Assembly: GCA_951406725.2 (NCBI GenBank) | Contig: OX597821.1 | Span: 53,382,001-53,446,000 of the forward strand | From: Octopus vulgaris | Lineage: Eukaryota | DNA length: 64,000 nucleotides | Reading direction: 5' to 3' | Shown: piece by piece, positions 1 to 64,000 of the stretch | Layout of the letters: each line of letters opens with the position of its first letter | How positions within the stretch are numbered: position 1 is the first letter of the stretch | The notes under the pieces: generated by a model | Database searches by the model: none | The model's input: the letters and a program-made list of their open reading frames with translations, nothing else | Told to the model about the DNA's origin: nothing | Made by a program: the position numbers and the translations under genes

Positions 1-304
1 GTTCTACAACGAAGTGTGTGTTCTCAAGATTAAAATCTCAGCAAAAACCAAAGAATGTAGAAATAAGCTAGGCAAATGAAAATATAGAAAATAAAGCGAT
101 TACCTACGTATCATGGTTTCGTTATTAACACTTGCATAACGCAAAATACAAAATGCAAATATCTGTAACTTCTCAGCGTAGTATGTCGCATTTTAAAACA
201 TATATTTCACAGAACTATGCACAATTGCTACCCTCATTATTTAATATATACCTATATATACATATACATTCATATACATCTATATATATATATATGTACA
301 CACA

Positions 305-356
<52 letters not shown>

Positions 357-360
<4 letters not shown>

Positions 361-560
361 TAATCCAAACAAGAAAGCACAAAAAAACACAACAAAGCGA
401 GGACGTGGAACAAATATAGTATTATTGGACGCTCAGGAAAGAAAGAGGGTTTCACGTTTCGAGCGGAGCTCTTCGTCGGAAACATAGAACGAAAGATCCA
501 GAGAAGGGAAGACATAGGAAAAAAAAATCGCCAACGGTACGCACGCGGTCACATTTTGAA
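357..560 (-). mobile_element. ~200-bp non-coding repeat, family A copy 1; Penelope pLTR-like, with a minimal hammerhead motif
   Basis: Homologous to 25799-26007 and 58527-58727. Flanked by (TA)n. The minus strand has a hammerhead-like motif and a U/G-rich 3' tail. Confidence 0.75.
449..483 (-). ncRNA. Minimal type-I hammerhead motif, variant core, H17 mutated to G
   Basis: Minus strand: GUUU-CCGACGA-A-GAGC-UCC-GCUC-GAAAC-GU-G-AAAC. Stem I GUUU/AAAC, stem II GAGC/GCUC. Confidence 0.6.
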
Positions 561-603
561 TCATATATATATACACATATATATACAATTTTTTAAATCG
601 GAT

Positions 604-1724
604 TCAGCTTAAAGATGTAGTCATGCTGAGGTACCGCCGTTTTGTTGCAGTGTTATTATTGAGGGCCTCCTTTGATATGTAGAATTTGGTGAAGGAGCGA
701 GTTTGATATCTTGCCCTCATTTGCGCCTCATGCCTTGAGGTAGGTTCGTTTGGGACTCTCAACAGGAAGAGATCTAGATTTGTTTTCAAAATACTTCTAT
801 CCACTTTGTGTAGCTCTCGGAGGATCCTTGGGAAAATTTAAGAAATAGATGTGGGCTCTTGAAACCGGGGCTGTTGCAGTAACTGTTCTTAAGGCGTGAC
901 GGCATTGTTGGGATCTAGGCATTGTGAATTGATCACCCGTTCTGGTTATTGTGTAGCTTTAAATGACAAAATGTGGCGCAACTCCTCCCCGCAAGAATCT
1001 TCCAGATGTATATTATTGCATATCTCTTTCACCTGCGAATAGAGTCTTGGCTGTTTTAGTTTTTCCCAGTAGCTGAGCTTTTACAACGAGACGATCTTCT
1101 TTGTGAAACTTTACTGGATTGCTTCAAGGTCCACTGCTAATTTTACACTGTGCGCTGACAATAGTTGGGTGATGTATTTAAGAGGGTTTCCTTCTCTCTG
1201 GATCTGAAGGTTCTCAGGATCCATCCATCCAGCCGTCCCCTTGGAAAGAGGTATCAACACTCATGTCCATACCCAGGTCACGCACTTATTTAGGTTCAGA
1301 GAATGTGATCGTCCTTGGCATCTGCTCTGCTTTCTCCTTTATCGATTGGGCACATTATTCCCTTCTGCAGTTTCCTTGGCAGCTAGCCATTTACAAGAAA
1401 TCCTGGAAGAGAACCTGTTGTGTTTTCTCCAGGACACGTTTACACGATTGGAAGAGGAATGCTGGGAAGCCATCAGGCCCAGCAGTTGAGGGCCTTGGCT
1501 AGTATTATATCTTCTTCACCAATGAAATTTAGTCGGCAAAGAAATCCACTGGTTCGTTCACTTTTTTGTGTTTCAACTGGGCGGTAAAGACACTTTTGAA
1601 CCGCTCGTTTAGTATCTCCTTGATCCTGGTTGGGTTATCTGTGAGAGAACAATCCTTCTGGAAGAGAGGTCCTATTTTGCAGTATACTGAGGCTTTTTCG
1701 TTGGCATAATGAAAGAAGGCCATC

Positions 1725-1725
<1 letters not shown>
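604..1725 (-). mobile_element. Decayed CR1/L2-group LINE fragment (ORF2 region, internally deleted)
   Basis: Frames give 'FFHYANEK..KIGPL..LTDNPTRIKEILNERFKSVFT', 'STAGPDGFPAFLF' and C-terminal 'LDLFLLRVPNEPT'. Related to 41985-43345. Confidence 0.8.
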
Positions 1726-1773
<48 letters not shown>

Positions 1774-2162
1774 GTGTGTGTGTGTGAGTCTGTATATATA
1801 TATATATATATACATACACACACACATACATTAACAGTGAGCCTGAACCTTGCTTCCTTACTTGCAATGTTACCCGCCCAAACTGGCGAATAATGGGAAA
1901 AATACTATGAATATGAATTAAGTTGCCCCTGAAATGTGAATACGAACATAATAATCAAGTTTCACGTTAGTCCAACAACTGGTTATTGAGATAGTAGGGT
2001 TTTCGTGTTATAAATACCAAAAACGGTGCATCATGTGAAAATCTCCTAAAATAACTTAACTCTGAAAGGGAAGAAACTCTTACACTTTGATTAGACAGTA
2101 ATTTTACAACGAATATATATGCACACACACACAATCATATACACACCTACAACATATATATA

Positions 2163-2235
<73 letters not shown>

Positions 2236-2280
2236 GTGTGCGTGTGTGTGTGTATGCGTGTGTGTGTGTGTTTGTGTGCG

Positions 2281-2311
<31 letters not shown>

Positions 2312-3061
2312 ATAGAGAGAGAAATGCATATAATACATACATGCTAACATATATATGTTTCATTAGTCGTTGAATCTGAATGTGTGTATTTGAATATTTA
2401 TGAATGGGAAATTACTTAAAATTAGTTTTAATTTATACATCATTCTATTTCCAGTTAATGAAGATTTTCGAATTTTTTCAAGAGTTTCTACTTTCGCTTG
2501 TTTACGTAGTTACTCTCGAGATTCTCTAAAGCAGTTATCCCGTCGAGCAAATTATTTTGGAAATATAATTGAATGATTCGATGAAGGTAGTACTCTGTTT
2601 TCGCCAAAATCTGTTACTAAACCTGTTTTTAAATGTTAGATTTTCATAAATACTATGTAAATTAGAAGACTGTATGCAATATAATATAAAGGGATATCTA
2701 CTGACTTTATTGAGTATGTGCCGAAATATCTGGTTATTCAGTAATTTAATTATATAAGCAGCTTCAAATGCAAATGTTACAACATCAGAAGCTGCTTACA
2801 TAATCGAAATAAGTAAATATTCATAATTAAAATATGTAAATATTCATATCTTGTTAAATTAAAGTCCTTTCAGTATATATTATGTAAGAAATTTAAAGTA
2901 ACAGCTTATCAATATTTACCTGCCTTAATTGTATAAGATCAGGACACAGTAAAAATTCTGAATGGATCATTTGTAGATATGCAATTATATTAAAATCCAT
3001 TCGTCTGATTTATCTCCGAATGACACTATAAGACGTCAAGCTAGCGCAAACGTATCAGAGA

Positions 3062-3765
3062 TAGATATCAGCCACTTATTTTATCTTTCCTAGGGCGCCT
3101 ACGACAACAGGTATTGTTTTAGTCCTGAGGCTCCACATTTTGCCAATTTCTATTTAAAGATCTCTATATTTGCTCAGTTTTTGGTAGGTGTTGACAAATA
3201 CATTTATGTGGATTCAGTGTCATGATTTTTGTCTGAAGCCCTTCACTATTATATCAGGCCTATTTGCATCTATATTTCTGTCAGTTTGAATGATGAAGTT
3301 TCAAAGGAGAGAGATGTTGTCAGTTTCAAGCACTGGTGGTGGTTTGTGTTCCCACCATTTTTCATCATGGCGTAGACCCAAGTTTTTGCAAATTACCCAG
3401 TGAATATGTTGTGCTGCTCTATTATGCCTGGGGAGATACTCTGTAGACGCAAGAAGACTGCACATGGACACAACATAATCAATGGTTTCATTTTCTTGCT
3501 TACATACATGGCATGATGGGCTAATGCCATTTTTAATATGTTGACCTGGTAGCTCCTTGTAGGTAGGCATTGATCTTGTGCTGCTATGATAAACCCTTCT
3601 GTTTCTGATTTTATCCAGAAGATGCTAACCATTGATTAGTTACGGCTTTGTCAACATCGAGACTATTAGCTCTCTTTGGGTATTTGCCACTGAGAAGTTA
3701 TTTTGCCATTTATCAGTAAGAATATCTAAGGCAGGGTTAGCAAGGGTTTTCATACGCTTAGCTGC
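3062..3765 (-). mobile_element. Decayed R4/Dong-like non-LTR retrotransposon 3' fragment (CCHC knuckle plus restriction-like endonuclease)
   Basis: 'KSETEGFIIAAQDQ', 'CHVCKQENETIDYVVSMC..RHN', 'QTDRNIDANRPDII', 'KLSKYRDL..IPVVVGALG'. Frameshifts and stops are present. Confidence 0.85.
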
Positions 3766-3854
3766 TTCTTCTTATTATTATTATAATTATTAGTTAATGT
3801 TGGGTGAAATTATAAGTTATTGTCATTATATGCATCCAAAGTCTCCATTTATTT

Positions 3855-3901
<47 letters not shown>

Positions 3902-6464
3902 CATTTCGATACTTTGTAAACGTTACTCTACTACTCAACGAAAAGCAAATCGGCAAGGTGTGGTTTCCGGAATATTCGATGGTTCTTTTCTTGAACGAGG
4001 ACAATATAGACATTCAATCGTTAGTTAAAGCACGCAACAGCTACAGTTGTTGTGTGCATCTTCCATCCTTAACTATCCCATCATAAGGCTTTAAACAAAA
4101 CGACGTCGTGTAAAGATCTCTGTTTAAAGACAGGAGGCAGCATCTACAGTGGTTACTGTTAGTACCATTATTAGATTTATTTTCTAATTCTGAGATGATT
4201 GGAATGTCAATGACCTCCGATGACTGTTTAGAGGCTAGAAAAAATTAACCTTGACATTATCGAGATGATTTTACATCGACTTATTCTTTTCAATTAATAA
4301 GCCAAAGAATTTCTGTGTATCAAAACTGAATGAAGATTTTAAAGAAAAATTCATTATAAAAGAATCAGCAGGGGTTTTTCTTTCCTCTATTTTTTCATCG
4401 AGAAACTGAAGCTGGGTTATCAGATTCTCATTTTGTTTTTCTTTTTGAATATTTAAAACAGAACTGCCCAAGTGAGTGCGTTGAAGGAGAAATTGTGGAA
4501 ATTCTGGATGTAATACACACACACACACACATATATATATATATTATGTTGAGGATATTGGACACAAACATTTTCACCAGAAGTTGCAATAAGATGAAAG
4601 CGAACGCTTTATCGGATATTGAAAATGCTTACGTCTTTTTGTCCGTTGCTTTTTGTTCGTTTTGTGATAGGGAAATTAAATGTTTCTATTAACAAAGAAT
4701 CGATTACAAGCTTTTCTATTGTGAATCTTATTAAACCCTCATTCAATTGGGAAAAACACTGGATTTTTTAATCTCCATGTATATATTTTACACATTCTTT
4801 TATTCGTTGAATGGTTTCACTCATTGGGTTTCGTTATGCTGAGGCACAGCCGTCAAGGATGTTAGTCGATAATGTATCTACCCTAGGAGTTTTATTTCTT
4901 CGTACCATAAAATCTTTAGAAATATTCCTGGTGAATTCCCCACATATGATAATAGAGTTTCTTATACAAATGCCTTACACAGAAATGCTTGTCAAAAAAA
5001 ATATATACGTGTGAATGTGTCTCCCTAAAAAGTTTAACATGTAAACAATCCAACACAACATGTGTAAATGCGGCTCAGCCTACTCCAGCCTACAAAGGCA
5101 AATATATGCACAGGAGCCACAAGCATAAAGGGCACTCGATATATGTAGCTTTATAACTTCCCCAAAATACATCTTTCTAAAATAATATATATGCAAGTAT
5201 CCATACTGAAAATAGACTAGAAAATACCAATAAATATACATAGCAGCCTTGAATTTCAATTCTTACAATTTTAAAACATACAGTTTATATAATTGAATGG
5301 AAATCAAATAACAACTTCTGTAAGAGAACATCTGTTGAGCATTTCTCGGGTGTCTAATTCAACTACAAAAATATTTTTGTGAAACGTGAGGCACAAAGAA
5401 TCTCATGACCTGAATCTGACATTCTGAAGCTGAACGCACCTGTTTACAATGTTATTTTCACGCTTAGCTGAACTCTAAGCAATAACAGAAAGACCCCTTC
5501 AAACAAGACAAAATTTTCCAAAAATGAATTTTTATCAACCGTCACCATCAAAACATAATTTTCTCCCGTCCTCTGTTATTCCACTTTTTATATATTTTCA
5601 CCCAGCTGACACAAACACCAAGCCTGATTATCGTTTGTCTTTCCTCCACTTAATCCACTTACCTTAGAATAAAATTCCCAAAGACAAAAACTGAAATGAT
5701 CCCAAGTGCAGTGAAGTGTGACGGTGACTAGCAGGGTGAGACTTTGAAGTCACTATCAGACCCCTTCTTGTAACAGTCTAATAAACATGTAATCTACTAA
5801 AAAGTATTGAGTTATTCTTCAGTTTAATGTGCAATTGTTTTATATAATACTTTGCATAAACGCACATACGCACACACTCGCATATGCAGTCACACACGCA
5901 CACACACATATATAAAACGTTTCATTCGTACACATACATATTCATTTGTGTCTGTAAAAGACTACGCTGTCTAATGATTTTCAAAGTTTTAGAACGGAAG
6001 TAAAATTTGCTACTATTTCGGATTTAGCGACCAATTCTTTCACTTGCTGATACTTTAATTTTATTGAGTGTGAAAAGTATGAAGCTACTTGGACGAGATG
6101 ATTAAGAGAGAAAATATACCATTTTTCCAAAATAGATTTAAGTGTTCTGAGATTTTTTTCAATCGATATATTATATTCCTGTCTGGTTAATGTTGCTTAG
6201 CAGTAGTTGCAATCTAATTGAGTAGAGCGTTGATCAAAGTCTAAGCACCACGTCTGTCCATTTTTTTTTCTTTCAGGTATATCCTACCCCAGACTAAAGT
6301 ACTTAGCTGATATATATAGTAGGTTTTTGACTACAGACAACCATAATTCTTTGTTTCATTTCCTGCATAGTAGTACTTGACTTTTATCCAGAGATGAAGT
6401 GAATTCTCGACGCAAAATTTCGGGTCACATGATCGACGTGTTTCAAAATACGATGCTGATAAAA

Positions 6465-6624
6465 GGTGGTGACCTGGCAGAACCGTTAGGAGACTAGACA
6501 AAACTTTTAGTGGCATTTCGGCAAATGTCACGGTGATTGATTTGGCCTTTCATCCTTTCGAGATCAATAAAATAGGTACCAGCCGAGCAGTGGGGTCGAT
6601 GTAGTCCGCTTATCCCTTCCCTGC
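6465..6624 (+). mobile_element. tRNA-derived SINE family B, diverged
   Basis: Head 'ggtggtgacctggcagaaccgttag' and central 'gcctttcatcctttcg..ataaaataggtaccag', shared with other copies. Confidence 0.75.
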
Positions 6625-6730
6625 AAAGGCAAAGTCAACCTTGGTTAAATTTGCTCTCAGAGCGTAATGACGGACGAAATGCAACCAAGCATTTTGTACG
6701 GCATAATAACGGTTCTACCAGTTTTACCAG
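6625..6730 (-). mobile_element. SINE family B, 5' half
   Basis: 'aaaggcaaagtcaacc...ctcagagcgtaa..gacgaaatg..aagcattt' matches 18740-18840. Confidence 0.7.
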
Positions 6731-6879
6731 TACCACCACCGCCCCGCCGCTGGTGCCACTAGCACTACCACCGCTGCCACCGCCAGCACCTCCACCACCA
6801 ACAACAACAATTGTAATAATCATAAAACAAACCAGGAGGCAACATCGAAAATGATAATGCAAGGATCCTATGGGATATT

Positions 6880-7290
6880 ATGAGTTAGTGCGACGATGAG
6901 ATAGATAATAGGAAACCAGGAAAAGTGTTAATTGAGAAAGAAAGCAAACGATGCTGGATCATAGATATAGCCTGCCCAGCTTACAACAGGGTATGCGATA
7001 AGGAAGAAAGATAGATATGACAGTTGAGCTTGGGAGGTTAAGCAGCTGTGGTCCATAAAAAAGGTGGTAGTTGTACCAATAATTGTCGGAACCCTGGGAA
7101 CAGTGTGTAAAAATCTTGAGAAGTACATGGAATAAATAGGGCTTCAATAATGGAGGGGCACTTGCAGAAAACAGCACTCCTTTGAACCACTCGAATTCTC
7201 CGGATAGTGCTCGAAAAATAAGGGGTGTTACCTTAGTTCACTCGTAGTGTACAGGTGACACCATAGTACATCTCCAGCGTTAGAAGCTGT
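6880..7290 (+). mobile_element. R4/Dong-like retrotransposon 3' end (RLE domain and 3' UTR)
   Basis: 'ECDDEIDNRKP..IIDIACP..EVKQLW..KVVVVPIIVGTLG..KNLEKY', followed directly by (CAA)n(TAA)n. Confidence 0.8.
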
Positions 7291-7291
7291 G

Positions 7292-7322
7292 CAACAACAA
7301 CAACAACAACCACAAAAACAGC

Positions 7323-7412
<90 letters not shown>

Positions 7413-7440
7413 AAGAAGAAGAAGAGAAAGAAGAAGGAGA
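7292..7440 (+). repeat. Compound (CAA)n-(TAA)n-(GAA)n microsatellite
   Basis: Seen directly. Confidence 0.95.
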
Positions 7441-8413
7441 AGACTGGAATCCCATACATTGATGATAATAGTATAACATCAGAAATTCTATAACAGTTCG
7501 TGAATGTCAAACAGACCGAAGTCGAAGATGGCAATGATCTTCCCAAGATTCGCAAGTCAAAACAAACTGGTAAAATTATACGTAGGGTAAGAGAAATTAC
7601 AAAATCCATCTCGAGTGAATATGAAGTAGATCTCACTGAACAATGTACTTTATGTTGCTGCTTCACTACCAGGTGCACTGTCTAGTATTCGAGTAAAGAG
7701 AAAGACCCAAGATATAATGAGGAAACCAATATGAAAAGAGAGAATTAGAAATAAAATTAGCGTACTAGAATTTAATATTGACATACACAAGGACATCAGA
7801 AACCAAAATATATTAAGATAGCAAAAGTTAAAAAGCTGGAAAGAAAATATAATAAAAAAAGAACGGGCGAAATCGATAATGCAATTGAAGACATCGAGCA
7901 AATTGTTCAAACCAAAGCAGGATTCGTAAGGAGGCTTAAAAATGATCAAACTTTTTCAAGAATAACAATTCAGAAAGTTTTTATAGGAAAATTGCAGAAG
8001 ATAATATAACTATTAAGACCACACCTACTGAGTTGGAAGTACAACAGTTTTGGATGTCGTTCTTGTTGCGACCTAAAAAACACAATTATAATGCTCCCTG
8101 GATTTATCGACAGGTCAGAAACTTTGAAGATATTAAAGAACACATATGGAGGATCTCAGGACTGCACTGAGAAAATTTAGCACACGGAAATCACGTGGGA
8201 AAGATGAAATCCCTAACTTTTGCCTGAATCCCTTGATTGAATATCATGGAAGATTTAATCACTTCTATAATAGCATTACGAATGACCCTGCCATCTCACC
8301 CAATACTACTCCTTCATTGATTAAACAGAGCAAAATTAATCACCACACATTAATTTGGACTATCGACCAAATATATGTGTTACAGTAATTAATAACACAG
8401 TAACGTCCATCGT

Positions 8414-8478
<65 letters not shown>

Positions 8479-9050
8479 CTTATGCTTAATATGATATTCC
8501 CCAATAAACAAAAGCATTGTAAACGTGACTCGTATGTTTGTAAAGACCAACTTTAACAACAATAAATACAAACGGTGCCAAAACTTACCGACTGCATGGA
8601 TTCATTATAAAAAAGCGCTTGAGACGCTTTTTCAATAGTTGTATTGAAAAATGCTGGGAAATATATAACATTCATCCAGTAATTGGTAATTTTCTGTCGA
8701 ATGATATGAAGCAGTAGAGGACATCTCCTATACTGAATTCAGAGACAGATACTATGAATGCATGTGACATAAACATGATCTACAGAATTTCCAAGGTGAC
8801 TCTCTGTCCCCACTAGTATTTTACGTAGCCCTATTCATCTAAGCTGTTAAATGATTCAGAAAACGGGTACATATTATATGATACACCAATCAGTTACCAT
8901 TTATACGTTGTTGATCTAAACCTTATCACAAAATGTAATCAACATTTAGAACGTAATTGAAATAAAGAGACCAGAGAGTCAGTAGATGACAGAAAAACTG
9001 CAAGATAAAATAGTTTTTAATATCAGGTAATAGTGCAGTGGATATTAAGG
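7441..9050 (+). mobile_element. Highly decayed R4/Dong-like RT fragment, interrupted by (TA)n at ~8419-8478
   Basis: 'LPKIRKSK', 'DLRTALRKFSTRKSRGKDEIPNF', 'FQGDSLSPLVF' (~8790) and a degenerate 'LYV(D)DL' (~8900). Confidence 0.7.
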
Positions 9051-10214
9051 AAACTCTGAAAATGCAGAAATTTCAGAACCTAATCAAATAGATGAAGAGA
9101 TTACAAACACAATGGTAAAAAATGTTCCTGTGAAAATTAGTGCACTCGCCACAACCCACGTTATGGGCTTGAGGAATAATGTCGATCGACAGAAAAGTAA
9201 CAGTGTATTTTGCAAAAATCTTTAAAAGCATTCTTGACATTTAATCTCAGGATATGCACATATGTGTCTTCACAGAACTTCTGGATAATATATCTGGTAA
9301 CTAGATTAGCATGCCATTGACTTTGCATGATAAAATGTTGAAAGATGATTACTTTTTATCTTCCGCCATTGGGACGGATGAGGGTAAAATATAGACAGAA
9401 AAATGGAAGCAATCCTTGTGGTATTTAGGTATGGCACTTTAAATTTTGAGTACGAATGCCGCCCGAGCAACTTTGATTGTTGCCATCCCTAGGTTGTTAA
9501 GAATGTATTTGTTAATTGCTAGCGTTGATTTCATCTATGATATCCTTCCCCCAAATTTTAAACATTTTTCAAGCCTAAGAAATCAATTACATTTGTACAT
9601 TTTGCAAAGTGATTATATTTTCTGTAGTGTCGGATGTAATACAGGGAAAATTTGACTGTTGATTTTTACAAGTTATTTCATCATATAAATATTCTCTCTT
9701 TAAATCATTGTTGAACCATTAATGGCGCTGAATAGAATGTCCCAATATCAAATCTTGAAAATGAATTTTTGGGAGATCTCAGCCAGCCATTATGGTCTTC
9801 AGTATAACTATGTTATTCTTCAGATACATTTCTAATGTATTTCAAGACCGATACGCCGTGCAGCCAATAATTTTCCATCATACTTTTCCAATGATACTTG
9901 TATATATAGAAATATGAATATTACATTACCTTAAAACTGGAATTCATATAAATGTTTCTTAATATAATTTCTTAATATGTTCTTGAAACGTGTGGCAATA
10001 TGGGTTCTAACTATCATGTAGTTTCCTTTTTGAGAGAGGAATAAAACAACGGCTTCATAAAATGCCATTGAATCAATTGTTCATACACTTTCCTAAGTGA
10101 ACGTTACAAATATTTACTCTTAACCTAAGAAAAACGAAAGTTAACGTCTTCGACATATTACTAGTCTCTCGTTCTCACTCTCTTAATGTTTATCGTGTAG
10201 ATACGCCAATATAT

Positions 10215-11297
10215 AGGGATTGCGTGCACTCAAACATTTCTTTGACCTTCGATTCAACCCCCAACCCGACAATTCCACACTCGTTCGTCTAGCCGAACTT
10301 GTCCTCTCATCTAACTGCTTCTCGTTCGCTGTTGATTTCTACCAGTAGGTCTCGGGAGTGGCCATGGGAGCGAGAATGGGCCCCAACTATGCGAACCTGT
10401 TCGTTGGCTATGTTGAGGCCCAAATATTCTCAAGTTTCACTGGTCCCACTCCCGAACTATATGGTCGTTATATTGACGATTGTATGTGTGCGACCTCACT
10501 TTTCTGCGAACATCTAGACTCCTTCCTCTCTTTTGTCAAATTCTTCCATCCTGCACTATCTCTGGCACCTGTCTCTTTTCTTGACATTTCGTTCAGCATT
10601 CATCACTGCACTCTCACCACCTCCATCCACTACAAACACACAGACTCTCACTCTTACCTCAACTTCTACTCCTCCCACCCTAAACACACCAAGCTTTCCA
10701 TCCCCTATTCCTAATTCCTCGTCTATTCATGCTCTCTAGTGACGACCATGACTGAGACTCAGTCTCCACTCATGGCTCGCCAATTCATCCTACATGGATA
10801 TCGCCTCACTACTATCTACACCACCCTTGCAAAAGCACGTTCATCTGCTCCCTCCCTCCGAACCCACCCCGCCGTCTCCCACGTTCCGTTCCCCTCACCT
10901 ACAGCTCCACCACACTTCCTCTCCAACGCATCATTCTGCGAGTCTTCCGGTGATTCCAGTCCGATCTCTTCACTTCGAACATCTTCCCTAACCCAACCTC
11001 CCAACCCGGCTCATTCTCCCGCGCTCGCTCACGTTGTCGCACTTGCCCTTACCTCTCCAACACCACCCTCCTCACCGGCACCCATCATCGACCGTATCAC
11101 ATCACCGACTCCTTCACCTGCACTTTTATCAATGTCATTTACTGCATCACCTGCTCTCTGCCCTTCTCTATACATCGGGCAAACAGAACGTCGTTTGGCA
11201 GACCGGTTCGCGGAACACCTCCGAGACATCCGACTCGGCAATGACACCCCGGTCTCGCGCCATTTTCGCTCTGCCGGTCACTCTTTGCAACACCTGT
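10215..11297 (+). mobile_element. Penelope-like element fragment (RT C-terminal part plus GIY-YIG endonuclease), frameshifted
   Basis: 'AMGARMGPNYANLFVGYVE..YGRYIDD..SFLDI..YKHTDSHSYLNFYSSHP..SIPYS' and 'LYIGQTERRLADRFAEHLRDIR..PVSRHF'. Confidence 0.9.
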
Positions 11298-12289
11298 TAG
11301 GATTGTCCTTGCGTATTTGTATGCTTCTATGTGTTTGTGTGTGCGTATTTGTATGCTTCTGTGTGTGCGCGTGTTTTTATGAGTGCACCTCTGTCTCCTG
11401 TGTGAGCGTGTTTGAGTGTCTATTTATATGGGTTTGTGTTACTACGTATCAGCAAGCTATACACCTAGACACAATCAAACACGCATAGAAAGGAGACAGC
11501 AGAACACACACAAATACACAATACACATATACTGGATATACATGCACAAACGAACATGCACACTGACGCACACACATGCGCACAAATAGATAAGACGAAC
11601 GGACCTTCAATGATCGACAGAGTCAATATCCATTGATAAAGTTGCAAGAGCAACAAAGATTTTGGACGAAAAAATATAAATAATAAAACTCCTACACATA
11701 TTTGAGTTCTGTATATCCGGCCCTAGCCAATGCAGCATCTCAATACGGTACGTGTACGTTAAAAACTTCTTCATTCGCTGATAGTACTGATATTGTATTT
11801 GAAAAAAAAATAGAAGAAATGACCATCCCGAAATACAATATCTGTTTCAACACAGTCTCACATCAGGAGTCTTGCAAAAACATTTCATATATATATATAT
11901 AGGCATACATATATATTAGCAGTCGTCAAATTTTGTCATGGCCACTCTTAGATAAAACTTTATAACCCCAACATTTTTCACCGTAACGACAGCTGTTATT
12001 ATGTCTTCTCTCCTTTTCCTTTCTTCCCTTTCCTGTCTTTTTCTTTCTACTCTTCAACTCTAGTCCACACGCCCTTTTTTTTCTAGACATCTCCACTCAG
12101 ATAACGCACTACTGAAGTGAAGTTCCGAGCGACAATATAAACTTCATTTCATAAAGGTAATATCTCAGCTTCATGATTAACCATGTTGAGCATAGATTGT
12201 TGCATAACTATTACATCATGAGCTTCAGCTAGCTAAAAAAAAACATATTCGGCATGCATTTTACCTGTTCCACTCCCTCAATTTCGATT

Positions 12290-12870
12290 TGTATTTGCAT
12301 GTGTAGCAGCTGTAAGCTATAATAGAAAGTATGTTTCGACTCGATGTTGGAAATATTGTAGAGGCATGTTGGCGTGTGACTGTGGTATAGTGCGCTGAAC
12401 AACATCAATTCGGTGTATGAGACGAGCGATGTTGTCTTGCTTCAGTTCCTCACTTACCGATTATTGGAGTGTAACATTAACAACAGTGTACTTCGTGCTT
12501 GAGTTACCAAATTTGATAATGCTGGATTACGTTTGGCTTTGCATGACCAACATTGTTTGGCTGTCATCTATGTGAGTGGCAGGAATTAAATACTCAAACC
12601 TTTGAGTGCGGCATAGGCACAGCAAGGTCTAAGGTGGTGTACGTGTGTTGTCAGCTGTCAGTGGTTTGAAGTTCATTAGCAGAACCAACATCTTATGGAA
12701 GCAATAACATAGTTCCTTCTTCATATTGATGGATGCTGAGGGTCATTGGAGTATGGTTAGTCTGTCACAGAGACAGATCTGCAAGCCGGAAACTCCTAGT
12801 ATGAAAGAGATCTGAATTTGATATTCGATTTGATGTTGGGGAAGCTGTTTTGGTGATCTTGACGTCTATA
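12290..12870 (-). mobile_element. Possible decayed LINE 5'/endonuclease-start fragment (RTE-like?)
   Basis: GC-richer block with a weak resemblance ('VVNVTL..EELKQDNIARLIHRIDVVQ') to an APE N-terminus. Not firm. Confidence 0.25.
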
Positions 12871-12942
12871 GATGATGCAAGATATGAAGATAGATAGTTT
12901 CCTCTCCCTTCACTTTATCTATTTACATATACATACTTCTGC

Positions 12943-13087
<145 letters not shown>

Positions 13088-13091
13088 GTCA

Positions 13092-13639
13092 AGCGTAAGA
13101 GCATCCACATAGTGGATTCTCTCTTATAGTTCTGAATCTCAGTCTTTTATACGCTAGGCCACTTGGTGTTTAAATTGGTGTTATTAAATTGATATCCAAT
13201 TTTTTCACCCTTATTTTGACTTTAATTATAAATCAATATGTTTTCAAACCGGCAGTAAATTACTTATGCAGTATTTATATCCGGGAATTTAGCGCGCCAG
13301 AACAAGCGCATTTGAATGTAACTGTGAATATAATCGGCCAAACTATTCGGCTCTCTCTAGCCTCCTGTTGATATTTGACGTGTAGTTCGACAAATTATAT
13401 TTTTGACGTACTTTACAGAAGATTCGAAGATATTTATGTAAGTAAAATTACATAATTTATTAACGATGAATCAATTGTATAGGGTTAATCTATATATTTT
13501 CGTTATTTTTCATTTGTCCTGCTCGCTTACGTTCTTGGTGTGTTGAATTATTTATTGAGAACAATTCTTAGTGGTGGATTCCCTTTGCGGATCTATATCT
13601 AGCGTAAGAGCGTCCACATAGTGGATTCTCTCTTATAGT

Positions 13640-13640
<1 letters not shown>
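13092..13640. mobile_element. ~550-bp non-coding element with 40-bp terminal direct repeats, between two (TA)n tracts
   Basis: 13092-13131 and 13601-13640 match at 39/40 positions. Confidence 0.6.
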
Positions 13641-13700
<60 letters not shown>

Positions 13701-13702
<2 letters not shown>

Positions 13703-14090
13703 CTCGTTTACTTGTTTCAGTCATTTGACTGCGGCTATGCTGGAGCACCGCCTTTAATCGAGCAAATCGACCCCGGGACTTATTCTTTGTAAGCCCAGTA
13801 CTTATTCTATCGGTCTCTTTTGCCGAACCGCTAAGTGACGGGGACGTAAACACACCAGCATCGGTTGTCAAACACAGACACACAAACATATACACACACA
13901 TGCACATATATATGTATATACATATACACGACAGGCTTCTTTCAGTTTCCGTCTACCAAATCCACTCACAAGACTTTGGTCGGCCCGAGGCTATAGCAGA
14001 AGACACTTGCCCAAGATGCCACGCAGTGGGACTGAACCCGGAAGCCTGTGGTTGGTTAGCCAGCTACTTACCACACAGCCACTCCTGCGC
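13701..14090 (-). mobile_element. tRNA-derived SINE family C, full length, with internal (TG/TA) microsatellite
   Basis: Minus-strand head 'ggcgcaggagtggctgtgtggtaag...ccgggttcagtccc' (A and B boxes) and CORE-like 'cttgggcaagtgtc'. Homologues lie elsewhere in the window. Confidence 0.9.
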
Positions 14091-14253
14091 CAATATATAT
14101 ATAAATAAAAAAACACACAAATTTCCACACGAAAGCACGTGATCTCTGCCCTTAGCATGTACCTCCAATCGTGTTTTTCTGACGTGAATTTGGTACCCAG
14201 GTATCGGTTAACCGAATTATCCATAATAAGATAATTCATTCAACTACTCAAAT

Positions 14254-14314
<61 letters not shown>

Positions 14315-15107
14315 GTGATATATGTATGACAAGCGAATGTATTTCTAATATGCTAGGGGTGTGAGAAGAAGCTTAGTTTATGTGACGCGTTCTTCGTTGG
14401 TTATATCAGTATATGTATTCAAGTGATAATCTTCCCTTCGTAACTTTAAATTTGAATAATAGTCACTTTTCTTAAAACCCTCAGTCTCCGTATATAATTT
14501 CTTCATATACGTCTTACTCTCTCTTATATCCATGATAATTTCATCATCGAAACGGCTTCCATTGCCAAAAATAACATTTAAGAAGTGATTTTTCTATTTT
14601 TCATCAGCGTCCTTTAACAATTAGTAAAAACTCATGAGATTAAATTACTATGTGTTTTATTATCTCAATGATTAGATATTTTTCCAAATAAGTGTCGAGT
14701 GGCATTGTTTTTCAAATATCTTCTGCAATCTGATACTGTACTGACACTTATCTTTAAAACTGATTCTGTATAAAACGTAGCCTACTACTTATGAATAGGA
14801 ATGTATTTTTCTAAACAATTATTTTTGAAAATATTGAAAGCCCTTCAGCTATACATTTGCTCATATTTCGAAGACAAATCTACATTATTAGATAGGGATA
14901 TTATATATAAAGTTATATTATATTATATTATATATAAAGTTATATTATATTATATTATATATATATGTGTGTGTGTCAGTGTGTTTAACAAAATATTGTT
15001 AATGTAAAAAACGAAAAATTCTTTTTGTATATAAATATATCCAGTGAATAAATATTTTATTCAAGATATTAGAATGAATTAAGTTACATTTCGTTATTTG
15101 TAATATT

Positions 15108-15262
15108 CATTTCAAATTTTGGCACAAGACCAAGACCAGCCCTTTCGGGTAAAGTGTTAAGTCGATGACGTCGACCCCAGTGGTCAAGTGGTCCTTGTTT
15201 TATCGACCTTTAAATGATGAAAGGCAAAGTCGATCTCGGCGACATTTTCAACACAGAAGGTA
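15108..15262 (-). mobile_element. SINE family B, 3' part
   Basis: 'ttggcacaag...gtcgaccccagt...gatgaaaggcaaagtcgatctcggc'. Confidence 0.75.
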
Positions 15263-15500
15263 AATTCTAAAACTAATAGAGCCGTGTTCTCTCTTATAAA
15301 CATAAGGGAACTTTTGAAATCTAATCAATAGTGAGATTGTTGCAGCATAGCTCCACATCTTTCTATCTCAACTTTTGAAAATGAGAGAAATATGTGCGAC
15401 ATGTTTTTAAAATTTTCTAAATATAAAATCGAAAAGAATCCCAGTGCATTTTAAAAGTTTCTTTCGTTCTGTATTTCTACCCGTATGGAGTAAAATAACT

Positions 15501-15800
15501 TTATTTACATTATTTACATTTGAAGGATATTTGTCGTCATCATGTTAGTTGTTAACACAACGTTTCGGTTTCATCAGGTGTCTTGGGAAAATTTCGAACA
15601 TGGGTTCTCATCCCTAAGGTATTTTTCGATGTTATTATTATTACTATTATTATTTTCAGGTCACTGCTTGGAATCGAACTCTTAACCACTACGCCATAGG
15701 CCCGTAGTGTTAACAACAAACAAAATAAGGACATTTATCCATCAAATGTATATAATGTAAATAATATACATAATTCTGCATCTCTTAAATATAGAACTGT
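15501..15800 (-). mobile_element. tRNA-headed short element with hammerhead remnant(s) and an inverted tail duplication
   Basis: Minus-strand A box TGGCGTAGTGG and B box GAGTTCGATTCC (15670-15697). HHR ACAC-CUGAUGA-A-ACC-GAAAC-GU-U-GUGU (15555-15581). Inverted repeat 15501-15558 / 15707-15764. Confidence 0.75.
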
Positions 15801-17897
15801 AAAGTATCTTTGTTTTATATAACACATAAGTATGGTACATATACACAAGGAGGGGATATATACTAACAGACAGATAGATAGAAGTACTTTGACATCTAGA
15901 AGGTCATTTCAAGTTTGAGTTAAAAGAAATTTTTTGTTCAATAGCATTTCTTGGAAATAATAATCAGTACTGCTCCACGTCTAACATCACAGATGTGCAC
16001 ACTCGTATTTTGATCTAATGCTGTTTCATATGTATATGTTATTAACTTTTAACTTGGATAATATTTCGCATATCTATCAAAAACCTGTACGTGGTTTCAA
16101 ATATATGAAATTTCTTTCATACGCTATATTTAAAATGCTTCACATATGCTAAGTAAATGAAGTGTGTGCTATTAATGCAACAATTTTTGTCATTTGTAAT
16201 TATCTTTATCTTTCTGTAATTTGGAATGTATCAGTGGATATGCTGATAATCCAAATAGTAATCCTATCAAAACTATAAGTATATTATTGTTGTTCTTACT
16301 GGGTGAAGATTGTAGTGAATTTGAAAGTGGTTTCGTTAATTGTATATGTCTCAGTGACTTAGCGAAAGTGTGAGTTATAAGACCCGCACTTAGATTAATT
16401 GCGCACTGTCATGTAAAATGAAGAACTCCCCACTTCGTTTGTAATGTAATATTGTTTCAATCCCTTGGTGTAGCTACTATATAGCTTAAAGATTCGTGAA
16501 GAATATTAATGCAACAACTTTCGATTCAAAATTTTAATTATGCTGTGATCGTTTACCCTTGTGAATATTTCTGTAATATAATGTGGTTAGGATTATTAAT
16601 ACACGCAAAGTTGTCTTTATACTAGTTTCCGAATTGTTATATTACCTTAATGTTTCAATGTTTGTGTGTAATTGATGACGCAGGGAATTGCGTATATTTT
16701 AAGATACAAATGTCAATTCGATATTCCTTACACACACACACACACACACACACAGTTTCGTTCACCCGCATGTTTATATTTCAAGTTAACTATGTACTAT
16801 TATCTTATAGGCTTTATAATATTCCATTGCTGTGAACATTGCTACTCAGTTTCATTTAAAGGAAGAACATGGCAAGAGAAACAAACTTATACGTACATTC
16901 CTCGAGCTTAAACATATTCCGCTCGTATCTTAGTAGTTTATTTCGTGTCAAAGTTTTATTCGAAACAATGGTTACGAAGGTTAGAGCCTGTCTAACTGAG
17001 AATTACTACCTAATGCTTTTGGAATATTCATTGAGGAAAGTTAAAGAAAACATCTAAAATCAGTAAAGCTATGGACATACTATACCTCATTAGAACTACT
17101 GAATCACACAGTCAACAGCAAATTTTCAAGACGATCCAATTATATACTAAGTACCTCTTGGTATTAATTACTGGATATATATTTTGAATTTCTTATTACG
17201 TACTTCATATGCACAACCATACACATATTTCACGGTGACAGTCAGAAACTAAGATAATATGAATGTAGAATAGCTTAGCATAAATAATTTGAGAGCGAGA
17301 CAAAATTCGTGTCTATTTATATACTGACATTAGATACCAGAATACACTGTGGTGTCAAAATGATACTTTAAACCTTATTAAAAAATATTATGAAATAATA
17401 TTAATATGTGATGTTAAAATTAGTTAAAATTAATACCAACCACACACTGGGATATAGCCAAACGACTATGGGCCTACTTTGAAAGATTACTTCTCAGTTC
17501 TAATAATACTGATAAAAAATTTGCTGCTAAGACATAGATATGCGTAGCTTAAAGCTACGCAAATCAATGTTGTTTGTATTGTACTATTTTTATATCATAT
17601 TTTAAGACTTTTGTGATATATGTATTTCGGAATGAATTTTTTTATATATCTAATAAGACACATGATTCTAGTATATTTATTTTTGTACGTATTAACTGTT
17701 CTACTTAGCAGCAGACATCAACCTGGAATACGATCTGCTCGAACTACCAGCAACAAGTATCAAATCTCATTGGATAGCATAGTTTTAGAGATAGTAAGAC
17801 TAAATAAATGGATGAGTGATGATGATTGGAATATATTTAATCCTAGATTTCCTGGAAGAGGTTGCGGATGCTAACCTGAGACGAAATGATAATATTA

Positions 17898-18451
17898 TTT
17901 TCTACTCTAGGCACAAGGTCCGAAATTTTGGGGGAGGGGGCTAGTCGATTTCATCGAACCCAATTCGCAACAGGTACTTAAATTATCGACCTTGGCGGGA
18001 TTTGAACTCAGAACGTAAGGACAGACGAAATACCTATTTTTACTTCTTTACTACCCACAAGGGGCTAAACACAGAAGGGAAAACAAGGACAGACAAACGG
18101 ATTAAGTCAATTATATCAACCCCAGCGCGTAACTGGTACTTATTTAATCGACCCCGAAAGGATGAAAGGCAAAGTCGACCTCGGCAGAATTTGAACTCAG
18201 AACATAACGGCAGATGAAATACCTATTTCTTTACTACCCACAAAGGGACACAGAGGGGACAAACAAGGATAGACAAACGGATTAAGTCGATTACATCGAC
18301 CCCAGTGCGTAACTGGTACTTAATTTATCGACCCCGAAAGGATGAAAGGCAAAGTCGACCTCGGCTGAATGTGAACTCAGAACGTAGCGGCAGATGAAAT
18401 ACGGCTACGCATTTCGCCCAGCATGCTAACGATTCTGCCAGCTCGCCGCCT
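17898..18451 (-). mobile_element. SINE family B with internally reiterated units
   Basis: One head at ~18451 ('ggcggcgagctggcagaatcgttagc'). The 'tgaactcagaac...' core occurs three times. Confidence 0.9.
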
Positions 18452-18469
18452 TACGAAATATTGACATTC

Positions 18470-18841
18470 TTTTCTACTCTAGGCACAAGGCCAGAAATTA
18501 GATCGACCCCAGTACGTGACTGGTACTGAAATTATCGACCCAGAAAGGATGAAAGGCTAAGTCGATTTCAGCGGAATTTGAACCCAGAACATAAAGACAG
18601 ACGAAATACCTATTTCTTTACTGCACACAAGGGGCTACACACAGAGGGGACAAGCAAGGACAGATAAACGGATTAAGTTGATTATATCGATCCCAGTGTG
18701 TAACTGGTACTTATTTAATCGACTCCGAAACGATGAAAAGCAAAGTCGACCTCGGCAGAATTTGAACTCAGAACGTAACAGCAGACGAAATACTGCTAAG
18801 CATTTCGCCCGGCATGCTAACATTTCTGCCACCTCGCCCCC
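18470..18841 (-). mobile_element. SINE family B, dimeric
   Basis: Head at ~18841 and two core units. 3' end 'ttctactctaggcacaagg'. Confidence 0.9.
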
Positions 18842-19481
18842 TTTCGAAATAATAATATTAAAATTACTAAAGACGTTTAAATGTATGAAACGTCCAAACT
18901 TTTCATTCGCACAGCCCTGTAGTGTATTCGACATCAGGTGCGATACCTGATATCCTGGTTGAGTAGCTGTATCCATAACACTTCAGGCAGTGTATATTCC
19001 GTTGTTTACTCAATAAAAGGAAGTACAAAATAATACCAAAAAAAAAAACTCAATAGTGTCTCTGATAATTGTATAAAATACAGCCAAAAGAAGATTCTTC
19101 ACCTATAAACATAATACTTATTTACAATGACTTCAAAGATCCTAAGGCTAAAAATACCGGGACATAAAAGTAGAAATTTTGCCAATGAAAGACAAAAGAA
19201 TAAACGATTTGGAAAGTCGCCAGTTTTGTCTAGTTTCCATAGAATATATCTATTGGTCTGAAATACAGATGGCAGAAATGCAGCCTTTCTTCAAGTTAGG
19301 ACTAACTTCAAACTTTGAATTAAAGACAAGAACGTTAGTGATTTACGGGTGAGTGTTATATTATATAAAAATTTAGTATTACAGAATCAAAATACTTTTC
19401 AAAATGCATTTAACTGACTTAAATATGATAGATATTATAAAGTTATGTGCATAAATGTATACACTCACTGACAGGGGCAAA

Positions 19482-19880
<399 letters not shown>

Positions 19881-20101
19881 CATACATACAAACGCACATA
19901 CATACTAACATACGTGCACACACATTTGCGTATAAGTGCGGGAGCACACACACACTCATATGTATCAGCACGAACGACGGAGCATAGTGTTGGTCACTGA
20001 GTATGCAAGAAAAAACACATAGGCCTCCAAAACATCGAACTCTACATTCTAAGAAAATGACAATCACATTGGTTCTCATAATATTATAATAAATAAATAT
20101 A

Positions 20102-20352
20102 AATGCACCCTTTTTACAGCCTAGCCAGGTTCATGGACCCGGTTTCCCGGCTTCTATGGCGTATGTGCTCCCCAGCTGGACGTGACGCCAGTCCATCACA
20201 GCGTTACTAATTTTTAGCAGCTGAGTGGGCTGGAGCAACGTGAAATGAAGTGTTTTCCTCAAGAACACAACGCGTCGCCCGGTCCAGGTGTCGAAACCAC
20301 AATCTTACGATCATGATGCTGACACCCTAACCACTAAGCCACGCGGCTCCAC
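20102..20352 (-). mobile_element. tRNA-derived SINE family D (CORE-like), full length
   Basis: Minus strand: 'gtggcttagtggttagggtg...ggtttcgacacc...gttgtgttcttgaggaaaacactt...gatggactggcgtc...gggaaaccggg'. Confidence 0.85.
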
Positions 20353-21539
20353 TCTCATAATATTATACCTGGTACAAATATGTTGGATTAGTCATAGCTA
20401 GAATTCCTTTGACAAAGTTTCTTATCGAGCAGAACTGAACTTCAACTAAGCAACAATATATATAGAAAAAAATATAACAATGTAAAACAACATTTAGTCA
20501 ACATTTCTTCATCATTTATACGAGAATATATCTGCAATAGGTTGTTGTACAGATGATTATGTCACCGCAAAAAGGACTATCTGAAACTTCTAGAGATAAT
20601 AGTCTTACACGAAAATTTAGGAAAACTGAATTTTACACACAGTCTAAAGACCGTACTTATTAATACATACTGTGGAATGAGCAAGTATATAATGATGTAT
20701 CTATAAATTGCAGGAAATAAGGAGGTCATAAGGAACAGTCAGGATTTTTATCCTATAGCTAGGCTATTATCGAAATATTTATCAACCGTATTTGAAGTAC
20801 AAGTCCTACATGTGTACTTTGATAGAATGTTGTCTTTTAAAAATAAGTTAAAACAAATTTTTTTCCTTCCTTAAATTCCTAGATTACGTTTTAGTTTCTT
20901 AAAATGACCAGCATTCTCAACATTTATATATTACCACCAATCACGTAAAAAACTGTTATCTTCAACTTGCGCTTTACAGCGATTCTTAACTATTTATATT
21001 GAAGTTATTAGTCTGTCAGATTCGGTTGAGTATCGGCTAAAATACCTTGCAGTAATTTTAAGATTAGTCTACATTACATTTCATTCTTCTGTAGACGAAA
21101 AAGTAAATATGATTTGCTAGCGGGAAGCGATAAATCGATTGTTACATTAACATGAAAATAATCGATTCTGTGGCTCTCGTAATTATTGACTACAAAAGAA
21201 TAAACAAAAGAAATATGAACTCAGCATAGGTAATTGAAGCTGTAAGTATTAATAAAAAATTTGCTCTACATTACTTAAACTTTTGTTGGTGAAGGACTCG
21301 TCTGCATCTTCTGTCCTGCGAAGACCGAAGAAAAATAAAAGGTAATTTCAAAATGACTTTTAGGTATGAATATCTCATTCTCAATTGCTGAATTTAAGTT
21401 TCTTGGTACATTGGCTGCGCAGCTGCAGCCTTTCTCTCACTTTAGTTTTCATGTGGTAAACTAAAACTGGCCAGTGGAACTTGAACATTTTGATAGTGTC
21501 AAGCTACATATCTTTTGCTCCTGAAGCTTGATTGCTAAG

Positions 21540-21870
21540 CAAAAATCTGTGAACATAGGACATTATTTTACATTGTCAAACAAGATTAATGTATTCAAAT
21601 GTGGTCTATATCGAGTAGATGTTCGATTTATTTCATCAAACAGATAGCTTAGGAAAGTATTGCTGAAAGTAATTTTTAGACTTGAACTTAAACCTCAGAG
21701 TTGAAATAAATATGCACATATATATCAGACATAAGCTTAAAAGGAAAAAGAAACAAATAAATATTTACCATTTAAAGGAGCCGATGAAAACTTGCAATAC
21801 ATGAGTGTTGTCTCAAATTATCCGCCTACCATTATTCGTAATTTATCAACAACTGTTAGTACATTGTTAT
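21540..21870 (+). mobile_element. Very decayed Penelope-like RT fragment
   Basis: 'ICE-IG', 'GLYRVD' (from GLYRDD), 'NFLDLNLNL' and 'YLPFKGADENLQYMSVVSNYPPTIIRNL' (SNHPP motif), in the expected order. Confidence 0.6.
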
Positions 21871-23269
21871 TCAGTATTAAATTACATTCGTCTCCTTGTG
21901 GAGTATTCATTTCATTTAGCCGTCACATCATGAAGGCTTCGGCGGTACGTGAGGATATTAGCGTCTGCTCTTGACTAAGCGTAGTACAATCCCCCAAATC
22001 ATACTCGCTGTCTACTATTGATAATCTCTGTCATTCTTTCATTCTATGTATCTGCACCTCCATTGCCATTCCCATTTTAGACATTGTTTCAGTTTCAATA
22101 CGGACATTCTGTTTATATCTAAAATCAGCTCTTTTTATTTGGATAGTTCACGTATTTCTTTTGCAGATTTATGGTCAATCTTTCATATATACGATTTGCC
22201 TAATGTACGACTGTCAATACAAACACAGAAAGAAGGCTGATCTTCTAAATATTATTAATAAATCAAGAAAAAGTTTATTATTAAATCGAACCATAGTACA
22301 TCTATTATAAAACTGAATACTGTTTAGAATATTCTAGAACTAATTTGAGATGGAAAATAGTAACAAGCCAACTGACTTATCTCTGTAAATAGTACAAGTT
22401 TTTCGAATTCTCCTGATACTTATAACAATTTTTGTTTCGTTCCAGTAGTTTACAAGCGAATCATATCGATGCACATTCTTAAATGTAAATTCATCCTGTT
22501 ACTTCGAAAGCTTATCAATACAATGTACGAAGGAAGCAACATGCATGTGTATCAGTGAGCACCCGATTAGGCTTCTTTTTCACTATTGTACTAAGCTGTT
22601 TATAGTCACTGAGCTTCTGTTCACCTTAATTTTCTCTCAAAATAAACATTCCCGTCTTTTCCAATGGGTGTATGAGCGTAATTCTATATAATACAAAGAC
22701 GAACTTCTGGACGACGTAAGAGTGATTAATCCGTTTAGCATCTATTGTTATCTTTCCTCCATACTTAATACTTATCTAAATTCTCGTTTACTTTTCCAAT
22801 GATGTATTACAATAATATATTTTTGCAGCTTCCTGGTTAGGTACAGTGATAATCATATACTGTTGACACTCATTTGCTCATAATGCCGATTTATAGTCCA
22901 GAGAGGCAAACTTTAAAAATTTTACCTGGCAATCATTTATTCATATATACCCCTTAACCAGATCAATGTCAAGTGCTTATACAAACACACACGCACACAC
23001 AAACGCATATGAACACACATGTATATACGTACGTATGTATGTATGTATGTATGTGTATGTGTGTGTATTTGTGTGTGTATGTGTGTGATTGTCATCCTTC
23101 GAGATGCATAAAAAACGATCCAAACCAGTCGGGAATCACAGTACGAGTTGTAGTATTCATCCTTTCGATCGTTGAATACAAGAAATAGATAGCGATGCCT
23201 CCTTTAAGGCGTGTATCTTGAGTCACGATCTCACGCTTGTACGTCAATCCGTCACAACTTTACCTATGA

Positions 23270-23400
23270 AAAGCTTAGTGGACTGCAGTGACATAAAACG
23301 AAATGTTTTACTCAAGAACACAATGCACATCTAGACCAGGAATGAAAATCACAATCTCGTGATCATGATAGCAACACTCAAACCACTAGTCCAAGCGCAT
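23270..23400 (-). mobile_element. SINE family D, 5' part, diverged
   Basis: 'ctcaagaacacaatgca..gaccaggaatgaaaatcacaatctc..aaccactag' matches 20258-20340. Confidence 0.7.
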
Positions 23401-23844
23401 TAGCACTTTATCAAATGGTTGTCGACTTTCTTTTGTTCGTGCGCTCTTTGACGGGTTTTGTTTTTCACCCCACTGGATCACTATCCTTATCCTCATCAAC
23501 TTTGGGGTTACCAGTTTAGTCACCGATGACGCAGCTGGATTACATGTTGCCAGTAGCGTCTATGTATATACGCGTTCGTGCTTGTGTAAGTATTTTAAAT
23601 AATCTCAAACATTTTTATAAGTATTTATTCTTGTGCTTGCAGCTGTATGCTGTTAGTCGCAGTTACTGGCCTGTTTCAGGTAGTTAAACCTGTTGTTGAG
23701 CACAAATTTCACAGGTAAAAGCCGCCGGAAAAAGAAAAATGTATGAATGTATGTCTTTGTATATGTATATACTTATGTATATGTATGTATATACGTATAT
23801 ATATAAACATACATATACATACACGCACACACACACACACACAC

Positions 23845-23875
<31 letters not shown>

Positions 23876-24149
23876 TGGGCATGTATGTATTCTATGCGGG
23901 TATCTATATTGCATACAAATATAACAATGCAAGCATTCAACACTGCGTGATAACAAAAGATATTTACACTAACCCAAAATTTACTGCAGCTAGTCATTTA
24001 TTTCCACGTTCTCAGAAAAGTTTCTACACACTGCTTCACTTTCCTATAGGCAAAGTTTTTCGATTCCATCCTAAATATGAGATTCTCTTCTTGCACCTTA
24101 TACTATATATATATATATATATATATATACATACATATATATGTGTGTG

Positions 24150-24180
<31 letters not shown>

Positions 24181-24186
24181 TTATAA

Positions 24187-24232
<46 letters not shown>

Positions 24233-24357
24233 GTATATGTATATATACATGTATGTGTGTGTGTATATATATTTATATACATACACATAAATATGTATAT
24301 TATATATGTATATATATGTACATATGTATATACATACATATATATACCCATATATAT

Positions 24358-24479
24358 ATATTTCCCATTATCTACTGATGTAAAAAGCTGTACGTATTTA
24401 CATAACAATCGACATATTTTATCGCTATCTTTATTGACGTGTTCAAGATTTTTTTTTTAGTTTTTCACGTTTCGCACAC
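24358..24479 (+). repeat. ~120-bp local direct duplication of 26158-26280
   Basis: 'tttcccattatctac(t/c)gatgtaaaaag...gttcaagattttttt..agt(t/c)tttcacgtttc' occurs in both places. Confidence 0.9.
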
Positions 24480-25070
24480 AATATCTTTTAACGAGATGCT
24501 ATCAACTTATCATTATATTCAAAAGAATATAGAAATCTGAACAATGAATTCTGCTGTCCCGTATAAATATAAAGGCTATATTGAGATCTTGAAGCGACAT
24601 TTAATTTCATCTGTTCATTATACTTCAGCCGAATAAGTGTTTCTCTTATATTAATTGTTTTTTAGTGGTATTTTCTAAATTTAATCATATTTGATATTCA
24701 ATCGATATATCAATGTATTGTACATTTACACATAAACACACACACACACACACACAGAAACATATGACAGACGCACAAACACAGATAACACATACACACA
24801 TTGTGCGTCGCATTTGATAGGTAGACTCATGTTAAGGAGATCAAGATGCCTATTTCATGGGAAGTTATTTGCAAAGGGAATATGAAGGAAATAATACATT
24901 TTTAAAAGTGTATATATGATTTTTACAATCGCCACTTCCTTTTTATAACTTTGAGCCTGAGTTCAAGTCACAGCTTCTAAGAAGATGCATAACCCATGTT
25001 TGCATACCTGCATACAAGTTTTACATACTTATTCATCCCAATTATATACAGACGTACAGTCATATATATA

Positions 25071-25114
<44 letters not shown>

Positions 25115-25278
25115 GCGTTTCGAGACGCATAAATTATAATGGTTATTGACAATTTTGTCGTTTTTCGGCATATTTGGCATTAGAATTTTTCTTTTGCCCT
25201 TATTTTATAAGTTATTTATAAATTTAAACTTTAAAGATATTTTTTGATATGCTGGCCATTGATAAAATCTTTTTAAAG

Positions 25279-25323
<45 letters not shown>

Positions 25324-25388
25324 TCAATAAATGGTGGGGTTGTGTTGACCGCACGTGGAGAAATGATAAGTAAGGAAAAATTTTTTTA

Positions 25389-25578
25389 AAAATGCAGAAT
25401 GCTCAAATGAAAGAAAATTTTAATAAAATGAGAAAATGATAAAATATATAAATATATATATTTATTCAACCGGTTTTCGTCAATGAACGAAAACCGGTTG
25501 AATAAATATATATATTTATATATTTTATCATTTTCTCATTTTATTAAAATTTTCTTTCATTTGAGCATTCTGCATTTT
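25389..25578. repeat. Perfect 92-bp inverted repeat with a 6-nt spacer
   Basis: 25389-25480 is the exact reverse complement of 25487-25578 (checked by eye). Confidence 0.95.
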
Positions 25579-25649
25579 AAAAATTTTCCCTACTATATAT
25601 ATATATATATATATATTGCCATGTGTAAGTTACAAATATTGTTGTCTGT

Positions 25650-25749
25650 GGACACATATTTATGTAGAAAAAGGAAATAGTAGTCATTTGGCTGCTATTT
25701 CTAAAATTTTCGGTATGTGGTCAAGCAAGTTGTTGCAAAACCCTTATTG

Positions 25750-25752
<3 letters not shown>
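25650..25752 (-). repeat. Short dispersed repeat, also at ~47819-47900 (+)
   Basis: Shared 'gcaaca..ttgcttg.cc.cataccgaaaa.ttagaaatagcag.caa'. Confidence 0.7.
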
Positions 25753-25798
<46 letters not shown>

Positions 25799-26007
25799 GT
25801 TAATCCAAACATGAAAGCACAAAAAACCACAAGGCGAGGACGTGGAACAAATATAGTATTATTGGACGCTCAGGAAAGAAGGAAAGAAGGCGGGTTTAAC
25901 GTTTCGAGCGGAGCTCTTCGTCGGAAACATAGGAGAAGGAAAGATCCAGAGAAGGGAAGACAGAGGAAAAAAAATCGCCAGCGGTACACACGTGGTCACA
26001 TTTTGAA
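25799..26007 (-). mobile_element. Family A copy 2, with the best-preserved minimal hammerhead of the family (25894-25928)
   Basis: Minus strand: GUUU-CCGACGA-A-GAGC-UCC-GCUC-GAAAC-GU-U-AAAC. Embedded in (TA)n. Confidence 0.8.
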
Positions 26008-26023
26008 TATATATATATAGAAA

Positions 26024-28198
26024 AGCTATATTTCGTGATAAATGTCTGTTGATTTCTTCTAATTATATATAAGTTAAGAATGTTAATTGTTTTTCGCCCT
26101 GCGTAGCGGCAAATGCTTCCTGTACTTCAGTCAATAAATGAGAAGACGGGTATAGGAATATTTCCCATTATCTACCGATGTAAAAAGATGTATGTATTTA
26201 CATAACAATCGACTTATTTTATCGCTATCTTTATTGACGTGTTCAAGATTTTTTTTTTTTAGTCTTTCACGTTTCACACACTTAAAATATCATAGCAGGT
26301 TTCGTGAAAAGTGAGGCAAAAGGTTCATTTACCGTAATATTTCCATTTTATATAGTTATTTCTTTTAAGCCGTTATTGTATATTTCAATGTTGTTGTTAT
26401 ACTATCAATATTCTAAGTTAACGCAGGATAATAAATATTCGGGATGGGACGCAATTTATATTCAGTTAGATGATTGAGTAATTTTTCTTCACTAGATCGA
26501 AGGGTGCTGTGTATATTAGAACTACACAAGCGGTATATTTGACGTATTTTCATGTGTTGTTTTCCATCTGGTCTAGTGCTTGTCCCGGGCCAAGAAGCAA
26601 AGACGTGTTGGTGTTGTTCCAAATTTAACAATAAGCATGGCAGTTATTTCCTGAGAGTTTTCTGAATATTGATTCTAAGTTTTCATTATGACAAAGTTGG
26701 GGGAATAAATTCTAGCGTGATATTAGATTTGTAGAATCACAAATCTTTCCAGTGTTATTCAGAGTTAACAATGATATATGTCACAAACCAAAATTGTATC
26801 GATTGATAGGAACACATTATAGAATGACAAATAATTCAGTATACGAGAGGGTACGCGAAACTAACTGTATTCATCTTCTGTGGGACAAGCTCTCTGTAGT
26901 TCAGGCTTCCGCCGCTAGAAGCCACTTATGCAGCCCTCAGACGTCAGTCTGCCGACCGGTGTCATTCCTTCGGGGTATCCTGCTGTCATGTAGTGCGTCT
27001 TTATTTTGTAGTGCTTCCCTGTTCGTCGATTTTTGCGATGGCTAAAACGAAAGAACGGCATGCTTCCGTGAAATTCTGCGTTATGCCTTGGATAACAGCA
27101 GCCAAAGCAGTTGCCATCATTCCAACAACTTAGAAGGACACTGCTATGAACAAAACACAAGTTATGAATGGTTTTCATGCTTTAGGAATGGTCACTTGTC
27201 GCTTGAAAAACAACTTCGTTGAGGACGACCATCGAACTCTCGAACGAATGAAAACTTGAAAATTCATGAACCGAATAGTTGACGAACATGTTGATATAAT
27301 ATGACTTCCGTTATATCAACATGACCGAGGAATTGCGAATGAAATGAGTTGCTGCAAAAATTGTAGTTCGCTTGCTCACGGAAGATCAAAAACAGACACG
27401 ACTGAATGCCTGTCGTAAGCTGAAAGAATAACTGGAATTTGCTACGGACATTTTTTCGAAGGTCATCGCTGGTGATGAAAGGTGGTACTACAAAATTTGC
27501 AGATGTGGACGAAGGCGTTAAAAAGCATCACTTTGCAAGAGTTTCGAATAATGGAAATAGCGCCTGGACCGATGCTTTGCTTCAAATGGAGAATATTTGG
27601 GGAGGACGGGGGGGGGGGGATAAAAGTATAATCATGTAAATCTAAATGAATAAAATAATATTCCAAAACCCCGTTTTCTTTTGGGTAACCCCTCCTTCAT
27701 TCCTGAACAAAATAAGAGACCAAAAGAAGGGCTTCTCAGAAAAAAAGAAACAAGAAAATATGTTAAACATTCCGTATGTGTTGCTATAATACACACAGCA
27801 ACCTTCCATCTAATGAAGAAGAATTACACAAGCATCTAGCTGAAGAGAAATTGTGTGTCCCACCTTGAATATTTATCAATATCTTGCGTTAACTTAGAAT
27901 CTATTAAATCAATATTGATAGAATAACAGCAAGATTGAATTATACAACAATAGTTCAGAGAATAATTATATACAATGGCAAAGTCACAGTAAATGAACCT
28001 TTTGTCTCAATTGTCACGAAATATGCTATGATATTTTAAGTTTCAGTAAAACGTCCATATTCCTACACCCATCTTCTCGTTTATTCAGTGAAGTATAGGA
28101 AGCTTTTGCTGCTATGATAGGCTAGAAGCCGTTAACATTCTTAACCTATATTCTAATTAGAAGAATTCAATGGATATTTATCACGAAATATTATAGCT
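26024..28198. repeat. Long diverged inverted repeat (arms ~26024-26551 and ~27755-28198); foldback/MITE-like element or inverted duplication
   Basis: Colinear reverse-complement blocks, e.g. 'atttcgtgataaat'/'atttatcacgaaat', 'aaaaggttcatttac'/'gtaaatgaacctttt', 'ttctaagttaacgca'/'tgcgttaacttagaa'. Confidence 0.85.
26842..27695 (+). mobile_element. Internally deleted mariner-family DNA transposon (transposase pseudogene from ATG 27038)
   Basis: 'ERHASVKFC..AMNKTQV-EWF..F.NG..SLE...R.GRPS', 'RLLTEDQKQTR..C..SKVIAGDE' and C-terminal 'WK.RLDRCFASNGEY'. Degenerate TIRs (TA)cgagagggtacgcgaaa / ttttgggtaacccctcc. Confidence 0.9.
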
Positions 28199-28489
28199 AC
28201 TCTATCGTGGGAATTTTACGATATTTCGTGTCTCAATAGTGAATTATGTAACATTCACTGAAACTTTAACAGTGCTCATTTGAATATTTAGTTGATTGCC
28301 GATGTTAAAGGTGTCTGTATAACCTACTGTCGTTATTCACGAATATTTTAGCGATAAATACAAAGTTGAACTCGGTATCATACGTATCTAGTTATACATA
28401 CAGAAACTCAACCATCGCTCTCATATGAACACACGCATGCTAAGAAATACATAGATACAGTGAAGCCGACTGAAAGGAAACGGTTAGTT

Positions 28490-28600
28490 TGTTGGAATCA
28501 TAATCAGAAGGTCATAAGTTCCATCCCTGTCGAGGCGGATTGATGTGCGCTTTATTGAGACACAATTTCACGTTGCTCTACGCTATTCATCTGAAATTCA
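28490..28600 (+). mobile_element. Old SINE family D-like remnant
   Basis: 'cataatcagaaggtcataagttccatccc...atttcacgttgctct..attcatctg'. Confidence 0.5.
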
Positions 28601-28744
28601 GTAACAACCGAATCCTATTGAAGCACTATCACTCACCAGTTGTTAAGCTGTAGATTGTGAAGGCTGAAATAATGCTTGTTTCTTCTCGTGAATATATAGG
28701 GAAGAAAAAGAATTAGCTGATACTAGCGATTCACAGCCAACAAT

Positions 28745-28776
<32 letters not shown>

Positions 28777-29233
28777 CAAAATATCAAAATATAAAGTTAT
28801 ATCTTGAGTGACAACAACGCTCAAGATATACAACGGACTGGAAATAGAAGTGCTCTAATGAGCTGTATACCCTGTTTTTATCCGAGGGGGGCAGGAATAC
28901 GAGCAACAGCCACATGAACATCACAAAATCTACCGAAAGACCAAGCACATACATATCTTCATATACTCATTTATATCTATAAAGCCCGACATCTAAAAAT
29001 TTAAAAATTTTAGTAATATATAAATATATCATTAAAAATATAATTTTGCATATAACACCTTAAAACATTTAGTATAAATTTGTTCCAATAAGAGAAATAA
29101 GTATAATGATAAATAAAAATAAAGCATACAATTGCATATTAAAAGACGAATTAAAATTCTAGCGAAATGTCCATAGAAGATAATAATTATACACGTTTAC
29201 AAAAATATAAGTTTACAAAGATACACAGAAGTC

Positions 29234-29315
29234 CATCTACGGGCCGTTTCGGAGATGCGCCAATTAATATTAGACATACCATATACTTAAAATTGGCACT
29301 TTCCTCATCAGGATG
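29234..29315 (-). ncRNA. Type-I hammerhead ribozyme with canonical core and extended stem II
   Basis: CAUC-CUGAUGA-GGA-AA-GUGCCAAUU...AAUUGGCGC-AUC-UCC-GAA-ACG-GCC-CGU-A-GAUG. All three stems close. GUA triplet, predicted cleavage at 29238/29237. Confidence 0.85.
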
Positions 29316-30017
29316 TCCTATACATACAACACATAGTAAACGTGAACAGATATCTATACAATATGTTGAAATGAAATCTATTTTTAAAAGAAAAATAATA
29401 ATTACGCTACAGTTAAATTAAAATATATTTCTCATTTCATATCCGCTCCCATAAATACTTTCTCATGTACTCAGCTCCTCTCTTAGTCTCTAGCATTCAT
29501 TATATCTCACTGTATATATGTGTAGGCTCCTTTCCCTCATTGGCTACAATCAACGATTGTCTGTGGCCTCACCTGTACATTCAGTGTTGATTTTTTCTAT
29601 ATTTCTATTTACCGTTATGATATGTAAAGTATGTGGAATATTTCCATCCCCCACCCAAAGAACAGTCATCAATTATAACATCTAAATATACAAATATACA
29701 TATATATATACATACATATATATATATATATATATACATGCATACGTATATACATATATATCTATACATATATATATACACATATATAAATATATATATA
29801 TATACGCATATATACATATATATACGCATATATATATATATATGTATATATATATCTACACACATATATATATATATACACACATGTATATATGTGAAAT
29901 GAGAACCGTATTTTCAATTATTCAACAAACGTAAACAGTAGTTTCTTAGGACGCTGAGGCAATGTGGGGTGATATTATCTACTATATACCTATATGCAAA
30001 TATACGTAGGTAAATAT

Positions 30018-30060
<43 letters not shown>

Positions 30061-30384
30061 GTATATATAAGCACATATATATTTTAAACCCATGATTTTA
30101 GTATGCTTATTTATTGAAATAATGCTGATAGGCATATAAACTATAATTAATAACATAGTATTAGTATACATTTATTTTGTACATCTCTTAAATTTTTATT
30201 TATAATATTCAAAACCTGTAATATCAACTTACCCCAAATTTATACCATAATCTATAATATTTATTTCATTGTTAAATGGAATATAAATATATGCTACTTT
30301 TATACCATTACAACCATTTATAGTTAACGTTTTGTTTGCTGTAATTTACCTAATAACGCTCTTTAATCTAAAAAACTCCACATA

Positions 30385-30583
30385 TACTAGGTTGAGGGAA
30401 AAGTTCGTGCGCCGTGTTAAAACGATACTGGTCTATTTACGTTTCTGTAACTTAGTGCTCGATGAAAGAGACAGCCAGAATAAATACTAGGCGTACAAAC
30501 AATAAACCCCGGGTTGGATTGTTGGACTAAAGGCCGTGCTTTAGTATAGCCGCTGTCAAATGACTGAAACAAATGAAAGAAAA

Positions 30584-30585
<2 letters not shown>
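30385..30585 (+). mobile_element. SINE family C, 3' part, diverged
   Basis: 'tttacgttt..aacttag..gaaagagac..ataaatactagg..gactaaaggc..gtcaaatgactgaaacaa'. Confidence 0.7.
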
Positions 30586-30642
<57 letters not shown>

Positions 30643-32807
30643 CATACATACATACATACACACACACAAGTGTTTATATGTTTGTCTACATCTTTACCTA
30701 CTAATTTCGTTTTAATACCGACCTTAGAATTAAATATCATAATTTTCTGTCGTCTACGTTTACTACTTAGCAATTAATGGGGTTAAATAAATAATTATAT
30801 TTCATATATATACATTCACCTGATTAATGGAATTACATATTATTTCATAATGTACGATATATAATTATCTAAACAATTATCTACTTTATGGAAAAGTTGC
30901 TTTATCGATTAACTATTTCACCAGCAATATGAATCCTTTAAAAACCAGCCTAATATGGTGTATGTGTAGGCCATGCTTCTTATATATGTCTGTTTGGCAC
31001 TTTAAAGATGACGAGTAATCCTACTTCATATAAGATTTTCTTTAATATGTTCATGTATTATAAGTAAACAATTCCCAATGATGTTCAGTACATCTTTTGA
31101 AATGTCCTTATTTTGATTATAGCTATGATAACAGCATAGGATCAATACTTATAATCGTGTCAATAATCAAATGATATTTTTCATATTTCTATTCATAGAT
31201 ATTAATTTCTCCTTTGCCCTTCTCTGTGTCTCTTGCTGTCATGGCATTTCAAATAGTAGATTGAGAATTTATGACCTAGGACGAGGGTATTGCTATTGTG
31301 ATTACCATTAATTGAAAAGAGTGAAAAATAATAATTTTCTCTTTAATCTAATATTGCCCATATTTACCAACTGTTGGTCTATTATGAGTTTCTTTTTTTT
31401 ATGGGTATGGGAATATAAATGAATATTTAGATACGAAAAATATATTAATATTATAGGATACGCAAAAGAAAAGTTCCCCACCGTTTATTAAGGCAAAGTT
31501 AATAAAAATCTTGATAAGTAGGAAAGATAAAAAATAAAGTTAATGAAATATGTAAAATACTAAAATTACGGGAAAAAAGCACCTAAAATACACACAGAAT
31601 AACACAGAATAGAAATCAATAATTGGTAAGGAAATATCATAAGTATAGGCAATATGTTAAGTATTTCTTCTATATTTCCATTTTCCTGCATATCAGTATA
31701 TTCTACAGATGAGTATGATTATAAATTCTTTCAATTTACAGAGAGTAAATACATTTATGATTGATTCATTTTTCTGCCGAAATGCTCACACACGACCAAT
31801 AAGGAAAACATTTCTATTTGAAGGTTCTCATTATATTTTTATTATATTTTTATCACTTTCAAATTCGATTTCGTCTTCACTGACAAGAGACTAAAGATTA
31901 AATTAACTGAGTCTCAAAGGAATCAGGAATCAGCTGAATGAACAAACATTGAATAACCTTAAATCTAATTAATTTGGGCTGAAATTTTTTACGCATCAAC
32001 TCCTCTAAAAATAATAAATTGAAGATATTTTCTATGCTATTTTTCTACCAAGAAATTCTGATTATTTTCGCGTTTCACCCAATTGAACATACAAGCGTAA
32101 AGTAAATCCTATATACATATACAAATACATGCAAACGTCCGTATGTATATACATGCACATAAACGCACACACACGCACATAAACATGAACGCACTCACAC
32201 ACAGACACACACCAGGCATTCATGAACATACACCCACACACACGTACATACAGACACTTATTGTTCATGTCATGTCCACGACCGGATAAACTATTTGATA
32301 AATAAACAACAAAAATACACGTTCTTAGTTACCATAGAACTAAGTGTCGTCCTTTTACGGTGTTCCATTGATTCAACATTAGTATATTACTCAAGATTAC
32401 AAAGAATAGCGATATGTTTACAGTAGAGGAAGAAAATCTTTGGGATATTTATTTTTATGTCAGCTGACGAAGCTTTCCACTTCTCTGATCAGATGTATTT
32501 GTCTGTATTCTGAGTCAGAGGGACTAAAGGGCTTACAGTGATGCAAGAACATATTCATTAAAGTGTTTACTTAACTGGTTAGAGCAAACTACTCGGCTTT
32601 TAACTTAATTTAGCTATGCCATACTGATTAATTGAATGCATGTATGTGCACGCACACATACACACACACACACACACAGACAGACACACACTCGCTCACT
32701 CAAAAGTTTATAATGTTTTTCTTTATTTGTTCCAGATTCATTTTACAACTTTTCATACATCTAATACTGTGAAAGATTTCTGAAATTGTTAACTGCTTAA
32801 TATATTC

Positions 32808-32978
32808 TTTTCTACTCTAAGCACAAGGCCCGAAATTTTAGGGGAGGGCCCCAGTCGATTAGATCGACCCCAGTGCTTAATTTATCGACCCCGAAAGGAT
32901 GAAAGGCAAAGTCCATTTCGGCAGAATTTGAACTCAGGATTTCGTCCGGCGTGCTAAAGTTTCTGCCTGCTCGCCGCC
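32808..32978 (-). mobile_element. SINE family B, internally deleted
   Basis: Matches 17898-18451. Confidence 0.85.
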
Positions 32979-33003
32979 TGAAATACTTTATTATTTGCAT
33001 AAA

Positions 33004-33202
33004 GGCGGCAAGCTGGCAGAATCGTTGAAACGCAGGCGAAAAACTTATAAGTATTTCTGCCGAGGTCGACTTTGCCCTTCATCTTTTCGGGACCGATTAA
33101 ATAAGTACCAGTTACGCACTGGGATCGATGTACTCGACTTAATCCCTTGGTCTGTCCTTGTTTGTCTCCTCTATGTTTAGCCCCCTGTGGTCAATAAAGA
33201 AA
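33004..33202 (+). mobile_element. SINE family B, head-to-head with the previous copy
   Basis: 'ggcggcaagctggcagaatcgtt...cgaggtcgactttgcccttcatc...aataagtaccagttacgcactggg'. Confidence 0.85.
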
Positions 33203-33683
33203 TTAATATATTGTTTGCAAAAATGTTGGATTTAGCAGGATAACTTTGAATGATATTACTATATAGATTGTGTATTCGTGGTACATTACCTATGATTTAT
33301 AACATATTAAGTGGAACAAAGTTGTCGCAATATCTTATATTCTAAGGAGACGATGATGCGAATGAAAAGTACCTTCAAACAGCGAATCAGTTTCACATGA
33401 GTTTTTATTGGCCTTACATGTTATTGGATGAATCGTTTTGTTTCCCGTTTCAAGTGGCATGATCTCCACGCTATAAATTCAATCACCGTTTACCTAATTT
33501 ATAATGTACGTCCAATGTATTCCTATTCATATATAACATTTTGCTTTCTTGTGTTTGGAAAAATAATCGCCGTTTCCTTCACACTGGCTTCTTCTAGGAG
33601 CTTCTAACTATATTTCCCAAAAGGTTTTTCTAATCTTTTTCAGGGAACATATTCTGTGTTTCAATATCAACGACACTGTATAA

Positions 33684-33900
33684 AGCAGCGAACTAACAGA
33701 ATGGTTAGCACGTCGGGCAAAATGCATAGCAGCATTTCTTCTGCCTTTCAGTTCTAAGTTAAAATTCCGCCGAGGCCGACTTTACCGTTCATCCCCTTCG
33801 GGATCGATAAAATAAGTACCAGTTGAACATTGGGTGTCAATGTAATTGAATTATTCCCTTCCTTCGATATTGTTGGCCTTGTGCCAAATTTTGAAACCAA
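33684..33900 (+). mobile_element. SINE family B, near full length
   Basis: Head, 'aaattccgccgaggccgacttt' core and 'ggccttgtgccaaattttgaaa' tail. Confidence 0.85.
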
Positions 33901-34636
33901 CATTAATGCACATTGTCTCTCAATGAACTTATACCTTATGTCAACCAGCTTCTTGTTTCATATCTATAAATCTAATCACTACAAGTTGAAATCTTTCTAC
34001 ATAATCTCTTCCTTCCTTAAAATCACTTCCTTCCTTAAAATCTTAGGTTCATTTCTTGTGAATGACAAATCCTTATACAGCTAGATACTAGGCCCAAATC
34101 TCTGAAATCACATATAATTTCGAATATCAACAATCTATGTAACTAATCAGTTAAAATCCTTAATGTTTTGTATGGGGAAATGGATCCTGGATTACTTTCT
34201 GTCAACAGAATTACTGCGTATCAGGCTTTCATCTAGTGAAACGTATGTTACAATTGATTTTCTGGAAGGCTTGCTATAAAATTGATTATATAGATTCCTT
34301 TACTCTTTTATTCTTTTACTTGTTTCTGTCATTCGACTGCTGCTATGCTGAAACACGTGTGCTAGATGATCACTACGTTGTTTGAAACATGTTTACAGGA
34401 CAGATTTATCGTTTCTGCAGCATTAAAAAGCCCCAAATTCCATACTAAGTGCTCCAGTGAATTGTGTAGTGGGATATAATTCATTGTTCATGTATCAGTC
34501 ATGCTGAAAGGCAGTTATTGGATAAAATCTGTAAAGTCTCGAAGAGGCTGTGTAAAGTGTTTGCTTTTAAACTCAATGGATGTCAACATCTTTCATTCAT
34601 TAGAGATCAGCAAATATACTATCAATCAAGTGCGGC

Positions 34637-34689
<53 letters not shown>

Positions 34690-35084
34690 TCTTCTCTCTA
34701 TCTATCTACATAAAATACTCTTATGAGTTCCAAGAAAGACATTGGTCCTACACAAAAGGGATTGCTACATCTTGGAAGCTAATCTATCGGAAAATATTAA
34801 TACCTTTCGTATGCCCATTTGCTAGTAGTAAGATGTGTAACTTAGAATTGACATATATCCAAGATCTTGCAAAGAATGCTTTCTGTTCTTCATGTTCAGT
34901 TTCTACACTAGTTACATCAGCTAATTTCACCGTCTGTCAAGCCATACTCTAGGGATGACATTGTGTTTACTCACAACACACGCGCACTTTCGTTTTGGGA
35001 TTAACAGTACTTTATTATGTACCCTTCTTCCTAGCTCTCCTGTCAAGCTATTTTTTCACAACCAGTCGGCATGATTGATCGCTA

Positions 35085-35233
35085 GAGCCACAAGATTTTT
35101 GTTTATTCTCCCTCTGTGTATTTCCTCATATTCCTTTCTACTGAAGAGCGTAGGCTCGAAACGTAAAAGACCTTCTGACTTGCCCGAGCGTCAAACTAAT
35201 ACACCTGCTTGTTCATACACCTGCATGTTGTTC
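35085..35233 (+). mobile_element. Family A-related pLTR-like repeat with a hammerhead-like motif (35134-35169)
   Basis: CUUU-CUACUGA-A-GAGC-GUAG-GCUC-GAAAC-GU-A-AAAG. The downstream 'gagcgtcaaactaatac..ttgttc' resembles the family A tail. Confidence 0.65.
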
Positions 35234-35239
35234 ATATAT

Positions 35240-35372
35240 ATACAGAAAAGCCTGATAGATTACGTTTCAGGTTTAAATATAAGACCTGGAGTCGATTTCT
35301 TCGTCTAAAACCCTTCCGGTCGGTACTCCAGCTTTACCGCTGTCAAATGACTGAGGCAAGATAAAGGATAAC
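35240..35372 (+). mobile_element. SINE family C, 3' fragment
   Basis: 'gagtcgatttcttcgtctaaaacccttc..ctccagc..ccgctgtcaaatgactgag'. Confidence 0.65.
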
Positions 35373-35379
35373 ATATATA

Positions 35380-36286
35380 TCTTTTATCTTTTACCTTTTA
35401 CCGGTTTCAGTCGTTAGAAAGCGGCCATGGCGTGGCACTCCCTTCATTTTTTAGTCGACTGAATCGATCCCAGTACTTATTTTATCGAGCTCTTTTTCCG
35501 AACTACTAATTTACGCAGACGTAAACGCACCAACACCGGTTATTAAGTGGTGATGAACTACAAACACAGACATACAGGGTCACACACACACACATAAATC
35601 AAATGTAGAACAGAAAAAACACAACGAAGAGAAACCGGCAAAACAACATGCGGAACAAAGAACGATAGCACGACAACGGTAAACAGGACAAAACATGATA
35701 CACGGATCATTCGCAGCCAATTGCCTTTTCAGTCGGAGTCCGGAATGTCCATGTAGTTTCGCCCACTTTTCTCCGATAATACTCGAAACCGGCTGGGCCA
35801 GGGACTTAAGCTAAAAGCATTAGGCCCCTGAGCAAGGCAAACGAATGTACATATACGGTAACAAATAAGTAAACAATAGAAAGGGTTTTTCGTTTATCGG
35901 ACGAACGTAACTTATGAAATAGAATTATACATATACAATGGACAAAGGCCTTTCGGCTATAGAGCAAAAGGAAAATAATTATACATTTACAACAACAATA
36001 AAACAAAACAAACAAGGTCTTTCGACTATCAGACGAGTGTAGTAAGTTAGCGCAAAGAAAATGGAAATGAAAAATCTTAACCTGATCGGGAGGAAGGACA
36101 AAACAGAACAGACGCGACATATATACGACAGGTTTCTTTCAGTTTCCGTCTTTCAAATTCACTCACAAGGCTTTGGTTGGCCCAGTGCTATAGAAGAAGG
36201 TACTTGCCCAAGGTAACATGCAATGGGACTGAACTCGGAACTATCTGGTCGGGAAGCAAGCTTCTGCCGCACAGCCATTCCTGCGT
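35380..36286 (-). mobile_element. SINE family C split by a ~520-bp insertion (3' part 35380-35596, 5' part 36118-36286)
   Basis: Both halves are colinear with 13701-14090. The break lies in the internal CA microsatellite. Confidence 0.85.
35597..36117 (-). mobile_element. Non-coding element X1 with a conserved structured core (35708-35847)
   Basis: Nested in a SINE. Shares ordered motifs and helices with 52440-52850. Confidence 0.65.
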
Positions 36287-37914
36287 CGAGACCACTCCTA
36301 TACCTTCACCGATAGTAAAATGACAGTCACTGTACTTGGGGTTATAATTCGAGAAATTCATTACCTTTTGCAGCCACTTCATTACCATCCTAACTCCTCC
36401 CTCCTACTCTTATTATCTAACGACTCTGGCCAACAGTGGTGGTCAGCATGAGATGAAACTATCTAATGTCTGTTATTTTTATTTGTTCTTCTATCTGAAT
36501 GTGTGAGTCTATATTCGTGTGTCTGTGTTTGTACGTGTATCTCTTTCGCTGAACATGTTCTCACTATACTGACTGCTCTCTATCTACTCTCATGCATCTT
36601 CCATTATATCTTTCCTTCCCACTGTGGTATATTATTCCTGGTCAATCTTAATTTACTCTGTTCAACAGTAGCACTAGTAACTTCCATTACCCTTTCCCAT
36701 GGATTATCATCGAATCTTCATCTCTGGATCTGCTAATGGACTTTACCTATAACTTTATCTCTTTGATCATGGAACTAACAAACGCATATACTTTTCATTC
36801 TGATCCTTCTTTTATTTCTCAACGAACTGGAAATTACTAATATCCACAATTGGGGGCGGGATATCCTGCATTTTTCCATTTTCTGACTTAAAGATATACA
36901 GGTATTTATCACACATGTATGTATCTATGCATGTATGTATGCATATCTGCAAATATGTGCACACATCATAGATTCGCTTCGTATCGCAATATAGCTGTTA
37001 CATATATTCATCCAGTATATACTACTCTGATGCTAGCCGATATACGCATATACTTATTTTACATATTTCCATTAGAAATATTCGTTTAACATTCCTGTAC
37101 TGTCATTAAACTGTAGTGTACTGTTTCTGCCGATCTGACATCAATGTGCAATAATCGTTCGCATCATATCCGTTTAAGTTATCATTAAATTAACGCAACG
37201 CTACTTGAATGAACGTTTTGGATTGCATAAATTTATTCCTTGCAACGTTTACAACGGAGATTGGGAAACTAATTATAGTTAATGTAATAGAGAATATTAC
37301 TAAACATGGATTTATTTGAAATTGGTTTCAGCCAGATTTCTTAAACTTACACACCACCACATACACATGCACGCAGACACACACGTTCATTTTCGCTCTA
37401 TTCTCCCTCTTTCTCCCCCTCTCTCTCTCAAACACATTCGCAGAAGCATATACACACATTTATGTACGTGGAAATGCTGTTCAGCACTGATATTCTGAAC
37501 TTATTAAGAAACCAAAATTAAACACATTCCGTTATTAATGTTGCTAGTAAATTAATTAAATATCATTTAGTCATCTAATTATTTTAGACTTGTTGTTCTT
37601 CATGAAATAATATCGAAGGTTTCAAAACTAAAAACAAAGGTAAAATCAATACAATAAGCCTAAGCATAATGTTTTCATCTCCCGATCGTCTATACTCGCA
37701 AGTCTGTTAGTCCACTCAATGTTGCCAGGTGTGTTTTACTATAATTTATATCGATTACACATTTTATCTTCATTCAAGTCAATAATTCGCATGTGGCATC
37801 AATGAACCGAAGGTCAATAACTAATAAAGGGGCATATTTCTGTGTTACACTCAGAGCAGAACTAAAAAAATTAATTATTTCTCTGTCAAAAAATGCGAAA
37901 GCTAATTATCTTCT

Positions 37915-37919
<5 letters not shown>

Positions 37920-37999
<80 letters not shown>

Positions 38000-38007
38000 T
38001 CTCTCTC
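37920..38007. repeat. (CT)n microsatellite
   Basis: Seen directly. Confidence 0.95.
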
Positions 38008-38171
38008 ACAAGTGTTCTGCATTTCGATTAATTAAAAACACTATGCCCTACATTTAATCAGATTGATTAATGAATACCATTACCTAATCCAGTATATTGG
38101 TGTTATCTTTACATTTGTACTTATATCCTAGGTGTCACATTTCATATTTTCTAATTAGAATTCATATCATT

Positions 38172-38219
<48 letters not shown>

Positions 38220-38302
38220 TTCTCTGGTTTCATTCCTTCGAACCGTAGCCATGACAATATTTGCATTCATTTAGAATGTTTCGCAACTTGTTCTTTCTCG
38301 AG

Positions 38303-38360
38303 CCACGCCTGGCTCATAAGGGCCGGTTTCCCGGTTTCCTTGGCGTATATGTTCCCCGCC
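38303..38360 (-). mobile_element. SINE family D, 3' terminal fragment
   Basis: 'gcctggctcat..ggccggtttcccggtttccttggcgtatatgttcccc'. Confidence 0.65.
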
Positions 38361-39550
38361 TGTTCCACTTCTTTAATTATTTAATCAGATGTTAGGAAGA
38401 GGTGGCATATTTCCTTACGTACAAATAATTAGTGATTTCGTATATAATCACATATCTGCTGTGAAAAAACAGACTATTGTATTAACCTGTACTGAACTGA
38501 TACGTATTACATTAAACTGCAGACTGATGAAAAGCAAGACAGCTTCTGTGTGTGTTTGGACCGGCAAGGCATTGTCCGACGTTTTAAAGAGACTAGATTC
38601 ACCACCATTGCGTAGAAATAATTACGTATATATAATTGATAGCATCATTGTTGTTACCGTCAACACCGCACTGAATCAATTAGCTTATATAAATAAAAGA
38701 GTAATATCGTGATCAAAGTACGTAAGAAACCGATATTTTTGACGGAAAAATGTAATAAAAATGTTAGGAAGTTTCGAATGCAAACAATTTCGATTACGTC
38801 CGGTAATAAATGCTGACGACGATATAAAAGTAAATATGTCGGATGCGAGAACACATAATTACTAAACAGGTAGAACAGAATAAATAAGTCGACATTCAAC
38901 TTCTGTTCGACATAATGATATGTAGGCATCCGAAAAGAGATGAATTGAAATGGAGATAGTCAGAGGAAAGAGAGAGCTAACTAAGAAGAGTGAAATGTAA
39001 AGCGGATTAAAACAGGTGAAGGAGGGAGTGAAAACTTTTGTTTTCAGAGTGGTTCATTAAAATCGTAATTACTTTAACAAATGAAGAATTTCAGTTTGCT
39101 GGTCTGGTTTCAAAAATCATACGTGTGTGTAAGTGTCCGTTTCACTGTGTCTCTGTGTATACGTGTTAGTTGTATGTGAGTGGGTGAGTATGAAAATACG
39201 TGTGTGTATGTACACGTATGGGTATGTCTTCCCCGATAAATATAGCCGAGAGAAATTAATGAATCCGACTTATTTAAAAAATTATATATTATTGAAGGGA
39301 ATGTATATCTACTTCAAAATATATTTGTGTTGCACCATCATGTACAGTGAGAAAAAGTCTTTGGTTTTTCAGCTTCAAAAAGATTTGATCTTTGAGCAAC
39401 ATAATTATTTCTGTAACCTTCAAATAAACATTTCTAATTATTAAAACCAATAATATGGAAATTCGAAATAACGTATTTATACAAAATTGATATGTTACCA
39501 TAGGTAGCTCAAATGAGTTTCCCATTGGTCCAATTACAATCTGATATTTA

Positions 39551-39753
<203 letters not shown>

Positions 39754-41574
39754 CCGACATATATATTTTATATATCTGTTCGACCGTGTACATTACCTAA
39801 CATTTCGGGCATTTTATCTTAGTCATAAAGAGAATATGAGGGAGCTACTGGCAGAGTTACTTTGGAGTAAATTGAAAACAATGGAGAGGGTGTGAAGATA
39901 GGAGGGTAATAATTCTATCAAAGTTTGCGAATGGGATGGAAGGTAGTTGTGTAAAGCGTTGAGTGATGAAATTCAGAGGCAGATCTAGGACACTTGAAAG
40001 TCAGGTTCGTCTAGCAATAATTGAGAAAGGAGATGATGGAGGAGAGAAGGGTATTGGTATAATGGGGGCAATTTTTTTTACAGCAGATATAATAGGAGAA
40101 TATCTGTCGTTTCCCAAAATAATTTAAACTAGAAAGAAAACTTCATTCAAAGGAAGAAGTTATACGACATAATAGTTTTTATGTTTCGGAAACCTCTTAT
40201 ATTCATTTATTCGTTCTTTGTTGCATGTGGAATGGCGAAAACATAAAATTACAAAGATTGTTAATGATGAATAATTGCTTAATAGATTTAAGTAAATGGA
40301 TTTTTAGGAGAAAGCTAGGAAAAAATTAAATCTGAAAGTGTTTCATTAAAGAACTGTTTCATGGTGAAATCTAATTTTTAATAAATAATCAAATAAATAT
40401 GAAAGAGAAAATTAGTGCTACATGCTAAAATTGATAGCATTTTAAAGATTGCTAATAGCAAAGCTGATTGGCTGCTATTGAAATTTAATTTCATTTTAGC
40501 GTGAACTACATGGCTAAATAGATTTTGGATTCTGCTTTGAAATAGTAGATGTCTGGAATAAAAAACAAATTTCTATGAATAGCGTGTGTCTTTTACACAT
40601 GAGACGTTTGAGGTTAACGATTATCGAACGCATACAGAAATTTATCGCCGAATTCGAGGCGAAGAAAGAAAAACACCACAAAAAAAACTCATCAAAAGAT
40701 ACATATATAATTTTACACACACAAAAGAGCGCGCACACACACGTTTGCATGTATATACATACATACGTACATATATATATATGTATACAAACACACACAA
40801 ATATTTACTTTCAGATAGTAGATAGATAGCTATATGGTTAAATAGGCGGTTATAAGGATATAAATATATGTGTGAATGTTCACATATGTATATACATACA
40901 TAGACACACGCTGACACACGCGTATATATAGCTGTGTACATGTGGGTGCATATGGATGATTACAGACAGTGACATATGAAGGCAGATAAGAGAAAATTCA
41001 GTATTAACATACTACGTAATTAATAATTTGATTGAATTTCAGGTTCTTTCAATCTGTATCTTATTTCCTCGCAGATAGATTTCAGTTTTTATGGAGAAGG
41101 TTTTGACGATGATATATTTGCGGAAATTATACATACTTTCAAGTCATATCGATTTTAGTTATTTTCTATAAATGTAATTTTCTGGCATGACAATGAAATC
41201 CACAGCAAACCTAAAAACACTTTCCCTTTATTTTTATCTAGAGCATGATAGGGGTTTAACGTTTTTCATTTAAACAGGAGCCTTGGATGATTGCACTTGG
41301 TTTATTTTCTTAGGTGCATTCTTTAGTTTCGTGTGCAATGCTATTTATTATCCTTTTTTTGTTTTGCATCTTCTTAATTAACAATCAATATGATGAAACA
41401 AGAAATGTTCGACGAACTTGACTCTAATTTTCATTTCAAATTTGAGTTTATCGCATTTGTTTTCTTGATAGACACTCGTGAGTTTTCATGAATATATCTA
41501 CAAAGTTAGACACACATCTATGCATACACACACAGACGGATGCTTATACATAAATATACATGTATATGTATGCA

Positions 41575-41580
41575 TGGGTG

Positions 41581-41650
<70 letters not shown>

Positions 41651-41718
41651 AAATATATATGTGCATATATATAAACACACATATATAGACATACAAATAT
41701 GGATATATATATATATAC

Positions 41719-41756
<38 letters not shown>

Positions 41757-41774
41757 TTATATATATATACAAAC

Positions 41775-41815
<41 letters not shown>

Positions 41816-41985
41816 TATATACATATATATACATATATATCCATGCATATATTCATACATGCATATGCATATATATACATACAAATATACATATATATAG
41901 TTAGATGTATATAGGCATATATGTATATTTACATATGTACATATATATATAAATATATATATATATACATATGTATACACATATA
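41575..41985. repeat. Degenerate (TA/CA)n tract
   Basis: Seen directly. Confidence 0.9.
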
Positions 41986-43345
41986 TAACAGAAGAGGATG
42001 TAGTATTGTCCATTTTGATGAGATGAGATCAAACCCAGCAACAGGCCCAGATCTATTCCATTTTGTTCTCTTAAATACATGTTAAAAAAAAGTCTCTTGC
42101 AAAGTCTCTGCAGATACTTTTTCAGGGATTCCTTGCAAGTGGTAATCTTCTCAACATGCTAACAGATGGTATGATATACCCTGTCCATAAAGGAGGGAGC
42201 AGAGCTGATACTAAAAATTACAAACCCATCTGTCTGACCACACATGTTAGCAAGACAAAGATCACGCTCTTAGAAGAAAATAACCTTCTCACAAACACTC
42301 AAAATGACTTCCGTCCAGGGAGGCGCTGAGTCACACAGCTGCTGCAGCACTTTGACTGGGTACTGAAACAACAGCTAAACCTGTCAGCTGTATACGTGAT
42401 TTACATCTAAGCTGTACTGGGGCTACTACTCATCGTGGTGGCCCCTCTTAGACATGCCCTCTGCGGTACAGTCAGCCAATCTGACTAGTTATGCTGACGA
42501 CACAAAAGTATCGCAAGCAGTTAGGAATCTAGAGGTCATCATAAAACTGCAGAAACACCTAAGTGGAATATACAAATGGGCTAACAAAAATAATATGCAA
42601 TTCAATGCTATGAAATTTCAAGCACTCCACTATCGGTCCAACACCACGCTAAAATCGGAATACAATGGACTAGAAGGTAATACGATCCCAGAGTCAGAGT
42701 CGGTGCGTGTCCAGGAGGTTCACATGACCAATGATGCAACATTCCATGTGCATATTACCCGAATGGCTACACTGTGCAGGCGAGTGGCTGGATGGATTTC
42801 TAGTACATTCAGAACCAGGAAAAGGAAGGCCTTGCTACTGCTATGGTGGACTTTCGTTCTCATCCACATGGACTACAGCTCTAGACTATTGTGCCGAGAT
42901 AGTGTGAAACAAACTGTGGAACATGAAGCCATCTTGCGCCAATACTCAAAGAACATTAATTCGATGTCAAAGATGGGACACTGGGAGGGGCTAAAGGAGC
43001 TGGAAAAAAGATTTGGAATTGACAGCTATACTAATCATCGAACTGGTTTGTGCCGCATCGTACTAAAGATCTTGTCTTCCCATCTAAAATGAGGACACAG
43101 TACTGTAATAGTCTGGGTTTCAAGGGTCCGCTCCTGTTTTATATCCTGCCAGGCAGCAGCCTGGGAGATATATATGATATCGATGTGAAAGTTTTCAAGG
43201 AACGTATGGACAGGTTTCTATCTGAGATACCAGATGAACCCACACCGCAGCTGAAGACACCTAAGAAGAGCAGCTACGTCCAGCTTAATACTTCACCACA
43301 GATAATACCGGAAAAATACCGAATAACTACAGCCCTGAGCTGAAT
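41985..43345 (+). mobile_element. Decayed CR1/L2-group LINE RT fragment
   Basis: 'PATGPD', 'IYPVHKGGSRADTKNYKPICLT', 'SYADDTKV..WANKNNMQFNAMKFQ', 'MDRFLSEIPDEP'. Deletions and frameshifts are present. Confidence 0.9.
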
Positions 43346-43378
43346 CCAGTAAAAGATAAACGATAAACGATAAAAGCC

Positions 43379-43498
43379 ATATATACATACATATATTCAA
43401 ATATACATATATATACATATATATACACATATGTACACACACATATATATATATATACGTATGTACATATACATACATATACATATATATACATATAC

Positions 43499-43541
<43 letters not shown>

Positions 43542-43573
43542 TATGTATACATACATATATATACGTGTATACA

Positions 43574-43611
<38 letters not shown>

Positions 43612-43898
43612 TATGTATACATACATATATATACGTGTATACATATTTATATATATATATATATATATATATACATACACATACATATACATATATATGT
43701 ATACATACATATATATATATATATATACATGCATACATACACACACACACATATATATATATATACATACACATACATATACATATATATGTATACATAC
43801 ATATATATACATGCATACATACACATATATATATACATGCATATACATATATACATATATGCATATATATGTATATATATATATATATGTATACATAC

Positions 43899-43960
<62 letters not shown>
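43379..43960. repeat. Long degenerate (TA/CA)n tract with internal higher-order duplication
   Basis: 'atacatatatatgtatacatacatatatatacgtgtatacatattt' is repeated. Confidence 0.9.
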
Positions 43961-43964
<4 letters not shown>

Positions 43965-45338
43965 AAAACTATTTTTTTTTACATAATTGCTTGGAAGTGC
44001 TCAGGTCGAAGCCGAGACACTAGACGTTGCATAACTTGATTTAAGAAGAGACAACATTTAGATAAATCATTCTACTGTTATCATTTACATCAACATAATA
44101 AATATATAAAACACAATATTTACAGCAAAACAAAGAACAAATAAATATATATATTATTTAGAATAGAAACAAGAAATACATGATGTAAAAATATAAATGC
44201 AAAGGACAACATAAAGGGTGATATATCGATTCAAAATCATATTAAATTTCAGATTAAAAAGGTTGTATTAAGAATTAAAAGTTGTAAAATATATCAACCG
44301 TAGTTAGAAATCCTAATGATGTATTTAAAAGTTTTAAAAGTTCTAAAGAAATGTTTATTGAGGGTTACAGCACCATATAAGAGCTATTTGGACGGCCGTG
44401 TCTGGAGTCCATTTCTCTACAAGGTATGAATACTTTAGTTTCACACTGACATTATCCCCTTCATCAGGAATAAGGAAATAGACGTTTAAGATTGACGAAC
44501 TGTAAGAGAAAGGGAAATTTTAGATTACATTATGTTAATCGTCGGCTAATCTATCACACGCCAGTAACTTTTACGATAATTCACGCTTATATACGAAAAG
44601 GAATTTCTGGTGTAGTATATGATTTAGTATATAAAACAAAGTTCAATAAATTTAATCATGCTTTTCGTAAAATGGAGGAGATTAAATGTTGGTGTGGAGT
44701 GAAATTATTATTATTCATGTAGTTATACGATCGTGTCATACAGAAAGCCAATAAATTCATTGTAAGAATCTGGGTTGACAAAAAGTATTCTTCAGTAGCA
44801 AAAAATAAAGAAAGAAAAAGAAGCGAAAAGGACGTTAGAATTACATAGGGATGGTGTTCGCAGTAATTGTTCTTATAGTCGTATCTATTTAAAACACGAC
44901 TAAAGGGTCTCAGTTTGATGTTGACATATATAAAAAATTTATAAGCGTGACATTCTCTTTATAGATTAGTATGAAGGAGCTAATTTTAAACTCCCATGTA
45001 TGAAGTAAAAACCAGAGGGGTTGTGTTTAACGGAAAAAGACTAACCAAATAAGGGAGTATGGAATTTTAAATACCGGGGACTAAAATTTATATTTAACTG
45101 TCAATAATCAATACGGTTTAACGATTAGTTTGAAAAATGTTTAATAGCAATTATAAAGAGTTTGTGCTATATAAACTATGAAAAGATCGTATAGCTACAT
45201 GAATGAAAATAGTTTCAATCCATATTAACATCTAATCTCCATTTTACGAAAAACATAATCGAATTTGTTGAACTTTTAAATCAGATACTTAATATAATTA
45301 AATAAGTTTTCATATCTACGCTAATTTACATCAGTGAA

Positions 45339-46346
45339 TTAAAAGCATATAGTTTCCATCCGGATATTGTACGATGGGTTGGTGCCTTCCTCTCAGATCG
45401 CTCCTTCCAAGTCCAAGTTAATGGTTCGCGGTCCGACGTCTCCAGTGCGAGCAGTGGCGTGCCTCAAGGTTCAGTGCTTGGGCCCTTGTTGTTCTTAGTC
45501 TTCATAAATGACTTGACCGACGACCTCACGCAACACACCCTTCTATTTGCCGACGATATCAAACTGGTCGCTCCTCGCGGTGATATAGAGAATCTTCGTC
45601 GATGCCTCCACCAAATTTGGAAGTGGTCTAACGATTGGGACCTGTGTCTGAACGTGTCAAAGTGCTGTCATCTGCCTGTTGGCTCTCCTCCTGCAACTCA
45701 ACTTGATTTCGAGCCGGGTCGTCTGCTGCTGGAGAGGACCGATCAGGTAAAGGACCTGGGTATCTTGGTGGATTCCTCCTTTTCGCCTTCGGCCCAGTGT
45801 GTTCATGCTGCCAACAAAGCACGCGGAATTCTGTTCTTGATTCGACGGTCATTCGGAATGCTCACAGCAGCCATATTCCTACCACTCTATGTCACGCTGG
45901 TGAGACCCATATTGGAGTATGGGATTCAAGCCTCTTCTCCTTATCTCCTCAAAGACATACAGCATCTCGAAAGAGTCCAGAAGCTGGCTACCCGCATGGT
46001 TCATGGTCTCAAAAATTTGTCCTACGAAGAAAGGCTGAGGTCGTTCGACCTTTATTCTCTTGAAAAACGCCGCCGCCGTGGTGATCTCATTCTCGCCCAC
46101 AACAGCATAAGCGGAAAGTGTAACCTCTCGAAAGAGCTGTTCTTCACTCCTGCTCCACAGCGTCGGCTGCGGGGTCATTCCGAAAAGCTCTACCTGCGAC
46201 GATTTCATCTCAATCGAAGGAGAGGAGCTTTCTCCGTCCGGGTTGCGGATCCGTGGAACAAGCTGCCAGACGAGATGGTGAAGATGCCGACGACCGCTTT
46301 GTTCAAAGCCTCCCTTGACCTCAAGTGGCCTGAACTCTTTACATGA
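45339..46346 (+). CDS. Reverse transcriptase C-terminal part of LINE ORF2; partial, with no true start
   Basis: 'LKAY..VRWVGAFLSDRSFQV..SGVPQGSVLGPLLFLVFINDL..LLFADDIKL..KDLGILVD..LERVQKLATR..RRGDLI..WNKLP'. The frame is open 40 codons upstream of the annotated GTG at 45459. Confidence 0.85.
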   Translation, partial: LKAYSFHPDIVRWVGAFLSDRSFQVQVNGSRSDVSSASSGVPQGSVLGPLLFLVFINDLTDDLTQHTLLFADDIKLVAPRGDIENLRRCLHQIWKWSNDWDLCLNVSKCCHLPVGSPPATQLDFEPGRLLLERTDQVKDLGILVDSSFSPSAQCVHAANKARGILFLIRRSFGMLTAAIFLPLYVTLVRPILEYGIQASSPYLLKDIQHLERVQKLATRMVHGLKNLSYEERLRSFDLYSLEKRRRRGDLILAHNSISGKCNLSKELFFTPAPQRRLRGHSEKLYLRRFHLNRRRGAFSVRVADPWNKLPDEMVKMPTTALFKASLDLKWPELFT

Positions 46347-46426
46347 ACACCACCCTGTACTTAACTCCATGTCCCCCTACATGGCCTTGCTATTTGCTTT
46401 TGAGCCAAATTAACTAACTAACTAAC
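45339..46426 (+). mobile_element. Young 5'-truncated CR1/L2-group LINE with (TAAC)n tail
   Basis: Uninterrupted RT frame, short 3' UTR, and (TAAC)4 at 46411-46426. Confidence 0.92.
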
Positions 46427-46510
46427 TAAAAGTAAAGAATGAAGAAACAACGTTAGAAATCTTTTGGAAACTACTCCAGTTACAGGTCGAATTTGCATTC
46501 AACCCTTTTC

Positions 46511-46514
<4 letters not shown>

Positions 46515-46541
<27 letters not shown>

Positions 46542-46542
46542 G

Positions 46543-46634
<92 letters not shown>
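46515..46634. repeat. (TA)n-(GATA)n microsatellite
   Basis: Seen directly. Confidence 0.95.
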
Positions 46635-46635
<1 letters not shown>

Positions 46636-47611
46636 AGTGGCGTCTGAACTGTATAATCTATACAGCAATATTCGCTACCCATATTCCTTACACAAACTGA
46701 TAAAATCTCAATCTTTAGGCGATTTACACATCTCTACAAGACTACTGTTTCATAAAAAAAAATTAAAATGTTTGTATTAAAATATTTTATAAAGTTTAGT
46801 TAATCACGACTCCGTTCTTAGAAATTAGGCCTCTCGGATATGAAGGCATTTCTTGAGAATAGAAAAAGGTCTTGTTTAACGTCAATTTAATCAATACGGA
46901 AATATCTGCAACAGTTTTCGTCGAACAATGCACTAATGCATATGTAGCTTTGCGAAAGTGGATATTAATTATCAGAATGTTTGACTTCAAATATTGTGAC
47001 AGCTTGGCTAATATTTTCTGTATTAGTTGCAAATAAGGTGAAGTGATGTGGGAAGAAAATAAACGATTACAAATCAATACAGAAGTATAAAAAATTATAA
47101 ACCTGACATAAATATCGATTCAATTCAGTGTTGGCTGTTTTTTAAAATCAGTTTCTTGTGATAAATAACTAGTATCACAGCTATAACATTCCTGGCTTGC
47201 TTATTACTATATTGTAATAGATTTCCAGTGTTTAATTGATCAAATCTTGTTTTACGTATTGATTTGCAAAACTGAATAACCAACATTACAGCACTCAGAG
47301 TGTTCTTACATTTCTACGGTCACAGTCAATCAATAACAAAACCTTAAATTTCAAGTTTGTGCAACCAAGGAAGCAGAATGGTTAGCAATAATAATATATT
47401 ACCTATGATATATACATGCAGGTTGTCAGAAATTTTGACACGGAGGGTTCGGTTGCGCATATTCGGTGACTCTTGCTTACTTACGTTGGCGTATGTTTAC
47501 GTACTGTGTCGAAACGTTCTGTCAACGAAATGGAATGAGATTGTGGCGTCTTAAATCTACATTATCCAGTCAACAGTGCCCAGTTACTACACAGAAACAG
47601 CGACAGTCATA

Positions 47612-47684
<73 letters not shown>

Positions 47685-47989
47685 GAGTAAATAATTCCTA
47701 TAACGTTTTTTTTTTAAAAAAACCAACAATTATTTACTGGTAGAATTCGGTATGTAAATATAACCGATTAACGGTAGGAACTTCTGTAAAGTTCAGTATA
47801 TATATTCTATGTAAATAAAAGGGGCAGGCAACAGGTTGCTTGGCCGCATACCGAAAAATTAGAAATAGCAGTCAAGACTGCTTATTTCTATTTTCTGCAA
47901 GTGGGACTCCACATACGACATAACCCTAATTTTGCATATATTTTGCATTTTTGCATATGTTTATATATATATGTATATCGCAGGATTAC

Positions 47990-48132
47990 TGATTTTTGCC
48001 AGCTGAGGGGACTGGAGCAACGTGAAAGTAAATTGTTTTGCTCAAGAACAACGCATCGCCCGGTCCAAAAATCGAAACCACAACCTTACGATCATGAGTT
48101 CAACACCCTAACCACTAAGCTACGCGCCTCCA
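47990..48132 (-). mobile_element. SINE family D, 5' part
   Basis: 'cagctgag.ggactggagcaacgtgaaa...ctcaagaac..cgcccggtcc..cgaaaccaca..ccctaaccactaagc'. Confidence 0.85.
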
Positions 48133-48157
48133 CACACACACGCACACATATAAATAT

Positions 48158-48173
48158 ATAGATAGAGAGAAAT

Positions 48174-48266
<93 letters not shown>
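48158..48266. repeat. (GATA)n microsatellite
   Basis: Seen directly. Confidence 0.95.
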
Positions 48267-50053
48267 CGATAGATATGACCGTATAACGTCCATGTGACGC
48301 TAATATGTTCAAGTATGTAGTGATCAACAATTCAACGTACACACTGGACCGATGTCAGCAGACTCGCGACTTGATCAGCTACATTCATTCAGTTTTGCAA
48401 GCAATGTATAGACAAAGAATTTTCGTAATATTTCACTAAGCAATCGTCATGTAGCGAGACCAATTTAGATTATGGCATATTGAAGAATATTAGGCTTTTT
48501 ACAGTCTGAGCACGTTAATCTATAATGATAGGTCAATTTACCTATCGTGTGAGGTATGTAAATTGGTTGAGTCCTGTGCTGCGACTGGTTGATTATAGCG
48601 CGGGATTTTGATCGAAGGTCATATGACATTGCGCGCAATACATTTTCAAACAACTAATCGGTATATGCTCAGGACTCTTTCTTTTTCCATAAATTATGTA
48701 CGATCAGAGGCATGGGAGATTTTCACCAAAGAGAGTTATGCTGATTTCCTGCGTTTTCACCAGAAGAAAATTAATATAACTAGCACATGTGACCGAGACA
48801 ACCCAAGTTGAATTATCTAAACGATGGATGAACTACAAGAATTTGTAATGTTTCTTGCTTTAATCCAATGTACCGCTTTATAAAAGAATAAAGTTTCACT
48901 GTTATTCTAAAGTCCCTTTCTTTTGTTATTTCCATGAATGAACACGCAAAATATAATATACAATGATATATATGATTCAACAGTAAAACCAAGGGAGGAT
49001 TTAGACACACGTAAAATGTGCTGACTCCTCACATAACACTCATTTAATTCTTTATAACAAACTCAAGACACAAATCCTGTAATTTTGGAACAAACAGTTT
49101 TGTAATCAATAGTCGAGACAAAGCTCCCCTTTAACCTCTTAATATTGGTATATCTTTGAATCCCTTACGTGCATTGAATATCATTAGAATCTGTCACAAC
49201 ATCAATGCACCATAATTAATGTTTAAAGAAAATAATTTTTTTTTAAATATTTGATAAATGACAATGCCTTTACTACAAATTCACATGTTTTCTGAAAGTA
49301 TTTTATTTCTATTTTATCAATTAACATGGCTTTCAGGAAAACATTATTTACACTTATTAATTGCATTCTCTCTGGCTGTATTTGCCGAGTGCCACTAATT
49401 CATGCATTGGAATATAGTGTGTCTCAGAATAAAACAGCTATTCAGATATTTCCTTTAGATTTGGATATGTTTTATTTCATTACATGTTATTTTCAGTTTC
49501 CAAACTTTATAAAATTAAATTTTGAAAAGGAATCCTTATTAAATATTCTTTGGTAAGCTCTGTCATGATTTGGGTCTTGTGTCTTTTGTGATAGATCAAC
49601 ATTAGAAATGTATCAACAAGCGAGAGGAATAAATTAATGTGTAGCCTGATAATTTGTAGAACTTTTCTATACGAACTAATACTGCTTAATATAGTTTTTA
49701 CAGAAGGCAGTTTATCGTATTAATTAGATATGGTTTAATTTTCAATTCATTTTAAAAATTGTCTTCAAGTTCATTGCGAAAAAACGCAAGAATCATACAA
49801 CGAGCCAGAATTAGAAGCAGTTTAAACATCGCGATCATTAGAGATTTCTTTTTCATGGCAACAGGAAAAAAACCCCACCCAAAACTAACATCACTATGCA
49901 AGAACTAAATACATTTAAAATATAGCCAACAAATAGTTATCGATCCAGCTTTCTCGTTGCGTAGTGGGCCATCCGTCCATGTCTTGTATATTCTTCCGTC
50001 AGCCATCTTTCCGATCATTTACGCGAACATTTATCTGCTTACATCCTCCCCCA

Positions 50054-50139
<86 letters not shown>

Positions 50140-50141
<2 letters not shown>

Positions 50142-51335
50142 AATAAAAAGTTTTGAATGGTACAACAATGTACTATAACATAGACTATGGGCTATTTACC
50201 TGTTGTAATTTAGTTATCCATAGTCTGATATGATATTTCAGAATTATATTCCTTCTTCAGATATTCTTAGATGGAGTCGCTGCTATAATCTGTTTTCTAA
50301 TGGCTTTCCTTTATTATTCTTTGGAAGCGTCTCAGCAGTGGTCTCACGACGCACCTTCCGGAATTCCTCATGAGAAGTGTGTGAGGTCGGCCATGTCTCA
50401 ATCTCGTGTGTACTGGTACATACATAGCGCTGCTCCTAAGTTACGTATTACACGTGCAGCTTCCCTTTTCCCCCTCCTTTCTTTTTCTCTTCTCTTCTTT
50501 TTTTTTTTGTTAAAAACTACAGATGAGCATAATATCAAAAATGAACCTACAGGCATCCAGATGTATCTAAATAATGTGCTGATTACAGCTTGCTGTTAAT
50601 TTGGGGCCCTAGTCTGTGTAAGAGTATAGCTTCCTTAATTCTTAAATTACCCAAATTTCTTTCATTGGCCTCAATTGTGACTGTTATGTTCTTGTCGGTG
50701 TTCCGGCATCAGTCTAGATGTTTTCTGAAGAAGGAAGACTTCATGTTCAGTTGTTCTTTGATGCGGGCGTGTAACGGTCTTGTTGTGCTACCCACATAGA
50801 ACTTGTTACATTTGTTACATTGTATTCTATACACAACATTTACCCGTTGGCATAAATCTATGTTACGGATGGGACAGTTTGTTAGTGTACATTGATTGTT
50901 GACCCTTATTTGTTTTTAGGGAGGTGTCCTCTCAGAGAGGGGCCAGAGTGGACTAGTTGTATGTCTAGCCATTCTATCCTTATGGCTCTTCGGATAGATG
51001 TAGCTATCCTCTCGCTAAAATGGGGTATTTTAAGGAAAAATGTGTTCGGGGTGTTGGTTGTCTTGGGTACTTAATCCGATTTACAATGGATCTATGGTAA
51101 CCGGTGGTTTCCAATATATCTATGAAGCGGGTAGTGTGGGTTACCTTGTGCACTGTTCTGCTGCACTTACCCTGGATGCGTGCAAGTTCATTTCTGGTGT
51201 ATACTATTTTGGCACCGAGTGGAAGTGCTGAATTGTACTGGACAAACATATCTCTACTGGCTGCTTTCCTGTAGAACTCGGTGTTGATCTACCCTTCTTC
51301 CGTTATATTCAGTTTAAAGTCAAGTTACTAGATCG
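50140..51335 (-). mobile_element. Penelope-like element 3' part (RT thumb, GIY-YIG endonuclease, pLTR)
   Basis: 'NTEFYRKAASRDMFVQYNSALP..RNELARI' and 'QCNKCNKFYVGSTTRPLHARIKEQL'. The non-coding tail ends at (TA)n. Confidence 0.88.
50227..50266 (-). ncRNA. Minimal type-I hammerhead in a Penelope pLTR
   Basis: AUAU-CUGAAGA-A-GGAA-UAUAA-UUCU-GAAA-UA-UC-AUAU. Stem I is 4 bp. Stem II closes with G-U. Confidence 0.7.
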
Positions 51336-52439
51336 CTATCACTACTTACATAACTACATACATAACTACTTACATACATACATACATATATACATACATA
51401 CATACATACACACACATATGTACATGCACACACACATGCACACACACACACCAACACAAACACACACATACATGCACACACTCACACCCACACCCACATA
51501 TCTTTTATGCAGTTGTTTAGCAAGATTCTCTGTGTAAAATCGTGTCTTGAAACAGATATTCTTATCTCAGATCCTGTCCCGCGCGAAGTGGAGAGAAGTG
51601 GACAGAATATCGTTAAAGAGGTCACAGAATGTGTGGCGAAAGAACTGACAAATAGACTGATAATAATTATAAAGCTAAAGTGAAAAGTAAGTAAATAGAC
51701 TGTTCGTTTATTGACAAATCAAACTGACTATACCTAAATATGACAGTGTCTGTGTGTATATATGTATGTAAGTATGCATATATATGGATGTCGGCTGATT
51801 ATTGTGTAAGGGAATTGCCTGTTAATAACCTGTTAACCTATGCCAGCCGTTGTAGATTTTAATAAAAATATCATATAGATATCCTTTGTAATTTAAATAT
51901 AATGCAAGATCATGTCAATAGAAAGAAAATTTGTAACAAAATTGGCAGATACGTGTACTTTTAGAAAGCTAATTTAATATAATAGCATGTTTTTATCTCT
52001 TTCATTATAGGATAATAGGCCTTGTTTTGCAGAGACAATCTTGCTTGAATGTGCAAAGATTATAGAAATATGTTTGTGTACACATTTTTGTGGTTGCGTG
52101 TGAATATGTATATGTGTTTGTTTTCCGATACGTTCTGCCAATGTGCAAAATTATTTACAATATATGGAGTTATTTCTGTTGTGGCTACCTAAAAACTAAC
52201 CTGTTCCACCCTGACTACTTCATATTTAAACTAACAACCATACCAACGTGGAGCATTGCCTCAAAACCAGGCACCATTACTTTTTTTTAGCTCAAAAACT
52301 AAACAAATTTCAAAGTTTTGCAACATTGATTAGAATATTTCATAGTTATGGTAAGGCAAATCCTGGAGAATATATTGACATATTCTTTCCATATATGTGT
52401 CCCTTCTTGTTACATATATATACATATATATATATGTAC

Positions 52440-52850
52440 ATGTAAAAAAATACAAACTGGGACAAGGACGCAAAACATTTAGAAGACGATACAAAAAACA
52501 CGGACGGGACATTCGAAGCCTTCAATCTTCAGTCAATAACGGATCATCCTCGTAATTTCGGCTGATTAATCTTGAGATTGCTCCGACCTGGCCAGCCCCA
52601 ACGGAAAATCTAAGCCAAGCGCATTAGATTCCTTGGAAGAAAGCCTCGAATGTATACAAAACAAGGACGGGGAAACGGACGATTGTTACACGAATAAGAA
52701 TACAAAAATACGTAAAAACAATAATGATAACACGAATAAGAATATGAAAATACGTAAAAACAATAATGATAATAATAATAACAAAAACAGGACGTCACAG
52801 ACAGACGTCTTTTCGACAGGATGAGTGAACTTTGACCTGGCGCATTAGAA
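52440..52850 (-). mobile_element. Non-coding element X2 with a conserved structured core (52509-52653) and a 42-bp tandem duplication (52688-52771)
   Basis: Shares motifs and helices with X1. Abuts a (TA)n tract. Confidence 0.65.
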
Positions 52851-52977
52851 AAATGCCTTGGGGCAAAGAGAGAAAACAAATGTGTCTTGCTGCGTCAGTT
52901 AGTCACGTGTGAGGAGAAGAGAGAAGAAAAGAGAGACAGATGAAGAGAGAAAAAAGGGAACAAGGAACAAAGGAGGA

Positions 52978-53019
<42 letters not shown>

Positions 53020-53155
53020 TCAAAATGGAGTGCTAAGTGTGAAAAGCAGAGAAATGTAGGAGAGGGGAGAGAGAGAGAGACAGTGTTACAGAGTCGTACC
53101 AAGTTCAAAGAAATATGTACTTACATATAAGACCAAAAAGGGTACGGGCGCCGCT

Positions 53156-53213
53156 ATATATATATATGTATATATATATATGTATACATATATATATATA
53201 TACACATATATAT

Positions 53214-53284
<71 letters not shown>

Positions 53285-53316
53285 CATACATATATATGTA
53301 TGTGTGTGTGTGTGTG
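53156..53316. repeat. (TA)n/(TG)n microsatellite
   Basis: Seen directly. Confidence 0.95.
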
Positions 53317-55454
53317 AAAAGGATGAACTTTCGATTGTAGCAGTTTCGTCTTTACTGATAATTTTTATCAAAAGAAAACAAAAACCGCTACTTTTTTTAT
53401 TATTAAAAATAAACAAAGAATGTTAAGTATTGTCTTGAAATTGCGTAATTAATATTTATTCAGCGAAAAAGGATATTGCTATAATATTTTAACTGTTAAG
53501 ATTAATAAGAGAGCTTTTATTCATAACTTCAAGGACAGATCTTAAATCCGTGACGTTCGGCATATTTCAAAAGATCGTTACGTGGAAATTTTGCTTTCGT
53601 AACGAAAAGAAATGGAGTTAATCTGCCTTAATTAAGAACACGTTATTTTAATTTATTTCTTTGTCTATTTTTTTGCAAATTAGATTTTGTTAATGTAATG
53701 TAAATTACATTGCGGTGAACATTTTATAAATCGATTGCGGTTTGAAGTAAAAGCAAACACGTTCCTAGACATAAATATAATGATTGTAACTGTCTTGTTT
53801 GGTTGCCAAGGATATTATATTGCAAACTATCGAGGATTAACACATGGTGGAATTTGTACGTTTTACAAACAAATATACAGGCTGACTCACATGCATATGC
53901 GTAAGTATAGGCAAAACTGAAGTGAAGATACATATGCATACATTATATGTGTGTGTACCCAATATTTTAATGAACATTTTTATATTTTCCCAAGGGTTTT
54001 CCTTGTAAACTGTTTTTAACATGTTCTTATTATTATCAAAGAATGTATATATTGTGACAACCAGTACCTAACACAACAAAGCTTTTACATGTTACTTTTA
54101 ACAATCTTTTTCTAAAAAAAGTGAAACCGGTCAAGTGAATAAACATCTTTTAAAATTGCATTTTCAAAAACCTTCTTTCATATATAATTCCACTCGTGCA
54201 GTACCTTACAACTTCACTTTGTTATATATATATATATATATTCACATACATACGGGTACACACGCACGCAAACACACACATATAGATAGAAATGTAGATA
54301 TATACATATACATAAAAATATATGTATATACACATACACACACACACGCACACACACACACACATAAACAAACACACGCACACACACACACACACACACA
54401 CGCATACACACATATATATATATAATACTCAATGATATTCTAACTTTGATTTTCCCGTTTTATTTACAATCTTATGATAATATATAAAATGATATAATGA
54501 AATGATAGAATATTAAATGTCCACTATATGAAACTATGCAATCTTCAACTTCATATAGTAGTGGCGACAGTTATTTTTTACAATTTATAACTGTAGTGAT
54601 ATGGCTAAAATGTATCCTTTAAATACATTTGTATAGGCTCCAAGATGTTAATTTTTGCAAACTTTATTCTGACGAATCTGAATGTCGCTTTACTAAATTA
54701 TTTAAGTAGATTGGTGTTTGGTTTAGGCGGCACGGATTGTTGAACATGTTTAAGTGAGCTCTATTCTGACCTTGGCCAAAGTAGCAATTCTTGGGCTATT
54801 TTTAGAAATTTTGTAAACAAGATTTCCTAGGGATTTTCACATTTCAATTATCATCATTACCATTTATCCTTTATTATTGTTGTCTTTGTTGTTGGTGGTG
54901 GTGGTAGTGGTGGTAGTGGTGGTGGTTTAGGATTAACTGTGGTAATAAAACTTTAAACCCGAAAATAAGATAATTTTTAGTGACTTTTCTCTAGACTTAG
55001 CTAATATTTTCCTGCTTTCGTCAACATGAACACCTTTAGTATTGTTATTGCTGTTGTTGTTTGTGGTAGTAATCGCAGCATTAGAAATAGTACCTCTAAG
55101 TATTAGTATTATTGTCTATTTAGCTTGGGTTGGAATTTATTAATAATTTCTTTTCTCTGAAAAATATTCACAAACGCAAATATGAATTGCAACCGCAGAA
55201 ATTTAATTTACTGCATCCAATGCCAACATCAACAATAAAAATTAAGTCACTCAATGAAGAAAGCAACATTTCCGTAGTGACTTGACATAAAAATTGCAGC
55301 CAGATGTCCCTCAAGCCACAGGTTGCCGTCTGTTTGAAGTTACACACCTGACAATGTAGTTTATACATAGAAAGTACCATAGTATTTGTGTATCGTGACT
55401 GAGATGGGCCTAACCAACAGATATATTTACTTCGTTCTGTCTATAATTTTTTAA

Positions 55455-55740
55455 TGCGCCCTTTTCAAGCCCGGTTTCCCGGTTTCTATGGCGTATGTGT
55501 TCCCCCCAACTGGACGGGACGCCAGTCTATCGCAGCGTTACTCAAGAAACAGGAAGAAAGTGTGAGAGAAAGTTGGGGCGAAAGAGTACATAGCGGTCGC
55601 CATCCCCACCCCCTTGCCGTATCCTCGTGGAGCTTTATGTGTTTTTGCTCAATAAACACACACAACGCCCTGTCTGGGAATCGAAACTGCGAGCCTCCGA
55701 CCGTGAGTCCGCTGCCCTAACCACTGGGCCATTGCGCCTC
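55455..55740 (-). mobile_element. tRNA-derived SINE, family D-related variant
   Basis: Minus-strand head 'gaggcgcaatggcccagtggttagggcagcggact...gtttcgattcccaga'. The 3' part is shared with 20102-20200. Confidence 0.85.
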
Positions 55741-56880
55741 CTCGTTCTGTCTAGAGGAATGGATAGCGAACGTGTAACCGAATAATTAATTTTACCTTCA
55801 GTGGACACAAGTACCTGACTTTTGTTCTCTCAATAAGTAAACTTTCTACGATATCAATTAAATCCGTTAAGGCATATTGCTGTTTGGGCACTGAAGAGCA
55901 GTGGCCAGGAAGCTGATTATTTACAACATATAGTAATTTGCATTCGGAACAAATTGGAAATAGTGTCTTGTTACTTAGGAGATGCATGAAATTTGTAAAT
56001 AATTGGGAGTCAGGCAATTGCGAAACTATAATCCAATTAAATTTGCGTTTCCCTAAATCAAAGTAGATGAGGATACTAAAATAACAAATACTGCATTGAA
56101 AGAGTAGCAACTACTGAAGCTGTTGTCATTACCAAAAATAAAGTAGTCGCTGGTAATCATTACTATGTTTAAACAACGAAAATTTCATTGCATGTGTACA
56201 CATACATGCATATGTACCTACACACATATAGATGCACATTCGATACACTAACACATTCAAAAATACTTTCATATTTCTTTCATTTACTCCTAATCTTCAG
56301 GAAAGACTTTGTTTATTTCTATTTGTATCTCATCAAATCATATGTTGTCGTATAACAATTACATGATACTTAACAGTGAGATTTTTATTTCATGGAAAGC
56401 AATATCACTTGATATCATTATATTTCACTTACATCTTCAACAATACAAGGGTTATGGTCCATTTGTGTATGTGCGTGTGTGCAAATGAAAAATGTTTGAG
56501 AATTACAATGTCAATTAGACGTACAGAGTGAATATATTTGCTAGACGCTTGGCGAGAGTTATAAATGGAAAAAAAAATAGAAATGACGTTTTGGAGCATG
56601 ACTCTTCGTCGCAAAGAATAAATAATTCAGAGAGGAGGGAAAGAAATAAGGGAGCAGAGAGTGCCCGAGAAAACACGTGTATCGTTATACAGCCGAAAAT
56701 TAACTAACCTATATATATGTATATAGTTGTCATATTCTGTTGGGAATGTGGTAGAATTACCGAGTACTATCAGTAGTATTATTATATATTTTCAAGTTTA
56801 AATTTGGGCATTCGTCGTGTGTGAATATAAAATTGAAGAAATTGGAGTTAAGAAGGAGTATGGGGGGGTCACTCATTTAT

Positions 56881-56987
56881 TATTAGCTACAATTGTTTCG
56901 ACGCAACGTAGTTCTCCAAGAATACAGGTATATGTTTATGCAACTCTGTTTGCATAATGAGATCTATGTGTGTTCCCTCAGGCAATA
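56881..56987 (-). ncRNA. Decayed type-I hammerhead with long stem II
   Basis: UAUUGC-CUGAGG(G)..long imperfect hairpin..GCGUC-GAAAC-AAUU-GU-A-GCUAAUA. Stem III is palindromic (ACAAUUGU). Confidence 0.55.
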
Positions 56988-58526
56988 TACGAGTGTTGTC
57001 TCCGTTAGTTTAAAGTCGTGGACTTCAAGGCCTTCTACTCTATTTGTCGTGGTTTGAATTTTGTAGCAGCTGATAAAGCCATGGTGTGTGCCGCGAATAA
57101 TAAATAAATATGCAGCCGTACTATCTCTTGACTTCAATCTCATCAATTTTATGTAAGTATATATATATATATAGCAGGTATGTATGTATTATCTATTTAA
57201 TAAGAATTTGACTAAAATCCATGCACGTTAAAGAACTGTAGGTTCGTACAATGAACCTAACCGTTTCATATATAAAGATAATAAAGAGTATGAGACAAAT
57301 TGAACATGGTTTATATATGTTTTGGCTCTATTGGTCAACATAGGACACGAAGAGTTATTAGTCACAAAAGGGTATCGTTTTATTGGTAGGTAGCTGTAGG
57401 AGCTGTCTGGAAGCTGTCGTGTGAAGTATTTAGCTATATCAATTCCTTGCATCGCGGTAATCTTATACAATTAGTATCATTTCCAGACCAAAAACTACGT
57501 GACCTGAATTGTCTACTAGAGGCTTATAATCTAGAAACCATCTAGAATTGTTTTCATGTAATCTTATTCTTTGGAAAATACATAGCAGAAAATGAATTCA
57601 TTTTAAGTCTAAACGAATTGCATATGAAGATAAATGAAATATCAACAAGTATTCAACAAAACAAAGGAAAAGTGTGAAATAATTTTGTGTAACATTTTGA
57701 TGTCAAAGTTTTAAGAAATTGAATAAAATTTATGAATAGAATTTGTGGAACAGTAATTAGTTTTTATCTCATAATATTTATATTAAGTATGAATCAGCTA
57801 ATATGGCTGATATGTTTGTAAGGTGGAAAATCATATATGAGTGCATTTCATATATGTGTAGGTTAGTTTATGTCTATTATCTACGTTTGTATGCGTATTA
57901 TTATCTATAGAATTAACAAAGTTTAAAATTCCGTTAAGGTAGTGTCAGTGCGTCCTTTTATCGGAGTTGGTAGCGCATAGCACAAAATACTTTTTATTTT
58001 TAAATTAAGTCTCTATTAATTCTGAATTTTAAATGTTCCAGAGGCCAACGTTGCCTTCTATTTTAGAATCATTTTCTTCTAGATAAAGGAGAGAATCTTT
58101 CAAGATGTATTTCTATTAAATGGAATATATTCTTCTCTCAAAATATGTTCGTTCTTGTGGATATTTGGTGGGGGTTTTATAATCTCCTCTAGATGTAATA
58201 TGATTTGATGCTCTTGGGAACCTAGAACAAAGTGCTAAAATGTTATGGCTTGCAGTCAGCTCCTTAAATGTTAATTACACGAAAACAAACGAATTCGTAT
58301 TAAAAAGGTTTTATAGCAGAAGTGAGGGGTACGTACCTAATTATGCTTTAAAAAAATCACATTTATAAGTGTGAGTATTAAAGCAATGAAGTTTCCTATT
58401 TACTGCTCTAAAACACCTGCTTAATTTTAATAAACTCCATGGCCTTCACAGTCATAATGTATGTCAGTATGTAATGTATAAGGATTATTTATTTATGTGT
58501 GCATATATATATATATATATATGTAA

Positions 58527-58727
58527 TGAATCCAAACAAAGAACAAACAAGAAAAAATAATAATGCGAGGACGTGGTACAAGTACTGTATTATCAGACGC
58601 TCAGGAAGGAAGGAAAGAGGAATTAACGTTACGAGCAAAGCTCTTCTTCTGAAATAGAGGAAAATCCAAAGGAAGGGAAGTCGAAGGAAGAAAATCGCCA
58701 ACGATATACACGTGGTTATATTTTCAA
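58527..58727 (-). mobile_element. Family A copy 3, diverged, hammerhead core mutated
   Basis: Colinear with 357-560. Motif AUUU-CAGAAGA-A-GAGC-UUU-GCUC-GUAAC-GU-U at 58621-58655. Confidence 0.75.
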
Positions 58728-59212
58728 ATGACCGGAAGGGAATGGTTGAAGAAAAATTTCTTTCTAAGACAGGAGAGTGCAAGGGAAGTAGATATGTGTG
58801 CGTGTGTATGAGTATATGCGTGCGCGCAGGTCCGTGTGTGTGTAATAATAGCACGTGTATGTGCGTATGTGTGTATGTGTGTGTGTGTGTATGTGTGTGG
58901 TTTTCGCTGTTTATATGTATTCTCTATTCTCATCTGTCAACTCAATTTTCTAAAAAGGAGAAATAAATTAACAGGTAATTTCTTTGCTTCCTGGAAAATA
59001 TTACCCAATTTTATCTCTCACTTATAACATTGAAATAACTGAGATGGTGAAAGGAAATATAATTGGTTTCTAGAGATAATAATCTCTATAAATAATGGGT
59101 AAGTTTCAAACGATCCTTCGGTTACATGACGTGCTTCTTCAACACAACAACGCTTGTCTCCACGTCGTTAATTTGGCCAAAAATGATATTCAAGATCTCT
59201 GTTGCGAAGTTC

Positions 59213-59430
59213 TTATTTCTTTATTGCCCACAAGGGGCCAAACAAGGACAGACAAACAGATTAAGTCGATTACATCGACCCCAATGCGTAACTGGTACTT
59301 AATTTATTGACCCCGAAAGGATGAAAGGCAAAGTCGACCTCGGCGGAATTAGTACTCAGCACGTAAAGACAGACGATATGCCGCTAAGCATTTCGCCCGG
59401 CGTGCTAATGTTTCTGCCACTTCACCGCCT
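59213..59430 (-). mobile_element. SINE family B
   Basis: Matches 18610-18841. Confidence 0.9.
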
Positions 59431-61462
59431 TAATCTTCTAATAATAATAACAGAGATAATAACGCCTTCATTGCGGCAGGTCCAGATTAACACTGTTGCT
59501 AGATCACAATATATGTTATATTTGTTGATGCCTGTCAGACCTTCAACGGGGTCCACCATAACATTTTGTTCCGGTGATGTAACGTTGGAATTCGTGGTAA
59601 GTTGCAACATTTGATGAATGGTAACTCCCCAAATCGTGTCTTTGGCTTACATTTGTTTGTAATTTATGAAGAAGTGTCATAAGTCACTGCAATATAGAAA
59701 TATTTGCAGATGATTGGCTTCTTTTTATCCAGAAAGTCATCGATTATAACATTACCAAATTATAAAAAAGTGACTTCTGATTTACAAACTGCAAATCGAA
59801 AGGAGGACGTGTATAAAAACTTCTTTGCGAAGCAAGCTATTAAATTGAGCTTTTCACTCTTGGATGAGCTTAGCATTCATGATCTCCCCTCCCAAAATAG
59901 CACATATATTATCTAATATCACCAGAGACTTATGAGACACTGCCGACAAGAACGAGGGCTGGAAATCTCAAATAATTAACTAAAAGCTATTCTAAGCCTT
60001 GATTGCTAGGATCGCTTAAAAGTACTCAGAGGCCCATCCCTCCTACAATGTCGTTGTGTGGTGCATCATGTACAGTATACCATCAGCATTGTCATAAGTG
60101 ATTCGGTTTAAATATCTCCGAAGGCTTGGACACATAAACATTTCCTTCCCCCAGTTTAAATTCACAGTACACTTAAGATAGTTGAACAACCATTTCAGTT
60201 CATTGATTTTGATCGTTTCAGTATTATCCACAAATATATCAAGTAATCAAAAATAGATAGTCTTGAAATATTATATGGAAATTCCTTTAAAAATGAGGCG
60301 AACCACTAAAAGCTCCAATATATTTCGACCAAGAAGACTTTGCCAAAACGAATGGTCAATGGCATTCTAAAATATTTCTTAAATATGAATGAGGCTCTTA
60401 TCAAATTTTACTGTTTAGAAATAATTCTGACCAAGACATCTAAATTAATATAAATTTATATACAGAAGTGTTGAATACTTTACACTTTTACACTAAATAT
60501 TATTTGCTATAAAGATAAACACTAATTATTTGCAAGTGATAAAATTAATTTCTTCTGAAATATAACTATACGTTAATAATGAAATGTAGAACATAAGAAT
60601 TAATAATGTTTTTTGTTTATAGTCACAATACTAGAGAGAGACTTAAATGACAATTGGGAGGTCAGTGATAGAATCAGGTGAGGAATAGTGAAAGAATTAC
60701 AATTACACAGAGCTATAGTCGAACGATTAGCACGACAGAATGTATTAGGTACTTTAGGTAAATTAAACACCTAACTTTTGTCGTGAACTCTAAACTGTCC
60801 GAAATATATGTTTTCATTTCCATTTCATAGCTAATATTCAAAAAGTAGAATGAAGAAACTGAAATAAAACATCTTACGTATTGAATTTAGGGATAAGAAA
60901 TTCTCACGCACAATGAAATGCAAACACATACACGCACACACTCATACACACATACACAAAAAATGTTCACACCGATTCACGCACACGCAATTCACGAAAA
61001 GATATAACTTTTCCTTTCTCAGACGAATATTGTATGCAACAATCGATCATTCACAAAAAAAAAATATATCGACTGGAGATTTAGGAAAATTAATTTTAAG
61101 CAGAAGAAAGAAAACAATTTACAGTTTATATGTTTCCATTTATATATATAATTATAATTTATATAATTATTTACGATGATTTGTTATGAATATTTTACAT
61201 TAGGACAATCGGAGCAAAACTCTATTCCCTAACGAAGCGGGCAAATACCAACTTGACTGCCCGTGCTCAATATTTCTACCGGGATACCAATTTATGTACG
61301 CATGTGTCTGACGTGACCCAGACAGCAAAATTCATGTAACACAATATGATGCACATCATCCCACACGTAAAGGACATCCACAGCAAGGGTCGAAATGATC
61401 ACCGTACAGAATAATGACTAATACCAAATAGATCTGTTTCATTAGTCAATTATACGTAAGTG

Positions 61463-61524
<62 letters not shown>

Positions 61525-61538
61525 AGATGTATGTATAC

Positions 61539-61580
<42 letters not shown>

Positions 61581-61914
61581 ATATATATGCATGTATGTAT
61601 GTATATATAAGAAAACAGAAATGCAGTGGGTAAAATTAGAAAGATAGGAAGTCACAGAATTCAAGACAGCGAACGAGAGACATGAAAGCGTATATGATGG
61701 ATATAGTGATTGGAAATTAAACAATTAACCAACCGAAAAGGGGATGGACTGGAAACACAAGATAACGGCGTGTGTGTATGTGTGTGCGAGGAGAGAGAAA
61801 GAGCGAGAAAGAGAGAGAGGAAGGATCAGAGAAGAGAGAATATTTACAGATATGTATCGCTATACAACCTAATGGTATAGACATATATATCTCCCTACTT
61901 CATTTACTTACATA

Positions 61915-62124
61915 TCTTTAATCTTTTATCTTTTATACAGCCCATGCTGAGACGCCATTTTGCAGCATTTTAGTGGAATAAATCGACCATTCGGCTTATT
62001 CTTTAAAGGGTAATATGTATTTTATCATTAACTTTTACTGAACTGCTAAGTTACGAGAAAGTAAATACACTAGTCAAGCGGTGGTGAAGGACAAACACAA
62101 TCACACAAAAACACACACACGTAG

Positions 62125-62163
<39 letters not shown>

Positions 62164-62315
62164 ACAGGCTTCTTTCGGTTTTCGTCTATAAAATCGATTC
62201 ACAAGGCTTTGGTCTGCTTGAGGATATAATCGAAGACACTTGACCAAGTTGCCCCGCAGTGGGGCTGATGTCAGAACTGCGGATGGAAGCAAGCTCCTTA
62301 CCACAGAGGCACAGC
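61915..62315 (-). mobile_element. SINE family C, diverged, full length
   Basis: Colinear with 13701-14090. Confidence 0.8.
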
Positions 62316-63222
62316 TGCACCTATATCTTTATTCTTCTTGGGTTGTTAAGCTATTTGTGCATACTCATATGCGCACACACACACACACGCATGTACGGAT
62401 ACATATATTTCCATCTACCAGCATATGAATATCTAAAGCCTACATGGACGGATCCTCATCACTCGTTTCCATTGCAAATTTAACGAAGTCTTTGTTTACT
62501 GCTTACTATTCATTCAGTGATGCATTGTTTTTGTCTATACAGTTACATGTTCACATAAACATTTTAATGTTTTAATTAAAACGCAGTTGTACGTATGTGT
62601 GTTTTGCTTAAGAAACGATGACGTTTGATTACTCTACAGTTAAATCTATGACAAAATATTTCGTGAACAAAACTTTTATTCCTATCACGATAAGAAGTCG
62701 TCCTAAACGCTGATATCACAAAATGTATTATAAAATATTTCAACTTCCTTTACTGATTCTTAATATTCTTTCTCAGGCAATATACTGATTAAACATGAGT
62801 GGAATTTCTTCTTTGAACCACTCTTATAAAGGTATATAATGTCTATAGTTGCGTCTGATTGTTTAGAACCACCAGTGGTTCCAAGAAATAATCAGTTCAC
62901 ATGTAGTTACTCATTCACTAGCCTGTTATGTGATTCAATTTTCTCAAAGCATTCAGTGCAGGGCACCGACTGTTCGTGGCATGTTTTCTTTTTACCACAA
63001 GTTATATATCGTCAGCTGTCCAAGTTATCATCTGTTAGCACCAATTTAACTAATATGGGAAGGAGAGATGTCCTTTGATATTTTACCTCTGAGTACACAA
63101 AGTGACAAATACTTAAAAGCAACGTGCGCACAGTCTTCTGAAAACGTTAACCAAATCTTCCTCACATAGCAGCATACAGGTTTGTAGGAGAAAGGACATA
63201 TCGCATTATATAGCATTAAATA

Positions 63223-63428
63223 GGGCAGCGAGTAGGCAGAATCATTAGCACGCCTAGCAAAGTGCATAGAGTTATTTCGCCCGTCTTTACGTTCTGAGTT
63301 CAAATGCCTCCAAGGTCGACTTTGTCTGTCATAATTTGAGGGTTGATAAAATAAGTACCAGCTGAGCCCTGGGATTGTTGCAATCAATTTGCCGTATCCC
63401 CGAAATTACAGGCCAAAATCTGAAACCA
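63223..63428 (+). mobile_element. SINE family B
   Basis: 'ggcagcgagtaggcagaatcattagcacgcc...acgttctgagttcaaat..aggtcgactttg..gataaaataagtaccag'. Confidence 0.85.
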
Positions 63429-63759
63429 TCATGTAGCATTAAATATAAAATTCAGAGCGATTGGGGATTTGTCGTGACCGGAAAACGCTTTGTAAAAGAA
63501 ATACATGAGAAGAAATGTGCTGGAGCTTAAATACAACAATACGAACAACAACAGAATCATAGCCTTCGTTCGTTTTGTCAATCGCGGTAATGACGGATTT
63601 GTCTTTATCGCAGACATTGGGCTTATGAACACATTCTTTAGATATTCCGGCGCCAAACAGGAAATTGGAGTAGAAGGTTGTTATAGATACAAAATTGCAT
63701 CAGAACACCAATCGCTTGCACATAATCGCCTACTAGACGAGTTTGTCATCAGATGGCTT

Positions 63760-63877
<118 letters not shown>

Positions 63878-64000
63878 CGTGTGCGTCGTGCGTCTGTGTG
63901 TGCTTGCATGCGTTTCTATTTGAATGTATCTAAATAATTGATTTTACTTGTGTTGGCCGGAGGCAGGGAGAGAGATGATATAAAGGAAAATCTAGGAATA

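Follow-up and report, generated by a model that had tools for sequence, protein, structure and literature searches.

The window analyzed here, a 64-kb stretch of Octopus vulgaris DNA, carries on its minus strand two diverged repeat copies, X1 and X2, which share a structured RNA fold of about 140 nucleotides (Table 1). A preliminary description of this DNA had reported a closing helix CAUUCG/CGAAUG, a UAAUGC...GCUUA hairpin, and a 5-bp helix around 28 nucleotides followed by GAAA and then CUGAARA. All of these parts are present, in an order common to X1 and X2. Each of the three linked motifs was found at X1 and X2 only within the window, and a covariance model (R1) recovered these two copies and no other place in it. 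The folding z-scores of the minus strand, measured against shuffled sequences, were −2.3 for X1 and −2.5 for X2.

Both copies carry sequence defects. Position 16.2 is U in X1 but G in 26 of 30 family copies, and the G8 position is A in X1 but G in all 30. As judged from its sequence, the X1 window copy is likely inactive because of this replacement at G8. The X2 copy lacks one nucleotide in helix 'I' and has one mismatch in stem I and one in stem III. Because both copies are mutated in stems I/III, the hammerhead pairing described below is hidden in them and a strict structural descriptor recovered neither.

Table 1. Positions of the two repeat copies and of the parts of their fold in the window
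Feature	Position	Strand	Remarks
X1 element copy	35594..36118	-	5′-truncated, non-coding; (GT)n microsatellite adjoins end; extent from BLAST against family loci
X1 fold	35708..35847	-	
P1 5′ strand, X1	35831..35847	-	closing helix of four-way junction
P2 hairpin, X1	35799..35830	-	UAAUGC/GCUUA type
Stem II 5′ strand (10.1–10.5), X1	35794..35798	-	GCCCA; upstream position, not after CUGANGA
Helix 'I' 5′ strand, X1	35786..35793	-	helix 'I' of type SGC, connecting far ends of stems I and II
Putative k-turn short strand, X1	35783..35785	-	C3n G2n A1n; from sequence signature only
Block S, X1	35771..35782	-	stem III 3′ strand, H17, stem I 5′ strand
H17, X1	35777	-	A; predicted scissile bond between 35777 and 35776
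Block G, X1	35753..35765	-	stem II 3′ strand, G12-A13-A14, stem III 5′ strand from A15.1
Putative k-turn long strand and helix 'I' 3′ strand, X1	35739..35752	-	3-nt bulge, GA, 3b
Stem I 3′ strand and CUGANGA core, X1	35726..35738	-	core reads CUGAAAA in X1
P1 3′ strand, X1	35708..35725	-	immediately 3′ of A9
X2 element copy	52411..53176	-	about one 735-nt monomer, young family
X2 fold	52510..52652	-	
Predicted cut, X2	52576	-	after C
CUGAAGA core, X2	52526..52532	-	

X1 and X2 are members of two large dispersed repeat families. The X1 family, whose monomer of about 1 kb is known from the tandem spacing in locus L025, gave 339 first-look candidates (85–91% identity among the 40 scored), and the X2 family gave 1971 (97–98% identity). 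Family copies have a fixed 3′ end about 110–130 nt beyond the predicted cut, and their 5′ ends vary. Tetraloop hairpins of the form GUC-GAAA-GAC and GCC-GAAA-GGC recur 5′ of the ribozyme (window 35895–36020, minus strand; L102:1305–1320; L045:1360–1380), three in X1 and one in other families; they are a possible protein or reverse transcriptase (RT) binding element.

A hammerhead core in rearranged strand order

In family copies, the 28-nt loop pairs with two downstream core strands. It is the substrate strand, and its partners are the strand after GAAA, forming stem III, and the strand before CUGANGA, forming stem I. The partners of GUAGU-A-UCGGAG in the X1 family are ACUAC, which follows GAA, and CUCCGA, which precedes CUGAAGA; those of GCAAU-C-UCAAGA in the X2 family are AUUGC and UCUUGA. 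Stem II is the 5-bp helix preceding GAAA. Along the chain, the stem II 5′ strand is followed by a helix I strand, block S, block G, and CUGANGA. This order of site (S), GAAA (G), and CUGANGA (C) is not a circular permutation of hammerhead types I–III, and the fold departs from both the cyclic C-G-S order and the pseudoknot-free three-way junction of those types. A type II reading, with stem II after CUGANGA, fails in both X1 and X2. While CUGANGA and GAAA were both part of the search patterns, and their presence is therefore by selection, the site triplet across families is NUH and N7 takes any of the four bases.

On these sequence grounds, the fold belongs to the hammerheads, its strands being arranged in a non-circularly permuted (type-SGC) order, and does not represent a new ribozyme class. 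It is almost certainly a hammerhead derivative, and intact copies are quite likely to cleave. The preliminary description had missed the two pairings of the 28-nt loop and was mistaken in leaving the RNA unassigned, without hammerhead topology: the topology is that of a permuted hammerhead in which the chain is additionally opened between A9 and stem II. Its broader expectation, that a structured, covarying RNA occupies the place of the hammerhead in such elements, was borne out. Of 160 Rfam matches in the window, the best 150 by E-value were microsatellite-driven miRNA only, with none at the fold, and six intact loci gave no Rfam match at the gathering score.

Pairing was counted at 70 places (30 returned loci and 40 from the 100 matches listed) of the 909 that the 3′ half by itself had matched; the upstream strand is absent from that search pattern. 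Stem III was paired in 258 of 350 cells (74%) and stem I in 333 of 420 (79%), compared with 22–47% in shifted-register controls for these two stems. Stem II and helix I were paired in 61% and 62% of cells, the shifted registers of all four helices giving 22–56%. At 21 places the upstream part was truncated or unrelated; in the other 49, pairing reached 91% for stem III and 93% for stem I, and in these ungapped counts stem II (71%) and helix I (69%) paired less well. U16.1 was present in 46 of the 49 and H17 was other than G in 47, neither being in the search pattern, and N7 was U, G, A, or C in 18, 13, 10, and 8 places, respectively. In 27 copies hand-picked to span the families, a choice that leans toward structure, 83.4% of cells were paired compared with 66.6% after shuffling and 25–45% in slid controls, and 20 of 24 pairs had changes on both sides. 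Collectively, stems I–III and helix I all covary across families.

Two further pairings proposed in the preliminary description did not hold up. A GGA-NNN-UCC hairpin was paired in 76.5% of cells compared with 72.5% in shuffles, 49 of 500 of which were equally high. A pseudoknot between the hairpin loop and CUGAAG lacked covariation, the loop base opposite N7 pairing in 29% of 134 copies. Four bases on the P2-loop side are complementary to CUGA in 79–100% of the same 134 copies, and a transient off-state through this pairing is still conceivable. ViennaRNA, which cannot model pseudoknots, folded intact copies into nested structures without stems I and III, suggesting that a rival fold competes with these two stems.

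Stem III and helix I are separated by an internal loop with a 3-nt bulge and GA facing GA, the standard k-turn signature. It was found in 95 of 120 descriptor-passing copies; the other 25, whole families among them, are without it at the standard place. The short-strand GA, which in contrast to the long-strand GA was not in the search pattern, has G in 43 and A in 45 of 49 places. The commonest 3b·3n pairs are U·G (63), U·U (13), and C·C (11), and G at 3n or C at 3b is reported to permit ion-induced k-turn folding (PMC4382518). Such a kink would return stem III to the distal ends of stems I and II. In a young X2 subfamily (L225, L226, and L227), P2 is duplicated and longer and UA replaces the short-strand GA; its tandem copies are nonetheless near-identical, and the kink may thus be dispensable.

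Hammerheads of type SGC, with the order S-G-C, were discovered in metatranscriptomes and validated (HRIMA-1 and variants; Eckert, Friedrich, Weinberg, and Weinberg 2023, PMC10085705). In the parts of that paper available to us, none of these RNAs comes from the genome of a known organism, and single constructs of 79–81 nt cleave during transcription. The X fold shares with them the strand order, the CUGANGA, GAAA, and NUH motifs, stems I–III formed as pseudoknots, a short linker between stems I and II (5 nt in X1 and X2, 1 nt in Naiad copies), and a helix I that joins the strand after the stem II 10.x strand to the strand before stem I. Compared to type SGC, however, block S is preceded by the 10.x strand of stem II and the helix I strand, the inserted helices P1 and P2 separate A9 from G10.1, and a k-turn signature connects the two SGC ends. 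Furthermore, the published RNAs are metatranscriptome sequences, whereas the X fold belongs to an animal retroelement with about 12,000 copies in genomic DNA.

Because the partner of stem II is located upstream, two helices stand between A9 and G10.1, giving a four-way junction. In type SGC, block C is uninterrupted, stem II starting within 1–2 nt of A9, and at most 1–2 nt were assumed to be insertable there (PMC10085705). In 14 family representatives of the X fold, the strand after A9 and the strand before GAAA pair at only 0–3 of 4 positions (0 in X2, 2 in X1), and the strand after A9 forms P1 instead; a downstream stem II of at least 4 bp occurs in 12 descriptor hits only. No base is left over at the junction in X1 and a number of other families, while in X2 two unpaired bases face two; the sequence of P2 differs between families and the helix at the junction persists. 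Core insertions were listed by Perreault in 2011 (PMC3088659), and the part of that list available to us includes no inserted helix at A9/10.1. Opening the chain between A9 and G10.1 could cripple the core.

Genomic copies, insertion ends, and relation to Naiad elements

The 2.8-Gb genome was searched with a 3′-half pattern (GAAA, 7 nt, GA, 13 nt, GA, CUGANGA), the reversed pattern serving as control. There were 909 + 10,957 matches (11,866 in total) compared with 15 + 3 (18) in controls, and two further pattern variants gave 705 compared with 14 and 642 compared with 53. The spacing is fixed: 24 nt occurs in about 11,900 places, whereas 23 nt, one base shorter, is near background (65 compared with 39 in controls). 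A spacing-free descriptor was passed by 13 of 30 X1 loci, 26 of 30 X2 loci, 94 of 347 other loci of this genome, and 11 of 30 Naiad-like loci. In viral contigs, none of 37 (4 + 33) fixed-spacing matches passed the structural descriptor; in metagenomes, where 2 of 64 parts were scanned with a loose fixed-spacing pattern, none of 120 passed; and GTDB genomes had no match to one tight fixed-spacing pattern. Further unrelated families with the same split form of the SGC fold and spacings of 23–26 nt turned up in the flanks of L118, L217, L233, L251, L345, L362, L363, and L465. Since these families came to light incidentally, the count for the whole genome is too low. The X2 stretch is also listed among runs under five species labels (unverified), which suggests that the X2 family is not confined to this assembly.

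The 5′ ends of copies were examined in two samples with a few loci in common; positions are numbered such that the base next to the predicted bond on its 3′ side is −16. A tail motif lying 77 nt beyond G12 picked out 74 X2 copies, from 70 of the 100 matches listed, of 953. Among the 59 that reach +23, none ends at +23 to +4 and 27 end at +3 to −16; the remaining 32 continue past the cut site, and 2 of them end in the next 20 nt (p = 1e-4). This sample also has 13 breaks at +48 to +76, about half of which are internal deletions, and core and stems are intact in 12 of its 74 copies only. Among 181 copies picked by the core, 59 end at 0 to −16, with 8 exactly at −16 and none at −17 or −18, and 8 of the other 122 end at −17 to −33 (p = 2e-8). 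Most ends stop 1–19 nt before reaching the predicted bond, which requires the assumption that the last bases are lost at integration. A pile-up of ends that stops at the predicted cut fits copying of cleaved RNA.

Naiad Penelope-like elements (PLEs) were described with a (TA)n preference and partial tandems and without a canonical hammerhead (Craig, Yushenova, Rodriguez, and Arkhipova 2021, PMC8557442). In the parts of that paper available to us, the only flags are 'HHR_core/half_core', and eight Naiads are marked 'HHR_half_core', with widely separated halves of the core on either side. The 54 published consensi were read by eye, a procedure that misses words split at line ends and assigns some names by file order. 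Ten of them were seen to carry the split-SGC fold, including P1 and P2, at their 3′ end: Bfor (whose stem I has just 2 bp), one Clytia element, Amil, Aacu, Anas, Naiad-2_Movir, Plae, EuTe, Obim, and Ovul. The octopus Naiads (Obim and Ovul) have the k-turn signature and the 24-nt spacing of X, whereas coral Naiads have a bulge instead. Six Naiads of the nematode section (Naiad-1, -2, and -3_Nbra and three more) appear to have a C-S-G order with helix I, a permutation known from two published sequences in the literature available to us, and two of the spider section resemble unsplit SGC. No such fold was seen by eye in the Naiads Ppla, Dcar, and Omin, and no CUGANGA in any of the bivalve Naiad 3′ UTRs. 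The orders S-G-C, G-C-S, and C-S-G differ by rotation of a single cycle, and tandem duplication of pseudo-LTRs could therefore interconvert them.

In this genome, the Naiad-type fold gave 1315 first-look candidates. At locus L617, an RT-coding stretch is followed by a 3′ UTR and then by the fold. Compared by eye, this locus matches the octopus Naiad consensi in the literature; the Naiad RT fragments were recognized by neither Pfam nor PDB, and the assignment relies on reading against the published consensus. Linked RT-coding sequence, which the preliminary description had suggested looking for in long copies, is present in Naiad copies with the fold, but around copies of the X1 and X2 families an ORF search returned unrelated neighboring elements only, with no ORF joined to any X copy. 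We therefore infer the enzyme that mobilizes X.

X-type copies resemble Naiads in their microsatellite or (TA)n flanks, partial tandems (monomers of 595–926 nt), inverted 5′ pieces, and short 3′ extension, features that are common to other PLE clades. They also share the fold with the 3′ UTRs of Naiad_Obim and Naiad_Ovul and with the Naiad copies of this genome. Unlike Naiads, they have no ORF, and outside the fold no sequence likeness to the Naiad UTR was detected. X1 and X2 are likely decayed, non-coding, and non-autonomous Naiad-type Penelope-like retroelements. Animal non-LTR retrozymes (Li, Clavereau, and Pollet 2026, bioRxiv 10.64898/2026.07.22.740005; Cervera and de la Pena 2020, PMC7229834) are similar in being non-coding tandem monomers of a few hundred nucleotides, with one hammerhead each, derived from PLE pseudo-LTRs. 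Retrozymes, however, carry type I hammerheads while that of X is permuted, and X copies are mostly dispersed 5′-truncated monomers or dimers. A search of the open-access literature found neither a permuted hammerhead in a retroelement nor the split form.

Canonical GIY-YIG PLEs also occur in this genome. Fragments with a C-terminal GIY-YIG (Pfam E 0.0085) and a pseudo-LTR with a degenerate canonical hammerhead core lie beside X-type copies at L015:263–1033 and L102:2271–3035, both on the minus strand. In the window, a minimal canonical type I-like core of the Penelope type (CUGAAGA, short stem II, GAAAC) is located at 35141–35170 on the plus strand, about 560 nt from X1, and weaker canonical candidates are at 15563–15577 and 44439–44467, both on the minus strand. 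Hammerhead-like cores reading CCGACGA and GAAAC at 456–479 and 25901–25924 (minus strand) are carried by copies of a 260-nt repeat (311–573 and 25751–26019) that are 90% identical.

Interpretation and implications

Taken together, X1 and X2 are very likely decayed copies of families of probably non-autonomous Naiad-type PLEs, in which the 140-nt fold is a complete, rearranged hammerhead core predicted to cut the RNA after NUH in the 28-nt loop. Read-through transcripts would fold into the permuted hammerhead, and its cut would fix the template's 5′ end. A Naiad RT starting internally, at a downstream position, would then produce short copies that stop at the cut, as internal starts of this kind were shown for an anole PLE (PMC11167929), while uncut, re-ligated, or jumped templates would give full and tandem copies. 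With somewhat less certainty, non-circularly permuted hammerheads, which until now were known from viroid-like RNAs of metatranscriptomes, are probably the working ribozyme of much of the Naiad clade, in the split-SGC form in a ctenophore, cnidarians, an acanthocephalan, a clam shrimp, and octopus and in the CSG form in nematodes; the octopus form would use a k-turn and be active in vivo, its cut site left in thousands of insertion ends.

The interpretation of the insertion ends depends on what produced the pile-up. If it resulted from RT stalling at a stable structure or from an internal transcription start, the RNA could be a structured cis element of a new class, in line with the preliminary description. 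The shortfall of most ends relative to the predicted bond would agree with stalling; nevertheless, the cliff falls, in two samples, at the base predicted by hammerhead analogy, no end lies in the 20 nt before GAAA+3, and the full set of hammerhead core bases and stems is present, which together make this explanation extremely improbable. It is also doubtful, though less so, that the RNA descends from a permuted hammerhead that no longer cuts alone and now serves as an RT-binding or protein-assisted element, its cleavage requiring the Naiad protein or a k-turn binder of the L7Ae family. The anole PLE hammerhead was cleaved only with its protein, cleavage being dispensable for insertion in vitro, and RNA-seq gave no reads ending at the hammerhead site (PMC11167929). 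The frequency of the k-turn signature, the stable nested alternative folds, and the many copies that continue past the site point in the same direction. However, the catalytic bases, NUH, and a free N7 are kept across more than 12 families, and protein-aided cutting would be hammerhead cleavage all the same.

Minimal PLE hammerheads are reported to be active as dimers, and the ribozyme of X might likewise form in trans, with the substrate strand of one monomer pairing with blocks G and C of another, in which case a pseudoknot would be unnecessary. The occurrence of the elements in partial tandems and the self-complementary CCGG in helix I of X1 and X2 are in keeping with such an arrangement. 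It is nevertheless very unlikely: the palindrome is absent from most other families, and the fixed linker lengths fit the cis geometry of type-SGC RNAs, which cleave as single constructs (PMC10085705). A cis-acting permuted hammerhead is the explanation preferred here.

If this is true, non-circularly permuted hammerheads, hitherto a rare find in metatranscriptomes, would turn out to be present at high copy number in animal genomes, and nematode Naiads would contribute many natural examples of type CSG beyond the two in the published record available to us. The CUGANGA–stem II block, regarded as uninterruptible, would tolerate a four-way junction, and owing to this junction canonical and SGC descriptors would both miss the fold. 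These observations offer a candidate answer to the question of why Naiads seemed to be without a ribozyme. The insertion ends would be genomic evidence for a Penelope-like RT using cleaved RNA as its template, a point left open by the anole study, and proteins of the L7Ae family could gate a natural hammerhead that contains a k-turn.
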